64,000 nt of DNA. It comes from Candidatus Dormiibacterota bacterium. GTDB taxonomy: Bacteria > Chloroflexota > Dormibacteria > Aeolococcales > Aeolococcaceae. Every line of letters starts with the position of its first letter. Position 1 is the stretch's first letter. The stretch spans positions 256,001 to 320,000 of the forward strand of contig CAVPXI010000004.1 of NCBI GenBank assembly GCA_963709585.1, given 5' to 3'. The notes under the pieces were generated by a model. It was not told the DNA's origin. It saw only the letters and a list, made by a program, of their open reading frames with translations, and made no database searches. Made by a program: the position numbers and the translations under genes. Below are positions 1 through 64,000 of this stretch, piece by piece.

Positions 1-74
1 AGCATCTTGCGGTTTTGCGCCTGAAAACCCTTGTAGGGCGCACCCGCGACGGCTACACTCGGAGACCGATACAA

Positions 75-1310
75 GTGACCCGTCCTCGCCGCGTCTTCGC
101 ACTCGATCTCGGAACCACCAAAGTCTGCTGCGCCGTCGCAGACCTTGAGACCACCGGTCTCCGAGTCCTGGGTGTCGGTCTGGTCGCGTCGAGGGGGGTT
201 CGCAAGGGGGCCGTCGTCGAGATCGACCGGGCTGCCGAGGCGGTCGCCGAGGCGGTCGACATGGCCGAGCAGATGTCCGGGGTGGCGATCGACTCCGCCG
301 TGGTCGGCATCGCCGGCGGGCACATCACGTCGCAGAACAGCCGTGGCGTCGTGGCCGTCGAGGCGGGCCACCGCGAGGTTCGCGACCAGGACGTGCATCG
401 CGCCATCGACGCGGCGCGCGCGGTGAGCGTTCCCTCCGAGCGGCGCATCGTGCATGTGCTGCCGCAGCAGTTCACCATCGACGGGCAGGAGGGCGTGCGC
501 GACGCCATCGGCATGGCCGGGAACCGGCTCGAAGTCGATGCGCACATCATCACCGGTGCCAACACCGCGATCCAGAACGTCGTCAAAGTCGTGCACAAGG
601 CCGGACTCAACGTCGACGACATGGTGTTGCAGGTGCTCGCATCCGCTGAAGCGGTGGTCACCGAGGACGAGATCGAGCGCGGCGTCGTGGTGGTCGATGT
701 CGGCGGTGGTACCAGCGATATCGCGGTCTTCGCACGCGGCAGCATCGTGCACACCAGCGTGATTCCGGTCGGCGGCAACCACGTGACCGCGGACCTCGCG
801 GTCGGGTTGCGCTGCGACCTCGAGACCGCCGAAACCGTGAAGCGCAACTTCGGTCACTGTCTGCAGCTCACACTGCCCGCCGACGCCGAGGTGACCCTGA
901 CACCGATGGGCTACGACGAGCCGGTCGGTGTGCCGCAACGCTATCTCGCGGAGATCATCGGCCCACGCGCCCGCGAGATGGCGTCGCTGATCGCGGCCGA
1001 GGTGGAGCGGGCCGGGCCGCTCGGCATGTTCCCCGGTGGCATCGTGATCACCGGCGGCGGCGCGCTGCTCCGCGGGTTCGCGGAGATCGTGCAGCAGCAG
1101 ACCAATCTCCCCGCTCGCGTGGCCGCACCCCAGGGGTTGCACGGCATGAACGACGAGATCCGCGGCCCGAGCCACGCGACCGTGGTCGGCCTGCTGCGCT
1201 GGGGAGCCCGGAGCAACCTCGGACGCAAACCCTCGCGCTCCAACGGCAAGAGCTCGGACGGCCCTGCCGCCGGAGTCAAATTATCGAGGTGGTTTCGTGA
1301 CCTATTTTGA
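75..1310 (+). CDS. ftsA: cell division protein FtsA
   Basis: [19 protein letters not shown] and ITGGGALL actin-fold motifs; C-terminal amphipathic helix LSRWFRDLF; GTG start at 75 after GGAG. Confidence 0.97.
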
Positions 1311-1422
1311 TCATCTGCGCACTCAGGGACTCGACCAGCCCGGGGATGCACTGGCCCGCCGGAGATCGTCACAGCATTCGCCCCCAACCCGAGAAACGCC
1401 AACCCAACGCGAGGAGAGACTC

Positions 1423-2531
1423 ATGGCAGACCTCGACCGGACACTTGAAGGCAACGCCCGCATCCGCGTCGTGGGGGTCGGCGGCGGCGGCAGCAATGCC
1501 GTGAACCGCATGATCCGGAGCAACCTCAAGGGCGTTGAGTTCATCGCGATCAACACCGACCACCAGGCGCTGAGCTCGTCATCCGCACATCTCAAGATCC
1601 GCATCGGCGGCAAGCTCGACTCGCGGGCTCGGCGCCGGCGGCGATCCCCAGAAGGGACAGGACGCAGCCGAGGAGTTGCGCTGACGAGCTCACCAAGGCG
1701 CTGGCGGACAGCGATATGGTGTTCATCACCGCCGGAATGGGCGGTGGCACCGGGACCGGGGCCGCGCCGATCATCGCGGAGATCGCTCGCGAGACCGGAG
1801 CGCTGACCATCGGCGTGGTGACCAAGCCCTTCCGCTTCGAGGGGCTGCGCCGTCAGAAGTCGGCCGAGGAAGGCATTGCCAACCTCCAGGGTCGCGTCGA
1901 CACGCTCATCACCATCCCGAACGAGCGGCTCATGCAGGTGGTCGACAAGAAGACTCCGATCGGCGACGCGTTCAAGGTTGCCGATGATGTGCTCCGTCAG
2001 GGCGTGCAGGGCATCAGCGACCTGATCGTCTTCCCCGGACTGATCAACCTTGACTTCGCCGACGTGAAGACGATCATGCAGGGCCAGGGACAGGCGCTCA
2101 TGGGCATCGGATTCGGCAGCGGCGACACGCGCGCCGCGGACGCCGCGAAGGACGCGGTCGCGAGCCCACTGCTCGAGACCACCATCGCCGGCGCCAAGGG
2201 CATCCTGCTCAACGTCACCGGCGGACCGGACCTCACGCTGTATGAGGTGAACGAGGCGGCGCAGCTGGTCAGTGAGTTGGCCGATTCCGACGCGCAGATC
2301 ATCTTCGGCACGGTCATCGACGAGCACATGAAAGGCGAGGTGAAGATCACCGTGATCGCCACCGGGTTCACCGGCCAGATTGATGTGATCGGCACCCTCA
2401 GCTACGAGCCGTCGGCGCGTCCCGTGGTCTCCGACCAGCGGCAACCGGCCTTCACGGTTGGCGGCAGGCCCACGGGTCCGTACAGCGTCGACGACCTCGA
2501 CATCCCCGCGTTTCTGAGGGACCGTCGGTAG
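1423..2531 (+). CDS. ftsZ: cell division protein FtsZ (two +1 indels at ~1617 and ~1676, probably sequencing errors)
   Basis: N-terminal [15 protein letters not shown] in one frame, [10 protein letters not shown] in a second, [10 protein letters not shown] tubulin motif and C-terminal LDIPAFLR in a third; GAGGAG RBS. Confidence 0.97.
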
Positions 2532-2607
2532 GTTTGGGTTCGGTGCAGCGCCTGCCTGCGCAACGCGGTCGACCGGCGCTGCAGACCAAGCCTATAGGGG
2601 GCAGCAG

Positions 2608-3147
2608 GTGAAGTGCCCGTTCTGCGGCGAGACGGACATCAAGGTCGTCGACTTGCGCGATTCCGAAACCGGTGAGGCGATTCGCCGCCGTCGAGAATGC
2701 CTCGGCTGCGGCAAGCGTTTCACCACCTACGAGCGTGTCGAGGCGCCGCCGCTGTACGTCGTCAAGAAGGACGGCAGGCGCGAGGAATTCAGTCGCTCGA
2801 AGCTTCTGTCGGGGCTCGTGATGGCGTCGAAGAAGACGCGGCTCGCTCCGGCGAATCTCGAGTTGATGGTGGCGGAGATTGAGAACGCACTGCGCAGCCA
2901 GAACCTGACGGAGATACCCAGCCGTGAGGTCGGCGCCATGGTGATGGCGCGATTGCGCGACATCGACGAGATCGCATACATTCGATTCGCCTCGGTGTAT
3001 CGATCCTTCAAGGACGCGCAGGAGATGCGCGCAACCATCGAGGATGTGCTCGCGCATCCTCCAGGCACGCGCCCGGATTCCGCGCGCCGGCAGCGCAAGC
3101 GTCGTGACACCGAAGGTAGAGAGTTGCCCCTCGACATGGGCAAGTGA
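2608..3147 (+). CDS. nrdR: transcriptional repressor NrdR
   Basis: MKCPFC...[18 protein letters not shown] Zn ribbon; ATP cone; AYIRFASVY. Confidence 0.96.
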
Positions 3148-3148
3148 A

Positions 3149-3853
3149 ATGGCTGTGGTGGAGGAGGATTCGCCGGTAGCGGACCGGCTCGAGGCGGTGC
3201 GTGCCCGGATCGAGGCAGCCGCGGCGCGCTCCAACCGCGACCCGCTCGACGTGCGCCTGATCGCTGTGACGAAAGGGATGCTCGCCGCCCGTGTCGACGA
3301 GGTGATTGCCGCGGGCGTCGAGGACATCGGCGAGAACCGGATCCAGGAGGCCGCCGACAAGCAGCGTGAGGTCCGCAACGCTGCGCGCTGGCACTTGATC
3401 GGCCACCTGCAGACCAACAAGGCCGGACGCGCGGCGACGCTGTTCGACTTCATCCATTCCGTCGACAGCACGCGCGTCGCGGATGCGCTGTCCGCACATC
3501 GACCCGCGGGACGTGATCCCCTCGGCGTCCTGCTCGAGGTTGAGTTGACCGGGCTGCCAACCCGCTATGGGGTCGCTGAACCGGACGTCGAGGGAGTGGT
3601 GCAGCGGCTCGTCAACGTCCCGTCGCTCCACCTTATGGGGCTGATGACCATCGCTCCTTATTCCGAGGATCCCGAGGACTCGCGCGCCACGTTCACCCGT
3701 CTCCGTCGCCTCCGCGACCACATGGAGCACGTGACCGGTTGGGCGCTCCCCGAGCTCAGCATGGGCATGAGCAACGACTTCGAGATCGCAATCGAAGAGG
3801 GCGCCACCATGGTGCGGATCGGTCGAGCGATCTTCGGCGAGCGGCCGGCGTAG
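3149..3853 (+). CDS. yggS: PLP homeostasis protein, YggS family
   Basis: LIAVTK, GENRIQE, WHLIGHLQTNK, LSMGMSNDFEIAIEEGATMVRIG. Confidence 0.96.
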   Translation: MAVVEEDSPVADRLEAVRARIEAAAARSNRDPLDVRLIAVTKGMLAARVDEVIAAGVEDIGENRIQEAADKQREVRNAARWHLIGHLQTNKAGRAATLFDFIHSVDSTRVADALSAHRPAGRDPLGVLLEVELTGLPTRYGVAEPDVEGVVQRLVNVPSLHLMGLMTIAPYSEDPEDSRATFTRLRRLRDHMEHVTGWALPELSMGMSNDFEIAIEEGATMVRIGRAIFGERPA

Positions 3854-3902
3854 AGAGCGCTCGACGATTCGGGAGCCAACGATCTGCCGGTATCCTTGAG
3901 CG

Positions 3903-6800
3903 ATGCCCAGGTATTCAGCCGTCAGCGCCCGCGCGGGTTTTCCCGAGGCGGAGCTCGAGATCCTCGAGCTCTGGCAACGCACCCGCGTCTTCGAGCGCAG
4001 CCTGGCAATGCGTCGCGACGCGCCCCCGTACGTTTTCTACGAGGGACCGCCAACTGCCAACGGGTTGCCGGGTCTCCACCACGTGCTCGCCAGGTCGTAC
4101 AAGGACGTGTTCGCGCGCTACAAGCAGATGACCGGATTCTCGGTGGCTCGAAAGGCCGGGTGGGACACCCACGGACTCCCCGTCGAGCTGGAGATCGAGC
4201 GCGCCCTGAAGATCAGCGGCAAGAAGCAGATCGAGGAGTACGGGATCGCGGAGTTCAACGCGCGCTGCAAGGCGTCGGTGAACGAGTACATCGACCAGTG
4301 GCGCGAGATGAGCGAACGTCTGGGCTTCTGGCTCGACTTCGACCATCCCTACCGTAGCTATGACGGCACCTACATCGAATCGGTGTGGTGGAGCCTGAAG
4401 GAGCTCTGGGAGGACGAGCGGCTCTACCAGGGTTACAAGGTCACGCCGTACTGCCCGCGCTGTCAGACCACGCTGTCCTCGCACGAGCTGAGCCAGGGAT
4501 ATGCGGAGGACACGCCCGATCCATCCGTGTACGTCAAGTTCCGCCTCAACGACTTGGACGGCAAGACCTTCCTGCTGGCCTGGACGACGACGCCATGGAC
4601 GCTCCCCGGCAATGTCGCGCTCGCGGTGCATTCCGGAAAACGCTATGTCCGGGTCGCGCAGGGCGACGAGTCGTACATCCTCGCGAAGCAGCGCCTCGAC
4701 GTGCTCGAGGGACCATACGAGGTCCTCGACGAGATGGATGGCGCGGACCTCGTCGACACCACCTACGAGCCGCTGTTCACCGACATGCTCCCCGAAGGCC
4801 TCGCGTTTGTCGTGCTCGACGCACCCGAGTTGGTGAGCATGGACGAGGGCACCGGAGTCGTCCACACCGCCGCGGCATACGGCGTGGCCGACCTCGAGCT
4901 CTGCCAGCGCATGGGCGTCGCCATCCGCCACGTAGTCGGGCTCGACGGACGGTTCCTGGACGGCCAGACGCGATACCGGGGGATGTTCGTCAAGGACGCC
5001 GATCCGAAGATCATCGAGGACCTCCGCGAGCAGGGCAGCCTCTACCGAGCCGAGCGGATCCTGCACACGTACCCGTTCTGCTGGCGCTGTGACACGCCGC
5101 TGCTCTATTACGCGATCACGTCCTGGTTCATACGCACAACCGCCGTAAAGGATCGCCTGCTCGCTCACAACCGGAGCGTGCACTGGCAGCCGGCGCACAT
5201 CCGAGACGGTCGCATGGGCAACTGGCTCGAGAGCCTCATCGACTGGAACCTGTCGCGAAGCAGGTACTGGGGCACCCCGCTGCCGATCTGGGTCTGCGAG
5301 GAGTGCGACCAAAAGTTCTGTGCCGGGAGCGCGGCCGAGGTTGGATTGACGGTGGACGACGATCTCCACCGGCCGTTCATCGATGAGGTCACGCTGCCCT
5401 GCACCGCCTGCGCTGGAGTGATGCGTCGCGTTCCCGACGTCATCGACGCCTGGTACGACTCCGGAGCGATGCCCTTTGCGCAGAAGCACTATCCCTTCGA
5501 GAATCGAGAGCTTTTCGAGCGCACTCATCCCGCGGACTTCATCTGCGAGGGGGTCGACCAGACCCGCGGTTGGTTCTTCTCGCTGCTCGCCGAGTCCACC
5601 CTGCTGTTCGACCTGCCTGCCTACAGGAACTGCGTGGTGGTGGGAACGCTGCAGGACAAGCACGGCAAGAAGATGTCGAAGTCGCGGGGCAATACGATCG
5701 AGCCGAGCATCATCTTCGATCAGTTCGGTGCCGACGCCGCACGCTGGTACTTTTACGCGCAGGGCGTTGAGAACGCCGAGCTGCGCGTGAGCCCGGCGTC
5801 GTTCCAGGACGTGGTGCGCCTCTTCATGCTGACGCTCTGGAATGTGTACTCGTTCTTCGTCACCTACGCGCTGACCGATGAGTACGACCCGGCATCGGCT
5901 GCGCTGGCGGTCATCGAACGCCCGGTGCTCGACCGCTGGTGCCTTTCGCGATTGGCCGAGACGGTCGATGGAGTTCGCGAGGCGATGGAGCGGTACGACG
6001 CGTCGGACGCTGTCCACGCCGTCGAGGCGTTCGTCGAGGATCTCTCCAAGTGGTACGTGCGCCGTTCACGCCGGCGCTTCTGGAAGAGCGCCGGGAGCAG
6101 TGACGACGCCCAGGCAGCGTTCGCGACGCTGAACACGGTGTTGCTGACGCTGTCGGGGCTGGTCGCGCCGTTCATGCCCTTCATGGCCGAGCGTATGTAC
6201 CGCAACCTCAGCGGCTTCAACGGCGACCCGCCTTCGGCGCCGGGAGTGCCCAACTCGGTGCATCTCACCGACTATCCCAAGGTGGCGGGAGCGTGGCGTG
6301 ACCCCGACGTTCTCGTCGAGATGAGCCGGCTGCGCCGGCTTGTCGAGGACGGGCTCGCCGCGCGCACGACCGCCGGCGTGCGCGTCCGCCAGCCGCTCGC
6401 CACCGCAACGATCGCGAGCGCCCCACTCGACCCCGAGCTCGAGGCGATCTTCATGGAGGAGCTCAACGTCAAAGCCGTGCGCTACGCGGACCCCGACGGT
6501 GGGCGCGCCCTGGTCGTCCTCGACACCACGATCACCGACGAGCTTCGCCTCGAGTGGCTGGCGCGCGAAGTCAGCCGCAAGGTCAACGAGCTGCGCAAGC
6601 AGGCGGGGCTCCGGGTCGAGGATCGGATCACGCTGCTGGTCGACGCCGATGGCGACGCGCGGCGCGCGCTCGACGCTTATCGGGACTGGTTGCAGGGGGA
6701 GACGCTCGCGCTGGCGATCGAGGACCGGCGCGGAGAAGCGCTCGCCGAGTGGGAAGGCGAGCTGGGAGGCGCACGGTGCTGGCTGGGAGTACGGCGGTAG
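3903..6800 (+). CDS. ileS: isoleucine--tRNA ligase, type 2 (GLHH signature variant)
   Basis: YEGPPTANG, GWDTHGLPVE, WTTTPWTLPGN, CWRCDTPL, SRSRYWGTPLP, KMSKS. Confidence 0.97.
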   Translation: MPRYSAVSARAGFPEAELEILELWQRTRVFERSLAMRRDAPPYVFYEGPPTANGLPGLHHVLARSYKDVFARYKQMTGFSVARKAGWDTHGLPVELEIERALKISGKKQIEEYGIAEFNARCKASVNEYIDQWREMSERLGFWLDFDHPYRSYDGTYIESVWWSLKELWEDERLYQGYKVTPYCPRCQTTLSSHELSQGYAEDTPDPSVYVKFRLNDLDGKTFLLAWTTTPWTLPGNVALAVHSGKRYVRVAQGDESYILAKQRLDVLEGPYEVLDEMDGADLVDTTYEPLFTDMLPEGLAFVVLDAPELVSMDEGTGVVHTAAAYGVADLELCQRMGVAIRHVVGLDGRFLDGQTRYRGMFVKDADPKIIEDLREQGSLYRAERILHTYPFCWRCDTPLLYYAITSWFIRTTAVKDRLLAHNRSVHWQPAHIRDGRMGNWLESLIDWNLSRSRYWGTPLPIWVCEECDQKFCAGSAAEVGLTVDDDLHRPFIDEVTLPCTACAGVMRRVPDVIDAWYDSGAMPFAQKHYPFENRELFERTHPADFICEGVDQTRGWFFSLLAESTLLFDLPAYRNCVVVGTLQDKHGKKMSKSRGNTIEPSIIFDQFGADAARWYFYAQGVENAELRVSPASFQDVVRLFMLTLWNVYSFFVTYALTDEYDPASAALAVIERPVLDRWCLSRLAETVDGVREAMERYDASDAVHAVEAFVEDLSKWYVRRSRRRFWKSAGSSDDAQAAFATLNTVLLTLSGLVAPFMPFMAERMYRNLSGFNGDPPSAPGVPNSVHLTDYPKVAGAWRDPDVLVEMSRLRRLVEDGLAARTTAGVRVRQPLATATIASAPLDPELEAIFMEELNVKAVRYADPDGGRALVVLDTTITDELRLEWLAREVSRKVNELRKQAGLRVEDRITLLVDADGDARRALDAYRDWLQGETLALAIEDRRGEALAEWEGELGGARCWLGVRR

Positions 6801-7285
6801 CGGCCGCCCCGCGCACCTCGCGGCGGCGGATCTACTCGGTGATGCTCGGTACCGCCGCGATTGTGGCCCTTGTCGACCACATCACCAAGTGGCTCGTGGC
6901 TTCGCAAATCCCCCTCGGACAGCAGATCTGGCGCGGCTCGTTCGTGTCCATCGATCATGTCGAGAACAGCGGCGCCGCCTTCAGCGTGCTTCCCCAACTG
7001 CACTGGCTCTACCTGGCGGTCGCGCTGATCGTGAGCCTCTACATCGCCTTCGCGGGCTACCGGTACGGGACCACGTGGTATCGCCAGGTCCTGCTCGGCA
7101 TGATCCTCGGCGGAGCGCTGTCGAACGGGGTCGACCGGCTCGTGCAGGGGGCGGTCGTCGACTTCATCGACTTCCACTTCTGGCCGGTGTTCAACGTGGC
7201 CGACAGCTGCATCGTCGTCGCGATCGTGCTCCTGCTCGTGCTCAGCTTCGTCCCGTCGTCACACCCATCATCGGCGCCGTCATGA
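6776..7285 (+). CDS. lspA: signal peptidase II
   Basis: DHITK, NSGAAFS, GGALSNGVDR, VVDFID, FNVADS; GTG start after GGGAGG. Confidence 0.95.
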   Translation: MLAGSTAVAAAPRTSRRRIYSVMLGTAAIVALVDHITKWLVASQIPLGQQIWRGSFVSIDHVENSGAAFSVLPQLHWLYLAVALIVSLYIAFAGYRYGTTWYRQVLLGMILGGALSNGVDRLVQGAVVDFIDFHFWPVFNVADSCIVVAIVLLLVLSFVPSSHPSSAPS

Positions 7286-8196
7286 GCGCCGGCAGCGCGA
7301 CGGTCGTCACGCCGCAACTCGACGTGTGGCTCGCCAACTCCAGACGGATCACGCGCCACGCCGCGCGGACCCTTATCGACGCAGGTATGGTGACCGTCGA
7401 CGGGCGACCGGGCAGACCCGGGCAGCGCGTTCGCGACAGCGCCGACGTCGTGGTCACGCCCGCGGTCGAGCACCACATCACCGCGGGGTCGCGCTCCCCG
7501 TCGATCGCCCCCGTCAGCGACCTGTGCATCGTCGATGAGGACGACTGGCTGGCGGTGGTCGACAAGCCGTCCGGCATGGTCGTCCACCCTGCCCCCGGCC
7601 ATCCCACCGGAACCCTCGCCGACGCGCTCAAGGAGCGGGGCACGACCTGGTCGTTGCTCGGCGGCACCGAGCGCGCGGGGATCGTGCACCGGCTCGACCG
7701 CGACACGAGCGGACTGCTGGTGGTGGCGAAGACCGAGGCCGCGCACCGTGGCCTGGCCCGGCAGCTCAGCGATCGCTCACTCGGGCGGACCTACTGGGCG
7801 CTCGTGCACGGCGGCTTCCGGGAGGACACCGGGACCATCGACGCGCCGATCGCCCGTCACCCTCGCGACCGCAGGCGCATGGCGATCGTCGAGGGGGGCC
7901 GCGAGGCGATCACCGATTTTCGAGTCCTCGAACGTCTCAGCGGGGCGACGGTCCTCGAGGTCTCGCTGCGGACGGGACGCACCCACCAGATTCGCGTGCA
8001 TCTCGCCTCGATCGGACATGCGATCGTCGGTGACGCGGTCTACGGGCGTCCCGACGCGACGCTCCTGCGTCCGGCACTGCACGCCATGCGCCTGCGCCTG
8101 CGCCATCCTGCCGACGGCACCGAGCGGTCGTACGAGTTGCCGATCCCGGAGGAGCTGGTCGCCGCCACCGAGCGGCTGCGTCCCTCGCCCGCATGA
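7282..8196 (+). CDS. rluD: RluA/RluD-family pseudouridine synthase
   Basis: S4-like N-terminus, VVDKPSGMVVHP, HRLDRDTSG, TGRTHQIRVH; ATGA overlap with lspA. Confidence 0.92.
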   Translation: MSAGSATVVTPQLDVWLANSRRITRHAARTLIDAGMVTVDGRPGRPGQRVRDSADVVVTPAVEHHITAGSRSPSIAPVSDLCIVDEDDWLAVVDKPSGMVVHPAPGHPTGTLADALKERGTTWSLLGGTERAGIVHRLDRDTSGLLVVAKTEAAHRGLARQLSDRSLGRTYWALVHGGFREDTGTIDAPIARHPRDRRRMAIVEGGREAITDFRVLERLSGATVLEVSLRTGRTHQIRVHLASIGHAIVGDAVYGRPDATLLRPALHAMRLRLRHPADGTERSYELPIPEELVAATERLRPSPA

Positions 8197-8780
8197 GCTC
8201 GGAGGGCAGGCTCATCGTGTTGACCGGGCCGAGCGGTGTCGGCAAGGACACCGTGTTGCGTGAGCTGTTCGTCATCGATCCCGCCCTCGAGTACTGCGTC
8301 TCGTACACCACGCGCCCGCCTCGTCCCGGCGAGGTTGACGGCGTGTCCTACTTCTTCGTGGACGAGCCGGCGTTCCGGGCGATGATCGCTCGCGACGAGT
8401 TCTTCGAATGGTCGACGGTCTATGGCGAGCTCAAAGGGCGGACCTACGAGACGGTGAACAAGGCCCTCGCCAGCGGCAAGGACACGGTGATCAAGATCGA
8501 CGTCCAGGGTGCGGAGAAAGTACGGTCGCGGATCGGGGACCGCGCGATCTACATCTATCTGCTGCCCCCGAGTGTCGAGGCCCTCGAGCAACGTCTCGTC
8601 GAGCGCGCCACCGAGGACCCGGCAAGCCTCCAGGCCCGCCACGAGCGTTCGCTTGCCGAGCTTGCGCTCAAGGACACGTACGATCATCAAGTGGTGAACG
8701 ATGACGCCAAGCGCGCGGCGCGAGAGATCGAAGCTATCATCCAGGCGGCGCGGTCGGCGGCCGGGCGAAGCCCGGCATGA
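8193..8780 (+). CDS. gmk: guanylate kinase
   Basis: GPSGVGKDT P-loop, SYTTRPPRPGEVDGVSYFFV, IDVQG. Confidence 0.96.
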   Translation: MSSEGRLIVLTGPSGVGKDTVLRELFVIDPALEYCVSYTTRPPRPGEVDGVSYFFVDEPAFRAMIARDEFFEWSTVYGELKGRTYETVNKALASGKDTVIKIDVQGAEKVRSRIGDRAIYIYLLPPSVEALEQRLVERATEDPASLQARHERSLAELALKDTYDHQVVNDDAKRAAREIEAIIQAARSAAGRSPA

Positions 8781-10001
8781 CCCTCGCCCTCGATGCGCGT
8801 CGTGTCCTGCTCGGGATCGGCGGCAGCGTGGCGGCGTTCAAAGCCTGTCAGGTGGTGACCGACCTCCGCCGCGAGGGTGCCGACGTGAAGGTCGCGATGA
8901 CCGAGGCAGCAACCCGTTTCGTGACCCCGACGCTGCTCCGCGCCCTGAGTGGCCACCGGGTCGCCTCCAGCATCTGGGACGACGATCCAGCCGAGGCCGG
9001 ACATGGGATGACGCACCTGGACCTCGCATCCTGGTGCGAGGTCCAGGTGGTGGTCGCCGCCTCAGCGGATCTCATCGCTCGGCTGGCGCTCGGACTTGCC
9101 GGCGATCCGGTGACCGCGACCGCACTGGCGTGCCGCGCTCCGCTGCTCGTGGCACCCGCCATGGAGTCGGCGATGTGGGAGCACCCTGCGACCCAGGGCC
9201 ACGTGGCCACGCTGATCGCACGCGGCGGCCGGATCATCGGACCCGTCTACGGACGGCTGGCGAGCGGCCACGAGAACACCGGCCGGATGGCCGAGCCCGA
9301 TGCGATCGTGGCGGTGGTGAGGGAGCTCCTTGTCGCCGGGGCCTGACCCCACCATCTACGGTCTGCGCTTCGTGGTCACCGCGGGTGGAACTCGCGAACC
9401 GATCGATCCGGTGCGCTTCATCGGCAATCGATCGAGCGGCAAGATGGGCAACGAGATCGCCGCCGCTGCGATCCGGCAGGGAGCGACGGTCACGCTGGTA
9501 ACCGCCGCCATTCCACCCGCCGCGGACGCCGGCCTCGAGGTCATCGCCGTGGAGACCGCCGACGAGATGAATGCTGCAGTGCGGGCCGCGCTCGCCGGGG
9601 CGCGCGTGCTTGTCATGGCTGCTGCCGTGGCCGACTGGCGGCCGCGCGACGTGGCGCGCAACAAGCTCAAGAAGGGAGCGGACACGCTGACCATCGAGCT
9701 GGTTCCGACCGTCGACATCCTCCGCACGCTGCGCGACGACGGCGCGGCGGATGGTGTCTTCGTGGTCGGTTTCGCGGCGGAGACCGAGAACGTCATCGAC
9801 AACGCCCGGGCAAAGCTCCACACCAAGCAACTCGATCTCGTCGTCGTCAACGACGTCTCACGCGAAGGCATCGGCATGGGCGCCGACGACAACGAGGTCA
9901 CCATCATCGGCCGCGACGGCAGCGTGCGGACGATCGCGCGCGCACCCAAGTCGGTCGTCGCCGACGCGATCGTGCGCATCATCGCGAGCAGATTGCGATG
10001 A
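8777..10001 (+). CDS. coaBC: phosphopantothenoylcysteine decarboxylase/synthase; appears as CoaC (8777-9346) plus CoaB (9330-10001), either a single frameshifted gene or a real split
   Basis: GGSVAAFK, APAMESAMW and GRMAEP in the first ORF; VTAGGTREPIDPVRFIGNRSSGKMG and GFAAET in the second. Confidence 0.93.
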
Positions 10002-11989
10002 CCTTCGCCTCGGTCGTCCCCGAGACGCGATCGCAGCTGCCACGCGACGCCTACACGTACTCCATTCCCGAGGATCTCGCCGAACTTGTCCTTCCGGGCG
10101 TGCGTGTCGAGATCCCGTTCGGCAAGCGGTCGATCCTCGGCTACGTGGTGGAGCGATCGGAGGAGACGGAGTTCGCGGAAGTCCGCGCCATCGATCGGGT
10201 CATCGACGAACCGCGACTGCTGCTCGATCATCACCTTGCACTGGCGCGACAGATCGCGGAGCGATACTGCGCTCCGCTCGGTGAGGTGCTCCGGGCCATG
10301 CTGCCCAAGGGCGTTCGCACGCGCCCGTCGCGAAGAGCGGGGCCGAGGTCAATCTCGCGCGCGGTTGCCGAAGCAGGCGCCGCCGGGCCACCCGAGCCGG
10401 CGCCGCTCCTCAACGACGCACAGCGGGCCGCGGCGGTGCCGCTGCTCGATGCTATTGCGACGCGTACCCACCGCCGCATCCTGCTCCACGGCGTCACCGG
10501 GAGCGGGAAGACCGAGGTGTATCTCGCCGGGATCGACGCGGCACTCGGCGCGGGTCGCGGCGCGATCGTGCTCGTGCCCGAGATTGCCTTGACACCGCAG
10601 ATGATTCGTCGCTTCACGGTGCGATTTCCCGGGTTGATCGCGGTCGTCCACTCTGCGCTCACCGACGCCGAGCGCGCGGCCGAATGGCGGCGCATCCGCA
10701 GCGGCGAGCACACAGTTGTCATCGGCTCGCGGAGTGCGGTCTTCGCCCCAGTTCCCGACCTCGGCATCGTTGTCGTCGACGAGGAGGATGCGCCCGCGTA
10801 CAAGCAGGATCGCGTCCCCCGATATCACGCGGTCGACGTCGCATTGATGCTTGGGGCGCTCTCCAGCGCGCCGGTCGTCATGGGAAGCGCGACCCCACGG
10901 GTCGAGAGTTTCTACCGGGCGCACACCGGGGATCTCGAGCTCGCCACCCTCCCCGAGCGGGTGAGCGGCCGCCCGCTGCCGCCGATCGAGGTCGTCGATC
11001 TGCGCGACGAGTTGAAGGCGGGCAACACCAACGCGCTGTCGCTGACCCTCGACCGCGCGCTGCAGGAATGCCACGCCGACGGTGGTCAGTCGATCCTGTT
11101 TCTCAACCGTCGCGGCACCTCGACGGTGGTGCTCTGCCGAACCTGCGGCGAAGCCGTGACGTGCAGCAACTGCAGCGTGTCCCTCGTGCACCACGTCGAC
11201 CGCGGGAGCTGTGACTGTCACTACTGCGGTTTGTCGATCCCGATGCCGAGCGCGTGTCCCGCATGCGGCTCGCGCACGATCCGCGCGCTCGGCATGGGCA
11301 CGGAGCGGCTCGAGCGCGAGGTGCGCGAACGCTTCCCGGCGCTGCGCCTGATTCGCATGGACCGCGACACCACGCGATCGCGGGATGCCTACTTCGACAT
11401 CTACGACCGTTTCCGCCGGCACGAGGCCGATTGCCTGATCGGGACGCAGATGGTCGCCAAGGGCTGGGATCTCGGCAACGTGCGTCTCGTCGGCATCGTC
11501 AACGCCGACACGTCCCTGCACTTCCCTGACTATCGGAGTGGCGAGTTGACCTTCTCGCTGCTCACCCAGGTGGCGGGGCGCGCGGGACGCGGTGACGAGC
11601 CGGCACGCGTGGTGCTTCAGACGTACAGCCCCGGTCATTACGCGGTCCGCCACGCGACCACCCACGACTACCTCGGATTCGCGCACGACGAGATCCGCGT
11701 GCGCAAGGCGTTGCGATTTCCGCCGTATGCGCGCCTCTGCGTCTGCACGTACGTGCACAAGGACGACCGCGAGGCTGAGATCGAAGTTCGCCGGGAGGCT
11801 CAGCGAGTGTCTGATACACTCGGAATTGGCGCCGGGCTTGACGTCCTCGGTCCGACGCCGGCGTTCCTCCACCGCCTCCGAGGCGAATACCGCTGGCAGA
11901 TCACGGTGCGAGGCACCGACATCGAGAGGGCATTTCCTCACCTTCCCAGGGCTCGGGGCTGGAGTATTGACGTCGACCCCGGGGCGTGA
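9998..11989 (+). CDS. priA: primosomal protein N'
   Basis: GVTGSGKTEVY, LVPEIALTPQ, FLNRRG, 8-Cys zinc region, GTQMVAKG, QVAGRAGR. Confidence 0.97.
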   Translation: MTFASVVPETRSQLPRDAYTYSIPEDLAELVLPGVRVEIPFGKRSILGYVVERSEETEFAEVRAIDRVIDEPRLLLDHHLALARQIAERYCAPLGEVLRAMLPKGVRTRPSRRAGPRSISRAVAEAGAAGPPEPAPLLNDAQRAAAVPLLDAIATRTHRRILLHGVTGSGKTEVYLAGIDAALGAGRGAIVLVPEIALTPQMIRRFTVRFPGLIAVVHSALTDAERAAEWRRIRSGEHTVVIGSRSAVFAPVPDLGIVVVDEEDAPAYKQDRVPRYHAVDVALMLGALSSAPVVMGSATPRVESFYRAHTGDLELATLPERVSGRPLPPIEVVDLRDELKAGNTNALSLTLDRALQECHADGGQSILFLNRRGTSTVVLCRTCGEAVTCSNCSVSLVHHVDRGSCDCHYCGLSIPMPSACPACGSRTIRALGMGTERLEREVRERFPALRLIRMDRDTTRSRDAYFDIYDRFRRHEADCLIGTQMVAKGWDLGNVRLVGIVNADTSLHFPDYRSGELTFSLLTQVAGRAGRGDEPARVVLQTYSPGHYAVRHATTHDYLGFAHDEIRVRKALRFPPYARLCVCTYVHKDDREAEIEVRREAQRVSDTLGIGAGLDVLGPTPAFLHRLRGEYRWQITVRGTDIERAFPHLPRARGWSIDVDPGA

Positions 11990-12003
11990 ACGGAGACATC
12001 AGC

Positions 12004-12513
12004 GTGGCCATCCTTCCCATCGTCCTCGTCTCGGACCACAACGACGTGCTCACCACCAAGGCGATTCGCGTGCCGCGGGTGGACGACGAGATACGCCGTC
12101 TGATGGACGACATGGTCGAGACGATGTTCGCCGCCAACGGGGTGGGGCTCGCGGCTCCGCAGGTGGGGGTGTCGCTGCGGGTCATCGTGCTTCGCGTCGA
12201 CAATCAGATCTATCAGCTCGCCAACCCGGAGATGGTGCGTACCGACGGCGATCAGACCGGTTTCGAGGGTTGCCTGTCGGTGCCAGGGTGGGTCGGCGAG
12301 GTCACCCGCCGGATGAGGGTCGTCGCCAAGGGACTGAACCGCCATGGCAAGGAGGTCCGCGTCAAGGGCGACGGCCTGCTCGCCCGGGCAGTGCAGCACG
12401 AGCTGGATCACCTCGACGGCATCCTCTTCACAACCAGGGTGAACGAGGGGACGCTCCGCGAGGTCGAACCCGCAGAGGAGGCTGAGGAGCCCGGCGTCGT
12501 CAGCGCTGTGTGA
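12004..12513 (+). CDS. def: peptide deformylase
   Basis: GVGLAAPQVG, EGCLS, QHELDHLDG. Confidence 0.97.
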   Translation: MAILPIVLVSDHNDVLTTKAIRVPRVDDEIRRLMDDMVETMFAANGVGLAAPQVGVSLRVIVLRVDNQIYQLANPEMVRTDGDQTGFEGCLSVPGWVGEVTRRMRVVAKGLNRHGKEVRVKGDGLLARAVQHELDHLDGILFTTRVNEGTLREVEPAEEAEEPGVVSAV

Positions 12514-13428
12514 GGCTCGTCTTCTGTGGCACCGCCTCATTTGCGGTGCCCTCGCTCCGGGCAACCGCCGCACGCCACGAGGTCGCGGCGGTCGTCACCA
12601 GGGCGGATCGGCCGGGAAGCAGAAGGCCAGGCGCCGCGCCCGGTCGGCGAGGCGGCGCGTGAGCTCGGCCTCGAGGTGCTGACCCCAGCGCGAATCGGCG
12701 CGCCTGACGTGGTGCGCGACCTGCTCGCGCTGGCACCGGACTGCCTGGTGGTTGCCGCCTATGGCCAGATCCTGCCCACGGCGCTGATCGACCCGCCGCC
12801 GCATGGCGCCGTCAACGTCCATGGGTCGCTGCTCCCGCGCTGGCGGGGCGCCTCGCCGATCGCGCACGCCATCCTCGCCGGCGATGAAGAGACCGGCGTC
12901 TCGATCATGCGCATGGAGGCAGGTCTCGACACCGGACCGGTGTACTCGACGGCGCGTGTGCGCATCGACGCCGGCGCCACAACACCCACCCTCACCGCGA
13001 CCCTCGCCGACCTGGGCGCCGCCGAGCTCATCTCGGTGCTCGACGCGCTGGAGCGTGGCGACGCGATCGCGACGCCGCAACCGGACGACGGCGTGACCCA
13101 TGCGCCGCGGCTCAGTCGCGCTGACGGGCGCGTGGACTGGTCGGCGAAAGCGGCGGTCGACGTCGAGCGGATGGTGCGGGCGCTGCAGCCGTGGCCTGGC
13201 GTGCTCGCGCCGCTCGACGGTGTCGGCGTCCAGATCGAGGCAGGCGCGCTCTCGGACGTTTCCGCCGGGGCGGTCCCCGGCAGCGTGGCTCGCCGCGAGG
13301 GTGAATCGGTTGTGATCGCCGCTCGCGAGGGCGGCTACCGCGTCGACCAGATCACGCCACCCGGCAAGCGAACCATGACACCGGCCGCGTTTCTGCGCGG
13401 CCGGCATTCCAGCGACGGGAGTCGCTGA
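12510..13428 (+). CDS. fmt: methionyl-tRNA formyltransferase (one +1 indel near 12622)
   Basis: VRLVFCGTASFAVPSL from the GTG overlapping the def stop, then VAAYGQIL, NVHGSLLPRWRGASPI and GLDTG in the next frame. Confidence 0.95.
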
Positions 13429-13892
13429 TGCCGCCGGCGCGGAAACCAGGCGACAACCTGCTCGCCAACAACCGCCGGGCACGATACGAGTACAGCATCG
13501 TCGAGACCATCGAGGCCGGCATCGAGCTGACCGGCACCGAGGTGAAATCGCTGCGGACCGGCCGGATCCAGCTGCGCGACGGCTACGTGCGCATCGAGAA
13601 CGGGCAGGCGTGGTTGATCCAGGTCAACATCGCGTCATACCAGCAGGGCAACCGGAACAACCCCGAGCCCGAGCGCCGCCGCCGTCTCCTCCTGCACAAG
13701 CGCGAGATCGAGTATCTCGACGGACGGGTCCGGACCCAGGGGCTCACGATCATTCCGCTCAAGCTCTACCTGGTCCGCAACCGCGTCAAGGTGGAGATCG
13801 GCCTCGCGCGTGGCAAGAAGCTCTGGGACAAGCGCCAGGACGTCGCCAAACGTGATGCCGAACGCGACATGGAGCGCGCCATCAAACGCTGA
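13428..13892 (+). CDS. smpB: SsrA-binding protein
   Basis: NRRARYEY, EAGIELTGTEVKSLR, LLLHKREI, GKKLWDKR. Confidence 0.98.
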   Translation: MPPARKPGDNLLANNRRARYEYSIVETIEAGIELTGTEVKSLRTGRIQLRDGYVRIENGQAWLIQVNIASYQQGNRNNPEPERRRRLLLHKREIEYLDGRVRTQGLTIIPLKLYLVRNRVKVEIGLARGKKLWDKRQDVAKRDAERDMERAIKR

Positions 13893-13901
13893 GCGCGGAG
13901 A

Positions 13902-15125
13902 TCAGCCGGCGGCGGCGTGAACCTCGGGCTCAGGTGGCGCAGCCTGGGACGCGGCGCTCGGACGGTTGGCCCTGATATCCGGGACCACCCGGGCGGCGAG
14001 CCCGTCGATACGCTGGCGCAGCTCGCGCAGCCCGGTCCCGCGGGTCGCGCTGACCGCCAGCGCCGACACCCCGGCGACGTCGCCGAGTCGCAGCCGTGCG
14101 GCGCGGACCTCCGATGCGGTCAGGCGATCGACCTTGCTGAGCGCGAGGATCATCGGCTGCTCGCAGTCCATCGATCGCAGGGTGTCGAGAACGGTGACCA
14201 GCTGCTGCTCCGCGTCCGGGTGGGACGCGTCGACCACCAGGCAGAGCATGTGAGCCTGGCGCACCTCCTCGAGGGTCGCCGCGAAGGCCTCGACCAGCTC
14301 GGTCGGCAGCTTCTGGATGAACCCGACCGTGTCGGTGAGGATGACCAGCTTGCCGGACGGCAGCTCGAGACGCCGGGAGGTGGGGTCGAGGGTCGCGAAG
14401 AGCAGGTCGTCGGCAAGCACCTGGCTGTGGGTCAGCACGTTGAGCAAAGTCGACTTGCCGGCGTTGGTGTACCCGACCAGCGCGCACGACGCGAGGGGAA
14501 CATTGGTCCGCGCGGTGCGCCGGGTACGACGCTGCCGTTCGATCACCACGAGGCGTTCGCGCAGGCGCTTGAGTTGCTGGCGGATGAGGCGCCGGTCGAC
14601 CTCGATCTGCTTCTCCCCAGGGCCGCCTCGGAGCCCGACGCCGCCGCGCTGGCGCTCGAGGTGGGACCACCCGCCGGCGAGCCGGGGCAAAAGGTGCTCG
14701 AGCTGCGCCATCTCGACCTGCACCCGGCCCTCGGCGGTGATGGCTCGGCGCGCGAAGATCGCGAGGATCACCTCGGTGCGGTCGAGCACCGGGACGCCCC
14801 ATTCCTCTTGCAGGTTTCGCTGCTGGCGGGGGGTCAGCTGGTCGTTGCACAGCACCGCCGGGCTGTCGAGCTCGGCGAGATGGGAGGCAAACGCCGCGAC
14901 CACCCCGGAGCGGAAGAAGGTGGCGGGATGCGGCTCGCGCAGCGAGATCAGGCTGCGCTCCAGGACCTCGGTGCCGAGGGTGCGAGCCAGCTCCTCGAGC
15001 TCGTCGAGCTCGATGTCGCGCTGCTCGCGCTCGTCCCGTCCGGAGGCGGTGCCGATCACGATCACCCGCTTCAGCTTCGCGCCGACCGCCGGGTCAGCTC
15101 CCGATGGCGCGTCGAAATGGGGCAA
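13902..15125 (-). CDS. hflX: GTPase HflX
   Basis: RGGPGEKQIEVDRR, GYTNAGKS, LFATLDPT, DTVGFI. Confidence 0.97.
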   Translation of the reverse strand: MPHFDAPSGADPAVGAKLKRVIVIGTASGRDEREQRDIELDELEELARTLGTEVLERSLISLREPHPATFFRSGVVAAFASHLAELDSPAVLCNDQLTPRQQRNLQEEWGVPVLDRTEVILAIFARRAITAEGRVQVEMAQLEHLLPRLAGGWSHLERQRGGVGLRGGPGEKQIEVDRRLIRQQLKRLRERLVVIERQRRTRRTARTNVPLASCALVGYTNAGKSTLLNVLTHSQVLADDLLFATLDPTSRRLELPSGKLVILTDTVGFIQKLPTELVEAFAATLEEVRQAHMLCLVVDASHPDAEQQLVTVLDTLRSMDCEQPMILALSKVDRLTASEVRAARLRLGDVAGVSALAVSATRGTGLRELRQRIDGLAARVVPDIRANRPSAASQAAPPEPEVHAAAG

Positions 15126-15218
15126 CTAGTGCGTCACCGGCCGGGCCACAATCAGGAGCATCCGATCAGCCTACCAACGGCGCCTGCTGTCTGCTGAGGA
15201 TCGCGGCCCGGGTGGGGC

Positions 15219-16463
15219 TCACGCAGCTGGGGCAACCGTGGGGATCTTGAGTTGCATGACGGCGCTGCCGGCGAGGGTCAGCGCGGCCGCGAACACGATC
15301 GCAAAGGTCGTCGACACTCCGAGGACCGGCCCCGCCAGGGCGGATCCGATCGGCACGCCGGCGAAGTTGAGGCCGATCGAGACGGCGAAGGCGCGTCCGA
15401 ACCACGCCCGGGCGGTCCGGCGCTGGCGCAGCGAGAAGGCGCTGACACTGGACGCCGCGTCTGCGCCACCGGCGATAGCGATACCAATCGCGATCACCGC
15501 GATCGAGGGCACGAGCAGCGCCAGGACAGCGAGAGCCATGACGGCGCCGAAAAGGGCCATCAACTCGCGTTCCCGGCCCTCGGTCCGAATCCGCCCGGCC
15601 ACGAGCGCCGCGGGCACTCCGGCCGCACCGGCGAGCGCCAGGATGAAACCGACCATCGCGGCATTGCCGTGCAGATTGAAGACGACGACGGGCAGCGCAA
15701 CGATGACGATGCCCCAGCCGACGTTGAGCGTCGAGAACGAGATGGCGATCCAGCGCAGCGTGCGGTTGGTCACGACGTAGCGGAAGCCGCGCCAGGCTTC
15801 GTAGAGGATCCGGCCGGTCACCTCGCCGGTGTGGGCAGGCTCCCCGACCCCCTGCAGCGCCAGTGCGCCCGCCACGAATCCGACAGCCGCCCCAGCGAGC
15901 GCCGCCTCACTGCCGAGCAGTGCGATCAGCGCTCCGGCGAGACCGGGACCGGCGATGTTCGCAACCCCGTACAACACGCTGTCCGCCGCGTTGCCGCGGT
16001 CCCAGAGGTCGCGGGGCACGATCAGCGGGAAGAACGAGCGGGCGCCCGCGAGGCTGAGCGTGCTGGTGACCGAACCGCCGACCAGCAGCGCGTAGAGGCC
16101 CCACACCGGCAGCCGATTCGCGGCCGCCAGGATGACGATGACCGCGAGGCATACCGCGGCCACGATGAAATCGAGCGTCATGAGGCGCTTGCGCCCATGA
16201 CGATCGAGCAGCGCTCCGGCGATCGGGCTGAGCATCAGTCCTGGAAAGATGAGGAGGAAGAGGCTCAACCCGGCGACGCCCGGCGAGTGATATCGCTGCA
16301 GCGCAAAGATGACCAGACCGACGGTCCACATCTGCGACGCGGTGCGGGTCAGCAGCGAGCTGATCAGCAGCCGTCGAAATCCAGGAACGCGGAGCAGTCG
16401 GCGGTAGGTCGGGGGGCTCGCCGTGGCACGGGGAGCCGCGGTCAGATCGACGTTCGACGGCAC
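15219..16463 (-). CDS. MFS transporter (MFS_3 / macrolide-efflux-like)
   Basis: ~12 hydrophobic segments; motif A GALLDRHGRK. Confidence 0.9.
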   Translation of the reverse strand: MPSNVDLTAAPRATASPPTYRRLLRVPGFRRLLISSLLTRTASQMWTVGLVIFALQRYHSPGVAGLSLFLLIFPGLMLSPIAGALLDRHGRKRLMTLDFIVAAVCLAVIVILAAANRLPVWGLYALLVGGSVTSTLSLAGARSFFPLIVPRDLWDRGNAADSVLYGVANIAGPGLAGALIALLGSEAALAGAAVGFVAGALALQGVGEPAHTGEVTGRILYEAWRGFRYVVTNRTLRWIAISFSTLNVGWGIVIVALPVVVFNLHGNAAMVGFILALAGAAGVPAALVAGRIRTEGRERELMALFGAVMALAVLALLVPSIAVIAIGIAIAGGADAASSVSAFSLRQRRTARAWFGRAFAVSIGLNFAGVPIGSALAGPVLGVSTTFAIVFAAALTLAGSAVMQLKIPTVAPAA

Positions 16464-16622
16464 GGCGACATCAATCGCGCCGTATGGGCGCGCGGAGACG
16501 TCAGAACGGAAACCACGTTGTAGACACTACCAACTCCCTGCCAAACGGTGCGGGCGTCGTGGCAGCGTCTCCGGCGTTGTATGCTTGATCGAGCACGCTG
16601 ATCTCGGACAGCTGCGTTCCAT

Positions 16623-16997
16623 GGGGGCGTACTGGTTTCGACGGGGTCGTGGGTCGTGCGAATGCGAGTCGAGCCCCGGGCTCGTAAAACCGGGAAAAAT
16701 ATACGTGCGAATAACGCACCCCTCGCCCTCGCTGCGTAAGTAGCAGAGACGAAAAAAGCTCAGGCTTCGGCCTGACGTCGACCGTCTCCTCGGCTGTGGG
16801 AGACGGATCCGACGTTAATGCAAGCAGTCTCGCCGCCCGGTGGCGTCTCGGCGCCGGGCGGGACATTCACCGAGGCTGGCCGTAGCCGAGCCTGGTCCCA
16901 GGGCGCGGTTGGGGTGAGATCAAAACCGGGACTACACTCGTAGATGTCGCATGGAACGCGGCTTCGGACCCGGGTTCGATCCCCGGCGCCTCCACCA
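16623..16997 (+). ncRNA. ssrA: tmRNA; tag peptide (A)ANNAPLALAA encoded at 16707-16739
   Basis: 5' GGGGGCG...TTTCGAC; acceptor pairs with CGCCTCC including G3-U; T-arm GGGTTCGATCCC; 3' CCA; tag ends ALAA-stop; smpB 2.7 kb upstream. Confidence 0.97.
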
Positions 16998-17051
16998 CAC
17001 AATGAATACGGAAACCGCTTCCGACCGGGGTTTTGACCCCTACCGTGACCC

Positions 17052-17108
17052 CTACTGGCTCAGCAGGCCGTCCATCGCCGCTGCCGCCTCACGCTGCATC
17101 GTGGGAGA
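17052..17108 (-). pseudogene. relic C-terminal helix of a tyrosine integrase
   Basis: Translates SPTMQREAAAAMDGLLSQ*, resembling integrase C-termini; its stop overlaps the TGACCCCTAC repeat next to the tmRNA 3' end. Confidence 0.6.
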
Positions 17109-17133
17109 CCCCTGGCAGCGCGCCGGGGGTCTC
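17105..17133 (+). terminator. 12-bp stem-loop, probable ssrA terminator (could also serve the convergent gene)
   Basis: GAGACCCCTGGC-agcgc-GCCGGGGGTCTC followed by TGTGT. Confidence 0.6.
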
Positions 17134-17163
17134 TGTGTCACGTTCCTGACGATGCGCCAAGGG

Positions 17164-17597
17164 TCAGGCGGATAGGGTCACGCTCCAGGAGTACGTCTTC
17201 CCGGTTGAGATGTCGGTGTAGGCGCCGGACAAGGTGCTGCCGGACAAGGTCCCCGTGAAGACCACGCCGGTGGCTGATTTAAGAGTGATCGTGCTGCCTA
17301 TCAGATTGCCCTCGATGTCGAGGGGCTTGCCGGGCGGCGACGACAGCAAGAACGTCCCCTCAAGCCCGTTGGCGGTTTGCCTCAATGTGAGAGTACAGAA
17401 GCCGTTGGACGTGCCACTACACAGTCCCCCCACGTTCCGCTCAGGTCGAGCGTTGGAATCGTCGTCGGTCGTGTCGGCGCGTGGGTAGGGGGACGTTGCA
17501 AGACGGCGATGAGGGCGCCCACGGTTGCAGTGACCGCGACCAGCACCGCGAGCACGGCCGCTGGCCTCCACCTATGACCCGATGGCTCGTCTCCCAT
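17164..17597 (-). CDS. membrane-anchored or secreted beta-rich protein (frameshift in the G homopolymer at 17426-17431)
   Basis: Hydrophobic N-terminus and PT linker ending DLSGTWG in one frame, continuing as GLCSGTSNG...SWSVTLSA in another. Confidence 0.7.
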
Positions 17598-17739
17598 GAC
17601 CTCGCCGATGATGCGCTCGCCCCCCTACGCGTCGCGTTGCTTCGCTGATCGCTTGCGGGTGATGGCGTCGACCGCGTCGCGTTGCTTGTCAGGTGCGTCA
17701 GTCCCCGGCGCGGGCGTCCGCTCTTTGCGGACGCGCGTA

Positions 17740-18957
17740 CTAGCCGACGCCCGTCTGGACTGCATACTTGGCACTGATGAGCGTGGCGACCCCCGAGGGC
17801 GTCACTGAGAAGGTCCTCTCGCCGAAGTAATCAGTTGCGATCAAGAGGTCGCCCGACGTCCAGAGCGTCGGGGCCAATTCGTCGTTACCGGGGACGACCA
17901 GGACATGGCCGCTCACTAGGTCCAGCAGTTCGAGTTGGGTCCCTGTTGCAGTTGCGGGGCAAGAGATGGAGACCGCTGCGTACCTGGCATCGGCGGATAA
18001 CGCGACCCCGCCGTTCAGGCACGACGGTGACGTCATTCCCGCGATGCTGTATTTGGTCTGCTTGCCGTCGGGTGCGACAAACCGAATTCCCGGTGACGCG
18101 CCCCCAACGGAACAGGCGATGGTCCCGTCGTCGGCGATGTCCTGGAAACTGCAGTCTGTACCGATTCGACCGGCGAGACCAGTGGCCGCACCCGTCGCGG
18201 GGTTGATGAGGATGGCCCGTGAGGCCGCCAAAGTCGAAGCGCCGAGATCCCCGCACTGATTGTCGCCAGACACCACGATGCCGGCCGCCGTCCACGCCGC
18301 CAGACTGGCCTCCGTGACCCCAGCGCCGAAGGACACAGTCGCAATCTTTTTGGCGCCACTGCCCTCGTCGATGTATATGTCTAGTGTCGCTCGAGTTGAC
18401 GATCCGCAGTCAGGCGCATTGGTTTGCACCGCCCAAGCCCATGCCTGGCCATCTTCGCGTCCGATCACTGACGGAGCACCGGCGACGTTCTCCTCGAGGG
18501 TCGTGAGGGTGCCATCTGCCGATATCGCGACGATGGAAACGTTTGACCCGATCTGTTGGCCGTCGGTCCCAATCATTCGAGCGCCAAACGTGCCGTCGAT
18601 CGCCAATGTCGCGTCACCGTCGATGATGGGCCCTGAAGGCATTGGAGCAGTTATCGTTCCGTTTGCCAGCATCAGCACAGCTTTCCCGTTGCCGAGGGTC
18701 CCGCCGCCGGCGATCTGGTTGTCACCAAACGCGACGAAAAGTGGTTCGAATGAGGTGTGCGTCGGGGTCGGGGAGGGTGTCCCAACCACCGAAGTGCTTG
18801 TCGGTGTGGGTGAGGACGCCGGGGACACAGTCGGTGCGGATGTCGGCGACACCGTCGGTGCGGATGTCGGTGTTCCCGTCGGCGAGGACGTCGCCGTTCC
18901 GCAGGCTGCCAGGGCAGCTGCGCTGGCGATAACCAGGGCTGTTCGTTGGATCCGCAT
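17740..18957 (-). CDS. putative lipoprotein with PTS-rich linker and beta-propeller-like domain
   Basis: Signal MRIQRTALVIASAAALAAC (lipobox LAAC); AAGGA RBS; Pro/Thr/Ser repeats. Confidence 0.8.
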   Translation of the reverse strand: MRIQRTALVIASAAALAACGTATSSPTGTPTSAPTVSPTSAPTVSPASSPTPTSTSVVGTPSPTPTHTSFEPLFVAFGDNQIAGGGTLGNGKAVLMLANGTITAPMPSGPIIDGDATLAIDGTFGARMIGTDGQQIGSNVSIVAISADGTLTTLEENVAGAPSVIGREDGQAWAWAVQTNAPDCGSSTRATLDIYIDEGSGAKKIATVSFGAGVTEASLAAWTAAGIVVSGDNQCGDLGASTLAASRAILINPATGAATGLAGRIGTDCSFQDIADDGTIACSVGGASPGIRFVAPDGKQTKYSIAGMTSPSCLNGGVALSADARYAAVSISCPATATGTQLELLDLVSGHVLVVPGNDELAPTLWTSGDLLIATDYFGERTFSVTPSGVATLISAKYAVQTGVG

Positions 18958-18994
18958 CGAGTGGTTCCTTTCGTTCTTCGGCGTGTGCATGCGG

Positions 18995-19020
18995 AACGAC
19001 CATGTCTTCGCTTGGGTTAC
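18995..19020 (-). promoter_or_regulatory. ECF-sigma-type promoter candidate
   Basis: GTAACC-N16-CGTT upstream of the lipoprotein gene. Confidence 0.45.
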
Positions 19021-19309
19021 GCGATTGAAGCGTTCGCGATCCCGGTACGGCAACCAGTGGCACCTCACTCCTCCTCTGTGGTGCCGTTCGTGATCCCGGG
19101 GGCCGATCGCAGCATCGGGCGTCGCGATCGGGCCGATGGTGTAGGAAGAATCGCGGCCCAATCCTGGCTCAGTCCGGCACATCCCATTCCGAGATCGTCG
19201 CCGAGATCAGCCAGGGACAGTTCGGCGTCAGGAGGGTGTGCAAATGGCGGATGACCCCGTCAGCCGTCGTTTGTCTAGCGAGGTTTTTCAACCATCAAAC
19301 AACCGCACC

Positions 19310-19366
19310 CACAGTGAGTACGGAACCCAGGAACTCGGGGCCTTGACCCCTACGCCTGACCCGATC
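19310..19366 (+). repeat. imperfect copy of the sequence immediately 3' of tmRNA (16998-17055)
   Basis: CACAgTGAgTACGGAA...GGGGccTTGACCCCTAC..TGACCC versus CACAaTGAaTACGGAA...GGGGttTTGACCCCTAC.TGACCC. Confidence 0.7.
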
Positions 19367-19367
19367 C

Positions 19368-19550
19368 TCAGGCGACGTCCTGGCGATGCTCAGGAACGCC
19401 GGCGGGCGTGCGCCACGGATCCGACTGGCGAAGCTCCGCAGCCTGCTCGCGCTCCTTCTTAGCCTTATCGGCCTTGGCAGCCTCAAGCGCGGCCGCCGCA
19501 GCGATTGCGGAGTTGTAACGCGCGAAACTCGGCCCCCGATTCACCGGCAT
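19368..19550 (-). CDS. possible small helical protein or fragment
   Basis: 60-aa ORF with coiled-coil-like AALEAAKADKAKKEREQAAE; no family recognised. Confidence 0.35.
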   Translation of the reverse strand: MPVNRGPSFARYNSAIAAAAALEAAKADKAKKEREQAAELRQSDPWRTPAGVPEHRQDVA

Positions 19551-19652
19551 GAGAATGGCAGTCTACGCTTGCAGACGTGGTCAGTTCAGCCACGGTCGCC
19601 GTGCTCGAACCGGCGGTTTCGTCGTCCTACCTATCGTGATACCATCGGTAGG

Positions 19653-19904
19653 ATGACGAGAGTGAAGGTGAGCCTTTCGCTCGATCCACTTCTGATGCGC
19701 GATGTCGACGCGTTCGTCGAGGCGCATAAAGACACTGATCGCAGCAAGGTGGTCGATGACGCATTACAACTCTGGGCAGCCGCACAGCAACGCTCAGCTA
19801 TGGAACTCCAGTTTGCGGACGAAGGGGATACAGATCCGATGGAACTGGACGCCTGGCACAGGGTCCGGCGTGAGGCGGCGCGTCGCAGGCTGAGACGCAC
19901 CTGA
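19653..19904 (+). CDS. ribbon-helix-helix antitoxin
   Basis: MTRVKVSLSLDPLLMRDVD...DRSKVVDDAL; directly upstream of the PemK toxin; TACCAT -10 box 7 nt before ATG. Confidence 0.85.
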   Translation: MTRVKVSLSLDPLLMRDVDAFVEAHKDTDRSKVVDDALQLWAAAQQRSAMELQFADEGDTDPMELDAWHRVRREAARRRLRRT

Positions 19905-20281
19905 GTCGGCGAGCCCCTCGACGTGCGCGCAAGCCACGTCGCGGCGAGGTCTGGTACGTTTTCACACCCGGCCAACCAGATGATCCGCACCAACCTCGGC
20001 CGGCGCTTGTCGTCTCCGAGAATGTACGGAACACGATTCGCGACGACCTGATCGTGGTCCCGATGTTTTCGCGCGGACGAGCCGGGCCGACCCGCGTTCC
20101 TCTTGCGGCCGGAGCCGGGAGCGTGCCCTTCGACAGCATCCTGTTCTGCGAAGAGATAACGACGATCGATAACGACTTTCTGGCGAGCGGTCCACTGGGA
20201 GCGCCGTTGGACGGTCATCGAATGGACGAGGTTGTCAGGGCGATACGCAGGGCCATTGGGGAAGTCGTCCCCGAGCCGTAG
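19901..20281 (+). CDS. PemK/MazF-family toxin (CTG start proposed)
   Basis: PRRGEVWYV...PRPALVVS...LIVVP...SILFCEEITTID; the frame is open from 19874 with no ATG/GTG/TTG before 20054. Confidence 0.88.
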   Translation: MSRRAPRRARKPRRGEVWYVFTPGQPDDPHQPRPALVVSENVRNTIRDDLIVVPMFSRGRAGPTRVPLAAGAGSVPFDSILFCEEITTIDNDFLASGPLGAPLDGHRMDEVVRAIRRAIGEVVPEP

Positions 20282-20335
20282 CGCCAACGCGAGGAGATGG
20301 CAACCGAAACAAATAGCCAGCGCTCCGCCGATGCG

Positions 20336-20995
20336 TCAGACCAGGCCGCGCTGGTACGCGTAGCGCACCGCCTGCGCGCGGTCCCGCACGCCGGTCTTCG
20401 AAAAGATGCGGTTGATGTGAGTCTTGACGGTCGCGTTGCTGAGGAACAGCGACGTCGCGATCTCGCCGTTTGAGAGGCCGGCCGCGATCAGCTTGAGGAC
20501 CTCCGCTTCACGCCGGCTCAGGTCGTCAGGAAGCGCCTGAACCTGTTCAGGCGCAACACGTGGAGTTTCGAGAACAGCGGCCACGAGGCGTTGCTGGACC
20601 GCCGGGTCGAGGTGGGTCCGCCCCGCGGCGAGCGCCCTGATCGCGCGCTCGATCTCCTCGGCGTCGGCGTCCTTGGTCAGGTAACCGTGGGCGCCGGCTT
20701 CGAGCGCAGGAAACAGCGACTCGTCGTCGGCATATGTCGTCAGCACCAGCACCTGCGTGGCGGGAAGGGCGGCGCGGATCCGCCGCGTGGCCTCGGCTCC
20801 GTCCATGCCGGGCATGCGAAGGTCCATGAGCACGACGTCAGGGCGCTCGCGCTCCGCGCACTGCACCGCCTCCACCCCGTCGCCGGCGGTACCCACGACG
20901 TCGACACCGTCGATCAGGCCAACGATCATCGTCAGCCCTTCACGTACGACCCGTTGGTCGTCAGCGATCAGCACCCGGATCGCCACGTCGGTCAC
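20336..20995 (-). CDS. NarL/LuxR-family response regulator
   Basis: IRVLIADDQ, VVLMDLRMP, GYLTKD, LSRREAEVL...TVKTHI. Confidence 0.95.
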   Translation of the reverse strand: MTDVAIRVLIADDQRVVREGLTMIVGLIDGVDVVGTAGDGVEAVQCAERERPDVVLMDLRMPGMDGAEATRRIRAALPATQVLVLTTYADDESLFPALEAGAHGYLTKDADAEEIERAIRALAAGRTHLDPAVQQRLVAAVLETPRVAPEQVQALPDDLSRREAEVLKLIAAGLSNGEIATSLFLSNATVKTHINRIFSKTGVRDRAQAVRYAYQRGLV

Positions 20996-22258
20996 TTCGG
21001 CAGGACCAGCTCGACGCGCCAGCCGTTCTCGGTCGGCCCAGCCGCGGCGCTGCCGCCGACCCGTTCGATGCGCTCGCGCATCCCGGCCAGTCCCCTGCCA
21101 CCGCCGACGCCCTGCAAGCCCTCGCGAGTTCGATGATTCCCCCGACTGCGGGAGGTGGTTCTCAATGCTCAGCACGGTTCGATCGTTGTCGTAGTGAAGC
21201 AGCAGGGTGGTGGTTGCCCCGGGCGCGTAGCGCGCGATGTTGGTCAGCGCTTCCTGAGCTCCCCTGTACAGCGCGAGGCTTGCCTCCGCTGGGAGCTTGC
21301 GCTCACTCCCTTCGATACGCAGTGAGGCATTCACTGCGGTGTCGTCACGGAACGCCGTCACGAGAGATTCGAGTTGCCCGACGCCGGGCAGCTCATCGCC
21401 GCGGAGTGCGCCGACGGCCTCCCTGGCGTTGGCGAGGCCGCCTTTCACCAATTCGCCGGCGCGGTCGATCGCGTTGCGTACCGGAGGCGCTGCCTGTTCC
21501 CGTTCGGCGAGCTTTCGCGCTGCCTGGAGCTGGATCGCCGCGCCCGACAGCGAGTGGGCGAGAACATCGTGCAACTCGGTGGCGATCCGGCCGCGCTCGG
21601 CCACCGCGGCAGCTCGCGTCTGCTCTTCGCGCGCATCCTCGAGCTGGGCGAGGAGCAGCTCGGTGTGGTCCTGGCTTGAGCGTGACTGCTTGATGAAGTA
21701 CGCAACCAGACCGAGCAGGGCGAGGAGCAGTGTGGTGGGGAGGATGGTTGTCGACGAGCTCCCGGTGAGCGCCTCGGCGGCGTCCAGTGCGATCGCCGTG
21801 CCGGCACTGATCGCGACGCCGAGCGCCAGAGGCAAGCGGGCAACCGCCATCCATACCGCCACGCCGCCCGCGAGCTCGTTCGCGCTCTGCGGCTGCAGCG
21901 CGGCCAACGCAACGCCGCTTGTGGCCATCGCCACGATGACCGCTGCCTGAAACGCAGTGCCGCGGTCGGCATACCAGTGCCCTATCGCGAGCGCGAGCAA
22001 TCCCGCAAACGCGATCAGCGCGAGCGTGACTCCGAGCGGCTTGCCCTGCAGACCCGGGTGAGGGTTCGCGCCGAAGGCACCGAACGCCACGACGACGATC
22101 GCGGTCCATCCCAGCGGTCGCAACAGGTCCCGCTGGCGACGAACCCGCTGGTCGGCGCGCTCGTGCGCCGCGGCGATCCGCCGGCTCTCACCCTCCGCGG
22201 TGGCGGGTCCGAAGCTCGCGGTTCCAGGCGCTTGATTCGAGGGCATATGCGGGGCCAT
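20992..22258 (-). CDS. HisKA_3 membrane sensor kinase (one +1 indel near 21129)
   Basis: TM segments, ERGRIATELHDVLAHSL, QEALTNIARYA; after the shift GRGLAGMRERIERVGG...LPK* overlaps the regulator GTG. Confidence 0.92.
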
Positions 22259-22328
22259 GTGCGTGCAGACGATAAGCGCCCCCGGCCCGAACTCGTGGGA
22301 CCGGAGGCGCCGGATTCCGCGCCAGCGC

Positions 22329-22856
22329 TCAGGCGGCCGAACCGACTGCGATCGCGCGCGGCTGGGCGCCGTACTGGAGGCGGCGGCCGCGGAGTTGCAC
22401 CGTCACCACGCGAATGGTGACTTCGCAGATCGCCATCGAGACAAGCGCGACGGGCCAGGCAGCAGCGCTGATCTGGTGGGCGATGCTGAAGCTACGGATC
22501 GCGGGCTCGGCGCCGTGGGTGACCACGAATGCGAAGACGATCCGCGAGGAGATTCCGGCAACGAGGAGTGCACCGGCCACCCATCCGACGCGAGCCAGCG
22601 CGAAGCCTTCCCTACCGGCGCGGACATGGGTCGCAAACCCGCTCAGAAGACCGAGCGACACGCCGGCGGTCGCCAGCGCGCCGATGAGGAGGAGGTCGTT
22701 GCCGGTGGTTGGAATGGTGTGGAGGTACTGCTGTGCGACGAAGAACACCATCACCAGCGGAATCACCAGTGCACGCCGATCCAGCCTGCGCTCACGGGCC
22801 TGCTTGATGACCAGGAGGATGAACGCTGCGTTGATGAGGTAGTCAGTGATCGACAT
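22329..22856 (-). CDS. DUF1453/CcdC-like membrane protein
   Basis: Multiple TM segments, PTTGND motif; sits ahead of the NarL-type two-component system, a common actinobacterial arrangement. Confidence 0.7.
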   Translation of the reverse strand: MSITDYLINAAFILLVIKQARERRLDRRALVIPLVMVFFVAQQYLHTIPTTGNDLLLIGALATAGVSLGLLSGFATHVRAGREGFALARVGWVAGALLVAGISSRIVFAFVVTHGAEPAIRSFSIAHQISAAAWPVALVSMAICEVTIRVVTVQLRGRRLQYGAQPRAIAVGSAA

Positions 22857-22963
22857 CGGGGCTCCTTCAGCTTCTGGGGTTCTTGTCCGAATGGACACCC
22901 CGAATCATTCCGTTGCTCGACGACGGCGTCGTCGGCCCGTGGATGGGAATTTCGGGAGCCTGA

Positions 22964-22994
22964 TCAACCCCGGCGGTCAACCCGTGGGTTGACC
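22964..22994. promoter_or_regulatory. 7-2-7 inverted repeat plus an extra half-site, likely response-regulator operator
   Basis: GGTCAACCC-GT-GGGTTGACC at 22975-22994 and TCAACCC at 22964-22970. Confidence 0.7.
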
Positions 22995-23034
22995 AGCGGG
23001 AGGTGACCTCCGGACAATCAGACGAGGCTGTCCC

Positions 23035-24072
23035 TCAACCGCCGGTGGTCGTTAAGTCGAGCTGAGCCCACTTCGATCCGAACAGCGCCCAGACGTGCAC
23101 GGGTTGCGCGACGAATTGGTTGCCCGGCGTCGCTGACCCGAATATCAGCAGCCGGCCGCTGCTCACGTCGCTGATCTCCGCGACCGGCTCGACCGGAAGC
23201 GGGGCGACATTCACCAGTGCCCATGTCCGTCCGGTCCATGACGCCAGGGCCGGCAGGGCCAGCACCGAGCCGCAGTTGCAAAGCGTCACATGCCCGGTGG
23301 ATGGATCCAGCGCGAGCGCGGAACCCGGAAGCGGCGCGGCGGTGCCGGCGATCTGCAACCAGCGCTGCCCGTCCCAGCGCCACGTGGTGTCGAGCGCCCC
23401 AAGCGGGGACTGCGGTACGTAGCAACATCCCTCTGCGATCAGTGACTGGGTGATCGGATCGAATGCCATCGGAAGGTCGAACGCACTGGGGGCGACAGCA
23501 CCGTGAATCTCCGGTTGCCAGCGGGTGCAACTCCAGACCCACGTTTGATCGCCTCCGGGCGCGCTCCCCGCGTCGGTGACCAGCACCATCTCACTCAGCG
23601 CGTCGTCCCACACCATCGACGCCCCCTCGCCAGGAGTCGCGCCGCCGGTCCCCCCGTCAAGCTCGCGCCAGGTCGCTCCGTTCCACGCCCACGTGTCGTT
23701 CAGCGACGGGCCGCCGTTGAAGGGTGCGTGCCGGCCGCCGAAGAGCAGGACCTGCTTGGTCTGCGGATCGTATGCGCCCGCAGCGTCGATGCGGCCCGGC
23801 GGAGCTCGTGGCCGGCCTGGCGAGCGCCCAGTGACCGCCGCTCCATGTCCAGGTGTTGTCGTAGTTGTCCACGCCCCCAAAGAGCACCACCTGGGAGCTC
23901 GAGGGGTCGTCCGCGATGGTGAAGCCGATTCCCGAGATCGGTCCCCGAGGGATTGGAGTCGGCGCCGGCGCCGGGGCCGGCGCGGAGCCGGCGGACGCTG
24001 CGCTGTCGAAATCGCGACACCAGCAACCGCCGCGACTGCGACCACCGCCACGAGCACCGTCGAAGACCTCAC
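23035..24072 (-). CDS. secreted Kelch-like beta-propeller protein (two compensating indels at ~23983 and ~23804)
   Basis: Signal peptide; repeats of D..VVLFGG...DTWxWxG..W; the first repeat lies in a shifted frame. Confidence 0.8.
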   Translation of the reverse strand: MRSSTVLVAVVAVAAVAGVAISTAQRPPAPRRPRRRRRLQSLGDRSRESASPSRTTPRAPRWCSLGAWTTTTTPGHGAAVTGRSPGRPRAPPGRIDAAGAYDPQTKQVLLFGGRHAPFNGGPSLNDTWAWNGATWRELDGGTGGATPGEGASMVWDDALSEMVLVTDAGSAPGGDQTWVWSCTRWQPEIHGAVAPSAFDLPMAFDPITQSLIAEGCCYVPQSPLGALDTTWRWDGQRWLQIAGTAAPLPGSALALDPSTGHVTLCNCGSVLALPALASWTGRTWALVNVAPLPVEPVAEISDVSSGRLLIFGSATPGNQFVAQPVHVWALFGSKWAQLDLTTTGG

Positions 24073-24258
24073 GTGGGTGCGCTACCTGGTTGCCCTGCTC
24101 ATGCTCACGCCGTCCATCCTCCCAGTGTTCGCGGATGTACAGTGGTCTGAACGTTCTCGGGGCGAGAATCGTTGACACCGTGGAGCGCGTGCAACTCCGG
24201 CCAGCGTCGGCTCTGCGATCACCACGGTCACAGACGCAGGCCCGTTCGGAGGCGAGCA

Positions 24259-24753
24259 GTGAGATATCAGGTTCGCGAGAAACTCTTCCGGCTCGGCGAG
24301 GACAACGACATCCTCGACGAGGCGGGCCAACCCGTGTATCAGGTTGACGGCAAGGTGTTCAGCCTGCAGGGTCTGATGCTTGTCAACGACCTTTCGGGCA
24401 ACGAAGTTGGACGGGTCAGCCGGAAGCTCATGGCGTTGCTGGCGACCTACGACATCACGCTCACCGGTGGCGTCAACGCAGAGGTGCATCAGCGATTTTC
24501 CGGCCCGTTCCATCCCAAATGGACCATCTCCGTCGCGGGCGGCTCCGACCTCGAGATGACCGGAAACTTCGGGGGACACGACTTCCTCCTCACCGAGAAC
24601 GGTCAGACCGTCGCCACCGTCTCCAAAGCCTGGATCAGCCTTGCCAACTCGTACGGCGTCGATATCGTTGACGGGCAGAACGACCTGCTCATCCTCTGCA
24701 GCGTCCTGGCGCTCGAGTTGGAGCAGGACAGGAGCCAGTCGCACAACCGCTGA
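24259..24753 (+). CDS. LURP-one-related / tubby C-terminal-like protein
   Basis: YQVREKLFRLGED, VDGKVFS, VSKAWISLANSYGVDI; GGAGG RBS. Confidence 0.85.
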   Translation: MRYQVREKLFRLGEDNDILDEAGQPVYQVDGKVFSLQGLMLVNDLSGNEVGRVSRKLMALLATYDITLTGGVNAEVHQRFSGPFHPKWTISVAGGSDLEMTGNFGGHDFLLTENGQTVATVSKAWISLANSYGVDIVDGQNDLLILCSVLALELEQDRSQSHNR

Positions 24754-24813
24754 TGACCTCGAAGGCGCTGGCCTCAGCGGGATTGGAGGGCGTCTGTCGG
24801 ACAGTCTCGGGTC

Positions 24814-24844
24814 CGAACATCCGTTCTGTGTGGGATGCTAAAAT
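24814..24844 (+). promoter_or_regulatory. LexA (Cheo) box plus extended -10 promoter of lhr
   Basis: CGAAC-ATCC-GTTCT at 24814-24827; TGcTAAAAT at 24836-24844. Confidence 0.75.
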
Positions 24845-24856
24845 CATAGGTCCCAG

Positions 24857-27800
24857 ATGAGCGATATGAGTACCTTCCACCCCGCGGTGCGGGCCTGGTT
24901 CGAGCGGCGGTTTCCCGAGGGTCCGACCCCCGCGCAACGTGAGGGCTGGCCGGAGATCGCCGCAGGCAGGAACACGCTGATCGCCGCGCCGACCGGCTCG
25001 GGCAAGACGCTCGCGGGGTTCCTCGTCTGCATCGATGCGCTGTACCGCGCCGCGGATCGCGGCGAGGTGGTCGAGGGGACAACCCAGGTCGTGTACGTCT
25101 CGCCGTTGAAGGCACTCGCGGTTGACGTCCAGCAGAACCTGGAGACACCGCTTCGCGAGATCGCTGAGATTGGAGCGGAGATGGGGATGACCTTGCCCAC
25201 CCTCCGGGCCGAGGTGCGCACCGGTGACACCACACAGTCGATGCGCGCCGCGATGATCAAGCGCCCGCCGAATTTCCTGGTGACGACACCCGAATCCCTC
25301 TACCTGCTCGTGACCGCGCAGCGCAGCCGGGCCGCCCTGACCACGGTGACGACCATCATCGTCGACGAGATCCACGCGGTCGCCCGCGACAAACGCGGCT
25401 CTCACCTTGCGGTCACGCTCGAGCGTCTCGAGCGTCTGTGCGCGGGGCCGCCGGTGCGCATCGGGCTGTCGGCAACGCAGCGACCGATCGAGACGGTTGC
25501 GCGGTTGCTGGTCGGCGCCGGCTCTTCACGGAGCAATCCTGACGGCAGTCCGCGCTGCGCCATCGTCGATGTCGGCCACCGCCGCGCACTTGATGTCGCG
25601 ATCGAGTTGCCGTCGGGTGAGCTCGAGGCGGTCGCGTCACGCGAGCAACTCGGCGAGGTGCTCGACGCCATCGCCGCGCACGTACGTGCGCACCGCACCA
25701 CCCTCATCTTCGTCAACACGCGGCGGATGGCCGAGCGCGTCGCCCATCTGCTCGCCGAGCGGCTCGGTGACGATGCGGTGGCGGCGCACCACGGGAGCCT
25801 ATCGAGGGATCGTCGTCAGCGTGTCGAATCGCAGCTGCGCGCCGGTGAGCTTAGAGCGCTGGTTGCGACCGCATCACTTGAGCTGGGCATCGACATCGGA
25901 CCCATCGAGATGGTGTGCCAGATCGCCTCGCCACGCAGCATCGCGACCTTCCTGCAGCGAGTCGGTCGCTCCGGCCACAGCCGGGGTGGTATGCCAAAGG
26001 GCCGTCTGTACCCGATGACGCGGGACGAGCTGGTCGAGTGCACGGCGCTGCTCGCGGGCGTGAGAAGCGGAGCGCTCGACGCGGTGCACCCACCGCTGCT
26101 CCCCCTCGACATCCTCGCGCAGCAGATCATCGCCGAGTGCGCGGCCGACAGCTGGCGCGAGGACGATCTCTTCGAGCTGATGCGCAAGGCGGCGCCGTTT
26201 GCCGAGCTGACGCGCGACGACTTCGACCGCGTCGTCGAGCTGGCGTCCGACGGCATTCCCACCGGGCGCGGCAGGGTCGCGGCTTACCTGCATCGGGATC
26301 AGATCAACGGCGAGGTCCGTGCGCGCCGCGGCGCGCGTCTGGCGGCGCTGACGTCTGGAGGGGCGATCCCCGAGACCGGCGACTACCGAGTGCTCGCTGA
26401 ACCCGATGACACCTTCATCGGCACGGTCAACGAGGACTGGGCGATCAAGTCGTCGGCCGGTGACATCTTCCTGCTCGGCAGCACGTCGTGGAAGATCCGG
26501 CGCGTGGTCGCGGGGACGGTGCGCGTCGTCGATGCGCACGGTGCGCCCCCGTCGGTTCCCTTCTGGCTCGGCGAGGCGCCGGCGCGCACGGAGGAGCTGT
26601 CACGCGAGGTGTCGGACCTCCGCAGTGGGGTGGATGCTCTGCTCGCGGAGGGCGGCGCCGACGAGGCGATCTCGTGGGTCGAGCAGCGAGCCGGGGTCGA
26701 CAACGACGTCGCCGCGATGGTGGTTCGTTACCTGGCGGCGGGTCGCACCGCACTCGGTGTGGTGCCGACTCTCGAGCACATTGTTCTGGAGCGATTCTTC
26801 GATGACAGCGGCGGCATGCAGCTGGTCGTGCACGCACCGTTCGGCGGCCGGGTGAACCGGGCGCTCGGTCTCGCCTTGCGAAAGCGATTCTGCGCGACGT
26901 TCGACTTCGAGTTGCAGGCGGCGGCAAGTGACGACTGTGTGCTGCTCTCGCTCGGTCCGCAGCACAGTTTTCCGCTCGAGGACGTTCCGAAGTTCCTGTC
27001 CTCGAACACCGTGGAGGAGGTGCTCCGGAAGGCGGCGATCTTCGCACCGATGTGGGCGGTCCGCTGGCGCTGGAACCTCAATCGATCGCTCACCGTGCTC
27101 CGCTTCAAAGGCGGCCGCAAGAACCCGGCGCCGATACAGCGCCTCGAATCCGACGACATCATGGGCGCGGTGTTTCCGCAGCTGGTGGCGTGCCAGAACG
27201 AGAATCCGACGGGACCAGTCGAGCCACCCGACCATCCGCTCGTCAATCAGACCATGCATGACTGCCTGCACGAGGTGATGGACGTGGACTCGCTGCGCGA
27301 GCTGGTCGCGCGCATCGAGCGAAAGGAAGTCGAGATCAATTTCCGCGACACTGTGGAGCCGTCGCCGCTCGCACACGAGATCGTGAACGGCAGGCCCTAT
27401 ACGTTTCTCGACGACGCCCCGCTTGAGGAGCGGCGAAGCCGGGCCATCACCCTGCGTCGCGGTCTCCCGGTCGAGGCGCGCGACCTCGCCGCCCTCGACC
27501 CCGATGCCGTCGCGCGGGTGCGCGCCGAGGCAGCCCCGGAGCCACGCGATCACGACGAGCTGCACGACCTCCTGATCGCGCTGGTGGTGACGAGGGCTGT
27601 CCCGTCGTGGGCCGGCTGGTTCGACGAGCTCGTTGAACGTGGCCGGGCGCTCACGGTCACCAACGAGTCCCAGGTGTTCTGGTGCGCGACCGAACGCGCG
27701 TCGGGCGTCGAGGTACTCTGGCCGGGGGCCACGTTGGCGCCGCGCCCGGGTGTGCTGCCGCGAGCGCTTGGCGGAGCATCGCTGGACCGCGACGCACTCA

Positions 27801-29113
27801 TCGCGGCGATCCTGCGCGGCCATCTCGAAGTGACTGGACCGATGACCGCCGATGCACTGTCGGCGCGCACCGGCCTGCGTGCATCAGAGGTGGCGATCGG
27901 GCTCGCGGCCATCGAGGGCGAAGGGTTCGTCATCCGCGGTCACTTCGATCCGGGGACCAGCGACGACCAGTGGTGTGCGCGGCGCCTGCTTGTTCGCATT
28001 CACAGCTATACGCAGCAACGGTTGCGCCGGGAGATCGAACCGGTCACGGCCCAGGATTTCGTGCGCTTCCTGCTTCGCTGGCAACGCGTTGCACCCGGGA
28101 CGCAGCGCGAGGGCCGCGCCGGTGTCGCCGCGACCATCGCGCAGCTTCAGGGCTTCGAGATTCCTGCCGGCGTGTGGGAGGAGACCGTGCTGCCGAGCCG
28201 CGTGGCCGGCTACCGCAGCGCCTGGCTCGACGAGCTGTGCATGTCGGGAGAGGTGGCGTGGGCGCGCCTCCGGGTCCGTGACGATCCCGGCGCGGGGTCG
28301 CCGCCGCGAAGCAGCTCGTCAGCGTCGCGGGCAACCCCGGTGACGCTGGTGATGCGGTCGGATCTCCCGTGGTTGCTCCAGTCGGTGCGCGGCGAGGCGC
28401 AGCCTCTGGAGCCGATCTCGGGCGCGACCCTCGATGTCCTCGACGCGCTCCGCGAGCACGGCGCGCTGTTCACGAGCGACATCGTCACGCTTGCGCGCAG
28501 GCTTCCCAGTGAGGTCGAGGCGGCACTGTGGGACGGCGTCTCCCGCGGCTTGCTCACCGCCGACGGATTCAGCGCTGTCCGCCGCCTGCTCGTGAGCCGC
28601 CGCTTGGGCTCCCGTCCCCACCACCGCGGACTGCGCCACGGGGTGAGCGGCTATTCGTCAGGCGAAGGCAGGTGGTCGCTGATCCCTCGAGTGGCGTCGG
28701 TGGCCGAGCACGACGCCCTCGCCGAGGCGATCGCCGAGCAGTTGCTGGTCCGCTGGGGAGTCGTGTTCCGCGACGTCGTCGCCCGTGAAACCATCGCGCT
28801 GCCCTGGCGCGATGTGGTCTGGGCCCTGCGCCGCATGGAAGCGCGCGGCACCGCGCGCGGCGGACGATTCGTCACCGGTTTTGCCGGCGAGCAATTCGCG
28901 CTGCCGGAATCGGTCGATCAGCTGCGCAGCGTGCGCCGGCGCGAGCGCTCGTCGGAGGTGGTACGCATCTCCGCGACCGATCCGCTGAATGTGGCCGGCA
29001 TCCTGCTTCCCGGTCCGCGCATCACCTCGGTGCGAACCAACACAGTCGTCTTCGAGGACGGGGTGCCGGTCACCAGCGTGGACACCGCCTTCGCAGCGGT
29101 CGCCTCGCACTGA
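24857..29113 (+). CDS. lhr: Lhr-family large DEAD/H helicase
   Basis: APTGSGKT, TTPES, DEIH, LSAT, HHGSL, SLELGID, QRVGRSGH, C-terminal RGGRFVTG. Confidence 0.95.
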   Translation: MSDMSTFHPAVRAWFERRFPEGPTPAQREGWPEIAAGRNTLIAAPTGSGKTLAGFLVCIDALYRAADRGEVVEGTTQVVYVSPLKALAVDVQQNLETPLREIAEIGAEMGMTLPTLRAEVRTGDTTQSMRAAMIKRPPNFLVTTPESLYLLVTAQRSRAALTTVTTIIVDEIHAVARDKRGSHLAVTLERLERLCAGPPVRIGLSATQRPIETVARLLVGAGSSRSNPDGSPRCAIVDVGHRRALDVAIELPSGELEAVASREQLGEVLDAIAAHVRAHRTTLIFVNTRRMAERVAHLLAERLGDDAVAAHHGSLSRDRRQRVESQLRAGELRALVATASLELGIDIGPIEMVCQIASPRSIATFLQRVGRSGHSRGGMPKGRLYPMTRDELVECTALLAGVRSGALDAVHPPLLPLDILAQQIIAECAADSWREDDLFELMRKAAPFAELTRDDFDRVVELASDGIPTGRGRVAAYLHRDQINGEVRARRGARLAALTSGGAIPETGDYRVLAEPDDTFIGTVNEDWAIKSSAGDIFLLGSTSWKIRRVVAGTVRVVDAHGAPPSVPFWLGEAPARTEELSREVSDLRSGVDALLAEGGADEAISWVEQRAGVDNDVAAMVVRYLAAGRTALGVVPTLEHIVLERFFDDSGGMQLVVHAPFGGRVNRALGLALRKRFCATFDFELQAAASDDCVLLSLGPQHSFPLEDVPKFLSSNTVEEVLRKAAIFAPMWAVRWRWNLNRSLTVLRFKGGRKNPAPIQRLESDDIMGAVFPQLVACQNENPTGPVEPPDHPLVNQTMHDCLHEVMDVDSLRELVARIERKEVEINFRDTVEPSPLAHEIVNGRPYTFLDDAPLEERRSRAITLRRGLPVEARDLAALDPDAVARVRAEAAPEPRDHDELHDLLIALVVTRAVPSWAGWFDELVERGRALTVTNESQVFWCATERASGVEVLWPGATLAPRPGVLPRALGGASLDRDALIAAILRGHLEVTGPMTADALSARTGLRASEVAIGLAAIEGEGFVIRGHFDPGTSDDQWCARRLLVRIHSYTQQRLRREIEPVTAQDFVRFLLRWQRVAPGTQREGRAGVAATIAQLQGFEIPAGVWEETVLPSRVAGYRSAWLDELCMSGEVAWARLRVRDDPGAGSPPRSSSSASRATPVTLVMRSDLPWLLQSVRGEAQPLEPISGATLDVLDALREHGALFTSDIVTLARRLPSEVEAALWDGVSRGLLTADGFSAVRRLLVSRRLGSRPHHRGLRHGVSGYSSGEGRWSLIPRVASVAEHDALAEAIAEQLLVRWGVVFRDVVARETIALPWRDVVWALRRMEARGTARGGRFVTGFAGEQFALPESVDQLRSVRRRERSSEVVRISATDPLNVAGILLPGPRITSVRTNTVVFEDGVPVTSVDTAFAAVASH

Positions 29114-29149
29114 GTTCAGCGCCCGGGGTCACGGACCGACAGGTCCTCG

Positions 29150-31643
29150 CTATGTAGTTGCCGCCGGGACGGGTTCAAAGAACAGCGCGGCCGGTGCCGG
29201 CTCTGGCGGCGCGTCGGTGAGTGGCCAGAGGATCGTGAACCTGCTACCGCCCTTGGCGTCGCTTTGCGCCTTCACGGTCGCGCCGTGCGCATCGCAGAGG
29301 CGGCGCACCAACGCGAGCCCCATGCCCATGCCGCCATGGCGGCGCGTCCGGCTGTTGTCCTCCTGGTAGAAACGGTCGAAGAGACGCGGGATTGCCTCCG
29401 CGCTGATCCCGATGCCGTCGTCCGCCACGTCGATGCGACAGCGGCCGGTGCCCTTGAGCGGACGGGCGCTGACGCTGACGTGGCCGCCTTCCGCCGTGAA
29501 TTTCACGGCGTTGTCGATCAGCGCGCGGAGCACCTGACGGAAGCGAAACGGGTCCGCGTTCACTGCGGGTGAGCCACGCACGTCGATGGTGAGCTCGACG
29601 GGAAGCTCATCCTTGAAGTGGCGTCGCACGTCAGTAGCGGCGTCGCCGATCGCGGTCGCAACGTCCACGGACGACATGCGCACGTCGATCGTGTCGGAGT
29701 TCACCAGCGCGAAGTCGACGATGGTCTCGACCGTCTCGCCGAGCAGTCGCACCGAGATGTCGACATCACGCACGATCTCGAGGCGGGTCGCATCGTCCCA
29801 TTTGCCCCAGGCGAGGTTGAGCAATTCGATCTGCGCCTGAATGGCGAGCACCGGTGTGCGCAACTCGTGCTGTGCGGTGTCCAGAAAGTCGCTCTTCAAC
29901 TGGTTCAGCTCGCTGAGGCGGCGCACCGCTTCACGTTCCTGCTCGAGGGTGCGGGTGTTCTCCACCGCCACGGCGGCGTTGTTGGCCAGGGTGATCAGCG
30001 CGCGCTCGTCGCTCTCCGCCACCTGACTCTCCGACGCGACGACCAGGACGCCGGTCAGCGCCTCCTGGTAAAGCATCGGCACCGCGATCGCGAGCCGGCC
30101 ACCCCAGTCGAGACGGACGGCGTGGCCGGCGCTCAACTCTTCAACCGGCATGGCTTCGGCCATGTCGGGAATCTCTGGGCCACGGCTCCGCATCCGCAGG
30201 AACTCCGCACCACGTCTTGTGTAGAGGGTCGCGCTCGCCGATCCACCCGCGATGGCATCGGCGGCGCCGAGCACCGCGTCCTGAAGTTGCTCGATGCCCC
30301 CGGTGGTCATCGTCAGCGCCCGCGACACCTCCTGGAGGCGCCCCACCGATCCGTCGATGTGCTCGATATAACCGGCGATCTGTCCGCGCATGCGGTTCAC
30401 CCCGGCGGCCAGCCGCCCGAGCTCGTCGCGCGACGTGACCGGTATGTCGGTCGTGTAGTCGCCGGAAGCGATCCGTTCGACGCCGCGCTCCAGCCGGCCG
30501 ACGGGGCGGCGCACGAACCGATCGACGAACAGCAAGACGAGCAGACACACGACGATGAGCGCGGTGAACGCGATCTGCGCGATCGTTCCCTCATCCTGCG
30601 CGGTTCCGGCGGCGAAGATCGACACCGGGACCTCGACGCCGAGATAGCCGGCGATCGCCGTTGCTCCGGGCGCCTCGAGCGGGACGAAGCTCCCGGCGAC
30701 GGCCCCGACCCCCGCCACCGTGTAGATGGCGTGGGCGACTGCCACGCCTGAGAGCGACGGTGGGTGGGCGACCTGCTGGGTGATCGCCGGGGGTGCGACC
30801 GACGGGGTTGGGGTGGCCGCTTGTGACGTGAACCGGATAAACGTGGTGCCCGAGCCTGAGCCGGCCCTGAGGAAGACCGGCGTGTACCCGATCACCGGCC
30901 CGTACCGCGCGAATTGTGTCTGCAGCGGCGCGCTGTACACGACCACCCCCAGCGGTGCGTTGGTGCCTGCCTGGACGTTGAACACCGGCACGGCCACATC
31001 GAGCGCGGGGAGCCCTCCGGCAAGCATCTCAACGCCCTCGATTCCGGGAGGGCACTGGGCGAGAAGTGCCGGGCTGGCTGCGATGGTCGCGCTGGACTGT
31101 CGACACGCCGCGTTCGCCGCAACCTGCAGGGCATCGCGCACGGATGCGAGGCTGTTGGTGACATGCGGGATGGCGCTCTGCTCGCACGCGCTGGTCGCCG
31201 GATGGGTCACAGCACCTCCCAGGCCGGCTCGGTCGCACTCGCTGGTGTACACGACGGCGCCGCGGCTGTCGAGGATGGCGACCCCGAGTCCCGGCAGGTT
31301 CACGATCCGCTTCTGGGTGAACTCGGTGGCGACAAGCTCGTTCGGGTTGCTGCTGCTCAACGCCATCTGCAGCGATGTCAGCGCAGCGACCGCCGTCGCG
31401 GCGTACTGGGCCTGCGGTTGGACCACGCGCGAGATGAGCTCCGCGGCGACTCCCGCGCGGTTGTCCGCGTTGGACAGTGCGCCGGCGTCGGTCTGCTGCG
31501 AGCGGCTCACCAGCAGGAACCCGCTGACCCCCGCGATCAGGAGCGCGGTGAAGACGATCCCACCGGCCAGAAGGGCCGGCGAGGCTGGTTCGCAGGCCGA
31601 ACCTGGGAACGAAGAGGCTGCGGCCCGGCCGACGCGCACGCAT
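29150..31643 (-). CDS. membrane sensor histidine kinase (extracellular-HAMP-GAF-HisKA-HATPase); probable indel near 31578
   Basis: HELRTP, NAVKFT, DDGIG, GMGLAL, DELGRLA HAMP; the likely N-terminus MRARRPGRSLFVPRFGLRTSLA is out of frame. Confidence 0.9.
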
Positions 31644-31779
31644 GGATCGAGCCTATTGGGGCAGCGGGGGCGCCGAATGGGTGACCGCTCGCAGTCCGGA
31701 AACGGGGCGGTGACGAACGATCTCGACCGGACCCGGGATGGGGCGTTCCTCAAGGGGCTGGGAACCGTACGCTTACGGC

Positions 31780-32370
31780 ATGCACTTTCGCCCCCGGAGA
31801 CGCTCGGAGTTCGTCGCGGCTCAGCCCGGGCGTACCGGGGCGGGTGCGGCACTCAAGCGCTGGACGATCCCGGTCATCGGAGCGCTGACCCCGACGGCAC
31901 TCATCGTGGTCAACATCTCGATCTTCATCGCCAAGAACCTCACCGAGTTCCGCTGGACCATCTCGATCCTCGCCTTCGTGAGCGGGCTGATGCTCAACTC
32001 GTGGGCCGGCCTGAACATCTACCGGATGCTGCAGCAGCGCCGGCCGGACCACCCCATTGTGAGCGAGCGCAATCAGGAGGTCGTGCTGGTCGCGGGGATG
32101 GCGGTGATCATCATCGCCGCGTTCCTGACGGCGCTGTTCTGCTACCTCGGCCTCTCCAACTACAACGATCTGCCCAATGGGCTGACCTTCTTCACCGGGG
32201 TGTTCTCCGCGGCGGTGCCGATCCTGCTGCGGGCTGCATTCCACCGGGGCGTGCCCAAGGGACGCGGCCGCGGCGGCACGCCGGTCTCGACGATCTCGGC
32301 GCTGCCGCCGGGCGGGGCTCCCTCGCCGCCGACATCGGCGACGATCCGGCAGTCGATCCCTCGCCAGTAG
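31780..32370 (+). CDS. hypothetical membrane protein (4 TM)
   Basis: Four hydrophobic segments; TACGCT 6 nt before ATG. Confidence 0.7.
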   Translation: MHFRPRRRSEFVAAQPGRTGAGAALKRWTIPVIGALTPTALIVVNISIFIAKNLTEFRWTISILAFVSGLMLNSWAGLNIYRMLQQRRPDHPIVSERNQEVVLVAGMAVIIIAAFLTALFCYLGLSNYNDLPNGLTFFTGVFSAAVPILLRAAFHRGVPKGRGRGGTPVSTISALPPGGAPSPPTSATIRQSIPRQ

Positions 32371-32464
32371 ATCGACCGGCTTTCGGGCGCCGCGGCGGTG
32401 ATCGATGCCGATGCCACGGGCGAGGCGCACTGCGCGCCCCGCACCACAGCATCTTTACGAGGAG

Positions 32465-34394
<1,930 letters not shown>

Positions 34395-34493
34395 GTTGGG
34401 GTCCTCCGGGACTGAAAACAGAATGTTCGATTACGCGCCTGCGGGACGCCCTTATCGAATACCTCGCGCCACCGACATGCTAAACGTAGGGGG

Positions 34494-34877
34494 ATGGGTG
34501 ATTCTCGATCGATCGAGGAGCAGCTGCTCGATCTCCGCCGCCGTGCCGACGAGGATTTCCTCCACCCCGACGCACTCCGCGAGCCCGGGCGGCACCAGCT
34601 CGATCTCCCCGAGCTCGGTCTGCGCGTCAGCGTCACCCGATCCCGGTATCCGAACCGGCCGGACGGGGTCGATCAGTACGCGGTGACCCTGTCACGGCCC
34701 GACCTGGACCGGCGCCCCGGCGAGCAGGAGGTCGGTCTGGTGCTCGCCTCGGCCTTCGGCGACGCCTCGACGCAGGCCGTCGAGCGATCGGCCGGTGCCG
34801 CCCGGATCAGGATGTTCCGCGTGCCTGCCGGCGATCCTGCACCGCCGGTCGGTCAGCCCACCTCGGCGCCCGCGTAG
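34494..34877 (+). CDS. hypothetical protein
   Basis: 127-aa ORF filling the gap between dnaK and pcm, with typical high-GC codon usage. Confidence 0.65.
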   Translation: MGDSRSIEEQLLDLRRRADEDFLHPDALREPGRHQLDLPELGLRVSVTRSRYPNRPDGVDQYAVTLSRPDLDRRPGEQEVGLVLASAFGDASTQAVERSAGAARIRMFRVPAGDPAPPVGQPTSAPA

Positions 34878-35479
34878 CCGTCGGCGCCGATCAACGGCAC
34901 GAAGCGACACGGCCCGAGCGACTCCGTTTCCCAGTGTCCGTTGACGAGGCGCAGACGGGTGAGCTCCTCGCCATTGGGGCCGTCGCTGATCGGCACGACG
35001 AGCCGCCCACCTTCGACGAGTTGGCGGGCAAGCGCCACAGGGAGGCGGGGTGCGGCCGCACCGACCGCGATCGCGTCGAACGGCGCCCGTTCGGGAACCC
35101 CGAGTGTGCCGTCACCCTCGATGACCTCGACGTCATAGGCGAGGCGATGCAGACGCTCCGCGGCCGTCCGCGCGAGCGAAGCGACCCGCTCGATGCTGAC
35201 CACCCGAGCGCCGCAGGCGGCCATCACCGCGGCCTGGTACCCCGAGCCCGTCCCCACGTCGAGCGCTCGGTCGCCGTCGTGCAGCTCGAGCGCCTCGACC
35301 ACCACCGCGACCATGAGCGGCTGGCTGATGGTCTGCCCCGGGGCGTCGATGGGCAGCGCCCGGTCGCTATATGCGCGCTCCCGATCAGCCTCGAGCACGA
35401 ACTCCTCCCGGGGCACGCCCGCCATCGCATGGAGCACGGCCGGCGACCGGATTCCGTGCTCGATCAGCGACGCCATCAT
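34853..35479 (-). CDS. pcm: protein-L-isoaspartate O-methyltransferase
   Basis: VPREEF, GQTISQP, LDVGTGSGYQAA, APFDAI, CRFVPLIG. Confidence 0.95.
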   Translation of the reverse strand: MMASLIEHGIRSPAVLHAMAGVPREEFVLEADRERAYSDRALPIDAPGQTISQPLMVAVVVEALELHDGDRALDVGTGSGYQAAVMAACGARVVSIERVASLARTAAERLHRLAYDVEVIEGDGTLGVPERAPFDAIAVGAAAPRLPVALARQLVEGGRLVVPISDGPNGEELTRLRLVNGHWETESLGPCRFVPLIGADGYAGAEVG

Positions 35480-35502
35480 GCGATCACGATCCGACGTAGC
35501 GG

Positions 35503-35928
35503 TTAGCCTCTGGGTGTGAGATCCAGGTCGGGCGGCGGAGCGTCGGGAAGCTTCCAGACAATCCACTCTTTCTGCCAGCGGCGGTGCAGGTCGTTCGCGG
35601 AGTCGACCGCCTCGTGATAGAGCTTCTCGAACGCCCCGAAGTCATGGGCGTCGAGCGCGGCCATGAGCGGGTCGAGGTCATCGAGCATCCAGGCCTCGAT
35701 GTCGGTCGTGTACTTCGGGCGGGTCACCTCGCAGAGGCGGAGCAGCTTGCGCATCTCCCGAAGCTGCCAGCTTGCGAGCGGCCAGTTGGTGGCTCGGGCG
35801 GCGTAGAAGGCTTTCCAGAATCGCGCGCCGATCTCGGGCATCAACCGCGCCAGCCCGGGCTGGAGGGCGGTGAGCTGCTCGAGCTCGAGGCGTTCGGGGT
35901 TCTTGGGCTGCGCGCCGACCTCGGTCAT
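35503..35928 (-). CDS. hypothetical four-helix-bundle protein, cytochrome-c'-like but lacking CxxCH
   Basis: PGLARLM...NWPLASWQL...SANDLH...WIVWKLP. Confidence 0.7.
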   Translation of the reverse strand: MTEVGAQPKNPERLELEQLTALQPGLARLMPEIGARFWKAFYAARATNWPLASWQLREMRKLLRLCEVTRPKYTTDIEAWMLDDLDPLMAALDAHDFGAFEKLYHEAVDSANDLHRRWQKEWIVWKLPDAPPPDLDLTPRG

Positions 35929-35961
35929 ACCAGGTTCAAGTCTACGGACGAGGCGCGGCCG

Positions 35962-35987
35962 GGAACCTGCCCTGCATCAAGCGCGTC
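35962..35987 (+). promoter_or_regulatory. ECF-sigma-type promoter candidate
   Basis: GGAACC-N16-CGTC, 8 nt before ATG 35996. Confidence 0.6.
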
Positions 35988-35995
35988 TCAGAACC

Positions 35996-37519
35996 ATGAG
36001 TACTGAAGTGCTGCGCGCGCGCTGGTCGCGTCCGCTCGCCGGGATCGCCTTGGTCGCAGTCGTCGGAGCCGGGCTCGGCGCATATTTCGGGATCCGAGCG
36101 GTCCAGGGAGCCGGCTCCGCCTCATCAGCTGGACAGCCACCCGCTCGCAGCGGCGCGGCCATGGCCTTTGACGCGGCGAATGGGTCGGTGGTTCTCTTCG
36201 GCGGTCAGAGCAGAACCCGCAGCCTTGACGACACCTGGACGTGGGACGGCACGGGGTGGACGCAGGCGCATCCCGCGACCTCGCCGCCCCTGCTGGACAA
36301 CGCTCAGATGACCTATGACCCGATGAGCCGCGATGTGCTCCTGGTTGGCCTGCGGCACGTCACGGGGTCGACCGGTCCGATCGCCTGTTCCGGAGGCTCC
36401 GGATCGGTGTCGTCGGGTTCCTCGGGCGTGACGACGCCGGTCGTCCCGCCGGTGCAGCCACTCCCGGCAATCGCGCCGACCCCACGGGCCGCGGGGAGGG
36501 TGGCGCCTGCCTGCAACACCTCGATTTCGCCGAGCGCGGTGACATGGCTGTGGAACGGCAGCGACTGGTCGAAGGCCTCGGGCTCGACGCCGTTCGTCTT
36601 CTTCGGGAGCGGGGCCCTGGCCACCGACCCGGTGTCCCATCGGGTCGTGCTGCTCGAGCTGGGCCCATTTCCGGAGCCGATGCTCGGCGCCGCGCAGCCG
36701 GCAATCGCGTGCCCGGTGCAACGCGGAACCCCGGCAGCACAACCGTCATGCCCCCTGCCCTTCCGCGTCACACCTGGCTGGACCTGGAACGGGCGCGCTT
36801 GGACGGCGATGGCGTCAAGCGTCAACGCGTCGTCATTCGGTTGGTACGGCTCGTCGATCGTCGACGACGCGGTCACCGGCAAGCTCGCATCGTTCGGCAA
36901 TGAGTTCATCGCGCCGACGCCCACGCCACCGACCTGCCAGACCTGCGCCACCGGGCCACCCGTGAAGCAGTCCGCCTGCTGCACCGGCACCGAGAGCATC
37001 TGGAACGGCGCCACCTGGAAGCGCGTCGCCACATACAAGGGCGGACCGCCCACGCCGGGCGCCGTCTTCGTGGGCGATCCAGCAACGCACAGCGATATCG
37101 TGCTGACCAGTGACGGGCAGACCTGGCGCTGGACCGGGGTCTGGACGCGGGTGCACCCCGGCACCACGCCCCCGATCGCGAGCGGGGTTTCCGCGGCGTT
37201 CGACACGGCTACCGGAAAGGTTGTGGTGTTCGGCGGCTTTGGCACCACGTCGCGCCAGACCGGGCTCTACGACCAGACCTGGACGTGGGACGGCTCCACC
37301 TGGACACAGCGCGGAGGCAGTGCCGGCCCCAGCGTGACCATCCCGGTCCCATCCCCCGTGAGCGTTCCCCCGAGTTTCGCGTGCACCCCGGTCCCGTCGC
37401 CGCCGGTCCAACCACAGACGGTCTGCAACGGCAAGATCGGCGGCGGTTCTGGAAGCACCGGAGTCAGCACTGGGGTCAGCAACAGTGCCGGCACCAGCAG
37501 CGGGGTCGTCGCGCCCTGA
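35996..37519 (+). CDS. membrane-anchored Kelch-like repeat protein with Cys/Pro-rich insertions
   Basis: N-terminal TM; AMAFDAANGSVVLFGG...DTWTWDG repeats. Confidence 0.8.
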   Translation: MSTEVLRARWSRPLAGIALVAVVGAGLGAYFGIRAVQGAGSASSAGQPPARSGAAMAFDAANGSVVLFGGQSRTRSLDDTWTWDGTGWTQAHPATSPPLLDNAQMTYDPMSRDVLLVGLRHVTGSTGPIACSGGSGSVSSGSSGVTTPVVPPVQPLPAIAPTPRAAGRVAPACNTSISPSAVTWLWNGSDWSKASGSTPFVFFGSGALATDPVSHRVVLLELGPFPEPMLGAAQPAIACPVQRGTPAAQPSCPLPFRVTPGWTWNGRAWTAMASSVNASSFGWYGSSIVDDAVTGKLASFGNEFIAPTPTPPTCQTCATGPPVKQSACCTGTESIWNGATWKRVATYKGGPPTPGAVFVGDPATHSDIVLTSDGQTWRWTGVWTRVHPGTTPPIASGVSAAFDTATGKVVVFGGFGTTSRQTGLYDQTWTWDGSTWTQRGGSAGPSVTIPVPSPVSVPPSFACTPVPSPPVQPQTVCNGKIGGGSGSTGVSTGVSNSAGTSSGVVAP

Positions 37520-37538
37520 GCCGCCACAATGGCTGGGC

Positions 37539-38015
37539 ATGGGAGATCTCGAGGACGTCCGCATCGAAACCCTCGAGGATCATCAGAACGCTCAGGTCCG
37601 GGCGATGCTCGTCGACCTGGCGCTCGCCGAGCAGCGCCACTACGACCACCCCGAGGAGACCTCGGAACAGCTGAGCACCCGCCTGACCACCGCTCCGCGG
37701 TTCGCCGGTGAGAACCACATCCTGGTGGCGCGCACGTCCAGCGGAGACACGATCGGGCTCTGTTGGGTGGTGCTGTTCGATCCCGGGACTGGTCTCGAGG
37801 CCGAGATCGCGGAGCTGTACGTCCGCCCCCACGAGCGCGGTCAGGGCGTCGCCCATCGCCTGATGGCCGAGGCCATGCAGCTGATCCGCAGCCGCGAGGT
37901 CACCTTCGCATGCGTCTGGACTCGAGGTGACAATCAGGCGGCGCTGTCCGCATACATCGCCGCCGGATTCGCGCCGACCGAGCAGACCGTGCTCACCTGG
38001 CTCCCGCTCGAATGA
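37539..38015 (+). CDS. GNAT-family acetyltransferase
   Basis: LYVRPHERGQGVA, NQAALSAYIAAGF. Confidence 0.9.
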   Translation: MGDLEDVRIETLEDHQNAQVRAMLVDLALAEQRHYDHPEETSEQLSTRLTTAPRFAGENHILVARTSSGDTIGLCWVVLFDPGTGLEAEIAELYVRPHERGQGVAHRLMAEAMQLIRSREVTFACVWTRGDNQAALSAYIAAGFAPTEQTVLTWLPLE

Positions 38016-38043
38016 GTCGAGAGGTCGGGATAATGGCGGCTCC

Positions 38044-38346
38044 ATGACCCTTTCTCGTGCTGACGTCGATCACGTCGCGACCCTTGCGCGGCTGGGCTTG
38101 AGCGACCCCGAAAAGGACCGTCTCCTCGGCGAGCTGGAGGCGATCCTCGATCACATCGCACGGCTGCAGACCGTCGATACGTCGGCGCTCGCGGCGACCG
38201 CGCAGGTCGGTGATCTCGTCAACGTGATGCGCGCTGACGAGACGGAGGAGCCGATCGGCGCCACGGCCGCGCTGCGCAACGCACCCGCGTCGGACGGCAG
38301 CCACTTCGTGGTCGGGGCGATCCAGGGCGCCGAGCTTGACGCCTGA
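38044..38346 (+). CDS. gatC: Asp/Glu-tRNA amidotransferase subunit C
   Basis: [21 protein letters not shown]; directly upstream of gatA. Confidence 0.95.
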
Positions 38347-39799
38347 CACGATCACCGGGCTGGCCGCGGCGCTCCGCGACGGAAGCACGACGCCTCGCGC
38401 ACTGCTTGCCGTCGCGCTTGCGCACGTCGAGGGAAGCGACAAGGACCTGAACGCGTATCTCACAGTCACGCGTGAGCTCGCCGAACAGCAGGCCGACGCC
38501 GCGGCGCGCACGCTCGAGGATCATCCCGACACGGCGTCGCCGCTGTGCGGCATCCCGATGGCGCTCAAGGACGTGCTCTGCGTCGACGGGATCGAGACCA
38601 CCGCCGGGTCGAAGATCCTGCGCGGGTTCAAACCGCCGTACACCGGAACGGCGGTACAGCGCTTGTTCGATGCCGGTGCGGTGTGCGTCGGCAAGACCAA
38701 CTGCGATGAGTTCGCCATGGGATCGTCGACCGAGAACTCCGCGTACGGACCGGTCGGCAACCCGTGGGACATCGAGCGGGTTCCGGGAGGGAGCAGCGGC
38801 GGCAGCGCGGCGACGGTCGCCGCCGGCTCGGTCCCGTACTCGCTCGGCAGCGACACCGGCGGCTCGATCCGGCAGCCCGCGGCCCTCTCCGGCGTGGTCG
38901 GCTTCAAACCGACGTACGGGCGGGTTTCGCGGTACGGGCTGATCGCATTCGCGTCGTCGCTCGACCAGATCGGTCCGTTCACGCGCACCGTCGAGGACTG
39001 CGCGCTTGTCTACGCCGCCATCGCCGGTCACGATCCGCGCGACAGCACGTCGGAGCCGCGCGCGGTCGACGACCCGCTCGCTTCGCTGCACGCCGGCGTT
39101 GCGGGGATGCGCCTGGGGATTCCCCGCGAGTACATCGGCGAGGGCACCGAGCCGGGTGTGCGTGCGGCGGTGGAGGCGGCGTTTCGCGTTCTCGAGGCTC
39201 AGGGAGCGACGCTCCGCGAGGTCTCGCTGCCGAGCACCGACGTTGCGCTCAGCGTGTACTACATCATCGCTCCTGCGGAGTGCTCGTCCAACCTGGCGCG
39301 GTACGACGGTGTGCGTTTCGGCAATCGCGTGGAGCGTCCGTCGGTCACCGACATGTACATGCAGACACGTGGCGCGGGCTTCGGCAACGAGGTCAAACGC
39401 AGGGTCATGCTCGGCACGTACGCGCTCTCAAGCGGCTATTACGACGCCTACTACCGTCAGGCGCAGAAGGTCAGAACGCTGGTGGGCCAGGAGTTCGAGG
39501 CCGTCTTCAAGGAGGTGGACGCGATCGTGTGCCCAACCTCTCCAAGCGTGGCCTTCACCATGGGATCGCGCGCCGACCCGCTGTCCATGTACATGTGCGA
39601 TGTGGTGACACTACCGGCCAACCTCGCGGGTGTCCCGGGGATCTCGGTGCCGTGTGGGTTCGTGGACGGACTCCCGGTCGGGCTGCAGGTGATCGCACCG
39701 CGATTCGAGGACTCGCGCGTTCTCAGGGTGGCGCACGCGTACGAGCAGGCGACCGACTTCCACACGGTGCGCTCGCCGTACGCGCGGGAGGCCGCGTGA
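38336..39799 (+). CDS. gatA: Asp/Glu-tRNA amidotransferase subunit A
   Basis: [45 protein letters not shown]. Confidence 0.97.
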
Positions 39800-41280
39800 C
39801 CGAGGCGGCCACGATATCGGCGGCGGCACTCGGTCGCTACGAGGTGGTGATCGGGCTCGAAGTGCACGCGCAACTGCTGACGCGCAGCAAGATGTTCTGC
39901 TGGTGCCCTGCGGACTACACAAGCGCCGCCCCGAATGAGAACACCTGCCCGGTGTGCCTCGGTCTGCCCGGTGTGCTGCCGAACATCAATGAGCAGGCCG
40001 TTGAGTACACGCTGCGCACCGCGCTCGCGCTGCAGTGCGACATACCCGCCTTCACGAAGTTCGATCGCAAGAACTATTTCTATCCGGATCTCCCCAAGGG
40101 CTACCAGATCTCGCAGTACGACCTACCGTTGTCGGTCAACGGGTTTCTCGCGTTTCCGCTCGGCGGCGAGACCGTCCGTTGTGGGATCACGCGCGTCCAC
40201 CTCGAGGAGGACACCGGGACGATGCACCACGCCGGCGACGTGCTCCAGAGCGCGACGTCCTCGCTGATCGACCTCAACCGGGCCGGCGTGCCGCTCATGG
40301 AGATCGTCGGCGAACCCGACCTGCGCACCCCTGAAGCGGCACGCGAGTACCTGGTGCGCCTGCGTCAGATCCTCATGTACATCGGCGTCAACGACGGCAA
40401 CCTCGAGAAGGGCTCGTTCCGCTGCGACGCCAATATCTCGCTCCGCCCGCGCGGCGCCCGGGAATTGGGTGTCAAGGTCGAGATCAAGAACATGAACTCG
40501 TTCCGGGCGGTGCACCGCGCCCTCGAATCGGAGATCGAGCGGCAGACCGGCGTGCTCGACGCCGGCGGGACGCTCGTGCAGGAGACGCGTGGGTGGGTGG
40601 AGACACAGGGGCGCACGATCTCGCAGCGAAGCAAGGAGCAGGCTCACGACTACCGCTATTTCCCCGAGCCCGATCTGCCACCGCTGCGCCCGGACGCCGC
40701 GTTCATCGAGCGGGTGCGCGCGACCCTGCCTGAGCTTCCCGAGGCCCGAGGGCATCGCTTCCAGGAGCAGTTTGGATTGACCGCCTACGACGCCGCGGTG
40801 CTCACCGATACGCGCGAGGACGCGGACACCTACGAGTCACTCGTCGCCGCTGGTGTTCCCGCCAAACTTGCCGCCAACTGGCAGAGCGGCGATGTCGCGG
40901 CGCTGGCGAACGAGCACAGGATGGCGCTGCAGCACAGCGGTCTCGGCGTCGACGGGCTCGCGAGCCTGCTCCGCCTTGTCGACGCGGGCACGATCAACGG
41001 CCCGACCGCGAAGGAGCTGCTCGCCGAGCTCTATGTGGGCGGCGGCAATCCGGAGGCGCTGGTGCGGGATCGTGGTCTCGCCCAGGTCAGCGATACCACC
41101 GAGCTGAGCGCGCTGGTCGACGCCGCTATCGCCGCAAATCCTGCCGCCGCCGCCGACTTCCGCGCCGGCAAGCAGCAGGCGCTCGGGCAGCTGATGCGTG
41201 CCGTCAAGGACGCGACCGGCGGGAAGGCCGACATGCCGCTGGTGAACCGCCTGCTCCGCGACCGGCTGTTGGAGCAGTAG
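39796..41280 (+). CDS. gatB: Asp/Glu-tRNA amidotransferase subunit B
   Basis: [36 protein letters not shown]. Confidence 0.97.
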
Positions 41281-41300
41281 CCCTGGTTCGTCTCGGACGC

Positions 41301-42563
41301 ATGGTCCACGGTGGGCTGTGTCTCGCCCGCGACGACCAGGGCGCGACCATGCTCGTGGAGGGCGGCATTCCCGGCGAGGATGTCGAGGTGTCGGTCCGCT
41401 ACCGAAAGGGCGCGACATCATTCGCCGAGGTCGTGCGCGTGGTCGAGGCGTCGCCGCACCGCGTCGTCCCACCGTGCCCCTACGTGCCCCGATGCGGCGG
41501 CTGCCAGCTTCAGCACGTTGCGTACGCGCACCAGGTGGAGCTGAAGCGGGACATCGTCCTCGACGCGCTGCACCGCCAGCGTATCGAGCACCCGGCGCCG
41601 CGCATGCACGCGGTCGACGATCCGTGGCGGTACCGCCTTCGCGGTGAATTCCATGTCATCGCCGGCACCGAGGGCACGCCTCCCGCGCTCGGGTTCAACC
41701 GAGCGCGCAGCTGGCGGCCGATCGCCGTCGACGACTGCCTGATCCATCACCCGCGGATCACCACCGCGCTGCCCGCGCTGCGCGGGCTCCTCAACTCGAG
41801 CGCGACCAACGCGCTCGGCACGCTGCACCTCACCGTCGGCGAGGACGGGCAGGAGCTCCTCGTCCACGCCAAGCCCGCGCGAGGACTGGCGAGCGGCGCG
41901 CTCGACGGGGGCCTCGACCTTCCCGACGGCGGGCGCGTGAGCACGACGTCGACGACTCTGCGCTGGCGCGGGATGACCTTTCGGGTAACTCCCGACGCGT
42001 TCATCCAGGTCAACTGGGCGCAGATGGACGTGCTCTATCAGTGCGTCATCGACGCGCTCGGCGGTCACGCCGGTCTCAGGGTCGTCGACGCCTACGCCGG
42101 GATCGGCGTGCTCGCCTGCCACCTCGCCGGCGAGGCGCGCGAGGTGGTCTGCATCGAGAGCAACCGCGGCGCCGCCCAACTCGGTGTGCTCAATGCGCGC
42201 GTGAACGACGTCGCCGACCGCATGCACTTCGTGCTCTCGCCCGTCGAGGACGCGTTGCCGCGTGCCGGCGCCGCCGAGATGGCCGACGTCGTCATCCTCG
42301 ACCCACCCCGGGCAGGCTGCTCGGGCCGCGTCACCGGGTGGCTCGCGCTCGCCGGGCCGGAGCGCATCGTCTACGTCTCCTGCGATCCCGCCACGCTCGC
42401 CCGCGACCTCCACACGCTGGTTGCTTCAGGGCCCTACCGCGTGGACGGACTCGACGTCGTCGACATGTTTCCGCAGACGTATCACGTCGAAAGCGTGGTC
42501 AGCCTCACACGAGCCGGCGCGCCCCCCATCGGCGACCTGCCGGAGCCCTCGGTGGCCGGCTGA
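41301..42563 (+). CDS. rlmD: 23S rRNA m5U methyltransferase, RlmD/TrmA family
   Basis: TRAM domain, CPYVPRCGGC Fe-S motif, LDPPRAG, YVSCDPATLARD, DMFPQTYHVE. Confidence 0.9.
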   Translation: MVHGGLCLARDDQGATMLVEGGIPGEDVEVSVRYRKGATSFAEVVRVVEASPHRVVPPCPYVPRCGGCQLQHVAYAHQVELKRDIVLDALHRQRIEHPAPRMHAVDDPWRYRLRGEFHVIAGTEGTPPALGFNRARSWRPIAVDDCLIHHPRITTALPALRGLLNSSATNALGTLHLTVGEDGQELLVHAKPARGLASGALDGGLDLPDGGRVSTTSTTLRWRGMTFRVTPDAFIQVNWAQMDVLYQCVIDALGGHAGLRVVDAYAGIGVLACHLAGEAREVVCIESNRGAAQLGVLNARVNDVADRMHFVLSPVEDALPRAGAAEMADVVILDPPRAGCSGRVTGWLALAGPERIVYVSCDPATLARDLHTLVASGPYRVDGLDVVDMFPQTYHVESVVSLTRAGAPPIGDLPEPSVAG

Positions 42564-42651
42564 GCGGTACGCTCACTACCCGCGGCGGTGGGCTGCTGCG
42601 GAGTGGTAGCGTACGTCTGTTCGTTGTCATCGACCGCAGCCAGGAGCCAGA

Positions 42652-45600
42652 GTGCAACAGCCATCCTCGACCGGCAGCGAGATCGAGTCGGGAGGCTTTG
42701 TCCACCTGCACACGCACAGCGAGTTCTCGCTGCTCGACGGCGCCTCACGTGTCAGGGAGCTCGTCGACAGTGCGAAGGCAATGGGGCAGACGGCCATCGC
42801 CGTCACCGACCACGGCGTGCTCTACGGAGCTGTCGATTTCTACGCCAGCGCGCGTGCGGCAAAGATCAACCCCGTCCTCGGTTGCGAGATGTACATGGCG
42901 CCGCGCTCGCGCCACGATCGTGAAGGAAGGACGGATCGCGACCCCAACCACCTGATCCTGCTCGCACGCAATGACACCGGCTATCGCAACCTCATCAAGT
43001 TGGTCAGCACCTCGCACCTCGAGGGGTACTACTACAAGCCCCGCATCGATCGCCAGTTGCTCGCGGAGCACGCCGAGGGCCTGATCTGCCTGTCCGCGTG
43101 CCTCGGTGGCGAGTTGCCCCAGGCGATCCTTCGCGGAGACATGGCCGCCGCCGAGACGGTGGCTCGCGAACATGCCGAGATCTTCGGTACGGACGGCTAC
43201 TTCCTCGAGCTCCAGGACCACGGCATCCCCGAGGAGGACACGGTTCGCGCCGGTCTGGTCGAGATCGCGCGTCGAACCGGCCTACCGCTCGTGGCCACCA
43301 ACGACTCGCATTACATCAAGCCCGAGGACGCCGAGGCCCACGACATCCTGCTCTGCCTGCAGACCGGCGCGCGCCGCGAGGAGGAGAAGCGATTCCGCTT
43401 CTCTGGACCCGACTACTACCTTGCGAGCACGCAGCAGATGCGCGATCGCTTCGCTGCGTACACGGAGGCCGTCGCCAACACGGTGGCGATCGCGAATCGC
43501 TGTCACGTCGAGATCCCACTGGGGCAGAACCTGCTGCCGACGTACTCGCCAATCCCCGAGGGCCTCGACGCCGACACCTACCTCCGCGAGCTCTGCGAAG
43601 CGGGAGTGCAGGAACGCTATGCGGACGCGGTGACCGCGGAGGTCCGCGAGCGCCTCCACATGGAGCTCGACGTGATCCGTGAGACCGGGTTCTCGGCGTA
43701 TTTCCTGATCGTCTGGGACCTGATCAGGGCGGCGAGGTGTGACGGGGTCCGGGTCGGCCCCGGCCGCGGCAGCGCCGCGGGGTCACTGGTCAGCTATGTG
43801 CTCCACATCACCGACATCGAGCCGCTCCGCTACGGGCTCATCTTCGAGCGGTTCCTCAACCGCGAGCGCGTGCAGATGCCCGACATCGACATCGACTTCG
43901 ACGACAGGGGACGGGATCGCGTGCTCACGTACGTGCAGGAGAAGTACGGTCGCGATCGTGTCGCGCAGATCATCACCTTCGGTACCATGGCGGCGCGGGC
44001 GGCGATACGTGACGTGGGTCGCGTGCTCAACGTGCCCCTCCCGGACGTCGACCGGCTCGCGAAGCTGGTGCCGCAGGTGGTGAACATCACGCTCGACCGA
44101 GCACTCTCGGAGAGCCGCGAGCTGAAAGACCTCTACGACCACGAGGACTGGGCGAAGCACATCATCGACAACGCGCAACGGCTGGAGGGGATCTGCCGCA
44201 ACGCATCGACGCACGCGGCAGCCGTGGTGATCGGATCCGAACCGCTCGCCAATATCGTGCCGCTGCAACGCTCGACTGCCGGTGACGGCACCGCCGTGAC
44301 CCAGTACGACATGAACGGCGTGTCCCAGATCGGACTCCTGAAGATCGACCTCCTCGGGCTGTCCAACCTCACCGTCATCGCCGAGGCCGCTGACATGGTG
44401 CGTGCGCACCGGGGGGTCGACCTCGACATCGACAAGCTCCCCCTCGACGACGCCAAGACCTACGAGCTCCTCGGCAAGGCCGACACCCACGGCATCTTCC
44501 AGCTCGAGGCGACATTCGCCAAACGGATCCTCATCGACATGCAACCCAAGTCCCTCGAGGACCTCGGGGCCGCGGTTGCACTCAACCGTCCAGGGCCGAT
44601 CGAGGGCGGAGCCACCGCAACGTGGATGCGGCGCAAGCGCGGCGAGGAGCCGGTCACGTACATGCTCCCCGAGCTCGAGCCGATCCTCAAGGACACGTAT
44701 GGGGCGATCCTCTACCAGGACCAGGTGATGAAGATCGCCTCAGCGGTCGCCGGGTTCACGCTCGGCGAGGCCGACATCCTGCGAGCCGCGATGGGCAAGA
44801 AGGACAAGGTGAAGATGTCCAAGCAGCGCGAACAGTTCCTGAGTGGTGCCGCGGCGCGAGGAGTTGCGCCGGAGACTGCGCTGCAACTGTTCGAGCTCAT
44901 TGCGCTCTTCGCGGGGTACGGGTTCAACGGCGCGCACAGCATCTCCTACGGGCTGATCGCGTACCAGACGGCGTACCTGAAGGCGAACTTCCCCCGAGAG
45001 TACATGTGCGCGCTGCTCAACAGCAGGGCGGACAACTTCGACAAGCTGAAGCAGTCGATCCTCGATTCGCACGCGCGTGGGCTCGTCGTCCGCCCCCCGG
45101 ATGTCAACCGGAGCGCATCGGACTTCAGCCTCGGCGATGAGGCGCAGGGCGAGATCCTCTACGGGTTGCGGCACATCAAGACCGTCGGCGAGCGCGTCGC
45201 CGCCGAGATCGTTGCCGAGCGCGAGGGCGAGGGACCGTTCACCTCGCTCTTCGACCTCTGCCTCCGAGTTGCGAGCCGCGACCTCAACCGTCGCGTCGTC
45301 GAGGCCCTGATTCGCAGCGGAGCCTGCGATTCGCTCGGGGAACGCGGGGCCATGCTCGCCGTGCTCGACCGTGCTCTCGACCGCGCCGCGACGATCCGAC
45401 GCGAACGCGAGTTGGGCCAGACCTCGCTGTTCGGCGATATCGTCGTCCTGGTCGAGCCGGTTTCGCAGCCGGCGGACGAGCTCGACGGCCGCGATGTCAA
45501 CGGGCCGTTCGCGATCGCGGCCGACGAACGGCTGAGCTGGGAACGCGAGTTCCTCGGCATGTACCTGAGCGATCACCCGCTTCGCAGGATTGCGGGCGAG

Positions 45601-46266
45601 CTACAGCAGCGTGTCGACACCACCATCAACGAGCTCGGCGCGCATCTCGACGGTCTCATCGTGCAGGTGGGCGGTGCCATCCGGGACATGCGCACGTTCG
45701 TGCCGCGCAGGAGCACGACCGGCCAGCGGATGGCCGCGCTCCAGATCGAGGATCTGACCGGGAGCGTCGAGGTCGTGGTGTTCGCACGGGTTTTCGAGGA
45801 GTGCGTCGCCGCGCTGCGCCCCGATGCGGTGATCGTGGTCCGCGGCAAGGTCGAGGCGGGGCGGACGACCAGCGGTGCCACGACCACGCACGCGGGTGAG
45901 GATGAGGATCGCGTCGACCTCGAACCCCCGCAGATTCTCGCCGAGGCCGTGTACGCCTACGACGATCCCCGTCTTGCCACCTGGCGGCGGGACAGCACCG
46001 TGCACATCAGCGTCAATGCGTCGCAGATCGCCACACTCGGCGCGCTCCGGCACGCCTTCGAGGAGCACCGGGGCGACTGCCCGGTGGTGCTGCACGTCGA
46101 CTCGGGGACGAGCGTCGACGAGATCACGCTCGCCGTCGACTTCACTGTCGAACCATGTCCGGCGCTCGAGCGCGCCGTGGAGTACCTGGTCGGGGACAGC
46201 GCGTATCGCGTCGAGATGCGGCGCGTCCGTGCCCCCGAACGCGAGCGCACTGGCGCACGGCGCTGA
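42652..46266 (+). CDS. dnaE: DNA polymerase III alpha subunit
   Basis: FVHLHTHSEFSLLDG PHP domain, GRGSAAGS, MPDIDIDF, QTSLF clamp motif. Confidence 0.98.
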   Translation: MQQPSSTGSEIESGGFVHLHTHSEFSLLDGASRVRELVDSAKAMGQTAIAVTDHGVLYGAVDFYASARAAKINPVLGCEMYMAPRSRHDREGRTDRDPNHLILLARNDTGYRNLIKLVSTSHLEGYYYKPRIDRQLLAEHAEGLICLSACLGGELPQAILRGDMAAAETVAREHAEIFGTDGYFLELQDHGIPEEDTVRAGLVEIARRTGLPLVATNDSHYIKPEDAEAHDILLCLQTGARREEEKRFRFSGPDYYLASTQQMRDRFAAYTEAVANTVAIANRCHVEIPLGQNLLPTYSPIPEGLDADTYLRELCEAGVQERYADAVTAEVRERLHMELDVIRETGFSAYFLIVWDLIRAARCDGVRVGPGRGSAAGSLVSYVLHITDIEPLRYGLIFERFLNRERVQMPDIDIDFDDRGRDRVLTYVQEKYGRDRVAQIITFGTMAARAAIRDVGRVLNVPLPDVDRLAKLVPQVVNITLDRALSESRELKDLYDHEDWAKHIIDNAQRLEGICRNASTHAAAVVIGSEPLANIVPLQRSTAGDGTAVTQYDMNGVSQIGLLKIDLLGLSNLTVIAEAADMVRAHRGVDLDIDKLPLDDAKTYELLGKADTHGIFQLEATFAKRILIDMQPKSLEDLGAAVALNRPGPIEGGATATWMRRKRGEEPVTYMLPELEPILKDTYGAILYQDQVMKIASAVAGFTLGEADILRAAMGKKDKVKMSKQREQFLSGAAARGVAPETALQLFELIALFAGYGFNGAHSISYGLIAYQTAYLKANFPREYMCALLNSRADNFDKLKQSILDSHARGLVVRPPDVNRSASDFSLGDEAQGEILYGLRHIKTVGERVAAEIVAEREGEGPFTSLFDLCLRVASRDLNRRVVEALIRSGACDSLGERGAMLAVLDRALDRAATIRRERELGQTSLFGDIVVLVEPVSQPADELDGRDVNGPFAIAADERLSWEREFLGMYLSDHPLRRIAGELQQRVDTTINELGAHLDGLIVQVGGAIRDMRTFVPRRSTTGQRMAALQIEDLTGSVEVVVFARVFEECVAALRPDAVIVVRGKVEAGRTTSGATTTHAGEDEDRVDLEPPQILAEAVYAYDDPRLATWRRDSTVHISVNASQIATLGALRHAFEEHRGDCPVVLHVDSGTSVDEITLAVDFTVEPCPALERAVEYLVGDSAYRVEMRRVRAPERERTGARR

Positions 46267-46274
46267 GCTGCCGC

Positions 46275-46841
46275 TCAGATCGATGGGAGCAGCAAACCGA
46301 AGACGATCCTGATCACGATGATCAGCACGATGTACATGATCAGTGCCGCGATGGCCGGGTAGTCGATCCCGGCGGTCACGCGCCCGCGGTGCAGGCCCGC
46401 GAACGGGGCGACGAGCGGGTTGGTCATGGTGCGAACCATTTGCACCATCGGATGCCACGGGTCGGCGTGGAACACGGCGAGCAGGATGCGGATGAACACG
46501 ATGATGGCGATGGCGATCGCGATGTCGACCACCAGCGTCTCGATGAGCGCCACGATGGTTCCAGCGGTATCCACGCCACCGCCGGCAACGAGCGTCTGCA
46601 GGATCTGCGCGACGAAATTGATGACCACGATCGCCAGAATCGGCGAGAAGTCGATGCCGCTGAACGTGGGGAGGATGCGGCGGAAGGGCGCGAGGATCGG
46701 GTCGACGATGATGCGCAACCAGCGCACCACCGGATGCCACGGGCTGAGCCCGATCCACGACACGGCGATCCGCGCGATGATCAGGACGGTCAGCGCCACC
46801 TCGACGAAGCCGATGACGTTGAAGAGCAGCAGTTGTGTCAC
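46275..46841 (-). CDS. YggT-family protein with two YGGT domains
   Basis: Twice WHP.V...(D/N)P.(L/V)APF...GID(F/Y). Confidence 0.88.
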   Translation of the reverse strand: MTQLLLFNVIGFVEVALTVLIIARIAVSWIGLSPWHPVVRWLRIIVDPILAPFRRILPTFSGIDFSPILAIVVINFVAQILQTLVAGGGVDTAGTIVALIETLVVDIAIAIAIIVFIRILLAVFHADPWHPMVQMVRTMTNPLVAPFAGLHRGRVTAGIDYPAIAALIMYIVLIIVIRIVFGLLLPSI

Positions 46842-47746
46842 CGGGCGGCGGCGGGCTCCTTGGCGGCGGCGGGTTCGTCCGGTGAGCGCTTCTCGAACCG
46901 GGTGATGGTTCGCCGCCACAGCAGGTAGAGCAGCGGTACCGCGAACACGAGCATCGCAATCGACGTCCACTGTGCCTCGCGCAGCCCGAGCGGACCGGGC
47001 GGTTCACTCGCCCGAAACTCGAAGAGGATCAGCTGGCTCACCGCATAGAGGGCGACGTAGGTGATAGCGAGCACGCCGGGGCGCACGTTGCGGCGCATCA
47101 GCAGAAGCAGCACGATGCCGATACAGATGGTGCCGAGCGCCTCGTACACCGCCGCGGGCTGATACGCGATGCAGTGCGCCGGCGTGCAGATGCTGAAGCC
47201 GCTTTGCAGGATCGCGTGTTGATTCGAGTACGCGGTCGCCCACGGTAGCGTGCTCGCCGCACCAAGGATGTCGCCGTTGATCACGTTGCCGATGCGTCCG
47301 ATCGGCTGACCCACCACAGCGAAGAGCACACCGCCGTCAAGCGCGAGCCACGGGTTGTATCCGTACCGCCAGGCGCAGATGGCGAGGGTCACGAAGCCGA
47401 CGATGATGGCGCCGAAGAAGGCCATCCCACCCTGCCAGAAGGCAATGATGTTGATCGGGTGGAGCACGTAGTTGTTCCACAGGTCCGGCTGCTGCAGCAC
47501 GTAATAGAGACGGCCCCCCAGCAGCCCGAAGATGATCGTCCAGACGCAGATTTTCTCGGCGACCGGCTTTGGCAGGCCGCGCTTGATCGCGTAGGGGAGC
47601 ACCCCGAACTGATAGGCGGCCAGGAACGCGACCGCATACATCACGCCGTACCAGTGGATCGGCAGGGGACCCAGGTTCAGGACCGGGTCGATGTTGATCG
47701 TGATGAAGCCGACGGGGCCGGCGCTAGCGGGCACGGCTGTCATCAT
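46838..47746 (-). CDS. lgt: prolipoprotein diacylglyceryl transferase
   Basis: IHWYG, GGRLYYV, WQGGMAFFG, GRIGNVING. Confidence 0.95.
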   Translation of the reverse strand: MMTAVPASAGPVGFITINIDPVLNLGPLPIHWYGVMYAVAFLAAYQFGVLPYAIKRGLPKPVAEKICVWTIIFGLLGGRLYYVLQQPDLWNNYVLHPINIIAFWQGGMAFFGAIIVGFVTLAICAWRYGYNPWLALDGGVLFAVVGQPIGRIGNVINGDILGAASTLPWATAYSNQHAILQSGFSICTPAHCIAYQPAAVYEALGTICIGIVLLLLMRRNVRPGVLAITYVALYAVSQLILFEFRASEPPGPLGLREAQWTSIAMLVFAVPLLYLLWRRTITRFEKRSPDEPAAAKEPAAAR

Positions 47747-48356
47747 GCGGACTTCCCGCGGCCGGATGCACCTCGAGGACGCGATAGCCGCCCTTGGAGC
47801 GGACCCGCTCGACGCGATGACCGAGGCCCGCCAGCCACGCGGCCAGGGAGTCGGCACCGAGATGGCGATGCACCACGAGCAGTGCCACAGCCTCCGGCTC
47901 GAGCCGCCCAATCCAGGCGAGCAGCAGCTCGTGGAGCGCCGGCTTGCCGAGCCGGACCGGTGGGTTGGAGTAGACGGCCGCAAACCTGCCGCGGTCGGGA
48001 ACGGCGTCGGGCTCGGCGGGGACCACGTTCTGGGCACCGGCGCGCTCGGCATTGCGCACACACAGGTCGAGCGCGCGGCGGTTGACGTCCACCGCCCACA
48101 CCCGGGCGTCAGGATTGCGCAGCGCGAGAGTGATGGCGATCGCGCCGTAGCCGCAGCCGACGTCGACCAGCTCTCCCGCGGGTACCGGCGGCAGGCTCCT
48201 CAAGAGGAGGTCGGTTCCGAAGTCGAGGTGACCGTGGGCGAAGACGCCGCGGTCGGTGTCGAGCTCGAAGCTCAGATCCGGGAGGCTGACCCGGATCGTG
48301 CGCGGACGCGACGCGACCTTCGGCTCGGCGCTGAAATAGTGATCCTGGCTCACCAT
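47724..48356 (-). CDS. small SAM methyltransferase (RsmC/MTS family)
   Basis: HYFSAEP, GVFA..LD.GT.LL, DVGCGYG, SNPP. Confidence 0.9.
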   Translation of the reverse strand: MVSQDHYFSAEPKVASRPRTIRVSLPDLSFELDTDRGVFAHGHLDFGTDLLLRSLPPVPAGELVDVGCGYGAIAITLALRNPDARVWAVDVNRRALDLCVRNAERAGAQNVVPAEPDAVPDRGRFAAVYSNPPVRLGKPALHELLLAWIGRLEPEAVALLVVHRHLGADSLAAWLAGLGHRVERVRSKGGYRVLEVHPAAGSPHDDSRAR

Positions 48357-48378
48357 CTCAGGGTAGTAGGCTGCGGCG

Positions 48379-49551
48379 GTGAGCACCTATGACGTCGCCG
48401 TGGTCGGCCTGGGCGCGGCCGGTGCGGCGACGTTGTACCAACTCGCCCGGCGCGGGGTGAGCGTCATCGGTATCGATCGATTCTCGCCGCCGCACATCTA
48501 CGGCTCGACCCACGGGGACACGCGGATCACCCGCGAGGCAATCGGGGAAGGCGAGGCCTACACCCCGCTTGTGCAGCGTTCGCATGCCATCTGGCGGGAG
48601 CTCGAGGCCGACACCGGCCAGGATCTCCTCACCCAGTGCGGCGGTCTGATCATCGAGGCCGCCGGCGGCGGGGCCGCGGGTCACCATCGTCATGAGTTTC
48701 TCGCCAGCACGATCGCCTGCGCGAACCGGTACGGCATCAGGCACGAGCTGCTCAGCGCCGCGGATGTCACCGGCCGTTTCCCGCAGTTCACACTCGACGG
48801 CGACGAGTCCGCCTTCTACGAGCCGACCGCCGGCTTCGTCCGTCCGGAGCGATGCGTGAATGCGCAGCTGACTGTCGCTGCCCGCCTCGGTGCCGAGATT
48901 CACCGCGACGAGCGCGTGCTAGCAGTTGAATCGTCGGAAAGCGGCGTGCGGGTGCGCACCGACGGCGGCGTCCACGAAGCCGCGCGTGTGGTCCTGGCGG
49001 TGGGGCCGTGGGTGCGCGATTTCGTCGAGCCGGAGCAGCTCCGATTGTTCAATGTCTACCGGCAGGTGATGGCCTGGTTCGAACTGAAGCCGAACGCCGT
49101 GGATCACACGCCCGGCGCGATGCCGGTGTTCATCTGGGGCCTGAGCGACGGCAACGCGTTCTATGGATTGCCGGCGATTGATGGGTGCCGCGAGATCAAG
49201 GTCGCGACCGAGGAACTCGACCATCCCACCAGCGCGGACGAAGCCTCACTCGATGTCGATCCCGGCGAACCGCGTTCGCTGCATGACTCGCTGATCCGCA
49301 CACGTTTCCCGGGCGTCTCGTCCCGGTGCGTCCGGGCGGCGCGATGCCTCTACACCGTCACCCCGGACGCGAACTTCGTCATCGACGATCACCTGGACCT
49401 CCCCGGGGTTCTGCTCGTGTCGCCCTGTTCCGGGCACGGGTTCAAGCACTCGGCCGGCCTCGGCGAGGCGATCGCCCAGCAGGTCACGACGGGGACGAGC
49501 GACGCGGACCTCTCGCAGTTCAGGCTCGACCGGTTTGGAGCGGTCGTTTAG
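48379..49551 (+). CDS. solA: N-methyl-L-tryptophan oxidase / monomeric sarcosine oxidase
   Basis: GLGAAG, GSTHGDTRITR, CLYTVTPD, CSGHGFK. Confidence 0.92.
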   Translation: MSTYDVAVVGLGAAGAATLYQLARRGVSVIGIDRFSPPHIYGSTHGDTRITREAIGEGEAYTPLVQRSHAIWRELEADTGQDLLTQCGGLIIEAAGGGAAGHHRHEFLASTIACANRYGIRHELLSAADVTGRFPQFTLDGDESAFYEPTAGFVRPERCVNAQLTVAARLGAEIHRDERVLAVESSESGVRVRTDGGVHEAARVVLAVGPWVRDFVEPEQLRLFNVYRQVMAWFELKPNAVDHTPGAMPVFIWGLSDGNAFYGLPAIDGCREIKVATEELDHPTSADEASLDVDPGEPRSLHDSLIRTRFPGVSSRCVRAARCLYTVTPDANFVIDDHLDLPGVLLVSPCSGHGFKHSAGLGEAIAQQVTTGTSDADLSQFRLDRFGAVV

Positions 49552-49611
49552 CGTTTCCCGGTCCCAGGACTTCGCTGATCTCGTAGCCGAACAGGTCGTG
49601 GACATGACGGA

Positions 49612-49732
49612 CGGTCCCAAAGGCTGACCGGTTCTTAACCCCACCTTCATCAAGGTCCAAATACGATGGCCTTGACCCAACCCCCTTAGAGACCTTCGGC
49701 ATCTCGCCGAGGGTCTCTCGCTATGTGGGGTT
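49612..49732 (+). other. multi-hairpin intergenic region (terminator and/or sRNA candidate)
   Basis: Stems 49650-59/49667-75 and 49688-700/49706-18, enclosed by AACCCCAC/GTGGGGTT. Confidence 0.5.
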
Positions 49733-49774
49733 TTCTCGCGAGAAGAGCCAGGGCCCTCGGCCCACGTGCTCTAT

Positions 49775-49957
49775 TCAGACGTTTTCTTCGGTGTGGCTCT
49801 CATCCGGGGCCGCCGCCGGGTGGACGTCGAGTTGCCGGTTCGCGAAATCCGGATCGCTTGTGGCGTTGGCGAACTTGTGGCCCTTGGTGTCATCGTCCTC
49901 GGTCTCTCGGGTGCGAGCTTCCGGGGCTTCCTGCTCGTCGTTCGTGTCCGTGGTCAT
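49775..49957 (-). CDS. small acidic peptide with DDDTKGH motif
   Basis: 60 aa; strong AAGGAG RBS; isolated within an otherwise non-coding gap. Confidence 0.65.
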   Translation of the reverse strand: MTTDTNDEQEAPEARTRETEDDDTKGHKFANATSDPDFANRQLDVHPAAAPDESHTEENV

Positions 49958-50177
49958 TGGCGTTTTCTCCTTGGCGGTTGGGACCGCGCTCTCACTGTTG
50001 GCATGATTCTTTCACTTGCCACGCGTTGAGTTAGTCGGCCACACGACAACTCCCTGGTCGCCGATCTGACAGCAGAGGAGGGCGGCGCATCGCGCAGCCT
50101 TGAACCGACCACGCGGCGACAACGCTCATCTCGTTTTGACGCTCTTGATAAGCACCAACTGAGTCGGTGGAAGCTCC

Positions 50178-50756
50178 TCAGAGTTGGATGAGGTTGACGC
50201 CGGCGAGCGGGTGGTGGATCTGTTGCATCGCTCCGCCTGTCGCAAGGTCGCCGAGGTCGATGGTGGCGAAGCCCGCGTCCTGGAACAGTCCTGCGACCAC
50301 GGACTTGGCTTCGACGTCGTCGCCGGAGATGAAGAGCACGCGCTGGCCGCCGGACTCGTGGGGATCCGAGGCGAGCACTTCGGCGCTCAGGGTGTTGGCG
50401 GCTTTGACGACACGCGCGCCGGAGACGAGGCCGGCGACGATCTCGCTCGATGTCCTCCCGTTGAGGTCGTCGGCGCCCCAGTCGTTGGTCGCGTCGATGA
50501 CGACCTGACTGTTCCACTCAAGACCGTTGACAGCGGCGGGCACGCGGTCTCACACGACGGCGATCACGACGATCGCTGCTGCCGCAGCGTCGGCCGGCCT
50601 GCCCGTGGAGATTCCTTCGCCCAGGGCAGAGGCGAGTGAAGTAAGTGACTCAGGGCCGCGGCTGTTGGCGATCACTACCGAGCGACCGGCGCGAACGGCG
50701 ACGCGCGCCATAGCCTGGCCGAGCCGCCCGGCGCCGATGATGCCGATGTCGGTCAC
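50178..50756 (-). pseudogene. F420-dependent NADP oxidoreductase-family protein with in-frame TGA at 50550-50552
   Basis: IGIIGAGRLG, ANSRGPESL, IAVV*DRV, IDATN, RVVKAANT, ISGDD; both parts in the same frame. Confidence 0.85.
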
Positions 50757-51415
50757 CGTGGCTCCTCGTACTCGGAGGCGAAAAGGTAGCTGACCGCCAG
50801 GCTGCGGTACGGCCGCCAACGTTCCGACATCTCAATCAGCTCTGCTTCGGAGGGAACGTGGTCGAAACCATAGACCCGTTGGATCGCGCGACGCAACGCG
50901 ATATCGCCGGTGAGAAACACGTCTGGTCGGTTCAGCGCGACGAGCAAGAAGCCGTGCGCCGACCACGGTCCGATGCCTGAAACGTCGGTCAGGGCTGCCT
51001 CGACCTCTTCGTCCGTCATGCGCTCAAGCGCCGCATCGCTCAGCCGCCCATCCACGAATCGCTCCGCGAGCGCCCGTAGCGTCGCGCCCTTGCGAGCCGA
51101 GAGCCCGGCGGCCCGAAGCACCTCCGGAGCGGCAGCCAGCAATTCGGCCGGCGACGGCAAACGACCGCCAAACCGCTCCTCGATGCGAGACACGATCGTG
51201 CGTGTCGCAGCGACTGACAACTGCTGACCGACGACCTGGAAAATGAGTGTCCCGAACGCATCGAGCGGCGGGAGCTCGTCCAGCCACGCTCGCGGACGAA
51301 AGGCTGGATGGGCGTCGATGACGGCCGCGAGCACCGGATCGGCCTTGCGAAGGAACTCACGAGCCTTTCGGTCGGCGAGGGCGGCGCGTTGCCGCGGACG
51401 AGCACCCACGCTCAC
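50753..51415 (-). CDS. DNA-3-methyladenine glycosylase II (AlkA-like, HhH-GPD)
   Basis: GQQLS, GLSARK, GIGPWSA, RPDVF..GD, WRPYRS. Confidence 0.92.
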   Translation of the reverse strand: MSVGARPRQRAALADRKAREFLRKADPVLAAVIDAHPAFRPRAWLDELPPLDAFGTLIFQVVGQQLSVAATRTIVSRIEERFGGRLPSPAELLAAAPEVLRAAGLSARKGATLRALAERFVDGRLSDAALERMTDEEVEAALTDVSGIGPWSAHGFLLVALNRPDVFLTGDIALRRAIQRVYGFDHVPSEAELIEMSERWRPYRSLAVSYLFASEYEEPR

Positions 51416-52026
51416 GCCTTGAGCAGGCGCTCCGTGAGCACGATCTCGATGACATCGGCGACCGTATCCTCGCGAGCCCAGTCGCGCTGGAGCTCGACGG
51501 CGAGCGCCACCCAGGTAACCGGCTGCGCACCTGCCTGGACGACACGCTCGATGCCCGTGCGATGGGCCTCCTCGCTCGTGCCGCCGATCGCGTCGACGAC
51601 CGGGTAGACGTCATAGCCCTCTCTCATGGCATCAAGGGCGGGGAAGGCCATGCAGATCTCGGTCCAGAGCGCGCACAGGAGCAGCTTGCGCCGCCCGGTC
51701 GCGCGCACGGCGTCCAGGAACTCGGCGTCCTCCCACGCGTTGGTCGACGTCCTGTCGATCGCGGGGAAGTCGTCCAGCAGGTCAGCGAGCTCCGGAACCG
51801 TTGGCTGCCCGCGTCCTGACGCGACGTTGATCGTGGAGTGAACGATCGGCATGTGGAATGCCTTCGCGGTCTTCACGGTCGACACGATGTTCTCCAGCAA
51901 GAGGTCACGGTCCATCGACTGGACGGCGGCGAACTGAGACGCCTGGTAGTCGATCACGACGAGCGCAGCGTTTTGCGGCGTCAGCAGGTGATCGCCGATC
52001 GGATCCCGTATCGGCAGGCTGGCCAT
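51412..52026 (-). CDS. isochorismatase-family hydrolase (YcaC-like)
   Basis: VVIDYQ, DRTSTNAWED, LWTEIC, VVDAIGGTS, ELQRDWAR. Confidence 0.92.
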   Translation of the reverse strand: MASLPIRDPIGDHLLTPQNAALVVIDYQASQFAAVQSMDRDLLLENIVSTVKTAKAFHMPIVHSTINVASGRGQPTVPELADLLDDFPAIDRTSTNAWEDAEFLDAVRATGRRKLLLCALWTEICMAFPALDAMREGYDVYPVVDAIGGTSEEAHRTGIERVVQAGAQPVTWVALAVELQRDWAREDTVADVIEIVLTERLLKA

Positions 52027-52979
52027 CAGGGGTGCACCTGCGAGCCGTAACCCAGGTCCAGCCGGATCGATTCCATCACCCAGAAGGTTGTGCTCTCGGT
52101 GAACACGTCGGCGGCGGCCAGCACGCCGGTGTACTTCTCGATCACAGGTGCAGCTGCGGCCGCGGCAGTCGCGTCGAGATGAGCCTTCACTGCGGCCCAG
52201 GTGTTCTCACCGTACTTCACGTAATAAGGGGTGGGATCGAGAGTGTCGATGGCGGTCCTGACGCTCGCAGAGATATCCGCCATGTACTGCTGGTGCAAGG
52301 TCACGTCGTCGCGGGTGCCGATCCTGCCGAGATGGCCGCCGATGAAATGCTTCCACGAGTACGCAAGGGCATTCGCGGGCGCCTCGATGTAGCCGGGGAT
52401 GTCCTCGGTCAGGTTGGAGATGTAGACCGGCGCCCAGCCAGCGTTGACGATGTCGACCAGCATCAGCGTGTCGTGGTCCGGCAGGTGGATGACGATGTTG
52501 TCCGGCGTGTGGTTGGCACCGTGCCAGGCGAGGTCGATCCGCTCGCCGCCGATCTCAAGGGTGCGGCGGTCCTGGAACGTCTCCTCGTTGGGTGGCTTGG
52601 CCGGGTCGTCGTCGCGCAGCATCAGACGCCGGGTCTCCTCATGTCCGATGCGGGTGATGTTCTTGTCGAAGAGGAACGACGCGCCGGCGTGGTCGGCGTG
52701 GTGATGCGAGTAGATGAGGTGTGTGACCTTGCTGCTGACGCCGTTCGCGGCGGCGATCTCGTCGACCGCCCGCTGAATGTTGTGGCCGATGGTCGGGGGC
52801 GCGTCGAGCAGGACGACGCCGTCGGACGTGGTCAGGAACGCCGACTGGTAGGTGCCGTCCGTGATCCAGTACAGGTTCCGCTCGACGCGGCCAACATAGT
52901 AGCCCTGCTCGTTGAGCGCGGGGCCGATCGCGGAGCGTGGGACGGGTGCGTAATCGGGGAGGGCTTCCGGGCTCATCAC
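52026..52979 (-). CDS. metallo-beta-lactamase-fold hydrolase
   Basis: DAPP, YSHHHADHAG, NHTPD, GGH. Confidence 0.92.
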   Translation of the reverse strand: MMSPEALPDYAPVPRSAIGPALNEQGYYVGRVERNLYWITDGTYQSAFLTTSDGVVLLDAPPTIGHNIQRAVDEIAAANGVSSKVTHLIYSHHHADHAGASFLFDKNITRIGHEETRRLMLRDDDPAKPPNEETFQDRRTLEIGGERIDLAWHGANHTPDNIVIHLPDHDTLMLVDIVNAGWAPVYISNLTEDIPGYIEAPANALAYSWKHFIGGHLGRIGTRDDVTLHQQYMADISASVRTAIDTLDPTPYYVKYGENTWAAVKAHLDATAAAAAAPVIEKYTGVLAAADVFTESTTFWVMESIRLDLGYGSQVHP

Positions 52980-53094
52980 CAGCCCGCCGATGGATCGAGG
53001 GTGGTTGTGTTGTTCATGCCCGGATCGTGGCCTTTGCCGCCGGCGATCGAATCCCGAAAACCCGTAGTCCTGACCCCAGTGGCATGCTGCCTGG

Positions 53095-55840
53095 ATGGTC
53101 GTGAGGGCTCGTGCTGAGCAGTTGGTTGGCAGGAAGCGCGAGCGCGCGGTGCTCGAGCGGCTGCTGGATACCGCCCGGGGCGGTCACGATGCCGTCCTCG
53201 TGGTGCACGGAGACCCCGGCGTCGGCAAGACCGCGCTGCTCGAGTACACGATCGAGGCGGGCCAGGATTTTCGCGTCGTTCGGACTGCGGGTGTCGAGGG
53301 GGAGATGGAGCTCGACTACGCGGCGCTGCAACGGCTCTGTTCGCCGATCCTCGAGTTCATCGACCGCCTTCCCGATCCCCAGCGTGATGCGCTGGGCGTC
53401 GCCTTCGGACTCAACACCGGACACGCGCCGAGCCCATTCCTCGTCGGGCTCGCGGTTCTCGGCCTCCTCTCCGAAGCTGCCGAGCAGCAGCCGCTCCTGT
53501 GCGTGGTCGACGACGCGCAGTGGCTCGATGGCGCAACCGCCCAAGCGCTCGCGTTCGTGGCTCGCCGCCTGCTGGCCGAGCGGATCGCGCTCGCCTTCGG
53601 GACGCGTGAGGTGGGCAGCGGATTGGCGCGCTTCCCGGAGCTTCGCGTCGAGCCGCTGGGCCGCCGGGATTCACGAGCGCTCTTGGAGTCCGCCCTGGCT
53701 GCGCGGCTGGACGAGTCCGTGCTCGAGCGGATCATCGCCGAGACGGGCGGGAACCCGCTCGCGCTCCTCGAGCTCCCGCGCGGGCTGACGCCCGCCCAGC
53801 TCGCCGGTGGTTTCGGCCTGCCTGCGGCACTTCCTCTGTCGACTGGGATCGAACAGAGCTTCACGCGCCGGCTGGCGCGCCTTCCACGCGACGCACGGCG
53901 GTTGCTGCTCCTGGCGGCGGCAGAGCCGGTTGGCGACCCTGCGCTTCTCTGGCGGGCGGCGCACCAGCTTGGGATCCCGGAGACGGCCGCGCAGGCCGTG
54001 GAGTTGGACGGCTTGCTGATGGTCGATGGAGGAGTCGTGTTCCGTCATCCGCTGGTGCGCTCAGCGGTGTACGGGGCCGCCGAGCCCAGCGAGCGGCGCG
54101 AGGTTCACCGCGCGCTGGCGGACGCAACCGATCCGCTGACCGACCCCGATCGCCGCGCGTGGCACCGTGCGCAGGCGGCGTCGGTACCTGACGAAGCGGT
54201 GGCCACGGAGCTCGAGCACTCCGCCGCGCGTGCGCAGGCGCGGGGCGGCTTCGCTGCTGCTGCTGCCTTCCTCGAACGCGCTGCCACACTGACACCCGCT
54301 CCGGCACGCCGTGCGCGCCGTGCGCTGGTCGCAGCTCAGACGAAGTTCCGGGCAGGCGCTCTCGACGACGCACTTGGTCTGCTCTCGTCAACGGAGATCG
54401 GAGCGCTCGACGAGCTCGATCGCGCCCGAGTTCGAGTTGCTGCGCGCGCAGATCGCATTCGTCTCCACGCACGGCAGCGACGCGCCCACGTTGCTGCTTG
54501 CGGCCGCGCGCCGGCTTACGCCGCTGTCTCCGAGTTTTGCGCATGAGACGTACCTCGAGGCTCTGTCGGCAGCGATGTTCGCGGGACGCCTTGCGGCGCC
54601 GGGTGCGAGCGCGCTCGAGGTCGCGCAGGCCGTCAAGCGCGCACCGAGGCCGCCCGTCCTCGGCGGTCCCGAGTTGTTGCTCGATGGACTTGCGACCCGA
54701 TTCACTGAGGGCTATGAGGCTGCTGTCCCGATCCTGCGGCGTGCACTTCAGGCGTTCGACGTCAGCGGCCTGGCCGTGAGCGAGCAACTGCGCTGGAAGT
54801 GGCTCGCGACCGTCTCGTCGGTCCACATGTGGGATGACACGGGCTGGGAGACCCTGTCCCAACGGCACGAGCAGATCGCCCGGGAGACCGGCGCCCTCGG
54901 GGAGCTTCCGCTCGCGCTGACCCAGCGCGTCTACGCGCATCTTTTCGTGGGCGCGCTGACGACAGCGGTGTCGCTGGTCGATGAGATCCGGGCGGCGATA
55001 GAGGTCACCGGCAGCAACCTCGGGCCGTACGGTGCGGTCGGACTCGTCGCGCTTCGCGGCCGCGAGCTCGAGGCGGTCGCTCTCATCGACGAAAGCCGCC
55101 GGGACGTGGCTCTCCGAGGTGAGGGAATCGGTCTCTCGATCCTCGACTGGGCTGAGGCGGTCTTGTACAACGGCCTCGGCCGCTACGAGCAGGCATGCGC
55201 CGCGGCGCTGCGGGTTGCTGAGCATCCGCACGATCTCGGCACCTCGAACTGGTGCATCGCCGAGTTGATCGAGGCCGCGGTCCGAGCCGGAAGACCTGAG
55301 CTGGCAGCGGGTGCCCGTTCGCGTCTCGCGGTGATGGCCAAGGTGAGCGGGACGGACTGGGCCCGCGGGATCGCGGCTCGCTCGGACGCGCTCTGCGCGG
55401 AAGATGAGGGGGCCGAGGAGCTCTACGCCGAGGCCGTCAATCGACTCGGTCGATCCCGCATTGCGGTCGATCTCGCTCGCGCTCACCTCCTGTACGGTGA
55501 GTGGCTGAGACGTCAACGCCGACGCCTTGATGCACGCAGGCAGTTGCGGTCGGCTCACGACCTCTTCTCCGACTTCGGCATGGATGCATTCGCTGAGCGC
55601 GCACGCGTCGAATTGGAAGCGACCGGCGAGCGTGCTCGCAGACGCACCGTTGATACCCTTGATCAACTCACTCCGCAGGAGGCACAGATCTCGCGCCTTG
55701 TGGCGCAGGGGAACAGCAACCGCGAGATCGCCGCTCAACTGTTCATCAGCCCCAGCACGGTCGAGTACCACCTGCGCAAGGTGTTCGGCAAGCTCGGCGT
55801 CAAGTCGCGCACGCAACTGGCCAGGCGCCTGCTGGGTTAG
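53095..55840 (+). CDS. AAA_16 ATPase-LuxR HTH regulator (one +1 indel at ~54431)
   Basis: GDPGVGKT, VDDAQWLD, GGNPLALLE; LTPQEAQI...TVEYHLRKVF in the second frame. Confidence 0.93.
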
Positions 55841-55872
55841 GCGCGGGGCGCTGGTCTCACAGCAGCTTCAAA

Positions 55873-55927
55873 CTGCCGGGAGAGGGAGTTCGAACCCTCA
55901 CGAGGTTGCCCTCGGCGGTTTTTGAGA
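55873..55927 (-). repeat. att site: displaced 3' half of tRNA-Leu
   Basis: Identical to 63782-63835 except one extra T; the match stops at the anticodon loop. Confidence 0.95.
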
Positions 55928-56016
55928 GCCCGGCCGCAGCGTTTTCGCGTGCCGGCGCGGGCCAAGTTGGCTCGTCGCGTATTCGGCTGACACGATGATC
56001 GTGACTCCGCGTGCTG

Positions 56017-56062
56017 CTGCAGGGTACGGGTTGACACTCCTGTAGGGGTACGCGCAGGGGTC
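56017..56062 (+). repeat. integrase arm-type binding site candidates
   Basis: CTGTAGGGGTA at 56040-56050 with variants at 56017 and 56053; the same 11-mer is in tandem at 63687-63708. Confidence 0.75.
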
Positions 56063-56260
56063 CCGATCGCGCCGGATTTCTACTGATGGCGTCCGCCTTG
56101 CATGTCGCCGCCGGAACGCCAACGACACACCGAGGCACTCTTGCCTTGCGCGCTTCAGTGATCGCCGGTCGCAGTCGTGGCGGGGCCACCGGAGTGAGCG
56201 ATCACTTCTGCAAGTCTGGGGCTCGTCGACTTTCTGGCTGTGTAGCGATAGTGTGGCTGA

Positions 56261-56521
56261 GTGAGGCGCAACATCGCGATGGTGCTGGTGGCGGTAGCCG
56301 TGGGGGTGGGGATCTGGGTCGGTACTTGGGAGGCGCACTTTTGGGTCGTTAGCGGCGGCGAATGCCCTCCCGGCGGTATCCCCACGTATTGTGCGCCGCC
56401 GATTCGAGAACCCCAGTTCGCGTGGTGGCTGTGCGCGCTGCTGGGAGCCGGGGCAGCGGCCCTAATCGCCCTGATTGCCTTGGCCGTAGATCGCTGGCCT
56501 TCCGCGCCGGATTCAAACTGA
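56261..56521 (+). CDS. small two-TM membrane protein
   Basis: TM - loop with C..C (CPPGGIPTYC) - TM. Confidence 0.6.
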   Translation: MRRNIAMVLVAVAVGVGIWVGTWEAHFWVVSGGECPPGGIPTYCAPPIREPQFAWWLCALLGAGAAALIALIALAVDRWPSAPDSN

Positions 56522-56884
56522 CCCGCTACGAAAACGGTCCAGATCAACTTCTGCGACCGTTGCTGGACCCGCGCCTGCGGGCGGAATCGTTTCATACCCG
56601 AGATTGGGGCCTACGTTTGGTACTCCTAGACTTGCCCGGGTGTGCATGGCGGCAGCCGAAGCGCGGCCACTTGAACACTCGATCCCGCAACTGGCGGGGC
56701 GCCGCAATTTGCACGTCCGCTGCCTTTAGCGCATACGTGATTTGGTGGGCTGAGGAATTCCTACTTGGCCCTGCCACGCTGGATTTGCGGCGCATTTGGT
56801 CTCAGTCCTTGAGGACTTGCAAAGGGATCAAACCGGCCCGGCGGAAAGCTCGCGGGCTGCCGGTGGCACAGTTAGCCCACACGC

Positions 56885-57310
56885 TGAGGCCCCCGGGGTT
56901 TCGTAGACACTCGCCCCGTATCGATCGCGCTCGGCGTCGATGTCGGTGGTCATCGGGGTCCTCGACCGCCGAGCTCGGTTCCGAAGAAACTGAGCCCCTT
57001 GAGAATCTCGTTGGCCCCGCGCAGCTCACGGTTCTCACGCTCCAGCTGCTTCAAGCGCTCGCGCCACTCGTGGTCAGGCCGAACTCGCTGCCCGGAGTCA
57101 ACCTCGGCTCGCTTCACCGACTCATGCAGCATCACCGGATGCATGCCGAACCTGCCCGCGATCGAACTGCGTCGCCTGCCACTCCGAATGTACTCGCGGC
57201 TGTGCTCCTTGACCATCCGCGCTGCCCGCTCCCTCAGCTACTAGGGATACCTTCTTGACCATTCCTTGCTCCGTCCACCGTGAGGGCTCCAGGATTCCCC
57301 GGGAGGTTCA
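56885..57310 (-). mobile_element. internally deleted IS3-family element (degraded OrfA only)
   Basis: Imperfect 26-bp terminal IRs (17/26 match) starting TGA; OrfA-like ERLKQLERENRELRGANEILK; no OrfB. Confidence 0.8.
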
Positions 57311-57412
57311 TTCACCCCGCGGGGCGCGCCTGGGAACATCGCGTAGTCGTCTGCGTGATATAGGCATGACACTGGTCGATTTTCATCGCGAAGACGTGCT
57401 AAGGTCCCGGCT

Positions 57413-58252
57413 GTGGGCGAAGGTCGGGGTTCGCGAACGAGCGGCAGCATCCATCTCGTTCGCAGTCGACGTATCGGAGTCGTGGCGATAGTGGTGACGC
57501 TCGTCGTGGTGTTAGTCGAACCCATCTCAAGGGTTGCTTGGCGTCCGGCGGTGGCGATGGGTGCAACCCAGGGCTTCCGAGTAACCAGGCGAACCGTCAC
57601 GACGGTGAGAGCCGTTATCTCGGCGCAGGGGTGCCCGACGGTGTCATGGCGGTCGAGAAGAACTATTCGCCGTGGGTGGATCCGTCTCAGCCGATCGCTG
57701 ACGCCTCAGGTTGGGTAATGCTCGTCGACAACACCGGCAAATTGTATTCCCAATTTGGGTGGATTGAATTTGCCGGTGGCGTCAGGCACCTGTTCTCTGA
57801 GGTAGGTAACGCTACCAATCCTCTCGGCCATGACTTTAACCGTCAGTTTTACTACCCAACGCCGGCTATAAACTCGCAAACCACAGTTGAGGTTTCATAC
57901 CAGCCGAATAACTCGTACAAGTATGACTACTATGCCAATGGGGCACGCGTTGGCGGGGACAACGATTCATATTCCCAATTTGTCCCAGCTCAAGCTCAAA
58001 TCTCCGGCGAAATATGGTCTGACGATACTCAGATGCCAGGTGGGTATGCGGTCGACAATTCGACGTATCAATCGTGGACAGGTGAGCGCGTTTGGTATCC
58101 CGGAGACTCCTGGAGGGAACTGGCACTACTTCAATGAAAACTTCGATACCGCTGTCGTTCGCGACGACAACACTACTTTCTACGGTTATTCGAACTATCC
58201 GAATGCCTACCTTGACTCGCAATACATATGGGATTGGGGATGTCCCTACTGA
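57413..58252 (+). CDS. secreted beta-rich protein, possibly glutamic-peptidase-like (frameshifts at ~57537 and ~58104)
   Basis: Signal-like RRIGVVAIVVTLVVVL, core with YSQFGW and ISGEI, tail ...WDWGCPY*; visibly lower GC than the backbone. Confidence 0.6.
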
Positions 58253-58770
58253 CTCGGACTCGGGCTGCGGCAGTTCTAGGCTTGACCCTCATCACCGCGA
58301 TGAGCCTTACCTCTTGCCGAGCACTCGACGGCGCCTCAGCCACCTCTGTTGCTACACCTACCGTCCAGGCTTCGCCTCCGCCCATCCCGGTTGCCGTACT
58401 CGCGGCTAACGGTATTGTCGTAACCCCCGCACCGCCCGGCACGCAGGCGGCGGTGCCTGAGGATGACGCTGAGAAACTCGCCGTCCAGCAGTTCGCGCCC
58501 GGCAGCGTTGTCCTGATTGCGGCCCTGATGAACGTCACTAGAGACGGCACGCCCCGTGGTATCTGTTGGGTCGTGTCGATCAATCCCTTAGGCGACGTAG
58601 GGTCGAATCCTGTCCCGAATGGAGCGGAAACTACGACGGTTCCCCCTAGCTTCGCGAACTTCGCGATCGTTGCCATTGACGCGACCACCGGGGCAATCGT
58701 CCTTGCTGACACCGGGCGCGATTCGAGCCTTCCAGACTTGCCGACCCTGGTGCCGGCAGCGGCTCCCTAA
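58240..58770 (+). CDS. lipoprotein with PepSY-like domain
   Basis: Lipobox LTSC; VPEDDAEKLA...CWVVSI...IVAIDATTGAIV. Confidence 0.65.
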   Translation: MSLLTRTRAAAVLGLTLITAMSLTSCRALDGASATSVATPTVQASPPPIPVAVLAANGIVVTPAPPGTQAAVPEDDAEKLAVQQFAPGSVVLIAALMNVTRDGTPRGICWVVSINPLGDVGSNPVPNGAETTTVPPSFANFAIVAIDATTGAIVLADTGRDSSLPDLPTLVPAAAP

Positions 58771-59033
58771 CGAGAAGTCGCGCCCAGGCAGGATCGAGTG
58801 CCAGGTCGGGCATCCGGCTGGGCGCCACCGGTTGACGGACCTGAAAGCGGCCGCATTGCGGTCCAATGGGCTGCCAATCGGGGAGGAGGTGTGTCGAACT
58901 GTTCGGGCTTCGCGGCGGACAATCCGTCCCTCGCGCCGGTCTGTTGGCTGCACCGCCCGGGGACGCATAACACGAAGCGTAAGGCTCGACGCTAACTGGC
59001 CTCGAGGCGAGCGCATCACGCTCGCACCACACC

Positions 59034-59138
59034 GACGCGGTGGCCAAAGAACTCAACGAGCGCCCTCGACAAACCCTCGGCTGGGTGACACCCTTGCAGA
59101 CGCTCGCCGAGATTGTCGCAGCGACCGGCTGAAATCCA
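59034..59138 (+). pseudogene. IS30-family transposase 3' remnant
   Basis: DAVAKELNERPRQTLGWVTP...VAATG* matches the IS30 C-terminus LNxRPRKxLGWxTP. Confidence 0.75.
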
Positions 59139-59195
59139 AGCGCGAACGCTTCGATCTAGGGGTCTTTGCTCAGCGTTGGATGTTTAGGCGAGTCC

Positions 59196-60870
59196 CTACC
59201 ACGGCTCCAGCTCCGGTGACATGCCCTGTTCGCGCTCGAACTCCAGTTGCGCTGCTTCCAGCTGCGCATCGATCTCGGGGGTGAGCCAACCGGCGACGGT
59301 CATCCCCTCGAGGTGGTTGTGCGGCCCGCCGCCGGCGTCCTCTGCGTCGATGCGGTCCAGCGCGCGGGCCACCATTTCGTGCGCGGCGTCGTCGGACATG
59401 CCCATCTCACACAACCAGCCTTCCACCTGGTCGTAGGCGCGCTGAGCCACTAGGCGGTCAATCTCCTCCCCGGCCTCCACCCCGGTCGCCTCCTGGGCCA
59501 GCTCGGGTCCGCCGAGCATCTCGACCAGGGCGCGCTGCCGATCGGTGGCCAGCGCGTCGAGGCCGCTCCGCTGGGGCGTCTCGTAGCGCTCCGGGTAGTC
59601 GAGCGCCGACTCCTTCAACTCGCTTCGGGTCCATGCCTGCACGGTGCGCTCCTCGGCAGATCGGTTTGTTTCCTTCCAGTGCTCAACGCCGAGGGTGTCC
59701 CGCTCGGGCGGGGTGAACACCTCGTAGTAGTGGGTGGCGAGAGTGGCGCGCGACATCGCGGTGTACGCCCATTCCCGGGAGGCGCCCTCGGATCCCACCA
59801 CCAGGGCGATGTCGGCGGTCATCCCCTGTGCCTTGTGCACGGTCAGCGCGTAGCCGCGGTCGATGGCGTCGTAGTGCGTGGTGTCGAGGGTCAGCTGACG
59901 CTTGTCGGGACGCTCCAGGGTCAGCGTGTGACGCTCGACATCGATCGCCGTGACCACGCCACGGGTGCCGTTGCTGACCGCGCCACTGCGCTCGTTGGCG
60001 AGGCAGATGACCCGGTCGCCAACCTGGTACTCCTTGTCACCGACCGTGAGCGCCGGGCCGTGGACTCTTCCCTCGGCCACCGACCGGGCGTGGGCCAGCT
60101 CGTTGAGCGCGGCCACCTCATCCCGGCGCAGGGCGAGGATGACCGTGTTGAGGCCCCCGGCCTCGAGCCGGGCGTGATCCTCGATCACGTCGACCCGGCG
60201 CTCGGCCACCGAGTGGGCGTCGTGGATGCGCCCGTAGCGCATATACTCGCGGTAGGCCGTACGAGCCTCGCCGTCGCGGAGCAGCTGCAGGGTCGCCCGC
60301 TCCCAGCCGCTGCACCCAGGTGGGGACGGTGATGTGCGTGTGCAGCTGCGGATCGACGGTGACCGCACCTGTGGTGGGATCGGTGACCGGGCGGGCCGTG
60401 CGATGCACGAACTCGGGCATGACCAACTTTGCGCGCACCGCCTCGGTGGTCTTGGTGTCCGGGTTGTACTGGCGCGCCCAGCCGGCGCTGGCCTGGAGAT
60501 ACTCGGCGGCGGCCTGGACTCCCTCGCCGTGGATGCGCAGGATGGTCGACCTGGTGCGCTCGTCACCGAGCGCGTAGAGGATGCTCATGTCCTTGGGTGC
60601 GGATACGGTCACGTCGAAGGCGACGACCGTCTGCCTTCGCCAGTGCTTGCCGAGCTCCTCGCCCGTGCGCGGATATGTGCCGCTGAGTATCGCGGCGAAG
60701 TCGGTGTCGATCACCTCGCCGCGCAGACCCAACACTTCAGCGCCGGGTCCAGCCCAGCGTCCCGGCAACTCACCGCGGGCGGTGTAGTACTCGAGCTGCT
60801 GCTGCGCAACCGCCTCGCGCAGGTACCGCACCGCCTGCTCGACGCTGGTGAGCTTGCCGATGGAGATCAT
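59196..60870 (-). pseudogene. MOBF/TrwC relaxase-helicase with large internal deletion
   Basis: YL...EYY...PGRW.G, FDVTVSAPK, HRTAR...DPQLHTH, joined out of frame at ~60308 to a helicase C-terminus (YALTVHKAQG, YTAMSRA); no Walker A. Confidence 0.88.
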
Positions 60871-61197
60871 CGCGGAGACCCGTCCTGCACAGGCCTCAGC
60901 GTACGGAGAAAGCGCCTACAGAGCGCTTACTTTTTCGGAACGTTTGATCTGGAAGAAATCAGCGATGCAACTGTGTGCGTGTCAGGGTCGGCGATGCGTG
61001 TGCGCGAGGCAATGATGGCGGTGAGGGACGGACGCGTGAAGCAGGCGTGCGTCTGTCGAAGGTGAGAGGAGATGGCCGGCGGGCGGAGGACCGAAAGGTG
61101 AGCCGAGGGAGCCGCGGGTGCGAGCAGCGAGGACCGAATGCGCGCAGCGACCGACACGGGCGCTGACCCTGAGGGGGAGTTCACAGCACGAGCGGAC

Positions 61198-61341
61198 GCG
61201 ACGTTCGCGAATAGCGCGACGTTCGCGAATAGCGCGGTGCGCGCGAACCTCGCGAAGTGCGCTGGACGCGCGACGTCTGCCGAAAGCGCGATGTGCGCGG
61301 GAATCGCGATGTGCGCGGGAATCGCGCGATCCGCTCCATTC
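61198..61341 (+). repeat. 16 x 9-bp periodic array (GCG-N5-C)
   Basis: All 16 units start GC, 13 start GCG and 15 end in C; includes exact 18-bp doublets. Confidence 0.85.
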
Positions 61342-61789
61342 GCATGACACGTGGAAGGCGCGAATGCCGCTAAGCAGCTTTCACCATAGGAAGCGTGTCA
61401 ACGTAGTGCGTACGCTCCCGGGGCGGATGCGTCCTGAGCTGTCTGTCGCCCACGTCCTGGACCCGCGGTGTCAAGTATCTGCCGGACTTTCACATGCCAA
61501 GGCTTGCTGGAAAAGTGTAGGCGCTACGTAAGCAAATACATGGCATGCTCGTGCCATGGCTATCGCCGACGTGTCGCCGGGTACCGGCAATGTGCGCGGG
61601 AAGCCTCGCGCGCATCAGACGAAACTTCCTTGGGGTGCCGATGAGCTGGTGTCGCCTCAAGGAACACCCGGGATCCATGCCGACCGGGACCCACGACGCC
61701 GACGAGCAACGCCCACCGCACCAGCGCCCTTGCTCGAGTCGGCCGCGCCGACACCTGTTGAGATTCCGCCTGGATCGACGCGCACTCCG

Positions 61790-61951
61790 ATGCTGCTCAC
61801 CGTTCGCGACGTGGAAGCTGAACTGCAACTCGGTCGCACGCGAACCTACGAACTCTTACGCTCAGGCTCCATCCCCGTTATCCGCGTCGGTCGCGCGCTC
61901 CGCGTGCCGCGCGATGCGCTGCGCCACTGGGTCGATGAGCAGACCGCGTGA
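61790..61951 (+). CDS. excisionase / HTH_17 DNA-binding protein (may start upstream at 61556)
   Basis: MLLTVRDVEAELQLGRTRTYELLRSGSIPVIRVGRALRVP. Confidence 0.88.
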   Translation: MLLTVRDVEAELQLGRTRTYELLRSGSIPVIRVGRALRVPRDALRHWVDEQTA

Positions 61952-61971
61952 CCATTGCGGAGCGAGCGGCG

Positions 61972-62223
61972 TCAGCTCGCCCGCTGTACCGGTCGCACCA
62001 TGGTGTGGAGTCCTTCCGGATCGAGGTCCGCACCGTTGGGCCACATCAGTGTGCCCAGCTCCGGATCCACGCGGACGCGGTCGAACTGAATCGGGTCTCG
62101 GAGCGGCTCGAACATCTCACCCCACAGCTCGGCAGCCAGGTCGATGTCACCGACAACCCCGTCGCTGAACGTGAGCCGGAGCCGGTACTCACCGAGGCGC
62201 TCTACGCGTGTGACCTTGACCAT
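61972..62223 (-). CDS. DUF2442-family protein (putative antitoxin)
   Basis: YRLRLTFSDG, FEPLRDP, WPNGADLDPE. Confidence 0.9.
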   Translation of the reverse strand: MVKVTRVERLGEYRLRLTFSDGVVGDIDLAAELWGEMFEPLRDPIQFDRVRVDPELGTLMWPNGADLDPEGLHTMVRPVQRAS

Positions 62224-62232
62224 TCCCCAATC

Positions 62233-62502
62233 CTATGCGAGCGGCTCGATGGATGCCAGCGCCGTGCGTTCGATCACACGTTGCCAGTTGTCTCGCAGCT
62301 CCTGCTCGTGCAGGGCCGCCCATTCCATGACATGCCCAAGCGCCCGAGCAGGCAGCGAACCGTCGAGCACCACCAGCGGCTCTATCCCGATCGAGGCCTC
62401 ATGCTCCCCGTAGGTCGCGTGAAAGTGGGCCGCATGGTGTTGCCCGCCGGTCTCCCAGTACATGGTGATGACGATGCCGTAGAAGGCGCTGATCCGCGGC
62501 AT
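62233..62502 (-). CDS. DUF4160-family protein (putative toxin)
   Basis: MPRISAFYGIVITMY, HHAAHFHA, EWAALHEQELRDNW. Confidence 0.9.
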   Translation of the reverse strand: MPRISAFYGIVITMYWETGGQHHAAHFHATYGEHEASIGIEPLVVLDGSLPARALGHVMEWAALHEQELRDNWQRVIERTALASIEPLA

Positions 62503-62503
62503 G

Positions 62504-63670
62504 TCAACCCGTGGTGATCAGTCGGGTGAGGCGGTCGGCCGCGTCGTCGTGCAACTCCTGGAGAACGTCGGCGTACGTGTCCGCCGTGATGCCGATCGTG
62601 GAGTGTCCGAGCACAGTGCTGACCACCTTCAACTCCGTCCCGCTCGCCAGCATCAGGGTCGCGGCGGCGTGGCGCAAATCGTGGAAGCGACGCACGGTCA
62701 GGCCGGCTCTGCGAAGGCCTGTCTTGAACCGATGGGTCATCCCGGTTGGCTCCACCGGATGACCGGTGGGGCGCGTGAACACCAGCCCGGCGATCGGCTC
62801 GTGCCAGGCGGATCCGATGTGGAGGCGAGCCTCGCGCTGCCGCTGTCGCTGGACTGCGAGCAGCTCGACCAGCGGATCGGGAATCCGCAACGTCCGCCGA
62901 GACCGCTTCGTCTTTGGCTCGAGGATCTTGAAGAGCACCTCCGGGTCGGATCGCTGGTCACGAGGGATGCGGTGCAGTGCGCCAGTGACTCGCAGCACCT
63001 TGCGCTCCAGGTCGACATCGTCCCAGCGCAGTCCGAGGATCTCGCCCTGACGCATGCCGAGATACAGGGCCGTGCCCACGACCGCCTCGAGCTCGGTACC
63101 GCGAAAGGCGTCGAGGATCGCACGCGCTTCCTCGGGTCGAACCGACGCCGCCCGGGTCGCGGACACCTCGAGCGGCTCGGCGAGAGCTGCGGCGTTGCGA
63201 GCCACCGTGCCCCATCGCTGCGCGTCAGCCAGGGCCGAGCGAAGGACCGCGCGGGCATGGTTGACGGTTCGCGGTGCCAGGCCGCCGGCGACCGCCTGCC
63301 GCATGGCGATGTTCACCTGCTGCGGGGTCAGCTGCGCCAGCTTGACCCTCCCCAAGAGAGGAATCAGCTGGTACTTGATGAGGCTACGGTACCGCCGCAT
63401 GGTGGTCGGGCGGATGTTCGTTTGCCCCTCGATCCAGGTGCCGAGAAAGTCACCCACCGTCTGCCGGTCGGAGGCGGGTGCCACTCCGAGAGCGAGCCCG
63501 CGGATTGCCGCATTCATCTTCGCGATCGCATCGGCGCGGCTCTTGCCATACAGGCTGCGCCGGACCTGGCGACCTCTCGCATCAAAGCCGACCGTGACGC
63601 GCGCCTCCCACTGGCCCGGGCGTCGCTCCCGGATCGTCCCTTCGCCAAGGCCTCGGCGCCTGCTCGTCAC
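62504..63670 (-). CDS. tyrosine integrase
   Basis: GEGTI arm domain, GMRQGE, HDLRH, LGHS, TYAD; GGAGG RBS before the GTG. Confidence 0.96.
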   Translation of the reverse strand: MTSRRRGLGEGTIRERRPGQWEARVTVGFDARGRQVRRSLYGKSRADAIAKMNAAIRGLALGVAPASDRQTVGDFLGTWIEGQTNIRPTTMRRYRSLIKYQLIPLLGRVKLAQLTPQQVNIAMRQAVAGGLAPRTVNHARAVLRSALADAQRWGTVARNAAALAEPLEVSATRAASVRPEEARAILDAFRGTELEAVVGTALYLGMRQGEILGLRWDDVDLERKVLRVTGALHRIPRDQRSDPEVLFKILEPKTKRSRRTLRIPDPLVELLAVQRQRQREARLHIGSAWHEPIAGLVFTRPTGHPVEPTGMTHRFKTGLRRAGLTVRRFHDLRHAAATLMLASGTELKVVSTVLGHSTIGITADTYADVLQELHDDAADRLTRLITTG

Positions 63671-63782
63671 CCTGTCCTCCCTGAATCTGTAGGGGTACTG
63701 TAGGGGTATTAGCGTCCTGGCGTCAACGGGATGGGTGGCTTCCGGGGCCGGCAACGGCAGCGATTTGAATTCAAAACCGGCC

Positions 63783-63865
63783 TGCCGGGAGAGGGAGTCG
63801 AACCCTCACGAGGTTGCCCTCGGCGGTTTTTGAGACCGCTGCGTCTACCATTCCGCCACCCCGGC
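63783..63865 (-). tRNA. tRNA-Leu(CAA), CCA not encoded
   Basis: GCCGGGG acceptor, D-loop GGAATGGTAGAC, anticodon loop CTCAAAA, long variable arm, GGTTCGACTCC. Confidence 0.96.
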
Positions 63866-63892
63866 CGAATGGACAGCGTACCGGCTCCGCCG

Positions 63893-63918
63893 GGAACCGG
63901 AGCGCCTGCCGGCGCGTA
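63893..63918 (+). promoter_or_regulatory. ECF-sigma-type promoter, probably autoregulatory
   Basis: GGAACC-N16-CGTA upstream of the ECF sigma start. Confidence 0.6.
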
Positions 63919-63929
63919 CTCTCAAGTGC

Positions 63930-64000
63930 ATGGACGACGAGGCGCTCCTCGAGCGGGCACGCCGCGGCGACCGCGATGCGTTTGCAGCAATTGTCACTCG
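63930..64000 (+). CDS. ECF RNA polymerase sigma factor (5' part, runs off the window)
   Basis: MDDEALLERARRGDRDAFAAIVT, typical ECF region 1.2. Confidence 0.75.
   Translation, partial: MDDEALLERARRGDRDAFAAIVT

Follow-up and report, generated by a model that had tools for sequence, protein, structure and literature searches.

To fold, a tmRNA has to join two strands that lie about 300 nt from each other into one helix that encloses four pseudoknots. The way in which it escapes misfolding in cells is, to our knowledge, understood in outline only, and for E. coli only. The ssrA gene studied here lies in a stretch of 64,000 nucleotides that was analysed as a whole and is referred to as the window. 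It raises the question of whether the leader of a tmRNA precursor could take part in this process. From the letters of the window it had been predicted that the 5′ leader pairs with the 3′ strand of the tmRNA's own helix P2, and that the resulting fold competes with the tRNA-like domain and covers the RNase P site. The explanations proposed were a maturation switch, a folding guide and a 5′ end that had been duplicated or replaced and survives as a relic.

The Rfam match of the gene clears the gathering cut-off of 47 bits by a wide margin and covers the full model (Table 1), which identifies it as a tmRNA. According to ARAGORN it is a standard one-piece tmRNA with the tag peptide ANNAPLALAA*. 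The ends are tRNA-like, with a 7-bp acceptor stem (complement 7/7), a T arm in the Rfam alignment and a terminal ACCA, and the tag ends in ALAA and a stop. Native P2 is well supported by covariation: among 62 related sequences, 99.5% of the cells were paired and six pairs were changed on both sides, compared with 0–3 in slid controls and with none of 500 shuffles. Its two strands pair through many wobbles, as the original prediction had stated. In the consensus, 6 of 18 pairs are G-U and a 2x2 loop is present, and the duplex energy amounts to -29.2 kcal/mol. The upstream neighbour of ssrA is a transporter-like open reading frame (15219–16463, minus strand), and because it is divergently oriented, ssrA is considered to have a promoter region of its own. 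The smpB gene is not adjacent to ssrA at this locus, and neither an integrase nor a regulator gene adjoins it.

Table 1. Positions in the window of the ssrA gene, its predicted leader and promoter box, and the strands involved in the alternative pairing.
Feature	Position	Strand	Sequence or detail	Basis
-10-like promoter box	16580–16585	+	TATGCT (TANNNT type)	conservation in the genus
5′ leader of the ssrA primary transcript	16593–16622	+	about 30 nt, removed at -1/+1	conservation; start predicted
Invariant leader core	16600–16608	+	GATCTCGGA	unchanged in 25/25 distinct leader variants (genus and metagenome look-alikes)
Leader arm of the 14-bp helix (extendable to 16604)	16610–16623	+	AGCTGCGTTCCATG; last 13 leader bases and G+1	
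tmRNA (ssrA)	16623–16997	+		ARAGORN; Rfam RF00023, 184.9 bits, model positions 1–374 of 374
Native 5′ strand of helix P2	16640–16661	+	P2a and lower P2b; natural partner of 16947–16968	Rfam alignment; MFE pairs
Tag reading frame	16707–16739	+	resume codon GCG to TAA	ARAGORN, coding part 85–117 of the gene
P2 3′-strand target (extendable to 16968)	16950–16963	+	CATGGAACGCGGCT; P2b CAUG, internal loop GAA, P2a CGCGGCU	

The complementarity itself was found as predicted. The leader arm forms 14 contiguous pairs with its target, 13 of them Watson-Crick and one a wobble (U16613-G16960), and RNAduplex gives the unbroken helix an energy of -24.6 kcal/mol. Through the invariant UCGGA the helix can be extended to 18 pairs between 16604–16623 and 16950–16968, with one 1x1 mismatch and one bulge, at -27.0 to -27.9 kcal/mol. 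The 3′ two thirds of the leader (16604 or 16610 to 16623, base +1 included) are a near-perfect Watson-Crick match to the P2 3′ strand. Positions 16610–16622 lie upstream of the mature 5′ end and G16623 is base +1, and the pairing is possible in the precursor only. When the P2 3′ strand alone was offered as partner, none of the shuffled leaders equalled the real one (0/300, z -6.7; 0/500, z -5.4). With the whole tmRNA (about 374 nt) as partner, the contiguous-helix score was matched by 105 of 50000 leader shuffles, a run of at least 14 pairs with unlimited G-U was found in 159 of 20000, and the loop-tolerant RNAduplex energy was matched by 138 of 5000. At roughly 2 in 1000 per genome, such a helix is uncommon without being extreme, and with many tmRNA genes looked at it could have arisen by chance and then been inherited.

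Tentatively, the leader:P2-3′ pairing is regarded here as a transient, precursor-only helix that would act in folding or in the timing of RNase P cleavage. This reading has to be weighed against another, itself doubtful and still a serious possibility, by which the pairing is a tolerated by-product. The leader would then be conserved for other reasons, and the match to P2 would have arisen once, by chance or as a side effect, and been inherited since because the native fold out-competes it. The transcription start region, a precursor-stabilising 5′ hairpin, contacts with RNase P or proteins, or a pairing of the 5′ half of the leader with the P2 5′ strand could be such reasons. The chance level, about 0.002 per genome or 0.03 by the loop-tolerant energy, is in line with a by-product. 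The match would also be partly automatic if one arm of the leader imitated the P2 3′ strand and the other arm paired with it. However, at most about 7 of the 14 pairs can derive from the leader hairpin in this manner, and the pairing of UUCCAUG with CAUGGAA cannot.

For any of this to occur in the cell, the transcript has to begin upstream of 16610. In all 38 genus sequences a box of the TANNNT type stands 7 nt ahead of a conserved block that starts at 16593. The box reads TATGAT, TATCAT, TACCAT, TATGCT or TAGAAT; three of its six columns are invariant, and its flanks are saturated with changes. A scan with the sigma-70 consensus found no full promoter and no -35 match, and the box was recognised by its conservation. 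Because the conserved block begins at 16593, 7 nt behind this conserved box, transcription probably starts at about 16592–16594 and produces a leader of about 30 nt. A start downstream of 16610, on which the prediction would have foundered, thus appears improbable on grounds of conservation. The source stretch occurs in soil and rhizosphere sequencing runs. In three RNA runs from soil (X5, X7 and X10, from three studies), tmRNA contigs begin at 16632 and end at 16985–16995, fused to adapter letters at both ends, which fits an abundant processed tmRNA. This RNA evidence consists of Logan contigs, of which none lies on 16580–16619, but contigs can show neither starts nor absence. In run X1, which is probably DNA, relatives diverge from the window sequence upstream of 16589 and 16593.

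Across the 38 genus sequences, the minor-allele fraction was 0.040 for 16593–16609, 0.089 for 16610–16622 and 0.036 for the tmRNA, compared with 0.47 upstream of the box, 0.52 in the 7-nt spacer and 0.56 behind the CCA. The leader is conserved like the tmRNA while both flanks are saturated, and it is under purifying selection. The first 17 columns of the block, which opens with GCACG, include 13 invariant ones. Of the two halves of the leader, the one in the reported helix is conserved less, and the most conserved bases of the leader (GCACG and GATCTCGGA) lie mostly outside the 14 bp, as would be expected of a by-product. Against it, the 3′ half is still five times less variable than the neutral flanks. 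Neither does a consensus hairpin explain the conservation: RNAalifold predicted 0 pairs over 25 variants, and the hairpin of the window sequence, at -8.7 kcal/mol and z -1.24, is unremarkable. Leaders are also conserved within other genera that do not have the P2 complementarity, which again suits a by-product. No Rfam family matched the leader.

Other partners for the leader were considered. The candidate pairing of the leader UGAUCUC with GAGAUCA (16918–16924) was rejected, as the tmRNA side varies freely and the leader is invariant. No leader-trailer stem was detected either: the window leader and the 40-nt trailer form a duplex of -19.5 kcal/mol at z -1.36, equalled by 97 of 1000 shuffles. 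Such a stem is present in family f3, where the leader GGCUGGC can pair with the trailer GCCGGCC behind ACCA. The sequence CUCGU at -5 to -1 is a common leader tail across the class, and the GCCUCGU leader tails of sister lineages pair with tmRNA bases 19–25 in 19 of 61 groups.

The distribution of the complementarity was followed in 38 species genomes from the genus (g1), in another 30 from its family (f1) and in 15, 10, 14 and 9 from four other families of the class. A metagenome scan contributed 116 stretches, of which 49 carry a complete ARAGORN tmRNA, the rest being glycosidase-like coding matches or incomplete. Three of the 15 rows of family f2 (L028, L036 and L037) are from genomes flagged as unpublished, and no result depends on them. 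L088, which is without an ARAGORN call, was left out. For L082 the 5′ end was set from Rfam coordinates (acceptor 5/7), and this row was kept outside the uniform leader/target, P2-5′-strand and leader-tail tests. A loose-pattern scan of the genome collection returned 120 mostly random matches, of which only one was a real ssrA leader (L318).

Far from being absent in close relatives, which would have spoken against the prediction, the complementarity persists in 36 of the 38 genus genomes, where the duplex has a z of -1.9 or lower (25/27 and 11/11 genomes). The exceptions are L006, in which the leader has changed, and L017, in which the target has changed. Outside the genus, none of the 69 tmRNAs first sampled from other genera and families reached a z of -2. 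In a uniform test, the leader from -18 to +1 was paired with a 22-nt target and compared with 500 shuffles for unique leader/target pairs, and a clade was defined by the tag peptide A[ND][NDRK]AP[LV]ALAA. The 85 pairs outside this clade behaved like noise (mean z 0.08, sd 0.97, 3/85 below -2). Inside it, 19 of 33 pairs fell below -2, made up of 16 of the 20 genus or look-alike pairs and 3 of the 13 others.

Three related lineages, g51, L133 and L110 of g16, appear to share the complementarity in part and with somewhat different bases. In g51, an 11-bp run of UCGAAGCCGCG with CGCGGCUUCGG has a z of -4.1 (0/500 shuffles); it extends a shared GCYGCG core 5′-ward, and the genus of the window extends the same core 3′-ward. 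L133 (z -2.8) has the target CACGAGAC compared with CAUGGAAC in the genus, and CUCGUG in the leader compared with UUCCAUG, so that three pairs are changed on both sides. This apparent compensation may partly be ancestry, because the CUCGU tail is common across the class. L110 reaches a z of -2.15. On a short, midpoint-rooted tmRNA tree, built without rows L015, L054 and L099 (gaps or N), g51 is not the sister of the genus and is placed among lineages without the complementarity. That g51, L133 and L110 should reach the same target with partly different bases argues against a by-product. Altogether, the comparison shows that the complementarity is real and is inherited with a conserved leader in one genus of soil bacteria, and that it is echoed in three related lineages.

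Variation inside the clade tells in the other direction. The target (16950–16963, extendable to 16968) shows no change in 36 of the 38 GTDB genus genomes; L104 differs at 16964–16965 and L017 at 16952, 16954, 16955 and 16964–16965. The L017 target carries three changes that native P2 accommodates through wobble but that break the leader helix, with no compensating change in the leader. With the target constant, most leader variants of the genus weaken the helix. An extra C, which forms a bulge, occurs in about half of the species; the remaining variants are the substitutions A16610 to C, U16617 to C, C to A at -3, A to C at -2 and U to C at -1, and a missing U. A few changes do keep a pair, such as C16612 to U opposite G in L102, or C16612 to U and U16613 to C, both opposite G, in the metagenome look-alike L173. 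Over 62 clade precursors, in which the non-genus leader columns are poorly aligned, 87.1% of the cells of the alternative helix were paired and six pairs were changed on both sides, versus 2–6 in controls slid by 1–3 columns. Variation that mostly weakens the helix, two species that lost the pairing with no visible consequence for the tmRNA and covariation not above the slid controls all favour a tolerated by-product. Yet a harmful competitor of -25 kcal/mol could be removed by one mutation, and 36 of the 38 species keep it.

The stability of the alternative fold was then compared with that of the native one. The minimum free energy of the full precursor (16593–16997) is -196.5 kcal/mol, with native P2, a leader hairpin (GCA.CGCUG, an 8-nt loop and CAGCUGC) and a 7-nt single-stranded tail. 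Forcing the leader:P2 helix gives -190.4 kcal/mol, which is 6.1 (MFE) or 4.0 (ensemble) kcal/mol above native. The pair probability of the alternative helix is about 0.002, corresponding to an equilibrium occupancy of about 0.2% in a nearest-neighbour model that leaves out pseudoknots, tertiary contacts and SmpB. Each of these should favour the native state. Such an occupancy would also be expected of a by-product. The fold proposed in the original prediction is retained in part. The alternative pairing is available, and it would include -1/+1 and displace the native P2 5′ strand; being 4–6 kcal/mol less stable in the model, it would compete with the tRNA-like domain and cover the RNase P site only kinetically, if at all.

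Folding of transcript prefixes gave the leader:P2-3′ helix as the minimum free energy structure for transcripts ending at 16959–16971, and with the T arm and the acceptor 3′ strand included, the helix loses. This behaviour is not specific: at least 13 pairs between the leader and the emerging 3′ region also form in 14 of 87 representatives outside the genus, as against only 4 of 12 inside it. Compared with what is expected of a helper helix, the pairing is less stable than the final fold in the pseudoknot-free model and so can resolve. A helper would also sequester the upstream strand before its partner is made, and here the helix uses the downstream strand, 16950–16963. Because its target is the downstream P2 strand, the leader helix could form only after the native partner strand has long been present.

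In the transient-helix reading, the P2 3′ strand would be captured by the single-stranded leader as it exits the polymerase. The T arm and the acceptor 3′ strand would be synthesised next, and the more stable native P2 and acceptor stem would replace the leader helix. The leader would then refold into its own small hairpin with the 7-nt single-stranded tail, and RNase P would cut it off, so that the exchange could not be reversed. In this way the P2 3′ strand would be held, or the RNase P site kept closed, for as long as the tRNA-like domain is unable to form. Because the native fold wins at full length by 4–6 kcal/mol, the helix would resolve unaided. Selection on the leader, persistence of the pairing through the genus, its specificity and the same target being hit by g51, L133 and L110 of g16 with partly different bases argue for this reading, as do the extra pairing of UCGGA, the self-resolving energetics, the prefix folds and the literature precedent discussed below. 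Leader variants that weaken the helix, the losses in L006 and L017, covariation not above slid controls, the location in the less conserved half, the chance level of 105 in 50000, the unspecific prefix folds and the kinetic-trap type of the competitor argue against it.

A more elaborate form, which is unlikely, would make the leader a built-in cleavable folding chaperone, a 'pro-sequence' complementary to both P2 strands. Its 5′ half (GCACG and GAUCUCG) would hold the G-rich P2 5′ strand during synthesis of the 300-nt pseudoknot domain, and its 3′ half would catch the emerging 3′ strand. The exchange to native P2 would free the leader, and cleavage by RNase P would report that folding is complete. 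The shorter GCCUCGU tails of sister lineages would be a simpler ancestral form of the same device. GCACG can pair with 16655–16659 and GAUCUCG with 16642–16648, both in the P2 5′ strand and the latter being P2a, but in the genus pairing of the 5′ half of the leader with the P2 5′ strand was not above shuffles (27 combinations, mean z -0.16, none below -2).

It is less probable still that the locus works as a regulated maturation switch, in which the leader:P2 pairing is an 'off' state that hides the RNase P site and blocks the tRNA-like domain until a factor acts. SmpB, another protein, a metabolite or temperature could be this factor, and tmRNA output would be tied to a signal. Three mutually exclusive pairings are present in the sequence (leader hairpin, leader:P2-3′ and native P2), and G+1 and -1 lie inside the alternative helix. 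In B. subtilis, the precursor and not the mature tmRNA is described as restructuring with FMN, and riboflavin as lowering the precursor (PMC5876405). Against such a switch, the alternative state is 4–6 kcal/mol less stable in the model and would not be the resting state. Furthermore, the leader matches no aptamer-like Rfam family, indels weaken the helix in half of the genus, two species have lost it, and smpB is not beside ssrA, so the context gives no hint. The switch and the folding guide are both kept as candidate roles from the original prediction.

The inverted repeat seen at the DNA level, with arms matching at 13 of 14 positions and 326 bp apart, would fit an element of the DNA in which RNA pairing is irrelevant, either a protein-binding site (operator or roadblock) or a recombinase inverted repeat with 14-bp arms. 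The leader core, which is invariant in sequence and lacks supporting RNA covariation, agrees with such an element. Recombinase core sites are generally spaced by tens of bases, however, and not by hundreds as here. Conservation of the second arm is fully explained by the strongly constrained RNA helix to which it belongs, and with no integrase or regulator gene adjoining, a DNA element is very improbable. The relic of the original prediction, by which the leader would descend from the tmRNA 5′ region (D-loop analogue and P2 5′ strand) as a decayed copy and have inherited its match, is scarcely credible. The leader arm is positionally equivalent to the P2 5′ strand (6/14 identical, six transitions), but two sequences that pair with one and the same strand are bound to resemble each other. 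Aligned locally with the first 50 nt of the tmRNA, the leader scores lower than the shuffle mean (p 0.86), and the acceptor 5′ strand has no copy in it. A decaying copy should also pair worse, whereas the leader has 13 Watson-Crick pairs against six wobbles and a 2x2 loop in the native helix. The best similarity of the leader was to the P2a 3′ strand and the T arm, and it was not significant (p 0.12).

For the transient precursor-only helix, related behaviour has been described in other RNAs. Full-text literature searches listed no paper on pairing of a tmRNA leader with P2, in agreement with the original statement that no example was described. When SRP RNA, RNase P RNA and tmRNA of E. coli fold, transient non-native structures are reported to occur (Wong, Sosnick and Pan 2007, as cited in PMC10687018 and PMC3874183), and they mostly precede native pairs between distal bases (PMC10687018). 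As far as these accounts go, the cases are alike in that a long-range helix is needed and that non-native pairing before completion yields to the native helix. They differ in that the non-native structure there comes ahead of a native one that requires distal partners, whereas here the downstream strand and a cleaved leader would be involved and the pairing is predicted only. In structural RNAs, helpful competing helices are described as enriched and traps as depleted (PMC3851714). From competitors that sequester the downstream strand of a long-range helix, a kinetic trap and not a helper is expected (Meyer and Miklos, as cited in PMC3851714).

While the 30S subunit is assembled, the leader of the rRNA operon makes a transient interaction with 16S rRNA (Balzer and Wagner 1998, as cited in PMC3851714). 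There too, by this account, a leader that is transcribed but absent from the mature RNA pairs temporarily with mature sequence and is later removed; the RNA and the partners are others, and experimental support there stands against a prediction here. The tmRNA of B. subtilis has a precursor-only structure responsive to FMN, and its maturation responds to riboflavin (Tapsin et al. 2018, PMC5876405). This resembles the present case as a precursor-only structure linked to maturation with an unresponsive mature form, and differs from it in being ligand-driven, in having no leader:P2 pairing in the passages that describe it and in belonging to an unrelated organism. Leader-trailer stems likewise join a leader with a distant 3′ segment of its own transcript, but here the partner lies inside the mature RNA and pairing with it competes with a native helix. 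With attenuators and riboswitches the locus shares a set of alternative pairings, as two partners are available to the 3′ half of the leader, the leader 5′ arm and the P2 3′ strand, and the P2 3′ strand can alternatively pair with the P2 5′ strand. It differs in having neither a terminator nor a ribosome-binding site, and the output would be RNA processing and not gene expression.

If the helix forms as proposed, it would be a new form of leader- or intermediate-assisted folding of a stable RNA, unlike the described tmRNA, SRP and RNase P cases in its use of a cleaved leader and of the downstream strand. Should the pairing be inert instead, a strong competitor of an essential helix would be carried through the genus without cost, and conserved complementarity alone would be weak evidence of function. 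If the transient helix is real, the ssrA precursor of this genus would offer a simple test system for leader-assisted folding of stable RNAs, and also for whether cleavage by RNase P is gated by folding.

The leader of the ssrA precursor, i.e. the approximately 30 nt preceding the first base of the tmRNA (G+1), contains two conserved blocks in the window's genus (see table). In several further genera of the same family, GCAC forms the first bases of the conserved block. A consensus hairpin was sought as the cause of the invariance of GATCTCGGA and the near-invariance of GCACG, and none was found, nor was any pairing exceeding that of shuffled sequences identified that could account for their conservation.

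Metagenome searches with a 19-base tmRNA pattern also returned protein-coding DNA reading GFDGVVVSDW, which we take to be a glycosidase-like motif. This coding DNA is a chance origin of false matches to the pattern.

Features of ssrA loci and pattern matches (f1, window's family; f2, f4 and f5, other families of the class; g, genus-level groups; L, single loci)
Feature	Location	Remark
GCACG	window 16593-16597	almost invariant among 25 leader variants
GATCTCGGA	window 16600-16608	identical in 25/25 leader variants
Trailer region compared	window 16998-17010; equivalent position in L001-L063	
Pairing of leader tail with tmRNA bases 19-25	f1 (g8, g19, g52, L133); f2 (g2, g3, g21); f4; f5	
Pattern matches in GFDGVVVSDW coding DNA	metagenome loci L119, L135, L148, L154, L163 and others	

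Assembled tmRNA contigs, which cannot show transcript starts, were obtained from three soil RNA runs, each belonging to a different study. Their starts lie at window position 16632 and their ends at 16985-16995, joined in each case to sequencing-adapter letters.

At the 3' end of the gene, a trailer motif of the type SGGTTSTTNCA follows CCA immediately and is a recurrent feature of family f2, shared by roughly half of the window's genus. The window and other loci diverge from this motif already at the first base past CCA. Such trailer differences might be traces of sequence inserted at the 3' end of ssrA. In several relatives (L011, L032, L039, L046, L048 and others) the full CCA is not encoded, the genes terminating in ...CCTCCA or ...CCAC followed by unrelated sequence, so that CCA would need post-transcriptional addition or completion.

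In family f3 (L073-L082), the leader sequence GGCUGGC is complementary to GCCGGCC in the trailer, immediately after ACCA. The pairing is retained in L077, L079 and L080 despite diverged leader and trailer sequences. It is a leader-trailer processing stem, present in f3 but missing from the window's genus.

Class-wide, the leader ends before G+1 in a tail of 5-7 bases with the consensus GCCUCGU. The register in which this tail pairs with tmRNA bases 19-25 (5' strand of P2a, ACGGGGC) is fixed. At least five contiguous pairs were detected in 19 of the 61 genus-level groups, against 0-5 of 61 for control registers slid by 1-5 nt, and two changes on both sides (g35, g52) kept the pairing. The window itself is devoid of it, 16616-16622 and 16641-16647 giving a run of 1. 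The class-wide tail pairing resembles a conserved hairpin that would act as a placeholder for the upstream strand of P2.
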